Source: Auanema rhodensis (lineage: Eukaryota > Animalia > Nematoda). From it: a stretch of 64,000 nt of DNA. Shown here piece by piece: positions 1 through 64,000 of this stretch. A program made the position numbers and the translations under genes. The notes under the pieces are model-generated. The model did not search any database, had not been told where the DNA came from, and saw only the letters and a program-made list of their open reading frames with translations. Position 1 is the first letter of the stretch. Each line of letters begins with the position of its first letter. The stretch is from contig OZ059894.1 of NCBI GenBank assembly GCA_964057225.1, positions 13,578,001 through 13,642,000 of the forward strand. The letters are read 5' to 3'.

Positions 1-1767
1 TGTTAGAACACAGCAAAACGATAGCCAAAGAAGAAATGCATCAAAGCCGACAGCAGCTCTTCTCTGAGAGTAAACTCAAAGAATCGAATGAGCTATTTCC
101 GTCTAAGACGTAATTCGGTTCTCTGATTAATCATAGGAAATAAGATGAAAAATGAATTAATACATTCAGGATATCAGGTATTCTATACCAATGACATGAA
201 CAACTTCCAGTCTTTCAAACAAACATTTAGCTTATATTTAAGTTATATTTATGTTTCTTTTCTTTATTTTTATTATTATTTTAATAAATGTTCACAAGAA
301 AAAAATATGAATTTACATATTTCACACCAAAAACTGCTTCATACGGAGTCAATATGTGGAAAAAGTAGGATCAAACTGACAACTTGGTAAATAACATGTA
401 GCATTGGAGAAAAAAAGTCAAGATTTTTAAGAAGAGATTTGAACGTTTTTTTTTCATTTGCAGCATAAATAATCATATGTTTTAAGCTGTAATGATTTTG
501 TTCAATCTTTAGTCAATTTTTCATAAAAAATAAATGATTTGATGAGAAAAAAAAAAGATTACAATCAAATAGAAAAAAAAACGTTCTAATCTATAGTATA
601 CCATATGATAATAGTATAAAAGTATTATATACATTAAATACTTTATATATATATGTATATATGTATATATTACTATATAGTTATATAGATATATAGAAGA
701 TATATAGAAGATATATACATATGTATTTATATTAAAACTGAAGAAGAGCTTCCCGGATTATACAGCAATATTATACTTATTATATTTCTAAATTGAAAAA
801 ATGTATGATGTAAATAAAAATCATTATCTTTATGTTATTATATCTATATTATTATATCAATTATTTTTATAATTATTACTATATTCATAATATTATATTT
901 TAAATTTTGAATAAATTGTTAGGTTGATGTAAAGAAAATTATACAGAAGATATTGAATTGAGATAGATCATATAAATGAAACACATAATTCAAAGTTCAA
1001 AAAAACTGTTAAGTCACAGTTTATTTTAGAAAAAAAAACATTTGTTGAACCCAAAAAAGGTCAGCTGCTGGACAAGCATATTATGAAAACGTGATGACGT
1101 CAGCATTATTCTTTAATCCAAAAGCTTTCAAAAATCCGTTTTTATCATGTTCAGAGATTTTAGATTGAATAAAGGCGCGAAATTCAAAATCAATTATGTT
1201 CTTGTTCTGTTAGTGACATCTTGAACGGAACCTTTTGAAGATAGGAAGAGGAAAGACCACCACGATTAAGTTATGCTGTCGATGTCATTCTGTGGTTTTC
1301 GTCGTCATCTGATGAACGATGTTGCCAACTAAAGAAATATTCCAAAAAAGAAACAGAAATATGACATATAGCACAATCAGTTGCATTAGAAAAGTTTCAA
1401 GTTTTATTGAATAAATTTATATCAAAAGTATGATAGAGAATATCTTTGTTATAAATTTTTTTTTAATTTTGTGGTGAATTGGCATTGAATTCATGAAATA
1501 TTTCAGTTTTAATAGTTTAATGAAGATGAGAAAGGAGCTAATTATCGAAGATGATGAAGATTAAGCTTAAAAGTGCTTATTATGGAAAATTATTAAATGA
1601 ACTTGATGGCTTATTGACAAAAATTGCTCTGCAACATTGTAGCATTACGTCTTCATCTCATCTCTCAAGGGTGCTGTCATCAACCTTCCTCATCGCCATC
1701 ATCATCATCATCATCATAATCAACTGCTTCAGCAGAAGCAGCATCGTTGACCTTATGGTTGTTGAAG
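1..1767 (-). other. Possible scattered exons of a minus-strand gene running off the left edge of the window
   Basis: Exon-like segments with AG/GT borders: ~1767-1685 (FNNHKVNDAASAEAVDYDDDDDDGDEE) and ~63-1 (RRAAVGFDAFLLWLSFCCVLT). No family recognised and no full model could be built. Confidence 0.2.
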
Positions 1768-4455
1768 CTAATAAGCTTAGAGTGTTCATTTATTCATTTC
1801 ATATGTTTTTTCTTCAAAATTTTCTCACATCTATGTTAATAAGGCATTAACTAACTATGATTAAAACAACAATATCCGATATTCTGACTAATTTGTATTT
1901 TAATGTTTTTTAATTAAAAAATACTTTAAAAAATTAGAATATTAATTAGATATATTAAATTATAAATGATTGATTTATAAGAAAAAAATAAGAAAAATGA
2001 AATATTTACAATAAAAAAAGATAGAAATATACGATATACATGTATAGAATGATATCTTATGACAATCTAAATCATGTGTTTGGTATATGGATGTGTGTGA
2101 GTTTGAATGTGTGAGTTCAACTGTTTCAATGGCAGTACTTTGATGAAAAATTAAAGGAAATGTGAGATGTGAATCTGGAGAATGATTTGAAAATTACAAT
2201 TTTTGGATATACAATTGCACATTTGCGTAGGATATCTTGTGCAATTGATGACGTATAGCTAGAAGGATACTGGAACAATCCGTTAACTTTTCTAAAAAGT
2301 TTGAAAAGAAAGTTAAAGACAAAAATAAAAAGATATATGAAAGCATCTGGAATATGTAGTATACTGTGAAGAAAATGATTTTATGATTTCATAGACATCA
2401 AATAAAAATAAATTATATAGTGAACAACTAAATTTAATGTAATAAATTAAGTTTTTCTATTACAAATATTATAATAGTTTGAATTGGAATTATAATAAAT
2501 ATAAATTAATATGTTAAATATAAGTGTTGAATGTATAAAGAAGATGGAATTTTTGAAGAAAAAATAATAATATTATATGTATATAGTAAGTAATAAATAT
2601 AAAATATGCATGTATTTATTATAAAAAACAAATAAAATATATAAAAAATATTTTAAATCATAAAATTAACTATTTATTTATTAATTTTTCCTTATATTTA
2701 AAATGATTTAAACAATAAATTTTTATATTAAACTTACCAAGCAACTAAAAAATATTTTTTTTAAACAAAATCAAAAATTGTTGTATTCTAGAGTTCTACA
2801 TTTGCATAACTGATTGTGAAAGCTTTAGAGAATCTAAGAGATTCAGATAGTTTGAAGAAGTTAAAGAAGAAGCAATAGAAGAAGAATGGATAAACGTTAG
2901 AGAAGCAGTTAGTTGAATATACAGAAAACTGAAGAGAAGCTTAACATTATCCATATACATATGTATATTCTTCTATCGCATTTTGAATAAGAATTGCTAC
3001 TACTTGGGATAATTTGAATTATTAACTGTGAAAAGAATGATAAAAAGAAAAATCAAATCTTTTATGAAAGAATGATTAATAATGGGAAAAATGGTAAAAC
3101 GCTTAAATATTTAAAATAAAAAATTTAAAATAAAGAGATAAACATGAGAAAAATTATGGGAAAATGAGCATAAGGCATGATAAATAAATAATTTAATATA
3201 TTCAAAGAAAATATGTAAATGTTGTTCATAAAAAAATTAGAACATGAATAAGATATTATTTGAAGATACAAAGATTGGGCTACTGCTGTGGTTGCTGCGG
3301 CTGCTGCTTGCTGCTTGATGTTATTTCTTATTCACTCAAGTTTGCAAAAACTAGGAGCCTTTCTTCTACATGGCTTCTGTTATCCATGATATTTCATTAC
3401 AAATTATGAATAACTTATACAGAAAAACGAAATCTTTTTTGAATTTAAGAATGTTAGATACAAACTTAAATGATTAAGTCTTTCATACATTGATAGATAG
3501 ATGTTGAAAGCTCAGATTCAAGTTTGAACTTCAAACTCTCGGTGCTTAGATTCTGAATGGATGGATGTATGGATGAGAAAATAGATGAGACGACTCGATA
3601 CAATTGTCGAAGAAGAACTTTGACTTCAATTTAAGCATTGAAAGACAGGAATATAAATATGTATACATATAAGTCTCTTTATATACATATGTGCATATAT
3701 GAAGAGACTGAATTTAGAGAGAAAGCGAGAGAAATATCGAAGTAATAGTTCAAATTAAATTTAATCAGAAAAGTTTAATATAAGCAAACTTAAAGCGCTA
3801 CTTAAGTTTTTCTATTTATAACATATAAACTAAACGAAATATTTATAACGATGATAATGTTCGTAGCTAGTTGTTATTACTTTTCTGAACTTTATGCAAA
3901 ACCAAGGTTGTTGAGCTTTCAAATTGCTTTTCCTTATGTGATAACACAGTCCTGAAAATTCAAATCAAAGCAAATAAAGTGCTTTTTGACGAATTTCTAA
4001 ACCTTCAAATCATAGTAATTTCATTTTATCCCTTCCTTCTCTCTTCCTTTAATTCGTGCGAGTTGAACACTTAAATTGAAGATAACATAATCATGTCATT
4101 CAGTCAACTTGTTTGTAATAAAAAAATGGATCTGCCTTTTTATTGGAAAAGCTTTCTTTTCAAAGATATAACATTGATTTCAATATACTGAGAGTTTCTA
4201 CAAATCAAGAAACATTTGCTGCATGTTAATATCCGGTCATAAGAAGGTATGAATATCATTGAACTGGAACGATTTAAGTTAAAGTTCACGAGCCAAAATG
4301 AAATCATTGAAACTTCATTTTAAACTTTAAATTTCAATATAGACTAACTATTTTATAATATATATATATGTACATACTTATATCAAATATATTTTAATTA
4401 TAAACTTTTATTCTTCTAAGTTTAATATGTATATTAACTATATCTTAGATTTGCT

Positions 4456-7400
4456 ATGAGCCAATCATTCAGTTTAAAAACGCAATTAAAATCTTCGTTT
4501 GTTAATTATTTACAAAATCTTTGTCATGGCAACAGAATTGATATACAACTTCTCAAGGTATTTTCATTCTGTTATCAGCTTTCAAAAAAAATCTTAAGAC
4601 ACATGGCCATGAAAGAGAATCTTTGGAAATGTTTTTTGGTGGTTTTCCTGTATTAGTCGGATTAAAGTATTTTTCAAATCTAAGCACCTTACGGCTTTTT
4701 GGACAACAAATATCTTGTTTGAAGCCGCTGGCTGAAATATGTGGATCGTTGATTGAACTTTGGATATGTGAAGGACAATTGAAAGTGAGTAAAAAGAAAT
4801 TTATAAAGCAAATACATATATAGTTATAAATAAGTTATTTATAGGCTTTGAGCGGTATAGGATGTTGCAAAAATTTGAAAAAATTGTATTTATATCAAAA
4901 TCAAATTGAAAATGCAAATGAAATCTCAGAATTGGAAAATTTGGAATTACTATATATACAACATAATCAATTAAATAATTTAAAAGTAAACTCTGATTTA
5001 TATTATTTATAATATTAGTTTTTTTAGTTTTTGGAAAAGTTAACTAACTTGCATAACTTGAATTTAGGATCAAATGATATATCCGAAAAAGGTCAATTAA
5101 TGAATTTACTTAATGAAGTTAAGTTTAACATTTATAGAATTAGGAACGATAAACAATTGGCCAATCTCTCTTCGTTTCATCAATTTATCTGGAAATAGGT
5201 TTAATAGCTTTCAGGTTATTAAATAAGTTGAAGAAGAAAGTTGTTTCAAGTTGAAATATATTTCAGAATCTATTTCCATTATCTGCTTGTACATCAATAT
5301 GTAATATATCATTTAATGGACCATATGATAATCATTCAAATATAACATATAATAATGAAATATATGGATGGTTATCGTATCATTTTCGATTTTTAGAAAC
5401 TTTAGATGAAGATGAAATACTAGATGCTTTCTTTATTACGTATGCTGTTAGCAAATTTACTTTCAAAGAAACGTTTAACAAGCAATCTTTACAGACAAAA
5501 GCTCATATACAAGTAGCTGTTACTTTAGCAAAAATAGCTAAAATTGAAGAAATCTTCTATAAAGATATCAATGTATGTTCATTTATTTTTTATTTTTGAA
5601 AAAAAAAACTTTATTATTTGAACTATAGATGGCTGAAAAATTTGGTGTTAGGGCAGCAAATAAGTTGAGCAAAATATGTGAAGCATTAAATAAAGTTACA
5701 CAAACTATTTCAATGAAAGATGGTTAGATTTATATGAAAATTAGAAAAAAAATTTGAGAAGACCAATTTCAGTAAAACGGGATGTCTTGAACCACGTATC
5801 TGATATGTTTCGTACAAGTTTGAGTATAATCAAAAAGATAAAACGTATGATAATTAATTTATAAATTTAATTTCTTGTTTTACAGAAAATTACAAAAGAA
5901 TTTTAAAATTTCAATTCCAAATTTATCGATATCGATTATCAATAAATGTTGAATCAGCACATTCAAATCTAATACATGAAGCAACAGATGAAGATATAGA
6001 TTTGATCAAACATTTCTTGAATTTTCATTGTTCTGCTAAACAACAATATGAAGTATGAACAGTAGAAATAAACAATTGAATACTAAATTCATTTTTCAGA
6101 TAATAGTTCGAGCATGTTTATTAAGAAAAACATTAGTGAAAGGTGATAGCATGAAGTTTTCTTTATTAGAAAAGTAAAAAAACCATAACTTATGTATATA
6201 TCCAGTTATATTTCTATATTTAGATCAACGGAAAATCGAATGTTTTCTGATCATGAAGCTTGCTATTTCTTCGATCATTTTCATAAAATTCCAAGAACAG
6301 AAGCAAGACTATTTCTAGATTTTGATATGATATTCAAGGAAGCTGCTGAAAACGTGAGAATATGTCTCATCTTTGTTTCATTATTAAGAAGCATCTATTT
6401 TAGGAATCATGCTTTACATTTCCAATTGTCCAATCGAAACAACCAAGAAATTATAATAAGAATGATCCCACAACGATAAAACGTCTGAAAATAATTTAAT
6501 GTGGAAAATGATGTAATTTGGTTTAGAAACGGGATTAATAGATTGGCATGAATTGGAGCTTGTAGCTGTTGTTATGGTAGAAGTTGTGAAACAACGTGAA
6601 CTTAACACAGATCATATTAAGTACATCTTCTTATTTATTCAAATTTTTCAGAATTAATATTTAGATCGAAAGAAAAATTTGATGAAGCATTAGATATTGA
6701 AATTAAAAAATTGAAGGATCTTCATATAACTCTCGATTTAAAAGTTGAATTATGATGCTTCTTACATGTAATTGTATTTTCAATTTTCAGGAAGATACAA
6801 GTACAACAACTAAAAGTATTTCTAATCCAAAATATAATGATGATTCAACAGAAGTAAAAACAACGTAAAAAGGAATTTTATAAAGAAAATATTACTAATT
6901 ATATGTATTTATAGTCAATTAATAACAGTTAAAGATATAGCAAATATTGAGACATTAAGAAATCGTTGGTCTGATTTCTGTAGAATCAATAGTCGATTAA
7001 CATTAAGAAATCCTCTAGAAATAGCTTTAGCTTATAATATACCGGAAGTATCTTATACAGATTTTTATGTAAATAACAGTAAGATTTCTTCAATTTTTTA
7101 AAAAGCTTTAGATGAATATCACATCATTGGATTTATCAAATCTTCGTTTGAATAAGTTGGCTGGCATAGAATTAATTCCAAATTTAATAAATTTGAGTTT
7201 GAAGGTAATAATTTGACAATATTTTGAAGAAATATTACATATTTTCTTTTAGAATAATCGTTTAATATCAGTTAAAAAGTTGAAAGAGTTAGACAAATTA
7301 CTTTTTCTTGATATATCTTGCAATAAAATAGTGAAAACAGATCATTTGCCATCAAATATAAATCATTTAATATTATCAGAAAATCATATAACTTCATTAC

Positions 7401-9418
7401 AATTTTGTAATAATTTAAAGGTATTAATATATATTTTTTTTAAATTTAATTAATAATATTATTATTATTTAGAATTTAATTATATTAGATATAAGTAGAA
7501 ATGAAATTAAATCATTGAAAGGATTAGAACAATGTTCAAATCTTCAGACTCTTATAGCTCATACAAATCAATTAAAAGATAAAGTTGATATTGAGAATAT
7601 AAAGGTTAACTATATGTATTATTAAATATAATTATTTTTATTTAGAATTGTTCAAAACTATCTTATATTGATTTATATAACAATAAATTAACATCATCTG
7701 ATGGATATAGATCTAAAATGCTACTTCATTTTCCTCAACTTGCAGCTCTAGATCGGGAAATAGTAAAGAGAAACTTCAACAATTTATATTTTTAATTTTA
7801 ATTTTATAGATTCCTGTTGAAGATCGTATTGTATCATTTAATAAAACAGGAAGAGGACTATCTATTGAAGTTATTCATAAAAAGTTTATATTTCTTTTAG
7901 AAAAATTTTAAATTAAAAAAATTTTCTTATAGTTATCCAAATTTGGACAATATAACATCTATATCTCTTAGTGGAAATAATTTAGAAATATTTGTATTGG
8001 ATGAATCATGTTTAAATAAGTAATTTTCGTTTATTTATTTTTTTCTTATTTTTTTTCAGAATCATGCATATAACTGAACTTGATTTATCAAATAATCAGT
8101 TTGAAAATGTTAAGAAACTTGGAGTTTTACAACATTTAAAGAAATTAAATGTTTCACAGAATCACATACGCTTACTGTGGTCACAGTCAAAACCTGATGA
8201 ACTGGATGATTTCATTGTTAGCTTTTTACAATTTTTTTTTAAATAAACAGAAATTATAATACTTTAGCCATTTAAATCATTAGAACATCTCAATTTGTGT
8301 GGAAATGAGATAAGTAATGGTATAATGAGTCTTATTGGTTTGCAATATCTACAGAAATTAAAAACATTAAACTTAAATGATAATGTTTTAACAACGTATG
8401 TTACGTATTTTTTTAAAAAAATTTATTTTCTTAATTCAGATTAGATTCCATGCTATTTGATTTACCATGTTTGGAAAAATTGACCTTACAAAGAAACTTA
8501 ATTCGTCTCATTAAGCGTAAATGCTTGAACCAACTTGTTGAAATAGATTTAAGTTTTAATCGTTTAAAAGATTTAAATGGTTTAACAACTCCAAACTTGG
8601 AAGATCTTAATGTTTCCCAAAATTGGTTTGAATATCAAATGAATTTCAATATTTGTAAAATATTTTTAGTATAACTACTTGTGCTGCATTGAAACCAATA
8701 GCTGAAATGAATGGGCTAAAACGATTTGATTGTACAGGGAATCCTGTTGCATCACATCGAGTTTATATAGAATTTATTAGATCAAAGGCTAGTTCATATA
8801 AAACGTTATCAAATACTAAAATATCAATAATTGATGAATAATTCTTCTTTAATTGTTTTACAAAAATCAAAAATGTTTAATATTGACTATTAAAGATTTC
8901 AACAGTTAATAATGTTTTGATCAAACTAAATTCAAAGATCAAAATGTTATATTTTGAAGAAAACTATATTTTTATTTTTCAAGATAGATAAATCATATAT
9001 ACTTCTAGGCTCCTCATATTGAAATATTAGATACAAAGTCTATAGTTGATGTTCCAACACCAATTATCAAACGAAGAGCTTCTATGGTTCAATTAGAATT
9101 GGAAAAGTTTTTACGACTTTTTTTTTTGTTTAAAAAACTTTGTAACTTTCAGCAAAGAAAAAAGAGATCTAAGTAGTTCTCCAATTTCTTTCTCGGAGTG
9201 GGAAGAAACACTTGTAGTACCTGTTCCCCAGGTAACTAGAGATAATATGATAAATAAAAACAAATTTGTACAGAAATGTGATTTTTCAAAGCCAAAACCA
9301 TCTCCAAATCTTCTTTTTGTAAATGGAATTAAGTGAGTTGTTCATTAAAGTTGAAGTTGTATGAAGAATATTTAATTACAGAATGACTAAACATAGGAAA
9401 TCATATAGAACTGAATAA
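4456..9418 (+). CDS. LRRC9: Leucine-rich repeat protein, LRRC9-like (multi-exon, roughly 25-30 short introns, estimated ~1100 aa)
   Basis: ATG 4456 follows TCTTAG. Exon 1 (4456-4557) splices to 4599, giving LCHGNRIDIQLLK-THGHERESLEMFFGGFPVLVGLKYFSNLSTLRLFGQQISCLKPL...LIELWICEGQL...GCCKNLKKLYLYQNQI. This resembles the LRRC9 N-terminus as I recall it (LEMFF-G-P-VGL--F-NL--L...L-ELWI-E...C-NL-KLYLY-N-I). Many SDS22-type LRRs follow (LxxLDLSNNQF, LxxLNVSQN). Stop TAA 9416-9418, then AATAAA at ~9449. Not every internal junction was checked. Confidence 0.8.
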
Positions 9419-9524
9419 CCTTTGTTTTTATTTGTAATTATTTTATTGAATAAATTATATTTATATATCAACAATTAATACAAATATAATAAACATACTA
9501 AGAATAATAGTGAAAGCAAAAGAG

Positions 9525-9528
<4 letters not shown>

Positions 9529-9567
<39 letters not shown>

Positions 9568-9570
9568 AGA
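9529..9570. repeat. (AG)n microsatellite with poly-G
   Basis: Directly visible AG dinucleotide run followed by a G run. Confidence 0.95.
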
Positions 9571-10188
9571 AGAGAGAAAGAGATAGATGATGATAAATAT
9601 TTCGAAACAGGAAGTGTTTGGTACATTTTAAACAATTCACAATTCAAGAGATCAGCCTCAACCTTTGTAGACTTTTTCAACTATTTATTGAACTCGATTA
9701 TTGTAGTCTCTTAGACTTTCAATTGTTTCAATATTTTACCACAAAAGACCACCTCGTGGTTGCCCTACCAAACCTCCCACCCCACTCTCTATTTCTCTCG
9801 CAGCATAGCAGTGTTCATCTCTTCTAGTCTTATTGATTTTCTTGTCTGTGTTACATAGCTTTTGCATTTGAATTTTAGTTCTTCAAACTTCGAAAGTTTA
9901 ATAAAGTTATTTATTATTTTATTATTAATATATATATAAATATTTATTTATAATTTATGATTAATATGAATATGTTTTTATTTACAAACAAATGTTTGTT
10001 TCTACTGGTTTCTTTTTTCTTTTACAACTAGTTTGAATGCTTTTCATCATTAATAATTCTTTACTATTTGTTTTCTTTTTCGTATACATACAAATCTTTA
10101 TCCTTAAATCATTATATGTTCTCATTTTTAATTTCTTTTCATCACGTAGATATCTAATAAAATTCTCTTTATCACGTTCTACCGACCT

Positions 10189-10192
<4 letters not shown>

Positions 10193-10226
<34 letters not shown>
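10193..10226. repeat. (CT)n microsatellite
   Basis: Directly visible. Confidence 0.95.
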
Positions 10227-10229
<3 letters not shown>

Positions 10230-10572
10230 GCTCTGTAACTACTAACAATGCTGTAATCAATTTCTACTTCTTTAAATTGAAATCTTTTAGAATCTATATC
10301 TCCGTAATAGTAAGAAATACAATTTTAGATCGTAAAACTTTAATCTTTTTCCCAAACAATTTTCAAATTTGCTAATTTCCGTTGACATTGCAAACTTACT
10401 CATCGTCTTATTTTCTTGTACTTTTCTTTTAATCTTTTTTTTAATTTTATACTTTTATCCCATCTATCCTAAGAATATTAAGTTTTTAGCTATCGCGTAT
10501 ATTGTTGAATTTATCGATTGTTCCCTATCTTTGCTTGTTTTGTCCTAGCTCGGTGTATGTCTCTTCATCTTA

Positions 10573-10606
10573 CTCTCTCCCTCTCTCTTTCCCTCTCTCT
10601 TTCTTC

Positions 10607-10664
<58 letters not shown>

Positions 10665-10690
10665 CTCTCTCTCTTTCTCTCTCTCTCATT
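10573..10690. repeat. Imperfect (CT)n microsatellite / pyrimidine tract
   Basis: Directly visible; source of several spurious SL/ER-repeat ORFs. Confidence 0.95.
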
Positions 10691-11251
10691 TTCATCTGTC
10701 ATTTTCTTCTTTTGTAATTCGAGAATCTTTTCTTTTTTTTCTCTTTCAAACTGTACTAGTCTGTACGATGCTGAAGCTTTTTTGTGGATATTGTTCATCT
10801 TGCTCACTTAAGATTTATAGATTTTCAAAGATTTCCATCTTCTACTTTGAACTCTTCTATTTTCTTGAAGATAAGGAATATTACGAGGCACAATCAATCA
10901 AAGTTATTTCAAATTACAATGATTATTTGCCATCTCCACGATTTGTCATCCTTTCTCGCAATTTCGACGTAATTCTTATTCTTTTTTCTTCAATTTAATT
11001 GTAATGATATGGTGATTTCTTTAAGCTTTGGTTTCATCTATCTTTTAGATAAGAGTCCTCATAATTCGATTGATTTTATACACTTACTGTTCACTAAAGC
11101 TATTCTATTATTATTATTATTATTCTATGTTTTCATTTTTTATTTACTAACATATCATCGTAATGTCTAAGTTATGTTCAATTTTCTTCATTATACCAAT
11201 TTTTGATTAAACTCTAAGAATTTATGATTTATCTTATTATAATTATAGGTT

Positions 11252-12316
11252 ATGGCTGCTTCACCAGTTATTCTAACAACAGGAAATGTAAATTCGCTTA
11301 CTGAAGTAATTTCCTTCTAATATTTTGAATAATTGATCTTAAATTTATATTAAGATTGTTACTAAACGTCATAAAAACTCTGCTGAAGAAGTTCAAGCTG
11401 CTCTTAAGCATTATTCCGAAGTTGGAACAAAGTTTGTATCGCAAAAAGGAGTTTATGTTCCAGAGCAAGATGAACCTATCAACTATTCTCCATCTGATAT
11501 GAAAATTACTTTGAAAGTCAGTTTCGCAAGTATTCGTCATAATTTGTGAGTGTTCTTGAAGGTTTTCTTATCTGAGTTTTCCCCAAAGGAAATTCAATCA
11601 GCTGTCAGCAGTTTTTTATCTTTTCACTCGGTAACATCCGTTTCACAGCTCATTGTTTCATTTCCATTTCATATTGCTGAGGTATTTGATATATACTTTA
11701 AGAATTATTCATAATTTCATAATGTGCAGGATTTATCTGATGAAGAATGGTTGAAAAATGTGTTAACCGTGTGGGAAACTATGGAAATCTTAGTTGATGA
11801 TGGTGTTGTTCATACTCTTGGTTTGTTTCAATGCTCGGAAAGTGAATTTTTAAAATTTTTTTATTAGGTGTGGCAGATTTGGATATCGATCGTTTGAAGC
11901 TTTTAACTGAGAATGTAGGCAAATATCGACCAAGTATTAATCATTATTCCATTGACGGGTGTTGTACAGTATGTTGTAGTTTATATCAGAATTGATTAAT
12001 CAGTTATTCATTGATAGGTGGCTAGTGAATTAGCAGAGTTTGCTAAACAGCATGATATTCAACTTCTTACTCATAATGACTGTCGTTCACTCAGCTTCCC
12101 AGCCACGTTAAAATCTACTGTGCAAAACATGGTTGGCCATAATCTTGAGTCTCATCAAGATGGTTGGGCATCAAGGTCAGTTGATTAGTTCAAGTTTTAC
12201 TAATTGTTTCCTTTCAAAGTTTCAAAATATATAATAATACTTTTAGATATACTATCTGGGTACGTAGTAGAAGTGTGCTTGCGGAGAAAGGCTTTTTCGT
12301 TCAATTTAAGTTGTAA
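11252..12316 (+). CDS. GCLM: Glutamate-cysteine ligase regulatory (modifier) subunit, aldo-keto reductase fold
   Basis: Spliced translation MAASPVILTTGN...KRHKNSAEEVQAALK...MKITLK-VFLSEF...VWETMEILVDDGVVHTLG-VADLDIDRLKLL...PSINHYSIDGCCT-VASELAEFAKQHDIQLLTHND...WASR-YTIWVRSRSVLAEKGFFVQFKL*. The TGN, LKVFL, DIQLLTHND and RY...RS...KG motifs are typical of GCLM. Confidence 0.9.
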
Positions 12317-13348
12317 AATAAGTATCTATTTTCCAATTTCTAGACGTATAAAGTTAGTATAAGGACTCATAATTATCAGGAATTCTTATTATCAGAATTT
12401 TTCGAAAGAGAATCCACATTACTCGTGTCCTCTATCACCTATCCAAATATTTATCCATTCACTCCAGAATTTACATTCGAGTTCATTATATTTTTCGAAA
12501 GCTATAATATTTTATATTTGAAGGATATGCTTATGTTACTTTTCATGAATTCACATAATTCTTTTGTTTTTGCAATTCAGTGTCTTCATTATGTTGCTGG
12601 TTTCATGTGGAATATAATCATTAGAGAAATCATATTGAATTCTAATATAGCTCTACCTGTTTTTCTTTTATTAAATATATTTTATAATTGTTTAGTTAAT
12701 AAAGTGTTTTTCTTTGTAAATATTTTTTGTTTAAGAATAAAAAAGAACAATATTCAATCAATAATGTAAATAAGTTCAAAGATATCATTTGAATCATCCA
12801 CAGCATGATTCATGATTTAGTGCCCTCTCTCCCAAGAGAACTAGAACTGAATTTATTAAATATTATATTTATGAAATATTAAATATAGATACCGTTTTGT
12901 TAGATAACTTCCATTTTCCGTTCTTATCGGTTTTATGTTATAACCCCCAAGGCTTCTCCAGCAGAAAATTACCGCTAAAATGATAAAAAGATTGCGGTGC
13001 ATAAGAACGATATCTATTGCGAGCAAGAACCATTAGAAAGTGAGTCATTTAAATTTTTATAAACGTGGTATATAAATTATAACTATTCTTAAACATGCTG
13101 AATGCTCTTCTTCTTTTCTACCCACTGTGGAATTCATAATTTTTCGAAATTGACTGTTCTCTTCTATATAAGCTATTTTATTTGTTCACAGTCAGTTTTA
13201 CTCAAATTGCTTAACTTATATCTTATATCTTTATTATTTATAATATATTGTTCAACTTAAATCCCTTTTATCCAGATTGTTTAAACTTGAACCCAATTGT
13301 TCAAATTGATTGCTCGTGTATAACAGTATCTGCTCACTGTAAAAACCA

Positions 13349-14425
13349 ATGGCGACTCCGTCCGCCCCTTCTGATGTTGAAGCTGCACCACAAATAGTAT
13401 TAGCTACGGAAGGCGATGCATTATTTCCGAAATCTTACCCTTTGGAGTTCGGGTTCGATTCCTGAAATTGATATTGCAAGACTAACTTTTTCACTTTTTT
13501 CAGAGACCTTTCTATTCGTAGAGGATTTATCAAAAAAGTTTTTGGTATTGTTAGTGCGATGGTAAGATTTCTTTAATTTTTTTTTTGAAAATAATAAAAT
13601 AATATTTCAGCTTCTCGTTGTTACAGTTTTTTGCTTACTTCCATTTTTTTTTCTCGACCTTCCAGATTTTTTCGCTAGTTCAGCTGGTACGATAACTGCC
13701 ATAGTTTTAATGTAAAGTTTTTTCTTAAATTTCAAAAATATTTGGAATATTTTTTTTAGTTCTTTATATGCGGCTTTGACTATTATTTTCATATGCATGC
13801 CAAGATTAAGACGTTCATATCCAGCTAATATTATCTGTTTGATAATTTATGTAAGTTATTTCCTATTCAGAAAAAGGTAAATTTAAACAAAAAAAAATAT
13901 ATTTCAGACATTCACAGTCGCATTCATGATGTCATATGTAACTGTTTGTTATACATTACCAGAAGTTTTCATGGCTATGTCTATAACAGCAGTATCATGT
14001 ATAGCTATTGCAATATTCGCAATGACAACTAATAAAGATTTAACAAGGTATATTCATTATTTTTTAATATTTTTATTTTTGTTTTGTTTTAGTATGATTG
14101 GTTTAGCATTTATATTGATACTTGGTCTCATATTTTTTGGAATTTATGCTATTATACTAACAGCTATATTAGATATGACTATCATGTATTCAGTATATTC
14201 AGGTTTAGCAGCCTTACTATTTATGTTTTTCTTAGCCATTGATATACAGGTAATATTATAATTATATTTAATTATAAATATAATTATTTCTTTTTTTTTC
14301 AGCTTATTATGGGTGATAAATCATACTCTATACATCCAGACGAATATATCTTTGCTTCATTACAAATTTTCCTTGATGTTATTAATATCTTTTTGCGTAT
14401 TCTTGGAATATCGGGAGGAAGATAG
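13349..14425 (+). CDS. Lifeguard / TMBIM (Bax inhibitor-1 superfamily) multi-pass membrane protein
   Basis: MATPSAPSDVEA...FG-DLSIRRGFIKKVFGIV...LRRSYPANIICL...TTNKDLT...YSGLAALLFMFFLAIDIQ-LIMGDKSYSIHPDEYIFASLQIFLDVINIFLRIL: the characteristic IRxGFIxKV, DxQ and P(D/E)EYIFA-LQ-FLD motifs. Confidence 0.9.
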
Positions 14426-15031
14426 AAAAAATAAAACAATATAATTAATATAATAATTATAATTAAAAATAATATTATCTTAAGATATCCTTGAAGTAAT
14501 TAAGTATTCATCTTCATATCGATATCACCGTACCTGATCATTCTAATCAAGTGATTGGCTGAACAATTTTTAACTTCAGCTGAAATTAAAATAGAAAAGT
14601 CTTCAACTTTGTGTTATATTCGCATCCTGCCGTAAGGTTAGCACAGTTTTTTTCAAATACAATTTCTTTCTCTTTAATTGTAACCTGTGGATTGGATTGT
14701 TAAATAAATAAATAAATATCTATTGTCATAATTATTTTAAATTACTCATATCTTAGGTTGCAATACGTTGTAATACATACCGATACAAAGCATATAATTC
14801 TAAATATTTCAATATTTCATCGTTTTGAAATAAATCTTTTTTTCTTTTAATTGAATTCCTTTTTTTTTTTTAAAAAAAGTTATGTTCGTGAAAAGTTTCA
14901 AAGACGTTCCACTTCCTCTTTTGTCTTTCACGTAATATTTAATGCGTGGAACAAATTTTAAATTTAAGATTTAGACAAGCAAACTTGTTTTAATCACAAT
15001 AAACGTTTTTATGATTAGTTTCCAAGGTACA

Positions 15032-15038
15032 TATAAAC
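15032..15038 (+). promoter_or_regulatory. Probable TATA box of the Gly-rich secreted protein gene
   Basis: TATAAAC about 45 nt upstream of ATG 15081. Confidence 0.45.
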
Positions 15039-15080
15039 GGAGCGATCATGATGTTTAATTGAATTCCAATAAAGAAGACC

Positions 15081-16115
15081 ATGATTGCTTTACTTATCGC
15101 CTATTGTATATTATTTGTTTCGGCACAAAGGTTTGAATGCACATTGAAGATGTGTTAGTTGATTTGCTCTTTTAGAAGTGGCCCACCTGGAACTGATATG
15201 TCAGGCGTATGTAAGACAATCTAATCTAATTATCATATTGTACAGTCTTTGATTTTAGGGGGATCCGGTCATAATCAGCCTAGTACCGGGTTTAACACTG
15301 GAACGGTAAATTTGATTTCATATTAATTATATTGATATAATATGCTAGAACTGGAACAGCGGAGCTGATTTCTCAGGAGATCCTAGAGCTACTGGTGGAT
15401 TTGACAACAATCGTAGAAATTTTGGTTCTAATAACTTTGGAGGAAATGCAGGAGGACAAGGTGGCTTTGGGGGAAATGCCGGAGGACAAGGTGGCTTCGG
15501 GGGAAATGCCGGAGGACAAGGTGGCTTTGGAGGCTCTAGCGATTTTGGAGGTCGTGGAGGATTTGGTGGAAACAACGGAGGTTTTCAAACTGGAGTAGGA
15601 GGAGGCCGCGATGGTTTTAACGGAAACTTCGGTGGACGCAACGGTAACGGCAACTTCAATGGAAACGGAGGATTTGGAGGAAGAAACAACGGAGGTTTTC
15701 AAAGTGGAGTAGGAGGAGGTCGCGATGATTTTAACGGAAACTTCGGTGGACGTAACAACGGCAACTTCAATGGAAACGGAGGATTTGGTGGAAGCAACGG
15801 AGGTTTTCAAAGTGGAGTAGGAGGAGGCCGCGATGGTTTTAACGGAAACTTCGGTGGACGTAACGGTAACGGCAACTTCAATGGAAACGGAGGATTTGGA
15901 GGAAGAAACAATGGAGGATTTGGAGGGAGAGGCAATGGAGAATTCGGAGGAAACTTTGGCGGCCGTGGTAATAGTGGTTTTAGAGGAAGCGTCGGAGGAA
16001 ACGTTGACGGGAGATCAAGTAAGTTTACATAAATCTAAAACCGAATCGAATTATTAATTTAGATGGTGAAGGAATGGAACTGGCTGGTCACATAGTAGAT
16101 TCTGTATTTGGATAA
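15081..16115 (+). CDS. Secreted Gly/Asn/Phe-rich repetitive protein
   Basis: Signal peptide MIALLIAYCILFVSAQ, two micro-exons (~15176-15207, ~15259-15305), main exon 15349-16018 (NWNSGADFSG...GGNAGGQGGF x3...GGFQSGVGGGRDGFNGNFGGRNGNGNFNGN x3) and last exon ending ...ELAGHIVDSVFG* (TAA 16113-16115). Confidence 0.85.
15439..15925 (+). repeat. Coding tandem repeats: 30-bp unit x3 (15439-15528), then 111-bp unit x3 plus partial (starts 15556, 15667, 15778, 15889)
   Basis: Repeated blocks visible directly; unit lengths are multiples of 3. Confidence 0.9.
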
Positions 16116-16228
16116 AATAATTTATTCTTAATATAATATAATATATTATAAATAATTAGTATTTGAGAAATTTTGAAATGAACCAGTACATAAAGTATTT
16201 CATCATGCTACATCGAACCCGTTATTGA

Positions 16229-17915
16229 TTAAGCTTTTTTTTGAAAACGTGAAGATAAGGCACTTGGATTATTCAAGCCATAACGCGAGAATCGAATCTG
16301 AAAAGAGAAAACATCAATTTGGAATAAAGCGAAACTTAAGTTTGTAAACAAATGAAAAAAATGTTATTATATGAATTCTGAATACTTACGGAATCATCAT
16401 TCAATCCATATTTGGATGTATCAATGCCTTCTTGGATCTGTCCCTCATTTCCTTGTAAAGGTTCATATGGCAATTGACGGTATCTGTACGAACGAGGTTG
16501 ACGGAAAAGAAATTGGCGTTGTCTTTGAAGACGTAATCGAGCTTGTTGGTTTCGACGTTGTGCTCCACGTCGATTTTGATTTCTACTGGAAAATAAAATT
16601 TTAAATAAAGTTTTTATATTTTAAAATATAAACCTTAAACGATCTACTCCAAATGCATGAACAGCAGCAACGTTTTGCTCTTGAATTGGGATAAACTGAG
16701 TACGCACTGGACTGACAAGAGCACGAACAGAAAACTCTTCTGTTTTTAAGATAAAACTCGTAATGTTCAATTCACGGAAAATATTAAAAATTCTATTATT
16801 CAATACTTCCTCTTTCTCAAGTAGAGAAAGTGGGGCTTCTGCACGATATTGACTATTAGAAGGAAGCTGTACATTAGTTGCTTGACGTAATTCGACTGGT
16901 GGAACAGCTGCGGGAGCGCCATGTTCAGTATGAACTGCTGCAGGTGGAGCAACTGCGGGGGCCACGGGTTCGGGAACTGTAGTTGTGGAAGATAGTGATG
17001 AATGTGATTTTGGAGCTTCTTCTGCGATCAATTTTGTGAGTTTTTCATGGAGGGAAGATGGTGCTTGTGGTCCAGCTTCATCGACGAGAGTAACAACACC
17101 ATGAACGACTCTTCTCTTAAACGAAGAAGGTTTTTTAAAGTTTAAAAGCATTTCTTTCAACAGCGTATCAGGCATCTTAGTGGTAGTAGTAGGTCTACTA
17201 GACCCGTGAAAGGGCGACCTAGTGGTCTGATGATGAGGTCTACGATATGGTGTTCTAGCAGTATGAGCAGCGGCGTTGCCCCTACGGTAAGGCCCATGAT
17301 TGGCGGCTGGATATGGTCTGTGATAAGGTTGGTTTCGGTTCACATGAGGATTCTGTCTATGGTACCGAGCTGCTTCACGATTTGGTAAAACCTTCAAAAG
17401 AAAGAAAATCCAAATGAAGTAATCATGTAACCAAAAAGAGCCACCTCCTTAGTCTTTAATTATAAAATATGATAAAGGATGCAAGTTAATGTGAAATAAG
17501 ATTTTTATTTTATCACCGTAACCAAATACCAAAAAATACCAAAAAACAAAAAATATGCGAGCATAATTTAAGAGAATACCCACTGGTTTGCGCTGCGCTA
17601 CCCAACCAGGACGAGCCGCATTCGGTCGTCGTGCTGGTGGATGAGACTGATGGGGAGAACGATATCGTGGTGCCTGATAATGCTGTCGTTGCTGGGGGTG
17701 TGGATGATATTGCACAAGCCCATTCTTAGTTCGGGCTGCGTACGCTTTTTTGGATATCTATGAGAAGTTGACTATGAAGTATAGTTTAAGTATGTTAGAT
17801 ATTATAATATTAAATAAAAATTAAAAATATAAACCTCTGACGATTCATCTGTTGGAGTTTTGGCTAGAGTAATTCCAATAATCAGAAGAATTTGTAGAAG
17901 TAGCAGACTAGTCAT
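16229..17915 (-). CDS. Secreted Arg/His/Pro/Gln-rich, probably disordered protein of unknown function
   Basis: Signal peptide MTSLLLLQILLIIGITLA (ATG 17915). Exons include ORFs 17449-17715 and 16621-17397, spliced in frame to SRNQNRRGAQRRNQQARLRLQRQRQF...GLNDDS-IRFSRYGLNNPSALSSRFQKKA* (stop 16231-16229). Confidence 0.75.
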
Positions 17916-18852
17916 GGCGCTGGGAGTAGAATTGAAGGAGCGTATGCCTTCAAAAGCTGTGCAAGCGAAAGTAGAACAATGAATATGAGAAGATGAAGAA
18001 GCTAGAAGAAGGAGAAGGCTGGACTAACGGCGGAAGGATGAAGTTGTAGAAATAGGCTACAAGTTTCTTGTCGACATATTAAGCCTTTCATTTAGATACA
18101 TATGTTATCGTGGGATGCGGATCTTATACACAACAAAATAAGAGATAACGTTTAAATAAGTATGGAAAGTATTTTGCAAGAGGAAGGAAATGTAATAGAA
18201 ATCTATCCAAAAAAAACTTGTCGTATTACATTCATTTGAACTACCTGGATGCATACATATGTCAACTAGAACTCTCGATTTCAGTTTTTTCTTGTCAAGA
18301 TGTAAAAAACCCAAATTGAGGTGTTTATCTAATGTTATTATCGTTTTCACTATATACAGCATTATATACGAATGATTTTTGACTTTATATGGAATTCTTT
18401 GATTCATGTACAAGTTCACATAGATTGAAATAGATGTTTGAAAAAAAAAGTTTATTTTAAATATTTTATTCCTTAATATGATTGTTTTTATTTTGGAATT
18501 TGACACATTTGAATTCATTATAATAAGTACAATTGAGTTCTAAAAACAATAAAGTTCAATAATAAAGTATACATTGTATACATTATTCAATAACTTTAAG
18601 ATCAGAATAAGCAACGAATAAATGTATAATTGAAAATGTTTGTAACCGTATTTTCAAAAAAGAAAATTACAAGCATCTAACAGTAGTATCTAAAATATGA
18701 AGTAATAATATGTAATAATGACTGATTGAATTAATCATCAACAAAAAATATTTTGTTTATAAACAATTCAATGAAATGAAGTCAGCACCATAACTAAATA
18801 TAGTTAAATATTTCCTCATATTTAATCAAAAAATATTTATTCCCATATGGAA

Positions 18853-19964
18853 TTATTGACCTAAGCGACGGAATCGGCTGAAGCTCCTTCGTTTAACTAC
18901 TGTTGGCACGGATTGAGTGAATCGTCTGTAACAGTTAAACTTTAGTATTGTATGAAATATTAAAAAAGACAACCAGTTGCATCTTTTATAGTTGAAATTA
19001 TGATTTTTATCATTTTACGTGAAAAGTTTACGTGAAACGTTTGTAACGTGAGTAGCGTATACATCTTTAGTTTATGCTAATCATATATTCTATCAATAAT
19101 GATAAAATATATTTAATAATATTAATTAAATATCTTATTTTTACTCATTATAAACTATATTTGATACGATTAATTATACTATAATACTTGAATCTAAACA
19201 AGATATATTTTAAGATTTCTACCATAAGTTGCCGGTTCAGTAAACATATAGCTAATCATTCCCGAACTAGCATTCTCGTAGAATTGGACAAACTTGTTGG
19301 TTTAACTATAAGGAACTAATGCCCCCCTTTAACATCTTGCTACTCCGTTATAATCAAATCATGCATCAAAATTAGAATATCTTTTCACATCAGTTCCTAT
19401 TAACATTTGTTTGAAAAGATGGAACTGACTTTATTTATCTTGATCATTTCATTAATTTGTGAAGATATTTCATGTTTCGATGATTAGGCCAGTTGTGCTT
19501 TTCGTTCATTTTCATTCATCTGTTCCTTTTTAAAGATATGTTCATTATGTATATATGTACATATGCTTGTATATGCTTTAAATTAAAAAAACATATTTTA
19601 ACTAACTTGCTCACTCCAGTCCTATACCGACTTTTCGTCGTTTGAGTGCGACTTTGGCTTCTGTACTGCTTCACAAAAGCTACTGGCTTTACAAGACCAT
19701 ATGAACGATCATTCTTTTTCGGAACTCTAAATAACTTTCAATAAGTTTTTTCTATTCATATAATAATAACAAATATATATTTAAACTTATTACAAACCTG
19801 TCATCCATTATATCTACATAATCCTTATAATCTACACTGTTATCCTTCGTTGACTTTTGTTTGAAATATTGTGAATGTGAGCCGATATCATCAGAAATTT
19901 CCTGTTTTCCTCTCAATAGGTTATACACGTATTCAGATATTTCCTTAACTAATTCAGAGGACAT
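18853..19964 (-). pseudogene. Orphan minus-strand locus, short gene or decaying pseudogene
   Basis: TTTCAG acceptor upstream of MSSELVKEISEY...; further exon-like segments at ~19727-19607, ~19525-19485 and ~18925-18853 (RFTQSVPTVVKRRSFSRFRRLGQ*). The middle segments contain stops in all frames I tried. Confidence 0.3.
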
Positions 19965-21924
19965 TCTACCACTGAGAATAGACCGTTGGTTCTCGAAATG
20001 AACCTTCTGAAATAAGTTTGTTTTACTTCAGATTTGATGGCAGAAAATACTTTTTATATATTTTATTTCCGAATATTTTGAATCAATCAAGACTAGAAGT
20101 CGTATAAAAGCAAAATAAGGAAATCGTTATGAATTAATCGGATTTTCAAATACAGTTAGAGACACATGTTCATCGTTTTTTTCTTCGAACACTTCCTCTT
20201 TTAATTTCTTTTTTGATTTAAAATAGTTTAGTTGTTTAGACTAATGTGTTGTTTTTCAAGATTCTTTTTAAAAATGATTCATTTCAAACATGTACAAATG
20301 ATTTTATAATCAAAACGGTTTCATGTCATCGTCGACAATTTGAATAGGTTAAAGTAAGACATTCAATTAATGTCCAAAGGCGAGAAATGGTAAACGTCAA
20401 GGACATGCATCTCTCTCTCTCACTAGCCTTTTCACTCTTTAAGTTTTCTCTCAATTACGCTTATTTTGTATGTCTGGCTTGAAGAAACCTCAAAATATCT
20501 TATAAATCGAATTTATATTTCTGTTCTGTTTTCACATAAGTTTCAAGAAATATTTACATAATAGCTGAAGTTATTATAACAAAAAGTTAATTCACCTCTT
20601 GAGTTACAGGACTTAATATAGCTCTTTTATAGCTATATCTCTGAGGAATTCTTAGTGGTAATTGTGAATTAAGAGTAATTCCAAGAATAGATTGTATGGC
20701 ACATAGTAATAATATTGAAATTATCTAAAATTATAATATATAATAGTATAGTTAATGATAAAATATTTGAAATCTTACTGTTTCTCTGGAAATCATTTAC
20801 ACAGGAAATAATAGAAAATCTCTGATTAAACAACAAAATGAAAATCTATAATGATTTGGTCAGAAAATGGAAAGATGTTTAAAGTAAAATCGGAAAAAAG
20901 GTGTTTTGAAACGAAAAAAATAAAGAAATAAGAAGAAGATGGTATCTAACTAAGGCCAAAAGGACAACGATACTTTAAGGAACTGAATGAAACAGTCTGC
21001 CCCAACCAACAAGGAAGATTTTCTTTTCATGATCTCGTATTCGATTAGGTTTTCTGAGGGACATAATAGTTAAAAAGAGTATCTATGCGGTTAGGAAAAA
21101 CATAAAATTCTCTTGTTATATGATAAATGTAGAAAACTATTCAATGAGTTGTATACATTATACTTCAAAAAACCTGGAAACTTGTTAGAATTCAAAATTT
21201 CAAAAGAAAAAAGTTGAAGAAAGATAGAAGGAGAGACCTGAAAATCAATGTTTAGTAGTATAGAAAAAAGAAAGAATGGGATAAGGAAATAAATAAAGAG
21301 GAATTCTGAAAGACTTTAACATTTTGAAAACAAGAGAAAAAACATGAAGTAAATGCTGTATTGAAGTTAAGGTCAGAAAAAGAGAACAATTTCTTTTCTG
21401 ATGCTTCTTCTGGCACCAAAGTCACATAAATAAGAAGCCACAACGGCTGTGGGTTTGCGACATGAATGTCTGAATGAGAAGTATTAGATAAAAAATTCAA
21501 GACATAAATTATTTGAATCATAATAAGTTGAAATCGAAAATCAATGTGTTCTTGAATCAAAGAATTTGCAACACAACAGGATCATGAGGGAAACACTTTT
21601 GCCTTAAGTATAATTGAAAATTATTCCTTTCTTACTTGTCATAGTTTGTCTGAAATTTTTTTGTATTCGGATGATGTTCTTTGATTGTTTTCTTCAGTAG
21701 AAATCATAGATCAGAACATTTATACAGAGACAATCCTTCATTCAGATCTTGTCAATGAACAGAGAAAGCTCATCAAAGGTTGATGTGGTCATAAGGGAGA
21801 TGAAATAGCAGAGTCTCAATAGCAATACTGATAAGAAGAAGAACAAAGCGAAAGCCTTGAGACGTTGGAAGAGAAAGATATTGCATGTTGATTGAAATTA
21901 GATGCAGTGAAAAGAAGAAAAGAA

Positions 21925-21925
21925 C

Positions 21926-21973
<48 letters not shown>

Positions 21974-21995
21974 AGAAAGAGAGAGAGATGAAGAG
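21925..21995. repeat. (AG)n microsatellite
   Basis: Directly visible. Confidence 0.95.
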
Positions 21996-24286
21996 AAAAA
22001 CAAAATTTTTTATGATATCACAGAGATATACAAATATATTTAAGAAAATAGACATAAAGAGTTTTGATATTTTGTTCTCTGATGATCTCGCATGCTTTAC
22101 TTTAGTTTTGTTCAAACTACAGTATATCCTAGAAATTAGTTTTTATTTTCCATCATATGATAGTAATTGAAGTACATGGAATAAATATAGAAAAATCGAG
22201 CTTTATGATGACAGATATAGGTTGATGGAGATGCATATCACATCAAATAGACGAGAATCATCATGTGATATGATATGATAAATGTTTTTTCAAGGAAGAC
22301 TGCTGTAGATCACATTGAGACATTCATGAAACTAGGTGTTAACTTCGAAACCGAAGTTGAAGGATGCTATCAAAGTTGAAGAATAGATTCATTAAATGGC
22401 AAACATGTAATTATGAATATTGAAAATAAGAATTAAACTTTTTTTTAAAGATTGTTATCGCATCATGTCAGTTTGAAGAATTTTGACTAAACTTCATACA
22501 TTTTGCAATCAAGGCAAAATGTATGAAATTGCCGTTGAAAGCCATAAACATTCTTTTGTGTGAATAAGAGTAGCAGAAGTTCAAATTTGCAACAATATAC
22601 AATAAAATTGGCGAAAATCACAAAAAAAAAGATAGAAGCTTTGAAGGAGGACAAGAATAAAAAAAAGTGAAAGTGTTATTATGTGAGAGCTAAGCTTTAC
22701 ATATAGTATGTATGTATGAAGACTGTGTAAGTATTGCTTTGATGAAATCTTTTTACCTCATTTCTAGGAAAAAAAATATTCACTTTTCAAATATTTTTAG
22801 CTAAAATTTTACTTTCGGCTCGTACTACAAGATGTTCAATTATTCAAAAAAAAATTCAAAAATGTTAAAGAAGAAAGTGGCTTGTTCTTTTGTTCTTATC
22901 CAAGAAGAGGGTTTGTTCTTGACCTCGACACACTAGAGACAGAAGAATTCTGATGTACCGGTTCATGTAAAAGGAAAATGAGATGATAATGATGGGAGTT
23001 TACTTGGTACATCACGAACTAAGTATCTATCAGCATTCGCTTTCAGCCAGATGAAGAATATGTGGCTACCTACGATGATGACAATAGCACATGAACATGA
23101 CATACAGAAGTTCGAAAGTATGAATAAGAGATAATCCAGATTCATTTTCTATCTGCTTGTATGTTCAGGATAAGCTTAAAGGTAAAATGTTCGAAACGCT
23201 TGAAACTTGTTCTAGATATTAGCTCACGAATGTAGAATACAGAGGCAATTATGTTCTTCCCTTGAAAAAAGTTTTTCATTATATCTCCAAAAAAATTATT
23301 GAACAGATACTACTATATGAAAATAATTTGGTTTAGAGAAAAATTGGTTATATGAATCTATGAATCTTACATTTTATTAAATCAAAATTAATTTTTAAAT
23401 TGTATCTATATGATATAATTAGGAGCTATAGATATATAAAATAGTGTTAAGAAGTAAAGATGATTGGAAAATTATTATCGATGTCCACAGTTATCCATTA
23501 ATAAGCTTCCAAAAATTGATCAAGAAAACAAGATTTATCTCTCGTAACCACGTGCATGATTACTTACATTTGCACAAAACTGGAACTACTGATTCCAAGC
23601 TATGATTCAGCTTTTTTCTTCAATTTTCTATAAAGTTAATGATTATTATAAATACATCTTCATTTTATCTTTTGTATATTTGTCTGTTTGATTTTATTTA
23701 TATCATTATATCATATCCATCAGCGACTTTCTGCTAGTTTTGCAGATATATTATTATACTTCCGCTAAAGAATGAGCAGAACATCTCCAACATATTTCTT
23801 TATTTGCAGATTATTACTAGTTATGACTTTTGAATGATTTTTTCATGATTTGCACGTGAAACACGTGGATTTGTTAGACTTCCATTGATCATTTATTCGA
23901 TCAGAGAACGTCGAACGGTTGTGCTTCAAGTAGACTTTTTAACTTCCTGATTACTTGATATCTTGAAGTCTAGTCCAAAAAGAAAACAATATACACATAC
24001 GTGTTGAATAAAAAATTTAATTTTCAATATTGAGCTATTTGAATTTTACCAATGAACATTTCTGAATGTGACATTTTCGTAATTATCAAGATGTTATCAG
24101 GAATGTGTCACAAATTTTTATCAATGAATACTTGAAAAAATATATAATTTTTTATAAAAATTAATATATTCGATAAATTTTTAATTTTTTTAAGAAAAAA
24201 CTAAACAAAAAACCCGCAAAAATACACAAAAATATAAAAACTCTTACGAAGATTACCCGATGATGTTACAACTGATGATTATTCAT

Positions 24287-25832
24287 TTAAGGTTGTTCTC
24301 GATTGCTTGAGTTCAGAAAAATATCCATATTCGGGAGAGAATTCATAGGCTGCACTGAAAATATATATTTAGTTTACTCTCGATGAATATTAAATATTAA
24401 TAAAATATTTTAATACATATTAATACCATCCGAAATATAATACGAGGAAGGTTTTTGACAGACTTTTATAATTTTTTGAACTGTCGTCTCACACATGACA
24501 GACTTCATCGTTTGAACCACAAAAAAAACGTAAAAACTGTCTATATATTTGACAAAAAAATGTTTTTCTTCAATAGATCATGTTAAAGTTTTCAAATATT
24601 ACATTGAAAATGTTTAACAAGTAGAGAAATATTAAACATTACTATCATATATGTTGAATCTGAACTCACATGATGTGTTTGAGTCTATGTATACAGAATT
24701 AGAAAACTGTGCTTCATTGTATGATGTATCAATATCCTGGTACTGTAATTCAGCTTCTTGATTAATTGAAATATTAGGTTGAAGAAGAATGTTATCTACT
24801 ATGCACATCTGTGGATCAGGATAAAAATTTGGGCAGAATTGAAAAGAATTTGAAGGTGGTTGATGAGATGGTGGCAATGGAGCACGGAAGCTGGAAGTTT
24901 CATAACTTTGATCTATATTTATATAATCATATATATGAGAATTCTTCTTAGAATCCGTTGTGAATCCATGAATTAATGAAAATTTGCGTCGTTGGTTTCG
25001 TTTTGCCTTCGTCTTCTTCAGTTGGTCCTAGGATAATTAAAATAATTTATGATAAGAAGAATATGTTTTATTGAACTGAAAAACTGTCAAAAGATATATG
25101 TATATATCTTTGTAAAAAAAAGTTTGAAAGAAGGAAAAATGATTAGCTCCGACGAATAAAATAGGAAAGATGAAACTAACATGACATTGCTAGGAAAAAT
25201 GAAGAAAAAAAGAATGAAATACGAAAAAGCGATAGAGAGAACAATGAAAATTCTGAAATCTTGCAGATGTCTCAGAAATATCTTCATGAATTCTAGCAGC
25301 AATATTAGACGCAAATTGATAAAAGTAAAAGTAAGTTACCTTATACTTAGATATTGGAGATAATTTCTTGGCCAATTCAAAATTTATTTTCTTTTGCTCT
25401 TCCATTACTTCAACAGGACTACTTTGCCGTTTAGAATTTCCCTAAATTCATTGTATTGATATTCAAGGTATTGGCAAATTAGAGCACACACCTGACGACC
25501 TTTTCGAGAAGAATGAGTTGAAGATGATTTTGAGCTTTTTAATGGCTGTCTTCTTCCTCTTGATTGCATCGGTGAATCTATGAAGGGCGAAGTTGATCTT
25601 AGTCGATTCAATGGCTCGAAGTAAGCGTAATTCTTATGTCGATGATAATCTACATGAATCATCTGTTGGAGGGAAGAAAATGTTTTCGGTTCTCATAAGA
25701 TATACCTCCTATTACAGATTTTTCGACGTCAACCTCTTCATCGCAGTTTAGTTGAATCGTTGAGCAAGATGATGGAGATGGAGAAGAAGTGTCAGGAGAC
25801 GACAAATCAACCACATTAGTATTTGAATCCAT
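24287..25832 (-). CDS. Uncharacterised Ser-rich protein with a basic (possible NLS) segment
   Basis: Spliced model MDSNTNVVDLSSPD...EKS-MIHVDYHR...RKGRQ-GNSKRQSSPVEVMEEQKKINFELAKKLSPISKYK-DQLKKTKAKRNQRRKFS...PPSHQPP...NTS-LQPMNS...REQP*. It links four ORF-track fragments through ~50-nt GT-AG introns. The 3' end is uncertain. Confidence 0.6.
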
Positions 25833-27003
25833 AATATAAGAATAAACTACACCGTCTGTATTAACGAGATGAGACTTGATAAAATCTAAAAAACCTGAAA
25901 ATGACCACGGCACTTCATCTTATCAGTGTTTCAGCTTTGAGCGACAGCTCCGACAATTGTAGATTTCAATGAAGCATCGCTGGAGCCAAAAAAGCGTTTT
26001 TACCTCCCTTTTTTTGCTAGTTTTTTCTTTCTTCACAGACACATCTATTTCTTATCATATGAATAAGGTTCTATTTTCTCATAAAAATATCTTTAAATAC
26101 ATTGTATTAACAAATAGGACGAGATCAGATTATTGCTCAACTTCAACAAAAAAAGGTTTTTATTGAAACATTAGTTTGTTATTACTTTAATTAACTAAAA
26201 CTATTACAACTTTATAAACATGATAAGGTATACAATATCCAATTTAAGAGCAAAAACAAGCATAATTTTAAAAAGTTCAAGTTTGCAATTTTCCAGTTTA
26301 CACTACTACAAATTAGATCTGCAAAATCGTGACTCAGCCGTTTAAGAAATGATAGAGGGATGGAAGTGATGGAGGGAAGTACTTCTAGCAGTTTATTCCA
26401 AAAACTTTCTTGACAACTTTCTTCTCTTTCACATTAACTAGTGTAACAAATTTTATTTATTTTGGGTCGTATCATTGAACGATTATAACTATTGCATTAA
26501 TTTAAGTGCAATAATTTTTATTTTAATTTGCTTCATTTCAATTTGATCATTTTTATAATTCTTCTTCATTTATTTATCAATGCGTGTTATTCACATTGCA
26601 ATTGAATTTTAATATATTATAATATTATCCTTTATCTTATCTTATAACTACTTCTATTGTTTGCATACGCCTATCAATGTTCTGGATTTACACGTTTATT
26701 TCCTTCCAAAATAGCCATTATTCTTTCACCTTATGAAAGGTTTTGATATCGTTATTTAAATTTCATATTAATATAATGTAACCGAAAAAATAGGACAAAT
26801 TTTCAAATAATCTATTAATATTTTATCTTTTACATTGCTCAATTACAAAAAATATATCATTTCATTAATATTTCCTTATTCTAGTGTATTTTCTCTCTTA
26901 ATAGCTATATAAATAGCTTTCTCTATCAAACTTCACGTAACTCTCACGTAAGGTTCACGTGAGAGATGTATACATATAACCCACTCCGCCTACATTATGT
27001 ATT

Positions 27004-27012
27004 ATTGCATCA
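27004..27012. promoter_or_regulatory. C/EBP-ATF composite (AARE/CARE-type) element upstream of the bZIP gene
   Basis: ATTGCATCA (= TGATGCAAT), an exact match to the ATF4-C/EBP consensus, ~200 nt upstream of the non-coding first exon at 27210-27282. Confidence 0.45.
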
Positions 27013-27521
27013 CACGCCCTGTCGCTTACACGATGGACGACAAACGCACCAGCGTCGCGTCGCCATTTCGGCTCGGTCAAATCGATTGATTTCTTATTAA
27101 GATTCTTTTGATATGACATAATCAGATGATTTTAAACTTATGTAGTGAAATGGCTTATCGTGTTTATCATTTTCTCTGTATTTTGTCGTCACTTAATTCG
27201 TCATTTCAGTTTCAAACTTTTGTGATCCTTTGGATTTCCTTAGCAACTTGCTTTTACAACTTCTTACTGTTCCAATAAACGAAGTAAGTTTTTTTTTATA
27301 ACTTTATCCTATTATATTCATATTTCATTTTACTAGTTTGTGTATTCAATTTTTAAAATCGTTTTCCCACATTTTATTAAAAATGACGTGCATTAAGTAC
27401 AATGATGATAAGCTTAGAGCCTGCTTATTTTCTTTATTCTGATTTCAACCGGTTCCTCATCATATTTATGTTATATCAAATTTGCGTTTCACAGATATTT
27501 TATGATATTACAATTTACAGA

Positions 27522-28077
27522 ATGTCTTCGCTTGAATGCACTGCACCATTTGAAGAATTGCTTAGTAGCAACAACTGTTTGAGCTTGGCTCAAGAAAGCG
27601 AGTGGGGTGTTTGGAGTGACTCGGAAAACTGCAGCATCTCCCTTGCCGTAAGTGTTTAATGTTGGATATTATTTTATAATAAATTTTTTTCAGGCCAACG
27701 CACAGAGAGTTCGTTGTACTCAACCAAACCCGTCAACTACCCCTCCACCCGAAAGCAAGTGTGTTTTTAAGTGGGCCTACGCCACCACCTCCGCCGCTAA
27801 TACCTGCTCTTCAACCAATACTTCCACTATGCCAAGCTCCTGTTCCGTAAGTTTTTAATTATTAAACTGATATTATCTTTATTAATTGCACGGAATCAAG
27901 TCAATTATTTCAGGGAAGCATGTATATCGGTTCCCACATTATCGGAGATTCCGGGTTACATCATCAAGGGCTCAACATGCATGTCGTACCCAAACAGGTA
28001 TGCAAAACTACTTTTATTTATTTTTTAAATTTCGGTGATCTCTAATTATTTCTTTGTTTAAGTGTTTTGTCTACTGA
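27522..28077 (+). CDS. Spliced 125-codon upstream/overlapping ORF of the bZIP gene, or the N-terminus of a long isoform
   Basis: Exons 27522-27647, 27694-27846 and 27914-27997 are all phase 0. Joined to 28063 they read ...VVPKQ-CFVY* with TGA at 28075-28077. Confidence 0.55.
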
Positions 28078-29041
28078 AGAACAGTCGCCATCATCTAAAA
28101 ACAGCAGCACCTCCCCAAATTACTATTATGACTATCCCCAATCTTATACCTCTTTCTCCCCTTCTACCGATCTGTACGTTCTATTTTTATCTAAATGTAT
28201 GATCTTATGATAATATTCTTTTCAGAAATAATTCCGACTTCGGTTTCGTTGAACTTACTCACCACAATATCGATGATTTCGCCCAAGATGTTAATGTGTC
28301 CTATAACGCTTTTCCTTGTCAGCAACGTAATAATTGTTTTTATTTCCTTTCTTTATTACTATCTGAATTTCCAGCTTCTGAATTATCCACCTTAAGTTCT
28401 GAGGCTGCTACTTTCCTTGATGATCTTATTTCCTCCGTTCGTGACGAAATCCAACAAGAAGAACAGGTATCAGGCTTTCTACTATATTCACAAAAACTTA
28501 TCTGTACTTATTAGGTTTCTCTTTCTTCTATGTCTCCATCATCCTCCACCTGTTCTGGTAAATCCGAACCTTTGATATTAACCCCTGAGCACCCTGTTAC
28601 TATCATTGGGGAAGATGGGCATGAGTACAAAGTTGTTCTGCAACCTGTCATGAAATCTTCTGCTAAGAGGAAATCAAGTTCTTCTATGCAAGTAAGTTTT
28701 AGATAGATATTGAAATCGCTAATCTCTTTATCTAGAGCCCTCCACCCAAGCGTGCTCCGGGAGTTTGCCTCTCTTATTTTACTGACGAGGAAATAGCTGA
28801 ACGGAAAAAGGAGCAAAATCGTGTTGCTGCTCGACGATACCGTGATAAAATACGTGATACTCGAGATTCAGAAAAGGACGTAAGTCTTTATAAAGATAAG
28901 AACTAATTCATCATGACATCATTCTTTTTTTAGGAGAAAGTTCGACTTGTCTCTCGAAATGCCTATCTGAGAGAAGAAGCAACTCGCATCGAAAAGGAGA
29001 TTGCAACATTAAAATCATTAATCTTCAATTTTGTTCATTGA
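27981..29041 (+). CDS. zip-3: bZIP transcription factor of the ATF4/ATF5-related nematode ZIP-3 type (~250 aa from ATG 27981; start uncertain)
   Basis: MSYPNSVLSTEEQSPSS...TPEHPVTIIGEDGHEYKVVLQP...SPPPKRAPGVCLSYFTDEEIAERKKEQNRVAARRYRDKIRD...RNAYLREEATRIEKEIATLKSLIF. The basic region is NxxAAxRYR and the zipper resembles C. elegans ZIP-3 as recalled. Stop TGA 29039-29041. Confidence 0.75.
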
Positions 29042-32000
29042 GTTCTTTTCAATTAATTCTATGTAAATTTGATTGATATTTTATACTTGTTTACTGTAAT
29101 AATCTATAGTTAAGCATAAGATGCCCTTTGTTCACTGTTATACCCAATTCTGCTGCTGCTGTTTCATGTTTCATGTAATATCATTATTATTATTACTATT
29201 ATCATTTCACAAATAATAAAAATCTTTGTAGAAATATATAATGTTTCAATGCTGGTCAAGAAATGAATAAGAAAACACATTTTGCAAAAAGATCATTAGA
29301 AGTTTAAAGGTGGCTCACAAATATAATTAGATGGAACGTGTTGAACCATTTTTAATTTAGTTTCCTTTTCCTTTTAGGGATCAAGATCATATTGCTAATA
29401 TATTTCTTCTGAAGATACACATCTTGCTTGTAACTACTTCTTGATCAAATATCCCTAATCCTACATGAAGATAACAAAAAATATGTTATCATATATAATA
29501 TGTGAGTAGTATTATAGAAATATTTCACATTACAGCTGTTACATTTAATTTCTGAATTTTGTTTAATAATAGCTAAATGAGTATTTTAATTATTTATACA
29601 TTTATTTGTATAAAAAATGAGATAAATGCTGCTGAAAAATGGTAATCTTTTTCGGTTTTAATTTGCCTACTAATTACATTCTTTGCTGACCCCATATGTG
29701 CCCCTGGCTCTCGTTTAATACAAATTTCTCTTCTAGCTTTATCCTCATGTGCCTTTCCTTTCAAGACAAAAACGAATAAAATAAAGAAACATTTTGCATG
29801 AAGTTGTCATTCAAATTTTTTTTATTTTTTGACAGAATTGCTTACGAGTTTTTTCAGTTTTAATAAATATTGTTCGTCTTCTTCTTATTTTTCATATTTT
29901 TCATTCTATAAGAATACAATTTCAAGTAATTAAGTGAAAGTCTTAGATAGAGTTTCATATTTTTTACAAAATATAATCTTTGAATAATAGGTTTCAAATA
30001 TAATAATTTCAACAATCACATTCCTTTTGAGGAAAGCAAAATATCTAATTTCCCATGGCCGCAAACTGTCTATGAAAGTATTCGGGAAGATTCTCTGAAA
30101 ACCTATCATAAGATATTGCTTATTCCAAATTTCAGTATAATAACGTTTGAAGTTTCTATATTTTATTTCTGTAAATCCCATTATCATTCTAAATAATTTT
30201 TGAGTTCAAAATTTAATAGTGAATATAGGTATGAATAATATTATTATAATCTTGATAAATCATATAAAATATTTATATGATAACTTAACATATAATATAA
30301 CATTAACTATATACTTTCAATCATTTGCATTCTTTTAACGTTAAATTTTCTAATATATTACATACATAGATGAATAAAGAGATATAGAGAATACTTTTTT
30401 ATACATATGAGCATGAGAAGAGAGAGGTATCTTTCTAGAATACTTGAATATCTGCATATTAAACTTATTTTTAAAATTTTATTCAATTGATTTCATTATT
30501 CAATGACTAGAATCAGTAAGAAAATGGAAGATTCTACTGAATATTTCTTTGATCTAAAACTACTTCTCGGTTCAGAAAAGATATATAAATGAAGAAAATC
30601 CGCCTACATAGATATGTATTAAGCCTTCTTAATTGCCTTTATTTAACCTTTTGCAATATTTATTTTAATCTTAAAATCATCATTAAATGTTTTTATTTGA
30701 AACTTTGAAAATTGAAAATTAAATGTAAAAAATGAGCGTAGGAAATGTTTCTTCAAACACGCTCCTCCCATTTTTTAAAAAATAATAATCTTTCAATTCT
30801 TAATTGCATTGATTCGTTTTTTTTGTGTAAAGTTGCAAAGTTTTAATGAGGTTGCTATGCCTCTATAACATTTTTATAATTTTTGATCATCATCAACATC
30901 ATCATCATTGATATTCAAAAGGATAATAGATATAATGATAGATCAATCCCAACTTTTCTGTTTAAAACCAAATAATAATGATAAAACATTGAAAAATTAC
31001 ATGGGAGTGTACTTGAAAGTCTGTATAGTATAGAATATTTGTAATGATACTTATAAAGATTTTTCGTATGAAAGTATATTGCCCCTAGCTATTTATACTT
31101 CTTCGTCTATCTTACAATGGCCAATTTTAAATCCCAGATTTATATAGATCGAGATATTCTATTCTAGTTTACGTATTATTTTATTTTACTTGAAAATTAT
31201 TTAGGATTGAAGAAATTATAGTTAGTTAAACTATTCATTTTAATTTGTTAATTTACATCACAATCAAACTCTTTGTTTTCTTTTTTTTAAAGTAACTATA
31301 AAAAAATTAAAACGTTTTTCACAAAGTTCATTCATTTCGAAATTGCTTCCAAAAAATATGTAAAATTTGAGAGTAAAGTAATAAAAGTTGAATGAACAGA
31401 TAGACAGAGATAGTAACATCCTTATTTAATTATTTTCCCCTTTTTGAATCAAATCATTTAGAATAAATTGTTCCTTATTTTGAAAAAAAAATCAACAAAG
31501 TTTGAACTATTTTGGTTAATTCTTCTTTGATTACTTACAAATGTCTCCCTTGATAACATTCAATTTGAACAGAAAATTACCCTCATTCTTGTTTGTTGAT
31601 TTAAAGAACGACATGTCCAAAAGCTTTGGAACAAAGATATCTTGCAGCTTTTATTGAGTTGTTCTACATGATAGAACAGTAAATGTCGTCAATATTGTGT
31701 AAGAATTATAATACTTGAGAGTAGGCTTGTAACATTATTTCAAAGACGTTTTCCATAATCAGATTTCTTTCTCCAAATTCCTTTATTGAATGAGATAATA
31801 GGCATGTTTGAGATAATACTATATTCATCTTCAAAATGCTGACACGAAGATTTGAGATCCTTTCAACTAACTGAAAGCCCGACCAAATTTTGAAGATCCA
31901 ATATGAGATACTGGGTTTGAGAATGAGGAAGGCGTGAAGATTTGATGACGTCAATTCATACACATTGAATACGTACGTATGGATAACGACGTCTTCAATT

Positions 32001-35000
32001 ATTTGCATTTCTTTAACTCATCGTCAAATGTAATTTTGCAAGAACATCATAGGATCCTCTGATTTTACAGTAGGCATAAAGTAATGAAGAGATGGGGGAT
32101 GAGTTAAACAGGAGCAACAAAAGAGAAGGACAGATCAAGAAAAAATAAATGGAAATTTAGAGAGAAATAAAGAGAGAGAGGGGGAGATAGAGGTAGATAG
32201 AGGGAGAGCTAGGGAGAGAGAGAGAGAGAATCGGTTAGACAGAAAGATATAGACAGAGAAATGTCTACATGAATATTAAAAATAACATAAAGATTCTAAG
32301 AAGTCAAATATATATATAAACAGAAAAAAGGTAAAATATGTATTATGTCCTTTAAAAGTTTTGTTCTTTTTGATTTAACTTATGTAATATATAATACATT
32401 ATAAAATAAATCAAATTCATCATATACATGTAGTTTTAGACAAAAACTGGTCAGTTTATTCTGAAAAATGTTTTTCAAATACTGTTCAAGTTTAATAAAG
32501 TTTCTCAACAACTTTTTTATATACATACATTAATCATGATCAATTTAATGTGTCAGGTTAAATATGCATTTATGAATCAAACAAGGTGGAAAAATTGAGA
32601 TTTGAAGGTTTTTCTTTAAATAATTTTTTTCTGAAATTTCTTTGTCATTTACATGATTTGATTTTTTTTGTTTCCTTTCATTATTATTCAAATTGAGTAT
32701 GTATATAGGTAATGTAGTAATACTTCACTATAATCATTCAACTACAAAGTATGCCCTCCGGTAAAAGAAATATAAAGTTTTGATTGGATTAAAGTTTAAA
32801 CCTTCTTAAAACTTGGTAAAGTTTTCGAATTAATTACCATTTTTCCAGTTTATCGAAATTCATCTAAACATATAGCTAAATATTTTTATTATTTTTGTTG
32901 TTCCTTATTCATTACATATATAACGTCAATTTATTTATTATTTATATTACTGAAAATTTAAATGTCATTCTTTATTATGAATATTCTATTTCAATTACAT
33001 ATTATAAAATAGAAAAATTAGAAAAAACGTAATGATCTTGGTTTTGATTTTGAAAAAAAAAAAGTTTATTCGTCTCTCCATGATTGAACAGTTTTAGTAT
33101 AACATATCTGGAAAATGAAACAAACACAGTTTAAACAAGAGATAGAGAGAAAAAGCTTCAAAATATAATTTAGACAACAGCATGTGTTACAAATTGAACT
33201 TAAAGTTAACAAAGTTGATCAGCGTTCGTACTTCTTCATATTAGCCAATGTTACATCTGCTTGTGAAGCTTCTATTTATGCTCTAAACTTTACGAACATG
33301 ACGTTTTCAATGACAGATTCAAGTGATTTAAATGCCTTTTTCAATTATGTTCGAATGAGTTGCTAAAAAAAAAGATGATTTCAGCTGACCCATAGTTTGA
33401 ATGTATTTGAATCTAAGTTTCATCTCATTTATATCGTTCGCGTCATTAGTGCTATGGAGTAACTATTTACTTCAATTCTTCTAATGACTGACGTGGATGC
33501 ATATGTACATGTCTGCAGCATTTCATGAATCTCCCAACGAATATATTCTATTTCAATTGAAATTTAAATATTTTTCTCCAAGTTCTTTCTCGTTCTCTTG
33601 CAGTGCTTAAGATCTTGGCACATTGCCTGTGGCATATATGAATGTACATAGCATATGCTTTATAGAATTAATGTCCATTCAATGTTTTTCCTTTTCACCT
33701 ATTTCAAATAATAACAAATGTTAACAGAATTTAAAGTTTCAAACATAAAACCTGTCAGAATAAGCTCATGCGTGAATGAGAGGGGTGGGGTGTAACAGAC
33801 TGAAAAAAGCTAACGACGGTCATCGTTGGAATTACATATTTCAGATATACCAGCAATGCAATAAAAAATAATTAAAATTTATTTTCCTTTTTAAATGCAA
33901 AGAAATGTTCAAACTTGAACTAAATCTTCAGCTTTTCCTTCAAACTCTTCTGTAGTATTCATTTGAAAAATAAATGTTTTCAAGATATATCTTTAGACCC
34001 ATCCCCCCAATCCCTCTTCCCCCTCATTCTTTCTCTCTCTCTTTGTGTCTCTCTGTCTCTTTCTCTCTATCTCTTGCACCCTCTATAAAACTGAAGATGT
34101 TTTTTTTGGTTCGAGACCAAATACGACATATTATAAGGATTGCTCTGCTATTTCATACTAGCTCGCCCTCAATTCAACATCCATCCTAAAACCATCCATC
34201 AAATCTCGAGACCACCTATTTCCTCATTTTTCAGTTGTATTATCCATTTTCTAAGAAGCTTATACATAGCAATAAAAATTTTTTCCAAATAAAACATCAA
34301 AAGTAACAGAAAAAACATTTCTTTTGACATTTTTTTTCATTCGTAGAAACTTATTTTTCGTTTGCAAGTATACCTGGCAACATGCGAATATTTCTTATTA
34401 TGAATCTAAATAACTTGATAATTTAGGCAATTTTGCTTTTCCTTTCAACAAAAATATATAGTTTTTCTATAAAATAAAAATTTTTTTGCTTACTGTTCTA
34501 CAAATCATTCATGAAAGCCTATTACTTCATATTTAAGAAAAAAGATTTCAAAGTACCATATTCATTGAAGATATAGAAGGTCTTCATACACATATACATA
34601 TGTATATAGTATATAGGTAACTTATAACAAATAGTTAAATAAACGACTTTATAACAAAGCTATAAAAAGAATTTTCAAAATATGGAGAACATGATGCAAA
34701 CCCTTCTATTCCTTATTTTTTTATTTATTTTCTTTAAAATTTTAAATATATATATTTCAAACAATCCACTTAATTTTCTTTTTTTTTTTGAAGAAAAAAA
34801 GTTTCTTGATGGCTCTGAGGAGGAATAGATTACATTTTTCTAGAAAATTGCTACATATCCATTTATTCTTAGAAAAAAAAAGAATTGTTTTCCGGTATGT
34901 GATTGAAAGCCATTTGTCTACAAGTTGTCACTGTGGCAATGAACTCTTGTTTGAGTTTGTTGTATCTGGTTGTCTTTTATAACATCTACATATGTATATA

Positions 35001-35529
35001 TCTATGTATATGTAGGAATATAATACAAATATAAAAAAAATCAAATAATTTCATCAAAAATGACATAAATATCCATAAATCTTTCTTTTAACATCTTTAT
35101 ATATTAATATATTATATGTTTATATGTCTTTATATACTTCTTTTCTTCTTTCTATTCCCCCATATTCTAACTTATCTTCTCATTTAATATTTGTACTGAT
35201 AATTTGAAAAAATGTTTTAAGTTCATTACTTGTTGCGTGGGTGAAATTAATTTTTTAGAAAGTTTGATTAGAAACTTCTAAATGATTTATATAGAGAAGA
35301 TGAAGATAGACGATAGGTATATATCTATGTTATATCATTAAACACAATCATCGTATCTCCTTATTTTTCTAAAAAAAGGGCGTTGAAATGGATGTGAAAT
35401 TACTAATTTCAATGTCTCAATCTCATTTTTTCTTCTTCACGTATGACATATGAACAGCTAATTTTGAAAATGAGGTGAAAGAAAGAGATGACAGGAACAT
35501 CGTTGAGTAAAAGTTACGGAAATGAATAG

Positions 35530-35690
35530 AAGATAGATAGAGAGAAATAGAGAGCGAGAGAGAAAGAGAGAGACATAGGGGGAGAAAGAAAGAGGGAGAG
35601 AGAGAGAGGGAGCAACGAGAGGGAGGAGTAGTCATATAGATAGCTAAATAAAGAGAGGGAGGGAGAGAAAAAAAAGAAGGTACAGGGATA
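35530..35690. repeat. Degenerate purine-rich (AG/GGA) tract
   Basis: Directly visible; a similar tract lies at 32160-32230. Confidence 0.8.
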
Positions 35691-37058
35691 AGGAGAGATT
35701 CAAGCTTAAAGAATTCTACCGACCGCCCTTGTCTCCGCCCCAATGTGAGACCTTCTAGCGTATAAATTAACATATTTTGTAGAATATATTTTGCTTCTCA
35801 ACGTCATGAGAATCAGTTTTCAACTAGCAGATTAAACTGAAAATGAAGAAAAAAAAAGAAATTTTTATTTATTATTTATAAATGAATAAAAATAATTTTC
35901 TCATTTTTCTTTTTTTTTTTTATTATAAAACATCAAAAATTATGTCATTTTGAAATAAGACTTGTCGCATTTATCGTCAATTTCTTCAATCTCGTTGAGA
36001 AGAAGATGACAATTTCCTGATTCTGTTAGTTCTTTTCCTTGTCAAGTTCAAACTGACAAATCCATCTATCTACTTCTTTAACGTTACTTCAATCAGAAAT
36101 CAATCAATCATAGAATAATACAAGATTTTAGGAAGTAAAACAAATCTTTTTTTTTCCTTGTTCTTCTTTTTTTTCTTGCTTTTGTCAATAAAAAGTTTTA
36201 TACTTTTTAGGAAAATAAATGGATCTATAAATAGATAAATTGTCTAGAGAGTACTAAAATGATTTTACTTTAAATAGACTGATCGTATATGCGTATGTAT
36301 GTATTCTGAACAATTCAATTTTACTCTACTACTCTTCACACCCACACAATATATTTCCTAAAATTTTATTTTATTGATTTTAAAAATCATTGACTTTTGA
36401 TATTTAAATTAAAAATCGGAAAGACACTCTCCCTCTATCTTTTTCTCTTTTTTTCTCCCCTCTTCTATCTCTCTCTCTCCCTCTTAAGAATCCTGAGCAA
36501 TTGCGTGTGAAACACAATTTATAGATCTTCAGTTCAAGTACCATATACTATAATATCTCGAAGAAAAAAAAATTTATCCGTGAAATTTTGTAATTTATCT
36601 TCATTTCTTGACAAGTTTAATATCAACATGAATTACAATCAAATACTAACAATTTGTATTCTTTTTCTGTTTCTCTGTAATTATCTTCATGATTTGATTC
36701 ATTTTTTGTATCTACTATCGTAGTTCAAAATGTTTTTTTATCCTCAAAAATTCTATTTGGATTTCACTGTAGATAATACTTATCCATGCTTCACTAATGG
36801 AAAGAACATCAGAGTATCAATAAAAGTAGAGTTACCTTCTTTTCTTGAGCTAGACAAAAAGAAATTAAAGAAAAGGAATCATTTTTCATTCATTTTATCT
36901 TGTTTTCCTTTTTATTTTCGTTTCCTTTTGAAATGTTTATCTTAGTTTTTTTCTTATTTACTCTAGTATATATATATATATCTGATATATTCATATAAAA
37001 ATTATAACTATTAATACATATTTTAAGGTATTCTGAAACGCTTGTACCATCAGTCAAA

Positions 37059-37816
37059 ATGAGCTCTATTACACGTTACGTTCTGTTATGTGCTCTTCTT
37101 CCCTTAATTGGTGAGTTTTTTTCTTTTTTCTATTCCAATTTATTTCTTTTCAATTAAAACAACTTGTTATATTCATCTCAACTATTATTACCTTCATCTT
37201 TCTTTGTTGTTTAATTAGATTGAATTAACAAATTTTCTTTAGCTATGTCTGCTCCGGCAACAGATCTAGCATCTCAAAATGGTCAAATAGTCTCCTGTTC
37301 CATAGAAGAACACATCCAGATTCCTTGCCAATGTTGTAAGAAAGATTGTTGGTATTCAGTTGCAGCTGTAAGTTGTTATTTCTCATCAAAATAAAAGAAA
37401 AAAATTCAAAAGTTTTATTTGAAAAAGGCATTCAAAATTGTCGAAGCAGTGTGAATATCTTCACAGATAAATGTAACATCAATGAAAGTATTTATAGAAA
37501 AATAAAGAAGCTCACTGCTGAAATTCTAAAAGTTCATTGAACTGTGAACAGAAATATTATAAAATACTTTAATTTAACTTTATCTTATTTTTTTTCAAAA
37601 ATCCAACTTTTTTGATAATAAAAATAATATTTATACATATAATATTATGTCCTTTTGTTTATTTTTCTTGTCATTCAGGCTGCTACCCACGAACTTGGCC
37701 ATATGCCGGGAGAAGCTGGAGAACAAGAAGCTATGGCCACTCTTCGCCTCATAAGAGCTTGCATGATTTCTGAATGTTCTGCCGTTTGTGCTTCTATTCA
37801 TCGTCGTCCCTTCTAG
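37059..37816 (+). CDS. Small secreted 8-cysteine protein (104 aa) with HELGH motif
   Basis: Exons 37059-37110, 37243-37367 and 37679-37816 are phase-consistent: MSSITRYVLLCALLPLIAMSAPATDLASQNGQIVSCSIEEHIQIPCQCCKKDCWYSVAAAATHELGHMPGEAGEQEAMATLRLIRACMISECSAVCASIHRRPF*. Confidence 0.85.
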
Positions 37817-40075
37817 GCCTCTTCTAACTAACATCTGATTATCGGGCTATCGTTGTCGTTGTCGCAAAGTCGCCGTCGTCATCTTTTTTTTTTTGAAAAA
37901 ATGACGTCAGATGATTATCTTATTTGAAACAAACTATATAATATACTGACTGGCGTAACTCATCTTTTCTGTTCTTTCACCCCCCCCCCCCTCACTCTCT
38001 CTCTCTCTAGTTATTCTTTTACTGTACCCATCGAAAAATCCATCCAATTTTCCAAATATTCGGCAGAATAACGTTATTATAAGTTTATTCAAAGAATATT
38101 TCATTTTCAAATTATTTTATATTAATCTGATAAGACAGAATAAGATGAGTAACGTTTATTTTAATAATTCATTTATATAAAGCCATTTATATTCCAATTT
38201 TTAAAATCGAAATAGTAGATGATGTATAAGACATTCGTTCAGTTAAAACAAATCTAAATAACTGATTGTTATTTTCAATAATTAAGTTTTCCTTTTCAAT
38301 AACTCGTTTTCACATTTTTTTTCACATTGTAGAAGATTGATTATGAGGGGATAAATCGGCTTAACTTGTTAGTACATTAACTATATTCATAACAGTATAT
38401 TTTAATTTTCTTTAAAATTATTTTCAAAAATTAACAAAATGTTTAGTTGAACAAAATATAAATTACAACATTAAATTTAAAAAAAATTACAATTTACTAA
38501 AAAAAAAAAGAAAATGTATATGAAAATGTATATTATACTATTGAATTGGGAATTGATTTATTAAGCTTTATATTATATTACAGAATATGAATAACAATAA
38601 TAGATAGACAACATTAGTGAGAATCAAAATAATAAATAAGAACAAACAAATTTCATATTTCTCATTTCATTTTAAAAAAAATTAAAAATGAAAATATAGA
38701 GAAATGATTATGTATTATAGATTTTCAGGTACAAATCTTTGTTTTGTTCCTTTACGAATTAACTTTTTATATCTTATAATCTTCTTTTGTGGATAATAAA
38801 ACTCAGAAATACATTAGTAAGCAAAAAAGGAAAAAGGGGAATATCATATCGTTTGTCATCTGAATACGATGATCCAATTGAAGTCTCCTTCAAGCATATA
38901 GAAGGAACTCTTATACCTTTCATAAGCCCTATGTATACATGTCTTTCACAAGCTAACACAGGCAAACATCTCATATAGCGTAGGAATTGCAAAGCAGGTC
39001 ATGCTCTGCTATCTCATAACATCATGCTCAAGATTTGCTCTTCAACTTATTATTCATTTTTATTTTCGGAATTTCCTTTTTTGACATGATAATTGAGATT
39101 TAAATATCTATAAACATTGGCAGAAACTTGTCCTTATTAATAAAAAAGATGTTATTAATGAAAACTAAAGTATTTAAAAGACATACAAAAGATTTAAAAT
39201 ATGCTTTGAGCTTCGATTCCCTGTTTTTTTTTCAAAATACTTATGCTTGTAAGATAATGTTCTAATACGGAACTCTTATAGTTAAGATGTTCTTTAACTA
39301 TACAATAGATAATTGTTTTTCAATTTGTAATATAAAGATTTTTTTAAGCCAAAACTATTGAAAGCCATTAGAAAAATACAAATCTCTATTGACCAGAGAA
39401 GATTGAATTGCTACGAAATTTTCAAAAATCTGAATAAATATAAATGAAAAAGAAAAAAAAGGTTTATAGATATTTTATAATTATATCTGTATTTCTATAT
39501 CTTCATATTAACTAGTATACATGTAAAATCAGATTCCAACTTACTGAGGTCGTAGAACAAATAGAAATTTTACAAGTTTTCAACTTGAGAAAAATTGTTT
39601 CAAAAGAACTAATGTTAATACAAACCTTATAACTTCGGAAAATAATTCAGTGTTTGCTAATGTTTAACAGAGAGCGAGGACTCACCTTTCATTGGCTTTC
39701 GTTATATTTACCAAATCGATGATGAACAGTCGTTCTCAGTCTAGTTCAGCTTCTGGATTTTCCACTGCCAATGTTGTCACGCACTATCTACTCTACAAAG
39801 CATACTATTGTGTAAAATTTAATAAAATATTTTACAATATTAAAAATAATTATATTTCTATAACTATAATAATTGATTAAATATCCTTATATCCAATAAA
39901 ATATATGTATTATATGTTTTTTTTTCAATATTTCAAATAAAAATTGTTTGTTCATATTGAAATATGATGAATCGATTTTAATTCTTTCTATTCATTATTC
40001 TATATCAAATCCCTCAAAATCGTCATGCTTTAGTCATTCTTTCGTTTAAATTTGTTTTTATTTTTAGACAAAACG

Positions 40076-40967
40076 ATGGCCAAAATATCTCCTGGACCTC
40101 CAGCTACACCTGTAACTCGACCTCTTCATCTCGATACATCTCACTTAACTGATGATAACTTTCTATCAGCTCCCGCAATGTTTATGGTAAGAACTTTATT
40201 ATTTTATCTTTAATTATATAGAATCAATATAATAATTAACTATTCATATATCTTTATATATATATAACTAATACAATAAATCTATATATATATATATATA
40301 TGTATCTATGTGCATATAACCTACAACATAATATTCATATTCATTAACCATTTAACTTATATTCAACCATAAAAAACTATTTTAACTATTATAAACTTCT
40401 ATTAAATAATTTCAAAGGTTTATGAATAATCCCATTTCTCTTCTGTTATATTTACTTAGATGATTCATGAAGCTCGCATGCATACGCTCTATTTCTTATC
40501 ATTTCTTGATCAATATCATACTTTTACCATTTTTGGTGTTCAATATGTATTCTAATTGTCTTTCCATTGAAGAAAATGCTTTACCAGTAAGTTTATAAGA
40601 AATTTTAATATTATTATAATTTTAATTATATTATTATAATATTTATATATATATATATATAAATAATCTTTAACCTTTTAAGGAACATTCTCCTGGTCTT
40701 AGTACCAAAATTAAAATTCCAAAACGACACTACTCACGTGAAGATCCATTAGAGCGTATGGCTACACCAATGTTTGATAAGGTTTTCATATTTTAAACAA
40801 CTTCATTTCAAATTTTGAAAAACTAATAGGAAGAAATTCGTCAACGTAAGAAGGGACCATCATCAGCTGCCACAGTATTAGCTATGTCCGGCTTATTTGT
40901 AGTTGGTGTAACATTAATGACCAGTGGAATCATTGTATTAATCTTAGTAAGTTTATATTTTACAAAT

Positions 40968-41002
<35 letters not shown>

Positions 41003-43610
41003 AAATATTAATTAGGAAAATAATCTAAATCATCAAACATCAACTTTTATTAAATTTGAGATGATGACCGCTGATAAGATTTGCCTTTACTTTGCCTTTC
41101 ACCATATATAGCATAAAAGGATGATAATCAAAAGATCTGAATCTTCATCATAATCATCGCAAACATCTTCTTCTTCTTCTTATTCTTCTCTCATTTATCT
41201 TTATCTATTGATTTGCATAATATATTTATATTTTGCCCCCAAAAGAAGATCATTTAGAATCCATCAGTCGTAGGAAAATGTTCTTCGTGTGAATATTGGT
41301 TCACTTTGGGATGAATGACCCAGGTTGCCAAAACGGTGTTAAAATGAGAGAAAGAGAAAGAAGGAATAGACAGAAGGAGAGAGAAAAAGATTTTGGTTGA
41401 TTGGGGGGGAGTTGAATACGTCTACGAGGAGAAAGAGATCGAACGAGATTTCTAGTATGGATAACACAATAAAAGGTAAGCATGAAAAAGAGATATAAAG
41501 AGAATTATGAAGAGTACTAGAGAGAAAGAGTGAGTGCACAATATAGAGAGAAAGAGGAAATGAGAGAAAAAAAAAGATAAAGAGAGATTATTTGATTAAC
41601 TGAATCTTCACAAAATTCACATGCAACATAGTATTCCAATTTGTTTTTGTTTATGAATTAACTACACTTCAAATATTTCATTCGTTATAATACTTCTAAT
41701 GATATAATTAACTTCATTTGAATGAATAAAAACAAATAAAAAGAAAACAAATGTGTAAATACTGAGCAAACACCAGCTATTATATGAAAGAACGTTTCAA
41801 TTACAGTTTCAAACTGTATATTTCTTTTGATGTTTGAACATTTTAAGATATTCTCAAATTAAAATTAACAAGAAAAATCGAATACGAACCTAATTAGGAT
41901 ACAAATTTCGTTTTTGAAATGTAGTATATCTTCTTTGTATTTCAAAAAAATATTATTATTGAAACATTTTTTTGAAATCCCATTTCGCAACTTGATCAGA
42001 TGGTGGGACCTTCGGACAGTTGTGGTTATCCACTTCTTTAATGTTTCGTCTAACATTCCTTTTTTTACTTTTATCTTATTGCCTGATTTTCTCGTCCTTT
42101 GTAATTCATTAAACTACCCATAAAATCCAGAAAACTGAAAAAAGAACCCTTCCGTTCAACCGATTGTCGTCAAGTGAAGCCAGGTGGCTGCGGCGGGAGT
42201 TCATACGTCCTGTATCCGCCTGATTTACAAAATCCGAAAAAAAACTGATCTGATTGTCTATGATCGTGGATAGAATACAAATTACGTAGAACATGAAATA
42301 GAGTGAGAGTGAGAACGAGTCTAAGATATAGAGAAAGAGAGAAGACAAAACATTAAAAACTAAGGTTAAAATTAAAAAAATTCTGAAACGAGAAAGGAAA
42401 AGTAAAAATGAGAACATCAAGTGAAGATTCCGCTGGCTAAGAGAAAACTGTTAATTAAATAAAATTCAACGAATATGCTCACAATGGCAAGATGCTGAGA
42501 TTCTTTTTCATAGTTGAAGTTGAAGATATTGAAAATACAGCTTGAAAGCTGTTATCATCTGATATCTTTTTTTTTTTCAATGAAAGAATAATGATTTTGC
42601 CAACGTCATCAGCTAAGGAGTAGGATCATAATACAAATTCTGTAGAAAAGCCGCAACCAACATCCTGTTTCATGATGATCATGTTAACATCTAACATCAG
42701 TAATAGAAAAAGTCTGGTCTCTTGATAAGTGAAACACATAGCTTTGCTAGCACATTGCAGACTTTCATTAACTCATTATTGAAATATTTCTCAATTTATT
42801 TCAGTCAGATTGTATAAAAATTGAAATGAAAAATATATGCATATCTGCCGTTTAGTTGAAAAGCGCTTAGTATGGGTGGCCGGGACTGAAAACCTTTGTC
42901 ACTTTATCTTCTGGAATCTGGAAAAAAAACTTAAAAGGAATGATGAAATTGACTAATGAAGATGGTCTTGACATGAAGCAGAAAATCAATTTTCAAGCAA
43001 TTTCGTTTAAATTACGTAGTTAGCACTGACGTGTAGATAGCAAAGCTAGAGGAAAAGCTGATAGACGTACATGAAATTTGTGATGAATTGATAACATTTG
43101 ATCAAAAAAGTGGATCGTATTTGGATTCATTGAGTAAATGATTGAAATTCCATTCTTTTTGTCTTATATTATAAAAAATATTTATGAAATAAGAATGTTG
43201 ATGAATAGATAAACGGAGCACATGTGAGTATGTGTCGGTTTCAACTGAGGGGTATATCCTTGACCTGCAATAGTTGAGCAACTTATCTGATGTACTATGA
43301 TTGAGCATCTTCTTAAACTTGAATAAAAACAAAAAAATATGTTTATATAATTATATATAAATATATATTTATAGTAAAAACAATAATTTCTTCATTCTAG
43401 CAAACACAAACTCCATTTGTGATTACTGGCTGCCTGTTCTTGGGATTCGGATTTGCTATGCTATTGGTGTGTGCAGTTCTTCAACGCAAGAATGTTGTGA
43501 AATTCATATTGGATTTGAATCGAGATTTATATTTCTTGAATATGAACAAGAGTTATATGTGGAAAATGATGTTTGAAATGAGATCAGAATTACCATTATC
43601 AAATGATTGA
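40076..43610 (+). CDS. Small two-transmembrane protein of unknown function
   Basis: MAKISPGPPATP...PAMFM-EHSPGLSTKIKIPKRHYSREDPLERMATPMFDK-EEIRQRKKGPSSAATVLAMSGLFVVGVTLMTSGIIVLIL-QTQTPFVITGCLFLGFGFAMLLVCAVLQRKNVVKFILDLNRDLYF...SND*, with all junctions phase 0. A possible alternative first exon MYSNCLSIEENALP ends at 40586. Confidence 0.75.
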
Positions 43611-43924
43611 ATTTATTTGCAAAAAAAACATTTTCAACTTTTTTTAAAGAAGCCGTCTGTCTAATATTGTGATTTATTTCGGGTATTTGCTGTAAAATTT
43701 GTTATAATACGCTTTAAGAAATTAGAATTTTAGTCTTTTAATAAAGAAATTTTCATTTAATTTATTTTTCTTTGCTATGAGTAGTAGTCATACTAATCTC
43801 ACAAAAAAGAGATTAAAGGTCATATCATTCTAACAATAACAGTACAAGATGTTTTCTGAAATGTTCAGAATTGATATTAAAATAGAGATTGAGGATGTAT
43901 ATACAGAAAGAAAGAAATTAAAAG

Positions 43925-43936
43925 AGAGAGAAAGGA

Positions 43937-43977
<41 letters not shown>
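43925..43977. repeat. (AG)n microsatellite
   Basis: Directly visible. Confidence 0.95.
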
Positions 43978-43981
<4 letters not shown>

Positions 43982-44502
43982 TATGATACTGTTTGGCGGC
44001 TTGAGATAAATCTCCAAAAGAAAGGGGAAGACCTGTATTCTTACTACCTCATAGAGAATCATGAAATCTTTTTCTCTATCATTCAACAGCATATTTCATG
44101 TTTCCTTTTTATCTCTAACCCTCTTTTTGTCTCTCTCATACATAAATGCTATTTTGGTAATTTCCCTCCTTTATCTATGATTCTACCCATTTTCTCTACT
44201 TATAGCTCATCGCTGATCAGCATCTCAGGATATATCGGGGTCGTCCCGAAGGCTAAACAAGGAGTGTCCACGTAAATCAAAGAGGGTGATTGTCCTTCTT
44301 ATATTCTAGCTCCTCTCCAAATCACTATCTGTCTCTCATCAGCATTATTCTTATCCAGAAGACATAGAGATATCCCTTCTCTCAAATTCGTGTACTGTCT
44401 ATTACATCTCTATGAGAAAGATGTCTCTCTCGGATGGCCCATGGATAACACCCGCCTCCCGACTGGCCATCCGACCATCGAACTCCGCCCCTTCTGGACC
44501 CC

Positions 44503-44510
44503 ATATAAGG
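44503..44510 (+). promoter_or_regulatory. Probable TATA box of the collagen gene within a GC-rich proximal promoter
   Basis: ATATAAGG ~40 nt upstream of ATG 44548; GATAA/TTATC sites lie further upstream (~44351, ~44444). Confidence 0.5.
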
Positions 44511-44547
44511 AAGTATCTTGCTCCGCCTCTTTCGCAGTCTGTAAGAC

Positions 44548-45752
44548 ATGGAGTCTGACGGACGCCTTAAGGCATACAAGTTCGTCGCTTATGCGGCCGT
44601 TTCTTTTTCTATCGTGGCCGTTCTCTCGGTCGTTCTCACCTTACCAATGGTTTACAACTATGTAAGCCATGTGAGACGCCAGATGCACCACGAGATTTCT
44701 TTCTGCAAGGTTTGTACTTTTTAAATTTTTTTCTGAAAACATGTTAGCTCATTGATATGATTTTGACGATTTTTACCTTGAATATGGATTTCCTAATCCA
44801 AAAATTGAATTTTGACTTTTGTTTTATTTCATGTGATAACATCTATTACATTCTAAATATTTCAAAATGCTCCTATATGAGCTTTTATTCATTTTTCACA
44901 ACTTTTTTTCTTATTTTCGTTACTTTAGGGATCTGCTAAGGATATCTTCGCTGAAGTTAACTACATGAAGACCCAACAAAATGGACCAATGGCTCCACGT
45001 AACCGTACTGCTCGCCAAGCTTACGGAGGACCAGAAGTCAACCCTGCTCCAAATCTTCAGTGTGAGGGATGCTGCCTTCCAGGACCTCCAGGACCAGCTG
45101 GAGCTGCCGGAAAGCCAGGAAAGCCAGGACGTCCAGGAGCCCCAGGAACTCCAGGAGTACCAGGAAAGCCACCAGTCGCCCCATGTGAGCCAACCACTCC
45201 ACCACCATGCAAGCCATGCCCACAAGGACCACCAGGACCTCCAGGACCACCAGGAGCTCCAGGAGACCCAGGAGAGGCCGGAACCCCAGGACGCCCAGGA
45301 ACTGATGCTGCCCCAGGATCCCCAGGACCACGTGGACCACCAGGACCACCAGGAGAAGCCGGAGCCCCAGGACCAGCCGGAGAGCCAGGAACCCCAGCTC
45401 AAGCTGAGCCACTCACTCCAGGACCACCAGGAGAAGCTGGAGATCCAGGTTAGGATTTGTTTTTAATTGCTTACACATCTATATATCTAATTTGTGAACT
45501 ATAGCTTATTTTAAAATGTTTATAGGACCACCAGGACCACCAGGACCACCAGGACAACCAGGAGCCGATGGACCACCAGGACCCCCAGGACCAAAGGGAG
45601 CTGCTGGACCAGACGGACCACCAGGAGTCGACGGACAAGCCGGACCACCAGGACCACCAGGACCAGCTGGAACCTCCGGAGAAAAGGGTATCTGCCCCAA
45701 GTACTGTGCCATCGATGGTGGAGTCTTCTTCGAGGACGGAACTCGTCGTTAA
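44548..45752 (+). CDS. sqt-3: Cuticle collagen SQT-3/COL-1 orthologue
   Basis: Three exons (44548-44709, 44929-45448, ~45526-45752): [21 protein letters not shown]...[22 protein letters not shown]...[32 protein letters not shown]...[24 protein letters not shown]. Nearly identical to C. elegans SQT-3 as recalled; RxxR furin site and Gly-X-Y blocks. Confidence 0.93.
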
Positions 45753-48709
45753 GAAGCCATTCAAAATTCACATTACTATTCCCACGACGCCATCCACCTC
45801 ATCAGGAGCGTCTTCGACTTCTGATGAAGTCGTCGACTTTGTTGTACCTAGTGTCGATGCAATATATTTATATTTATTATTATTATGCCTTCAATATACC
45901 GCTGCTATTAATAAAGACAATTCGGCTGGTAAATCCTTGTTTTGATTATTTATCTTTTAAACCAAATAGAATACAACACAACAAATTATCAACATCATTA
46001 AGCTTTTTGTATTAAGATCCATTTTCACTTGATTGTTCTTTGAACATTACTTTCTCTCGCATGCAATCACATACAGATCCGCTAAAATCTTCAACCCAAA
46101 CTGGGAACAGCAACCTAGTCATCAAGCCAATCCAGTCCATTGTTCGTTTGTGATTATGATAGTTATCGTTCCGCTCGACATTTACATGCAGTTCCAAGTA
46201 CCGGCTTTTATTTCATTGAAATGCCCTCAGGTCAGTATGTACGCATCATATAAGATCAATTATTTATATATAATATATGAATGAAATATATTTATATAAT
46301 ATTATATAATACTTTTAATAGTATTTAAAATAATTATTATAAATCTATATATAAGGATAATAACTGTTATCATTCATTTTTCATAGAAAAAACGAACATT
46401 TCATATATTCAGAGATATCTTTCTATCGTTTTCATTAATAGTCAGTGAAAGTACTGTTGTAAATATCCATTTAATTGACCAAAAAGAATTCGAGAAACAT
46501 CATTTTCTTTATATAAAATTCATAAAAGAAAACTGTTGATTCGTTTTATGGATTAAGAAAGATTATGTATATTATATTTACCATTAACTATATACATATA
46601 TATATAATTAATTAATTATATAATGTGTACATATCTATTTATTTGGAATTAGATATGAAAGATTTTTTATAAAATCTACAATCGATCGCTTTCCTCAACA
46701 GGTCATCTAAACTAAACCGTATATGTATATACTATAGTCATATATTAATATTTTACATATAATAAATAAAAGTTTTCGACCTAACTACTACATATCTCTC
46801 CGAAAATCTTTTACGATTGTCTTTGATTTTAAATAAAATTTGTTATAAATAAATCTTTTTATTGTATTTAAATAGTAATTTATATTTAAGTATAATATAG
46901 TTAACTATATTATTATAATATGAAATTTTATATTTTATTATTCTAAAACGATTTAATTTTTCAGAATTTTATATAATGAACGTTTTAAGAGAAGGACTCC
47001 TTGATGGTAGTCATCTCTGTAGTTGGTCACATGGTCAAGTCCAGATCTTCCAGATAGAGGGAGAGAGACTGAAAGAGTTGATGATGTGAACGCCCTTATA
47101 AATATGAATAATATTTATCCAAAATCTATACATATATGTTAGAGAAAACTAAATTTTCTAGGATAATAAGAACAAGAAAAGGGAGAAATTGTGATTTTCT
47201 TATATTGAAGTTAGAAATTATACTTTTGACATAGCATAGTACATACATATATACACAATTTTGTGGAATTTTAATTTAATTTCGAAATCTTCTTCTCAGG
47301 AATTATTTGAAACCTTTTGCTTCGTTTTTAAGTCAATTATTGTTTGATTGTCTCCGCTATTCTCATCAGATTATAGCTTGTCAATGTATCGTTTTCACTT
47401 TTACCGTTTTTTCCCAGTTTTTAAAGGATTTTCAAATACTATTGAATCGAGAAAAAGAAATATAAAAACTGGATGAACTAAAGAAAAAAAGATTAAATTT
47501 AAAAGGAAAATGAATGTTTCATAAAAATAATAAAATATACTATACATACATGTATACATACATATTAACATATAAATTTATTGTATTTAATTATTTTGTG
47601 TTTAATTTTATTTGTAAAATTTATTATTTTTTTGGAATTTTATAAGAATATTGAAAATTAATTTATTTTTTATATGAGCACATCATAGTTGACAGTTAAT
47701 TTGAAAAACACTTGAACGGATTGATATTTTTTTTACCAAAATGCCGCTTTTTGGTGTTAAAGGTGTGACCCTAATTTCACATTTTTGGTCAAACGAAATT
47801 TTAGCTTTTTTCTTAACAAATCACTTTTCTTTCTAGTTTCGAGAAAAAGAAAAAACAAACAAAGAGAAAACATTTATTGAGAAATAACATGAGCCTGCTT
47901 AATAATCACAATAGAAATTTGGACCTAGTAGATATAGTATACAGGAAAAAATGAAATTCTTATTTAAAAAAAAAAGAAAAAACAGATTTCGATAAAAAAA
48001 AAGATATTTTAGAAGAAAAAAAAAATTAAAAAAAAAAAAAAAAACAAAGTCCAATTATGATTATAAACTATGCGTATACTCATACATGTATGTGTTTATA
48101 ATCAAATTTTAATCATATATAGATAGATAAATAGATATTTAAATTTTATAATATATTATAAATTTGTTTAAAAGAAAAAACATGAAAGATAAGGGAAAAA
48201 AAGATAAAAAAAACAATTATATATAGAATATATTCAATTAAGAAGATCTTATGCAGATATCGGATTAATAAGAGATATGTTCAATCTGAAAAGCCTAACC
48301 TTTCACACAGAATTTGAAAGAATTTTGTGAAAAAGAACAGCCTAGTTTCAAAAAAAAGTAACTATAAAAAAATCTTTTGTTATAATACATTAATTAAAAA
48401 ATTCGTATTACTTATATATATATATATTATTTTATAAAAATTAAAAACATTTGTGAAAGACAAATTGAACCAAAAAAGAAAGAAAATAAAACTAATTTTC
48501 TGTTCTTTTTTTTGTTTTAATAGAGAAGGCGTTCCATTTGGATAGGTGAATGAAAGAAAAAAAAACAAAATAGTAACAATCAGATGTGAAAGAATAATTT
48601 TAAGAAAAACAATTGGGTTCTTCAATTAGGATATAGATAATTAATTCTTCTATTTAATTATTTATATTATATTTTCTTTAAAATCTTAAGTCACAGACAT
48701 GTATGTTTA

Positions 48710-50048
48710 TTAGCTCATTCCTTGATTAACCATATCCATATTCTCATCTGGTTGGATTGATTTACAGTATTGGAATAAGATTTTTTGATAATATTCTCGT
48801 GGAGTTAATGTTCGTGCAGTGGAACATCTGAAAAAACAAAAGTATATTTTGTTAGTTTAGTTTATTAAATCAATGACTATAACGATAGAAAGTTATTAAC
48901 TACTCTACCTGCTTGTATTCAAATCTAAGCTTTCCATACTTGCCAATACTCTATCTGATGCGAATGATAACGTTCGAGGATGTTCAATCCACTGAAATAT
49001 TCAAGTTTAACTATTATTTTCTTTTTATTTATTTCAAATATTAACCTTAAAATAATAGATATCAGGAGGAACATACGGTCGACCTCCTATCCAGTTCAAA
49101 TCTGGTTGTCGTCCATTTATCAGACAATCAAGTAAATATTCCTTAAATTGTTTTTTTTTTAATTTTATTTTTATAAGCTTAACATACTTCTGGTAATTGA
49201 GCCAATTTATTCAATTGTTCAGGTGTTAACCCATAATTTTTCTGTAGAAAAGCTACATAACCAAATACTTCTCCAAGATGTACGACCTATAATATATTTA
49301 TGATTATTAAATATAAATTGGAATTATATATAATACTTTTCCACCAATTGTCATGAATGATCTTCCAAGACTTCTACCATAGAAATGAATATCTCGAATA
49401 TATTCTGAACCAACTAAATCGATGCACATAGTTGTTATAATTAATCCAAGAATTATATATGCCAATGTTGCTGGGAAAAAGTCCACATTTAATGGAACAA
49501 TATCACCAAATCCTATAAAAAGATAAATTATATATTTGTGTTTATTTTTTATTTGAATTACCTATTGTGGTAACAGTTACAAAACAAAAATAGAATGCAT
49601 CGAAAAAGGTCCACGATTCCCAATACCGTATTAAATAAGCTCCACCCGCTACGTATCCTGAAATTTATGAATTCAACATTTTTTTCTTTTTTTATTCTTG
49701 TATTTGTTAAAATTTTGTAATTATTTGATTATCATACACTTACACGCTCTATTCTGCACATGCACATTACGTGAACTTTTACGTATATTTACGTGAAAGT
49801 TCACGTAATTTCAAAATACACCAATTGTTTCCCTTGACATAGGAGGTGTTAGATTTTTATGAATCATTGTCTGGATTAAGATATATTTCGACATTGAAGC
49901 CATTCAATATATTTGCATCTTGTTTTACATTCAAACACAAGTCACGGCTTTTCTCTGATTTTGATATCCCTCGAGTATGACATTGCAATGCAAAGTACCA
50001 TGTAGTGGAAAAATATTCTTCCACACATATCGACCTCTTGAAAGCTTC

Positions 50049-50117
<69 letters not shown>

Positions 50118-53100
50118 CTCTCTTCCTTACTTTCTATCTTTACAATAAAATTTTAAAAAATGAATGCAAAACATACCTAACATAATGACAAGAATAAAAA
50201 CAACTGAAACACGACGTTCATGGTGAGGAGGTTCTATATCAACCTCTTCGGCCTGCGCTCTTGTGTCTTCACTGTGTGAAGCGCCGTCACTATTTTGAGT
50301 ATGAATTTCTGATATGTCTATAACAATATGTTTATTACAAAACAATATAATAATATAGTAAACAAACCTTCAAAAGTTCCAGCGTCAGAGATGTTGTCAC
50401 GTTGTTGCCGTTTCAATCGCTTCTTACTATTGTACAATCGTTGTTGTCTTTGTAAAAGTTCTATTGTTGGCATCTAAAAAATAAAAAAATATTTGATTTA
50501 AATCATTTTTTTGGTTTTACAATTGTTTTTCTTGGTCGTCGTTTAAATCGGCAACATAGACACTTAATGCATTTCCAACATTGGGCATAACAGCTATCCA
50601 TGAAATTCCGATAAGTGTTATGTACCCAGATTATTCCACCTAAATATACATATAAGTTACAATTCAAATTATATTATTTATATTTACCTGATAAGAATCG
50701 TCCCATATCAGCTATAGTAACGAGAATCAGTGGAATACCGAATAAGGCGTAGAATATAATAGCAATACGGCCAGCATTTGTACGAGGAACAATATGACCA
50801 TAACCTATAATACCATGCATAGTTTCAATAGGAACTGTATAATATTTTTTTTAAATTATATATTATATGATATAAACTATATATAAATAAAGTTTTCCCT
50901 CGTAGTACTCAAACTATACTTTTTCATTGGAATATTGCACTTGGAGAGCTTTGATTCCCTTTATGTATATGGCATATTCAGAGACTAATATCAAAAGCTT
51001 ATAAAAGAAATATAATGAAGCTTTTTCGTCAACTTTCTATTCATCCTTTTTGCGTTATATAGGAAACATAAGATGACCAAGATTTCTGACGGCGATCAGG
51101 ACACTTTGATGGACTTTTCGAAAAGCTGAGATGTACCCATGGGATACGGATAGTCTACAGCATAATGAGAGCTTTTTGAAAAAAAGGAAAGAAAGTACTA
51201 AAATATTTGAAACATTGTTGACAAATATATAAAATATGGATGAATAAACAAATAAAATGAAAATTATCACATTGAGAAATAACTAAAATCATTGAAAAAA
51301 CTCTTACCAATTGTTGTAATGGCTGTCCAGGAGAAGAAAATGGATGATTCAAATGACCATTTAAAAGGTCCTGTACCCGTTATAACATCATCCGGAGTCA
51401 TGTAATTACGTGTATAATCAACAAACACATCTCGAATAATCGAGTTCATTCTATAAAATATTATAAATTATAATAAATAAATAAATATTTGCTTCAATAC
51501 CCTCGATGTGCTGTATCTTCCCAAACGTGAAAAGGAGTTCCATTACCATGCATTAGCCATAATTGGTCAATGATTCCTTTTTTAATTCGTTGTACACGAT
51601 GTGCAGTTTCATTACGTAACTGTTCTTCGAACGGTTTTTCATACTTAATGTTTTAGTTATATTAAGTATTTTATAAATTTTATATTAAATGTCAACTTTT
51701 TATAAAATTAAAAAATATATGAAATTGAAAAATTTTTCAACTGAAATTACAAAATAGATTTAATTTGATGATTTTTAAATAGATTTTCTTTAATTTAATA
51801 TAGATGCTTACATGATAAAATATAGTTGCCCCTAGAAGGGTATATGCGGCAGAAAGGATAACCAAACCAACGTGTGGGAGAGCTATCCTCAGGTTCTGAA
51901 ATACGATTTTTGTGAATTTTCACCTTTTAATAATTAAATTATTTGTCAGATTGTTTCTAACATGATTAGTATTTTTATTTAATTTATGTATTTTTTTTAA
52001 ATTTATTAATCCAATCTATTTATAAATAAACTATGTTTCCAATCTTTTTATAGGATGTTCGGCTTTTTTTTTCTAATTTTTTTATTGCTTACAAACAAAA
52101 TAAAGAAATGTGGTGCTGAGTTGGACAGAAAATTCAGTGGATACTGGCCAACCCCTCGGGCCAAAAGCCCGTCGGTTGCTCCTCACTTGAAAATTCCCTC
52201 GAGGAGGTCAACAGACTCATCATTCATACGACCACCGAGACGCCGTATCGAACAATTTTCATACTTAGAGAGAAGAGAGATGTATATATCTATAAGATTA
52301 TAAGAATCTCAGATATGAAATCAAAATTATCGTCAAAGTAAAGAAAAGAAAAAGATAATTATCACTCAAATGCTTGATTGTAACTCTTTTTTTTTTTTTT
52401 GAAAACAAATGTCAAGCAAACAATTTCAGATTACTGTAGCTTCGCACTGATCATTAGCAATATTTCTTTTTTTTTTCGTTTAATTATTCACATTGAATAT
52501 GTTAGAAAAAGAATAAATAGAAATGATTCTCACCCTTTTCCATCTGGATTTTCGTTGATTTAGTTTGTTTTCTTGCTCATCTTCTACATGATCCAATCCT
52601 TCTTCTCCATCTGCTGCTCCGATACCGCTTCCACCGCCGTTACCATACAGAGTCAACCGCTCCGCACTAAATCAAAGCAACTTTTTATTAAGTTTGTTTA
52701 AAAAAAAAAGAAAAAAAATTATATTTTTGATTATTTCTGGTATTTTTAATTTCATAAAATATAATTATTTTATGAAAATTCAAAAAAAATGTGTGAAGAT
52801 TATGATTATATTATTATATTATTTATGTATTTATAGTATATTGTTGAAGAAATATATTTGATAAATCTGAAATATTAAATTATAATATATAAACTATTAT
52901 TATAAAAATAGAAAAACTTAATAAGTTTCATTATCTACAATTTTATTTGAGATACGTATAGTACATAGCTTACATGGCTGGCTGATCTGCGGAGTTTTTC
53001 CGTGTTTCGGTCAGAATGATAGTCTAATCAAGTGTGGTCAATAGAATTATAAAAGAAAAAATATTTTCTGAGACCCGACTAGGGTGATTTGAATGACATA

Positions 53101-54331
53101 GGTGACTACAATGTGTTCCGTTCTATCCAATGTTTGTCTCCTCCTCTACTTCTTCTTAACATACAGCGGTTTTAAAAATGACACCAAATAAGGAAAAATG
53201 ATGGGAATGGAGAAAAAGAGAACGAGAGATAGAGGAAGATAGAGATAGATAGACTATTTGAGGTAAAAGGAAAGAATATAAATTTAGAGAAAATACATGA
53301 CGGCACACTCGAAAGCAGTTAATCCTTAAGACAAAGCCGAGAAAAGAATGAAAAGGAGGCCCTATCGATAAGCCGACTCCTTCTCTCTTTTGGTTGAACC
53401 GATGCAACTCAGTCTAGAAGTCTGACATCTTGTAATGGCTATATTTGCCTTTTTTCAGACAACAAATGGCTTTTTGTTCAAAAAGATTTCTCAAATCGCC
53501 ACTTTACTCTGTTTCATTTTCACATAGAGAATTGAAGATATAGAGATAACATTTAAAAATTAAAAAAAAAGATTTTGTAAGAACACAAATAATTATTAGA
53601 CAAAGAAGAATCTACTTATTAAAAGAAAAAAGATGAGGATATGAGAATGAGGTTTGTCTATTTCGATGATTCGGCTGGGTGTTCGATGAAAAACAATTTC
53701 AAGCTTAAGCTTGGTATACCAACGAAACATTCAGTGTTGACGGATGAGATTTTCAATGAAATCTATGAATTTCAGAATATTGTAACGGGCTAAGAGAAGT
53801 TAGATTGAAAATCTTTTTTTTTTAAGTACGTGCCTCTCCTTCCATCTCATCGTCCAAAACTTTTTCATCAAAAATTCATAAAGTATGGCTTATATTTAAT
53901 TCAACAGTACAATCCATGTTAAAAATTCCGTGTCACATGTTCTCCAACCTGACGTAGTATTACTTGCTAATTCCTATTACTTCAAGTAAAAGTTAATCAG
54001 ACGGTTTTGTCTTATATATATTTACCAGTTGTTAAAGATGAAATGAAAAATAGTCTTGTTCATGTTTCTCTAGATCTCACTTTTCCCATCCTTTTCTCAT
54101 CCTTTGGTTTCAAACGTTTTCAGTTCGTTGAAAAATTGGAAGAGTTAGTTGGGAACTAGGAAAAGAAGAAAATCAGAAAGATAGTTGAAGTAAGGGAGTT
54201 TAAGGCATAAGTCTTATGAAAAGAATATTCGAATTTATGAGGGTTCCAGAGAAACATAGCACCCAAATAGAGGGATTACAGCATTAGACCTCACATCGAG
54301 CAATACAACGGTTCAATCTCTCCTTTTTCTC

Positions 54332-54371
<40 letters not shown>

Positions 54372-57300
54372 ATCTATGTCTCCCTCTTCTTCTATCATTC
54401 CTTTGGCTGGTTTTCGTTTCTCTTTATCTATCCTTTGCTCTCATGTATGTCTACTTTAACTTTTTCTTCTAGAAATAAACTGAGGAATGAGAGAAACTGA
54501 AGAGTTATAGAGAAAAAGAGGGTGAGCCTTGTTTGGCAACTTGTCAAGGTCACTCACCATGTCCCCAGGGCCGTCGATTTTTCGTCATCGCTTCACACAT
54601 ACGCATATACCCGACCAGCATGAGCGCAATGGAGCTGAGAGCCCACATACCCACACACTCTTCATACTCTTCAGACTACTCGAGAAGACTATTTATCCTA
54701 ATATGGATAGAGAACAGCTGAATCATATGCTGTTGCGTTGAATATGAACAGTGAAAAATTGGAAAAGCTTGTTCTCCGTTGACAATGAATCTTTAGATGA
54801 ACACTTCAAATAACAATATTTGCATCTCTGCGTGTAATGGTCAGCGTTTCTGGCCACTTTGTAGAATTCTTGATCACCACTCTTTCCCCTAGCCTCCTCA
54901 AGAAAGTGATTATTCGCAAGATTTTATTCAACTTCATCGGCTTTTTTACGAAGTTCTGTGATGAACTGGTCATCTCTTATGCCGGTGATTGGGCCTGCAG
55001 GGTTTCACTGCTTACCAGATGGTTGCTTCTATGATCCGAGAAAGTGCCGACATCAACCGGAAAAAGTTGTCAACATCCAATGGACTCTGTTGTGAAGTGA
55101 AGCTTACGACCATCTGCGAGCTACTGTGCCATAATAGAAGTTACTTAAGTCCCTATTCTGATTATCGGCCAGATTAATTGATTATATCTCTGATTTTTTC
55201 AAATCTCAAGATCATGCGATGTTCTGAGATTACAGCATGGTATTCAAAGCCACTCTCTGAGAGCAAATGGTCTACAAACGACATCATAAACATCAAACAA
55301 CTTCTGCTCCAACTCATATTGTGTACTATGTCATTTGGTCAGCAATATAAACTCTTCAAGTATAAAGAAAGTATAGAAAAGAGAAAGAAGAAGAAGAAGA
55401 AGAAGAGGCTGATGATAAAAGAAGAAAAATCTTTTAAAAGATTTCAGTGAGAATAAGAGAGAAATTAAAAGAGAAAAGGAGAAAATAAGATGAGAGATAC
55501 AATAATGACGTGAATAGAAAATCATAAAAGATTATAAGGTTGTATCCCTTGACAGATAATAATAAATGTAATATTATGATCAGCTTTTCAACTAAATTTA
55601 TCAGAGTAAGCTATAAACTATGTCTAATTTCAAATATATTCGGGTTCATTGTTAAATAAAAAGGAAGACACCAGTCTAAACAAGTATAGTTTGTTAGAAT
55701 CTTCTTTTCAAAAGAAAGTTTTCTATGATTCCTTCAAGTAATTGATGTGTTCTCTGTCTTGTTCAGATCTTTTACTTCTAATCCAGAGAATGAAAGATTG
55801 ATAGTTTATGTAAAAAAAAGTAATTTAAAAGACTGATATAAACAGATTTATGAATATGCATATGTATTCTTTATATACTATTTTCAAACATAATGTTTGA
55901 TATAGTTAAAGGTTAACAACATCAAATTTAATTTTATGATACATTAAATAAGATTATTTGCTTCTAGAATTATCTTGAACTCATTAATCCTATCTGATTA
56001 CACTCAATTTTTTCATAAAAAGCAACCGTTCATTACGGCTCTCAGAATTAAAATAATGAAAAGATTTCACGTGTTTTACGTGAACTATTCATTTATTTCA
56101 AGAGTTGAAAAACCATTTGTCGTATTTCTTGTTAAAATAAGTTCAAAGAAAAGACTAACAGATTTGTGCCAAGACTAGAGTTTGAGAGTTCAAAGAGAGT
56201 AATACAGAATGGGAAGAGAGAAAGAGAAGAAGAGAGAGAGAAATAGTTGAAGAAAGGATCATAGAGGGAGAGAGATAACAAAAAATTCAAATTAAGATGT
56301 CAAAATCCATTGCTACAATGGAGCACTTATGGTATGTTGTCGATAGATAACTCAATAAAATATAAAATCCAATAGATTCTGACATCATAAATTTGCAAAA
56401 TTTTCTTTTTAAATTTCTATAAGTATATACTATAGATGTATGTATATAAAGATATGATAATCTGATTTAATCATTAATTATTTCATATGTCCTATGTCCC
56501 TCATTTCGAATTTTTTGTCTTTTTTAGTGCTTCGAAAACATTATTGAAACATACTTATGAGCTGTGAAGACTGAAAGTCATCTAACATGTGGGCTATGTT
56601 TTAAAAAAATGTTCAAGAATTTTAAGATAAATGACCTAATATGGCTTTCATTTTGGTCAAAAAGGACATTGACGACGCTTGGTGAACGTTTACGATTTAT
56701 CTTTAGCTTTTTTGAAATAAAAAGACATGAAGACGTTGACTATGTTTGATTTTGAAAGCTTTGAAAGTTCAAAAGAAAAGAACAAGTTGTATGTTTGTTT
56801 GAATACCTATGAAGCATTCATAAAAAATATAATTATATTGATTAGCACATATTTAACTTACGATAAACGATGGCCATATTCAGAAGCTAGAACATCCGGC
56901 AATAAACCATGAATATTCATTTTTTGTATTGGCTTTTACTAATAAGAGAGAACTCAACAAAATATATTTTGAGAAGAATATATAGCAAAGTCGAATACAA
57001 ATAATTAGCAACTTCTGATATATGCTGTCGATGTCGTTAGTAGAATCTTCTGTGTACTTGTCAGGTTTATAAAGTATTCGACCTCGACATAGCTATGTAG
57101 CATAATGCTGAAGATTGATAGCAAGAATTCCGAAAATTAGGCTTGTGATGTCCTCGAATCTGAGTCGATTAGATAGAATAAGCTAGTAGAAAAGCTTCAT
57201 CGAGTGACTTCTAATCTGTTTTTAAGGCAAGAGAAAAAAAAATTTTCAGCTCACTGTGTCGTCGTGGTCGTGGCCTTCGTTTAAGCTTATGAAGAATATG

Positions 57301-60300
57301 CGATGTCTCTATGTAATTTTACATAGTATATATCTCTTATATCATCAATGTCGTCATCATCGCCTTCTTTATTACTTCTCTAAGAATCTGTTTAATACAT
57401 CAAATTTCTGTGAAAAGGTTTACAAATTCGACAAAGATCAGAACATAATTTACTTTTTTCTGACTTCTATATATGGATGTCGACGTGAATCTGGATAAAA
57501 GAAAATTTGAAAAGACAATTGCTTTTGCTTTCTTGGCGCACTTAGATATACATATGAAGAGTTCAATTCAATGTTCTCATGTTCAGAACAATGAATTCTG
57601 AATGTTATACATATGAATGAATACATTGAAGAGACAAAATCGAGATTGAAGAAATCTCAAAGTTATAAACTTTCTCTATCTCTCAAGTCATTCGACCATA
57701 TTTCAATATTATAATTTAAAATATTTTTATTTTAACTCTATGTATATGCATGAATGGATATATTACTATAAAGATTATAATTTTTATTTAAGTTTGTTGA
57801 GATGAACTTTCATTAACAAAGAAGATATTCCATAATAAAAAAATATTTATGTTTAGTAACTTCAATTAACCCCAACTTAATAAAAATTAGACCGTTATGG
57901 CGAGAAATAGAAGAAGACTAGAGGAGATGAACATGAAGACGAAGAAGTCATATCGGAGTAAACAATCATCACCAGGCTCACACATCCACAGAGCTATCTA
58001 TCCATCTATTCAACTACATACACTGGCAGCCATAATGATGGACAGAAGATTTTGACATGAATCTCTACTTCTTCTCTCTTTCTCTCTTTCTCTTTCTCTC
58101 TATCTTTCCTATTACATCTCCGATGTTCTCATGACTCCTGTTCTTATTCTTTTTCATTTCCATTCCTATTTTCTCTATCAACTATTCTCCATTTCTTTCT
58201 CGTTTTAACTTACTTATTCTTGGGATCATTAGCGTTGTTTAAAACTTTTCCGAGAGAGTAGGAAAGATTACATTAAACTGCAGAAGATCAGTACTTCTCT
58301 TACAAGGCGTATGTCTTCGTCAGAACAATATAGACATATTAACCCCTACGTATCGTAAACGGCATTATATAGTTTTACCATGTAACTTCTAGTTAAGCCC
58401 AAAGTATTGCTAGAATGTCAAATACTGCATGAGAGTTTATCATATACATCTACTAATAGGACGACATACAACACTTTCATGTTAACTCCACATTAACGTT
58501 TTATATTATTATAAAGAAAGTTTAGATGACGTTTAGAAAACGAAAATTTCAAAATATATTTGTGGAAATGCCGAATAAGAAGTTGAGTTAAGTCTTAACG
58601 AGATCTTCAAATGCGACAACTAAGTGTGAAATCATGAGCTTATGATTGACATGTAGTCTTATCGGTTAGGTTCATCAAAAACCTTAATCATATGATATTT
58701 CAAATATGAATAGATTTTTTCGTATTCGTTCTATGACGCTTTACAAATGTTTTCCAAAAATATATTTTTTAAATAATAAAATTGAAAAAACAGATGAAAG
58801 CTCGACTTGCTACTTATCTCGATCTCAAAGCATTTGCTTTCAACCATTTCTCTCTTACTCACATCGAAAGAAGCTCGACTTCGAGCATTGCAAGCTTGTC
58901 AGATATTTTAGTCGGTAAGCATAAAAAGGAGTTGGAATCATAAATTCAAAATCCAACAATTAATGTCTTAATATGGCCAATATGATGATTCTAAGATGTC
59001 TGGAAAATAGCTTTAAAAGCCAAATAATCGGATGATGTATTTTCAATGGCATCGATGATTAGTAGCCTCTTAAGCATCTCTCTTGAAAAATTAAACGATG
59101 AAGCTTGCCCTTCCGCAAACTGCCGGATTTACAATTGAAGGAGAAGAAAAAAATGGAAATTCATAAAGTAAATTAAAGCACCACAGCATATAGCATAGTG
59201 ATTCAAATAAAAAATATTGAGAGATTTTTATATGGAAAAAAGAAAAAGGAGAAGTGGATGAACGGAAAAGTCTAAAAAAAGGATAAAAAAAGTTAATTGA
59301 ATATCTGCTTTTGTAGATGATTTTGGAACATCAACGTCATTTAAAGCTTTTAAAGCAAAAGATGTATAAATCAAAAAGAAAAAAAACTTATATTTTAGAG
59401 AAATGGAAACATTTACATGTAATTTGACGACAGGAAGCTTCTAGGTTTTGGTGAAAGATATATCAATTAGTCGTATGCGCAAGACATTTCAGAATAGTAG
59501 TCAAATCTTTCAACTATACAGCAAAAAAAAAATTTTTTTTGTTCTTTTCAAATAGAATATTATAAGCTATGCAATAAACATTGTTAATTTAATAAAATAA
59601 TATATTTTTTCCGTTTTAATAGAAAATGTATTTATTTTAAAATATAAATATATTCATATATGTATATATTTAATAAGACAATTATCATTTCCAGAAGGGT
59701 AACAAAGAATAACAAAAATGTTGTTTGTTTGTTTTAATATCACTAAATTATTGTCTATTATAAATATATTTTAATATATAGTTATATATAGTTATATATA
59801 TATATTTTTAAATATTCTATATTTTTCGTTATCGCTCATCACTTTATCTTAATTGCGTTTTACGTAATAATGGCAACATTTTGTAAGCTACATATTACTA
59901 AAGATATGACTATCTAACCTTAATTCCTCTATATCTTTGAGGTTATGAAGTGAGGGAGGCGAGCTGGGTGGCCCGACACTACCACCCGGACTGGATGCCC
60001 GATGTTGCATGTAGAGCGGATTCAGCATGACTGTTTTTAGCTAATTCACGTGTAGTCTCACGTGATCATCAGCATATGCTGAGAAAGATTTAGAAATTAA
60101 TAGAATATGTGTGAATATGAGCGGAATAGCAATGTTATCTCGATTAGTAGTAGTTATCAAGCGTACTAGTAGCATGCTCGACGGAAGTCTTCTGGTAACG
60201 GTAAGTGAAGATCACGTCATTCACGTTGGGAAATCACGCGAGGATAGACGGACTGATATAAGGGTGGTAAACAGACTAGTAAGGAACTATGAAGCTTGTC

Positions 60301-62871
60301 GATTTGTGAATATCCAGAAGTAGCCGAATGGCCCCTGGCTGAGTCAGTTCCAAGCCCACAAGGGCTTTCAGAAGCATAAAGGCGGGGCTTACCGCCGTAT
60401 GGGCGGGGTTTCTGGGTTTTGGACCGACGACCTCTGTCCCAAGAGGTTATGAAACTAAGAAAGAAAGAATGAAAGCTGAAGAGGAAGAGGAGTAAGAGAT
60501 GACGATGAAACGTTTTTAGGAAAGAAAAAAAATAAAAATATGGAAAAACTCGTAACTGGAGGTTGGATATTGAGCCAGAAAAACTATTTTAATTTGTACT
60601 AAATGGAAACCTCTTCATTATATGTGGAATTGGCTCTGACTACTACTAGATCAGATTAAGCCGTCAGTGTTCTCGACAGCTATCGATTCATATGTGGCAT
60701 TTTCTTATAAGTGAAAGGAATTATAATATAAATTGAATACAAGAATCAAGTTGAAATTCGGGACACCAATTTGCTCCAAAGAATCTTCAAGTATTCTTAT
60801 TCGTTTCTCATGTTTTGAGTGTATAGATAACTATATGAAATCGTTAATGGAAAAATATATGATACCGTTTATCATATAATCATAACTAACTTGATCAATT
60901 TCAGTAATTTCTGAATTTGATGAGCATCTTCAGAAGGTAAATGAGTCCAACCAGCTGAATCAGCTCCTTCCGAAATTTCCGGAATAATTTTTAATTTAGT
61001 ATTAGGGGCAGAAGTTGAATTAGCAGAATTCGATGATAAAAGTTGATTAAGAATATTATTATTACTATTATTAGATAGAATAGGCTTGCGACGATGCTGA
61101 TGGTGCATTTTGAAGTTTTGTATTCCAAACTGTTTATTTTAAAAAATTTTCTGAAATAATCAATGCGAAGTGAATCTGGCTTCATCTTCCGATCGTCAGC
61201 TAAACGTTCGTCATGCAGATGTGGTTTAATTTCAGAAAAAGTCTTATTGATTGAGCAGAAAGAAGTTTCTTAAAGTTCTTCAACCAAAATATTATATGAT
61301 ATGGTTAGCATGTATGATATATATAATTATAGATTATAATCTCATACTTAAAATGATTTAGTTAATGTTATAACATATATTAATGTTAATATAACAGTTT
61401 TTTACACAATAATAGAAACATGAATAACCTATATACATATGTAAATGACTGTTCATGAATTAACAATTGAATATCTAATGGATTTATAAGTTGTTTCTTT
61501 ATTTTTTCAAATTGATTCCACTAGTTAACTGAATTTTTTCATTACTTACCGGTATATTCTGGCTGTGAATTTAACCCGAGCGAACATATTTAACAGCTGA
61601 AAAGCGCGTGCAAAACAGGAAAATTCATTGGAAGACGTAAGAAAATGAAATAATAGTAGTTGAAGTTAAACGATATCAAGTTTAAAAAAAAAAGACAACA
61701 AAAAAAAAACAAAATAGAAACAGTTAAGTATAATATAATAAAAATATAATAATAATAATTTGAATATAAAATATGTGTTTCTATTGTTTTTTTTTTAAAT
61801 ATTGAACAACATATATTGAAACATAAACTGATCTATCCTATATGGATAAAAAATGTTTTAGAATGTTCTCTTTAGTTCTTTAGAATAAGAAAAAGAAGAA
61901 AAAAAAAGAAAATTCAATTTAAGTTTTACGCACTTTCAAAGATGAAGAAATTGAGAAAGTTTCTATTTACTACATATATGTATGTATGTTCACTTCATTT
62001 ATATTTTTATATTTTTTATAAATATAAAACATTTAACTATTCGAAACTGTTTGTTCAAATTTAATTATGTCAAAATTTATTTTTCTTTTTTTTTTATTCA
62101 AACTTTTGAAAGTTCCGTAAATTTTAAATAAAAAAAACAGAAAAAAGATTTTTTGGATGAATCGAAAATGTAACAAAAATTAAATATATGAATAATTTTA
62201 CATATAATATATATTTATAATGTAATTTTACTTTATAAGGTTTATATTCCAATTTTTTAGCTTTTGATAATGTAAAAAGTAAAACAAAATATTTTTTTTA
62301 TAATAACAGGTCAAGCTAAAATATCAAACAGTTTTGTGAGTTTAATGAAAGAGCTTTAAACAAAAAAATTTTAAATTATATGCATGGATTTTCGAAAAAA
62401 ATATGAAAATGCTTCCTTATTTACTGTTTGAAAATAATTTCTTATTATAAATTTAGTTAACTGTAATGAAAAATAGAAAAATAGAAATATTTGTTACTGT
62501 TGCAAAGCAGTGGGATAAATCATGATAAATGATTTAAATAATTAGAAAAATGTAATAGTTAATAGAATTTGAACAAAAAAATGGGAAAGAAACGAAATAA
62601 ATTATGTATGAAATAGAAATGAAATTCTATTTTATGTTGGTAAATAGAGTACTACGTTTGTATGCAATAAAAAAAAGAAAATATTCATAATCAATTGGTT
62701 TTCAACTTTTTTTTTTAAAAATGTTAAAATAAAAATAAGAAAGATGTTTCTATATCGATGTTAAAAACGTAAAATATTCTATTGCAAAGTGACTGACCTC
62801 TGTTGAGAACTTCCAGAGCGGGTCGTATGCATTGATGATGGATTCTTCACCGAATATACGGATTCGTGCAT
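48710..62871 (-). CDS. Two-pore-domain potassium channel (TWK/K2P family) with alternative 5' exons
   Basis: M1 NLRIALPHVGLVILSAAYTLLGATIFYH (51895-51812), P1 WSFESSIFFSWTAITTIGYGHIVP, M2 IFYALFGIPLILVTIADMG, P2 [24 protein letters not shown], M4 LAYIILGLIITTMCIDLVG; C-terminus ...DMVNQGMS* (48712-48710). Upstream exons chain in phase: 62871-62798 > 60454-60393 > 60030-59919 > 52666-52534 > 51895. Confidence 0.88.
49766..49809. repeat. 44-bp palindrome built from four ACGT units (intronic)
   Basis: ATTACGTGAACTTTTACGTA-TATT-TACGTGAAAGTTCACGTAAT; 20-bp arms with one mismatch. Confidence 0.9.
50056..50113. repeat. (CT)n microsatellite in a TWK intron
   Basis: Perfect TC run of ~58 bp. Confidence 0.97.
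54317..54372. repeat. (CT)n microsatellite
   Basis: Directly visible. Confidence 0.95.
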
Positions 62872-64000
62872 GTTTCTTGGCAATGGACTGAAATGATTGA
62901 ATAATCACAATAGAATACAGAAATAAATATAAAACTAAAACCATATATGTATATATAATTATAACTTTTTTTTTCATTTTTTTTCAAAAATCTTAAAAAA
63001 TAAACAAAAAAAAAGAAGAATTGTTTAAGTACCTAGGTAAAATTTAAATTTTAAGCTATCTGATCTCTAGTTTTTTTAGATTTTGAAAAACATTTAAAGA
63101 AAATAGAATAGAAGATTGTTTTTTTAATTGCACAGAATCAACAACCGCTTCATTCAAATACTAAACAAAAAAGGAAATTTAAGGTTTTTAGATGCCACGT
63201 GAACTTTCACGTCGATATCAGCTTGGCATAACTGGTTGAGTCAAGCTTGTATATAGCACGACTAGTAGGTAAAATAAAAAAAATTTGTTATTTGTTTCAG
63301 TCAAAACACAACATAAACAGAGGACAACAAAACATAAAAAATAGATAATAAATAGAAAATTAAGATTAAGTAATATATAAATCTCTATAGCATATTATAT
63401 TATGTAGATATAGTAAAAAGAAGTATTAAGAATTGGTTTCAGGTAAACTAAAACTAAAAAGATATGAAGATATCCAAATAAATGTATGTATACATACACG
63501 TGATCGAATATACATATGTATATGTATATATCAAGAAGTTTGTTATATTAGAACCGTGGACATTTATATATTTTTGAATAGAAAAAAATGATATTTGATC
63601 TATCATTATTATAATTCTGACCACTTAAAATATTTTTTTTTATAAAAAAACGGATTGTTGACAAATTATTGGAAAAACTAATGAATTGGTAATCTGATAA
63701 ACTTTGCTAGGTTCTGTTTAGTGTTCAAATCATGCATTAGGAAAATTAAAAGATTTTCGTAGTAAGTAAAAGAGCTACACCATGGACATTCACAAATCAT
63801 TGTGAAAAATAGAAAAAACTGAACTTGAAATGAGAAATTGACGTCCATTTTAGAAAAAAAAAGCAAAAATAAAATAGAAGCACTTTGGTGTAAGTGTTCA
63901 GAAAAATCAAAAGGATTCGTAAATTGAAAAGAATACATTGAACATACCTGAATATGAAGTTATGAACAGCAGTCAAAGTCATGGTGACTTTTGCAAAAAT

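What the first reader, a model, noticed from the sequence alone, without database searches (positions are those of the whole stretch)
27522..28084. Dual-coding 5' region of the ZIP-3-like bZIP gene: spliced 125-codon overlapping uORF with a 22-nt acceptor or +1 frame switch
Seen: the first AUG (27522) opens frame A through three phase-0 exons. With the best acceptor (TTTAAG|28063) it stops at TAC-TGA (28075-28077), out of frame with the bZIP. The bZIP frame B (+1) is itself open from 27583 across the same exons (~100 codons, including SGPTPPPPPLIP), but its first AUG is 27981, inside frame A. A weak second acceptor 22 nt downstream (GAACAG|28085) would fuse A to B in frame, as would a +1 shift at TAC-TGA-A. 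Known: ATF4/ATF5 and C. elegans atf-4 and zip-2 are controlled by overlapping uORFs, and antizyme uses a +1 frameshift at a stop codon. Inference: this is a stress-responsive translational or splicing switch with an unusually long, intron-containing uORF that may encode its own protein.
Basis: partly seen in the sequence, partly recalled or inferred. Interest (0 to 1): 0.8.

Follow-up and report, generated by a model that had tools for sequence, protein, structure and literature searches.

The report
Conserved frameshift site in nematode zip-9
This worm gene for a bZIP transcription factor (the counterpart of the unstudied C. elegans gene zip-9) is written in two overlapping reading frames that switch at a 10-letter U-rich motif identical in twelve nematode sequences, so the factor is probably made only when ribosomes slip frame there, as was recently proposed for the related gene zip-2.

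Summary
Spliced RNA contigs from four runs match the window exactly and use the 28063 acceptor. The main mRNA therefore carries a 125-codon frame-A ORF (AUG 27522 to UGA 28075-77) overlapping the bZIP frame B (+1).

The 28085 acceptor is absent from the contigs and has no AG in the closest relative found, Auanema sp. JU1783.

Orthologues show that the conserved protein follows frame A up to ...KCVF and frame B from LSGPxPPPPPL onward. The switch lies in exon 2 at GUGUUUUUAA (27761-27770). This motif is invariant in 12 sequences and is the longest invariant run in the mRNA.

The gene is the orthologue of C. elegans zip-9, not zip-3. Frame-B AUGs are not conserved: JU1783 has none before the DNA-binding region. 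In Caenorhabditis, all three codon positions are nearly frozen from 45 nt before the motif to 135 nt after it, and stay well below the frame-B synonymous rate as far as the frame-A stop. That indicates true dual coding.

Best reading (0.55): a site-specific net +1 (−2 or +1) ribosomal frameshift makes a ~365-aa fusion, and unshifted ribosomes make the 125-aa protein. The closest precedent is zip-2 (PNAS 2025).

The scan also flagged a similar +1 bZIP overlap elsewhere in this genome (s1-421359), which I did not check.

The parts
27208..27283 (+). 5' leader exon with no AUG. It begins 2 nt inside a TTTCAG acceptor, so it is probably an SL trans-splice site at 27210.
   Evidence: Joint 27283>27521 in the contigs of all 4 runs. 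No ATG lies before 27522 in the mRNA. The trans-splicing reading is inference.
27521..27647 (+). Exon 1. AUG of frame A at 27522-27524 in the context acgaaaAUGU. It encodes the conserved EWGVW motif.
27694..27846 (+). Exon 2, uninterrupted in the RNA. It holds the frame switch. Frame A gives ...RVRCTQPNPSTTPPPESKCVF and frame B gives LSGPTPPPPPLIPALQ...
   Evidence: Contig pieces 27694-27846. Orthologue alignment.
27761..27770 (+). Invariant motif GUGUUUUUAA, the candidate slip site. Frame A codons: UGU 27760-62, GUU 27763-65, UUU 27766-68, AAG 27769-71. Frame B codons: GUG 27761-63, UUU 27764-66, UUA 27767-69. The -1 frame reads UAA at 27768-70.
   Evidence: Identical in the 11 sequences and in a 12th, L014. 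It is the longest invariant run (10 nt; next longest 5 nt) in the 9-species mRNA alignment.
27782..27797 (+). C-rich tract CCACCACCUCCGCCGC, starting 13 nt after the U-run. It encodes the poly-Pro stretch of frame B. A role as a protein-bound frameshift stimulator is speculative.
   Evidence: C-rich at a similar spacing in most species, weakest in L012. No stable RNA structure 3' of the site. The analogy to the PRRSV CCCANCUCC motif comes from PMC4937337.
27914..27997 (+). Exon 3, dual-coding. It contains the first frame-B AUG at 27981-83, which is not conserved.
28063..28173 (+). Exon 4, using acceptor TTTAAG|28063. The frame-A stop UGA is at 28075-28077.
   Evidence: Joint 27997>28063 in all 4 runs
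28083..28084 (+). There is no support for its use.
   Evidence: Not in the contigs. No AG at the homologous place in Auanema sp. JU1783.
28226..29041 (+). Exons 5-9 in frame B only: 28226-28326, 28375-28466, 28515-28691, 28736-28879 (basic region) and 28934-29041 (zipper, with stop UGA at 29039-41). The 3' UTR runs to about 29226.

Best explanation
The gene is the orthologue of C. elegans zip-9, an ATF4-like bZIP factor found across rhabditine (clade V) nematodes.

Proposed mechanism:
1. Ribosomes start at the first AUG of the mRNA (27522) and read frame A.
2. At, or within about 45 nt before, the invariant GUG_UUU_UUA_A motif in exon 2 (27761-27770), a fraction of them move into frame B, a net +1 change.
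3. This could be a -2 slip. Phe-tRNA would re-pair from UUU to UUU and Val-tRNA from GUU to GUG, giving ...KCVF-LSGP.... Or it could be a +1 slip of Phe-tRNA from UUU to UUA, giving ...KCVF-SGP....
4. The shifted ribosomes make a trans-frame protein of about 365 aa. It carries the conserved frame-A N-terminus (EWGVW, RVRC, KCVF) and the frame-B body ending in the bZIP domain.
5. Ribosomes that do not shift finish a separate, conserved 125-aa frame-A protein at UGA 28075.

What is shown: the mRNA structure, the two conserved frames, the position of the switch, and the invariance of the motif.

What is inferred: that the switch is ribosomal, its direction (-2 or +1), its efficiency, and any stress regulation by analogy with zip-2.
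For: 1. mRNA structure. Spliced contigs identical to the genome show exon 2 uninterrupted and the 28063 acceptor.
2. Frame use in orthologues. Proteins and mRNAs of Auanema sp. JU1783, C. elegans, five other Caenorhabditis and several strongylids match frame A up to KCVF and frame B from (V)FLSGP onward.
3. Motif conservation. GTGTTTTTAA is identical in 12 sequences. It is the longest invariant run in a 1,439-column, 9-species mRNA alignment, at 10 nt against 5 nt for the next longest.
4. Codon-position rates in four Caenorhabditis species.
- From -225 to -46 nt the pattern is frame-A-only, with the third position fast at 0.28-0.36 apart from one conserved window.
- From -45 to +135 nt all three positions are frozen at 0.03-0.09.
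- Rates then stay mostly low as far as the frame-A stop.
- After that stop the pattern is pure frame B, with the third position at 0.3-0.5.
5. Strongylid pair L004/L012. The overlap evolves like frame-B coding sequence.
6. Frame-B AUGs are not conserved. The first is at +51, +28, +61/+64, +91 and +272 codons in different species. JU1783 has none before the basic region.
7. Start codon. AUG_A is the first AUG of every mRNA that reaches it, mostly as aaaAUG. One to four further AUGs precede the motif, which makes leaky scanning to frame B unlikely.
8. Public gene models. Those for JU1783 and C. auriculariae bridge the frames with improbable 40-nt and 31-nt 'introns' ending at TTTTTAAG. The window's RNA contigs, and the mRNA contigs of C. 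elegans and seven unnamed species, keep this stretch unspliced.
9. Precedent. Genetics on zip-2 indicate a +1 shift from a 146-codon overlapping ORF into the bZIP frame, independent of the main-ORF AUG (PMC11831180).
Against: - There is no direct evidence of shifted translation: no Ribo-seq and no junction peptide.
- Strict dual coding (V-F in frame A, V-F-L in frame B) could by itself freeze most of the 10 nt.
- No stable 3' RNA structure was found.
- The codon after UUU (AAG/AAA/AAC) is not a classic slow codon for a +1 shift.
- A -2 frameshift has no precedent in cellular genes that I know of (own knowledge).
- Caenorhabditis keeps frame-B AUGs (MIMD...), from which C. elegans annotates a 291-aa protein. 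Independent initiation may therefore contribute there.
- Contigs cannot exclude minor splice isoforms.
Confidence: 0.55

Rival explanations
1. Frame A is only an inhibitory overlapping ORF with a conserved peptide. The bZIP protein is initiated independently in frame B, either at AUG 27981 or at a near-cognate codon such as the invariant GUG (27761-63). No trans-frame fusion is made.
For: - The invariant motif contains a frame-B GUG with A at -3.
- Caenorhabditis keeps frame-B AUGs at +61 to +66 codons, and C. elegans annotates a 291-aa product from them.
- In zip-2, loss of the overlapping-ORF AUG activates translation from the main-ORF AUG (PMC11831180).
Against: - Frame-B AUGs are absent before the basic region in JU1783, and the first lies at +272 codons in L012.
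- Scanning ribosomes would have to pass AUG_A, mostly in an aaaAUG context, plus 1-4 further AUGs.
- There is no short upstream uORF to allow reinitiation.
- This reading gives the TF no use for the conserved frame-A N-terminus.
Confidence: 0.2
2. Frameshifting is diffuse, as in the zip-2 model. Rare +1 shifts occur anywhere in the roughly 105-codon overlap when elongation is slowed, with no dedicated slip site.
For: - The zip-2 authors favour shifts at many points in the overlap and call it a rare rather than programmed event (PMC11831180).
- Frame A stays open for 56-84 codons after the motif in all species.
Against: - The frame-A-only pattern upstream of -45 nt and the frame-B conservation immediately after the motif place the switch in a narrow interval.
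- One 10-nt block is uniquely invariant.
- The upstream openness of frame B is not above chance.
Confidence: 0.14
3. One reading: a minor acceptor at 28085 removes 22 nt and fuses frame A to the bZIP frame.
For: The arithmetic is correct, giving a 357-aa in-frame product.
Against: - Only 27997>28063 appears in the contigs of 4 runs.
- JU1783 has no AG at the homologous place.
- The fusion would replace the conserved frame-B segment LSGP...PNSVL with frame-A sequence.
Confidence: 0.03
4. An antizyme-like +1 shift at the frame-A stop (UAC-UGA-A, 28072-28078).
For: It would be frame-correct, and +1 shifts at stop codons are known from antizyme.
Against: - The stop context is not conserved (GCA-UAA-A in JU1783, other contexts elsewhere).
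- Orthologue conservation follows frame B from 58 codons upstream of the stop.
Confidence: 0.04
5. An artefact, or a recently broken gene: an assembly indel in the T5 run, or a pseudogene.
For: The switch sits at a homopolymer, which is a typical place for an indel.
Against: - RNA contigs carry the same T5 with 0 differences.
- The same T5 and the same two-frame layout occur in 12 sequences from at least three clades, including nine mRNA contigs.
Confidence: 0.01

Closest known systems
C. elegans zip-2 overlapping-ORF to main-ORF +1 frameshift (Kniazeva & Ruvkun, PNAS 2025, PMC11831180)
   Same: - Both are nematode bZIP genes.
- A long AUG-initiated overlapping ORF (146 codons there, 125 here) has the bZIP frame at +1.
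- Both frames are conserved.
- The main-ORF AUG is dispensable or variable.
- The overlapping-ORF AUG is the first start on the mRNA.
   Different: - This is a different gene. Its C. elegans orthologue is zip-9 on chromosome V, whose overlapping ORF starts MSLF..., whereas zip-2's starts MYHA....
- Here one invariant U-rich motif marks the switch, and the arrangement extends beyond Caenorhabditis to Auanema and strongylids.
- For zip-2 no slip site was defined, and the authors call the event a rare shift.
- There is no experimental evidence for the present gene.
Arterivirus (PRRSV) nsp2 -2/-1 frameshift signal GG_GUU_UUU with a 3' C-rich motif bound by nsp1beta/PCBP (PMC4937337)
   Same: - The zero-frame slip codons GUU_UUU are the same.
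- There is no stable 3' RNA structure.
- A C-rich tract follows after a short spacer (11 nt there, about 13 nt here).
- The -1 frame meets an immediate stop.
   Different: - This is a cellular gene.
- The upstream letters are GU rather than GG. That would allow better P-site re-pairing, GUU to GUG.
- No trans-activator is known.
- The C-rich tract also encodes a conserved poly-Pro stretch.
- Neither the -2 direction nor any role of the tract has been tested.
ATF4/GCN4-type uORF control (C. elegans atf-4: PMC8857226, PMC4225475)
   Same: - It is an ATF4-like basic region (AARRYR).
- An upstream ORF overlaps the bZIP frame out of frame.
   Different: - There is no short reinitiation-permissive uORF.
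- The overlapping ORF is 125 codons long and conserved as protein.
- The main-frame AUG is not conserved.
Antizyme +1 frameshifting
   Same: - Two partially overlapping ORFs, with the functional product needing a +1 frame change.
   Different: - The shift site is not at the zero-frame stop.
- The zero frame continues for 58 more codons.
- There is no similarity in sequence or signals.

Membership tests
bZIP transcription factors (Pfam bZIP_1 / bZIP_2) | A basic region followed by a leucine zipper that scores above Pfam's gathering threshold. | tested here: inconclusive
   Exon 8 and exon 9 hit bZIP_1 separately, at 19.4 and 15.9 bits against a cut-off of 27.6. The full orthologues P0001 and P0045 reach 26.7 and 24.5 bits. 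The signature KKEQNRVAARRYRDK and heptad leucines are visible. The spliced window protein could not be submitted whole because it has no reference.
zip-9 orthologues (C. elegans A0A1I6CMA8 / NP_001380203.1) | Closest similarity to zip-9 family proteins over the bZIP region and the upstream motifs (PVTIIGEDGxEYKVV, DDF, EWGVW, KCVF). | tested here: met
   Exon 8 finds the family, with 20 hits at E<=0.001. The profile search recovers clade V members. The C. elegans member is P0045, named zip-9 in the table of PMC12521169. The motifs align. A formal reciprocal-best-hit test was not run.
zip-9 orthologues | The shared two-frame gene layout with the GUGUUUUUAA motif. | tested here: met
zip-2-type overlapping-ORF/main-ORF frameshift sensors | A long AUG-initiated ORF overlapping the bZIP frame, which lies at +1. 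| tested here: met
zip-2-type overlapping-ORF/main-ORF frameshift sensors | Both overlapping frames under selection. | tested here: met
   In Caenorhabditis the frame-B third-position rate is 0.06-0.12 in the overlap against 0.35-0.44 downstream. Frame-A openness has p = 0.0003-0.15 per species. No extra frame-A constraint is seen in the L004/L012 pair. The window/JU1783 pair gives no clear frame pattern.
zip-2-type overlapping-ORF/main-ORF frameshift sensors | The bZIP product does not depend on the main-frame AUG. | tested here: inconclusive
   Only comparative evidence is available: frame-B AUG positions vary, and JU1783 has none before the basic region. No genetic test exists.
zip-2-type overlapping-ORF/main-ORF frameshift sensors | Activation by inhibition of translation elongation. 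| not testable with these tools
   Needs reporters or Ribo-seq with hygromycin or elongation mutants.
ATF4/GCN4 delayed-reinitiation control | A short 5' uORF followed by an inhibitory uORF overlapping a conserved main AUG. | tested here: not met
   No AUG precedes AUG_A in any mRNA. The main-frame AUG is not conserved.
Antizyme-type +1 frameshift at a stop codon | A shift at the codon next to the zero-frame stop, with a conserved stop context. | tested here: not met
   The switch lies 58 codons upstream of the stop, and the stop context varies.
Arterivirus-type protein-stimulated -2 PRF | A GUU_UUU slip site with an unstructured C-rich element about 9-11 nt 3' of it. | tested here: inconclusive
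   GUU_UUU is present and invariant. A C-rich tract starts 13 nt 3' of it, and no structure was found. The published optimum spacing is 9-11 nt. The tract also encodes poly-Pro.
Arterivirus-type protein-stimulated -2 PRF | A -2 direction and dependence on a trans-acting protein. | not testable with these tools
   Needs junction-peptide mass spectrometry and reporter assays.
Alternative 3' splice-site frame switch | Use of the second acceptor in RNA, and its conservation. | tested here: not met
   Only 28063 is seen, and JU1783 has no AG there. Minor isoforms cannot be excluded from contigs.

The most novel reading that the evidence does not exclude
GU_GUU_UUU_A in zip-9 orthologues is a -2 programmed ribosomal frameshift site in a cellular gene, which to my knowledge would be the first. 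It would be stimulated by a host poly(C)-binding protein on the C-rich tract 13 nt downstream, as in arteriviruses. It would act as a conserved switch that decides between a 125-aa protein and a full bZIP transcription factor in response to the state of translation.
Probability: 0.2. Interest if true: 0.88.

Novelty: new member of a known kind. Interest (0 to 1): 0.72.

Why it matters
- **A second case, with an address.** zip-9 is essentially unstudied: the name appears in only four papers of the library, and in the one I opened only as a table entry. If the reading holds, zip-2 is not a one-off. A second bZIP factor would be gated by ribosomal frame change, here with a precise and deeply conserved slip site that can be mutated cleanly. 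zip-2 lacks such a site.
- **A testable question.** It would make the question of how worms sense translation stress by frameshifting directly testable in C. elegans, and it offers a candidate cellular -2 or +1 signal.
- **Annotation.** Public gene models for this gene are patched in several species, including Auanema sp. JU1783, C. auriculariae and probably H. contortus. The patches are spurious mini-introns or frame jumps. In C. elegans the gene is split into two proteins. Annotators should treat it as a recoded gene.

Tried and rejected
- **Assembly indel in the T5 run.** Rejected: the RNA contigs are identical to the genome, and the same T5 occurs in 12 sequences.
- **A real 40-nt mini-intron** (GTCAAC...TTTTTAAG, as in the JU1783 model). 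Rejected: exon 2 is continuous in this species' contigs and in nine other mRNA contigs. Removing it would also delete the conserved KCVFLS.
- **IRE1/XBP1-type unconventional splicing.** CUGCAGC at 27629-35 resembles an IRE1 loop, but I found no partner site at a distance of 1 mod 3. This was checked by eye only and was not pursued.
- **Other alternative donors and acceptors** that would remove 1 mod 3 nt. I found none around exons 1-3 by eye.
- **A stable 3' stimulatory RNA structure.** Not found: z-scores were between -1.2 and +2.0 in 7 species, against mononucleotide shuffles only.
- **Frame B open upstream of the motif as a signal.** Not significant.
- **Cross-clade amino-acid scores to separate the frames.** Inconclusive: both frames score, because they share the same nucleotides.
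- **Clade IV relative.** The Aphelenchoides fujianensis locus shows no motif and no EWGVW or VFLSG. I detected the layout only in clade V.
- **Technical limits.** The spliced window protein has no reference, so it was not sent whole to any search tool. Exon 8 (window:28736-28879) was used instead. The zip-2 supplement is not held, so I could not check whether zip-2 carries the same motif.
Full report
**1. The observation**

I rebuilt the gene from the sequence.
- Exons 27522-27647, 27694-27846 and 27914-27997 are all phase 0.
- With acceptor TTTAAG|28063, frame A ends CFVY-UGA at 28075-77, giving 125 codons.
- The bZIP frame B lies at +1. It is open from 27583 to 29039-41, and its first AUG is 27981.
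- An acceptor at 28085 would give an in-frame 357-aa product.

Four public runs from one study hold about half of the sampled words of the stretch. Their contigs were laid on window 26000-29800.
- They match with 0 other letters and 0 gaps.
- They skip nine GT..AG introns, so they are RNA-derived.
- The intron 3 joint is 27997>28063, printed as 27995>28061 'cut +2'.
- Exon 2 is continuous.
- A leader exon, about 27208-27283, is spliced to 27521 and contains no AUG.

- There is no assembly indel.
- The 28085 acceptor is not the main one.
- The mRNA starts upstream of AUG 27522.

Contigs cannot show minor isoforms.

**2. Where the frames really switch**

The spliced protein has no reference, so I searched with exon 8 alone (window:28736-28879). 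It found 20 relatives.

The best hit is P0001, from Auanema sp. JU1783, with 81% identity over that exon. P0001 and the others match the window as follows:
- frame A for ...EWGVW...RVRCxQP...KCVF;
- frame B for (VF)LSGPxPPPPPL...APVPEACIS...PNSxLS.

The conserved protein therefore changes frame inside exon 2. It does not change at intron 3 or at the UGA.

The JU1783 locus (L001) has the same AGCAAGTGTGTTTTTAAGTGGGCC. Its rebuilt mRNA shows:
- a frame-A ORF of 119 codons, ending CFVA-UAA at the same place in exon 4;
- no AG at the position homologous to 28083-84;
- Leu where the window has the frame-B AUG 27981;
- no frame-B Met before the basic region (RYRDKMRE).

Several public gene models bridge or mix the two frames.
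- The JU1783 model bridges them with a 40-nt 'intron' ending at TTTTTAAG.
- The C. auriculariae model uses a 31-nt one.
- From its protein sequence, the H. contortus model appears to jump frames upstream of the motif. I did not check its DNA.
- C. remanei and C. briggsae models run on in frame A past the motif.

**3. Breadth of the arrangement**

I examined nine spliced mRNAs:
- the window mRNA;
- C. elegans (L006);
- three Caenorhabditis transcript contigs (L008-L010);
- L014;
- three strongylid-like contigs (L004, L011, L012).

I also examined three genomic loci: JU1783, C. auriculariae and O. dentatum.

All twelve sequences carry GTGTTTTTAA. The other features below come from the mRNAs and the rebuilt JU1783 mRNA.
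- AUG_A is the first AUG of the mRNA and mostly sits in an aaaAUG context.
- It is followed by 63-87 frame-A codons.
- Then comes GTGTTTTTAA. Frame A reads xGU GUU UUU AAx and frame B reads GUG UUU UUA.
- Frame A continues for 52-86 more codons.

In a 9-species mRNA alignment of 1,439 columns, this 10-mer is the longest invariant run. The next longest runs are 5 nt, even in the basic region.

The first frame-B AUG after the motif lies at +51, +28, +61, +64, +91 and +272 codons in different species.

An Aphelenchoides relative (clade IV) shows no motif.

The C. elegans member is P0045 (NP_001380203.1, A0A1I6CMA8; chr V 10,942,654-10,943,785). The table in review PMC12521169 names it zip-9. Its frame-A ORF is annotated separately as a 172-aa protein, P0036, with no Pfam domain.

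**4. Which frames are under selection**

Among four Caenorhabditis species, measured in nt from the motif:

| Segment | Pattern | Rates |
|---|---|---|
| -225 to -46 | frame-A-only coding, third position fastest (one conserved window aside) | 0.28-0.36 |
| -45 to +135 | all three codon positions frozen | 0.03-0.09 |
| +135 to the frame-A stop (+267) | mostly low | one window reaches 0.27 at the frame-A third position |
| after the frame-A stop | pure frame-B coding | third position 0.3-0.5 |

The overlap is therefore truly dual-constrained in that genus.

In the L004/L012 pair, the overlap evolves like frame-B coding (third-position rate 0.31 against second-position 0.16). L012 has no frame-B AUG for 272 codons, so frame B is apparently translated there without one.

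Resampling gives two results.
- Frame A staying open after the motif is unlikely given the frame-B protein (p = 0.0003-0.15 per species). My own Fisher combination of one species per clade gives about 0.003.
- Frame B being open before the motif is not unusual (p = 0.27-0.64).

**5. Mechanism**

The data place the A-to-B transition within about 45 nt ending at the motif.

A ribosomal frameshift is the simplest route.
- **A -2 slip.** Phe-tRNA re-pairs perfectly (UUU to UUU) and Val-tRNA keeps two of three pairs (GUU to GUG). The product reads KCVF-LSGP.
- **A +1 slip.** Phe-tRNA moves from UUU to UUA, and the product reads KCVF-SGP.

The invariant U at 27762 is a synonymous site in frame A. 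It is needed for GUG, so it weakly favours the -2 slip or translation of the GUG codon.

The zero-frame GUU_UUU equals the arterivirus -2/-1 slip codons. That signal also lacks RNA structure and uses a C-rich element 11 nt downstream, bound by PCBP and nsp1beta (PMC4937337). Here I found no stable structure. A C-rich tract begins 13 nt after the U-run in most species, but it also encodes the conserved poly-Pro stretch. Its role is speculative.

By the -2 model, the window's product is 67 + 298 = 365 aa. Unshifted ribosomes make the 125-aa frame-A protein.

The ribosomal nature of the switch, its direction, its efficiency and any regulation are all inferred. None of them is shown.

**6. Comparison with what is known**

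Kniazeva & Ruvkun (PMC11831180) showed genetically the following for zip-2.
- A 146-codon overlapping ORF lies at -1 relative to the bZIP ORF.
- Activation by elongation inhibitors does not need the main-ORF AUG.
- Both frames are conserved.
- They propose +1 shifting at unspecified points in the overlap.

The present gene has the same architecture in a different gene, zip-9. It adds a discrete invariant site and conservation across Caenorhabditis, Auanema and strongylids.

In the held library I found no paper linking zip-9 to overlapping ORFs or frameshifting. The held part of the large recoding review lists only antizyme and APC for nematodes.

Other models do not fit:
- **ATF4-type control.** There is no short upstream uORF and no conserved main AUG.
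- **Antizyme-type shifting at the stop.** The switch is not at the stop.
- **The 22-nt splice switch.** It has no RNA support and is not conserved.

**7. Verdict**

Its specific mechanisms and its gene name are not.

The feature is a new member of a known kind: a frameshift-gated bZIP gene, or a cellular programmed frameshift. A less likely reading is that it is a cellular -2 frameshift, which to my knowledge would be the first.

Another note of this scan (s1-421359) reports a similar +1 bZIP overlap elsewhere in the same genome. I could not inspect it.

Noticed in passing
L001:4340-4400 (Auanema sp. JU1783, CAI4223630.1); L002:7470-7520 (C. auriculariae); P0053 (H. contortus); P0013, P0027 (C. 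remanei, C. briggsae): Public gene models of this gene are patched around the frame switch. JU1783 and C. auriculariae use spurious 40-nt and 31-nt introns ending at TTTTTAAG. The H. contortus model appears, from its protein sequence, to jump frames. The C. remanei and C. briggsae models run on in frame A past the motif. In C. elegans the two frames are annotated as separate proteins (P0036, 172 aa; P0045, 291 aa).
   Followed up: partly
window 27041-27202 and 27350-27518: Run X1 has low-depth contigs (2-3x, against 284x for the mRNA contig). They lie upstream of the leader exon and inside the leader intron. The leader exon begins right after a TTTCAG. Together this suggests an outron and SL trans-splicing at about 27210, with the primary transcript starting upstream of 27041.
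   Followed up: no
window 27768-27770: The -1 frame at the motif reads UAA in every species. A -1 slip on GUU_UUU would therefore end at once in a 67-aa product, as with nsp2N of PRRSV.
   Followed up: no
window 21770-22170: There is a long (GA)n/(CT)n simple repeat. The ORF translations read SLSLSL and RERERE.
   Followed up: no
window 25405-25913, minus strand: Two adjacent minus-strand ORFs of 85 and 84 aa are probably exons of a divergently oriented upstream gene. They were not identified.
   Followed up: no
same genome, other pieces (notes s1-421359, s1-397650): Other first-stage notes report a second ATF4-like bZIP frame with no AUG lying +1 to a Cys-rich overlapping ORF, and a zip-3-like bZIP with a 37-codon overlapping uORF. 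The first may be the zip-2 orthologue or a zip-9 paralogue.
   Followed up: no
L013 (Aphelenchoides fujianensis, GCA_024699865.1): This clade IV relative shares the bZIP region and the D..F.DEI...VRAEI motif. It shows no GUGUUUUUAA, EWGVW or VFLSG within 5 kb upstream. The two-frame layout may have arisen within clade V.
   Followed up: partly
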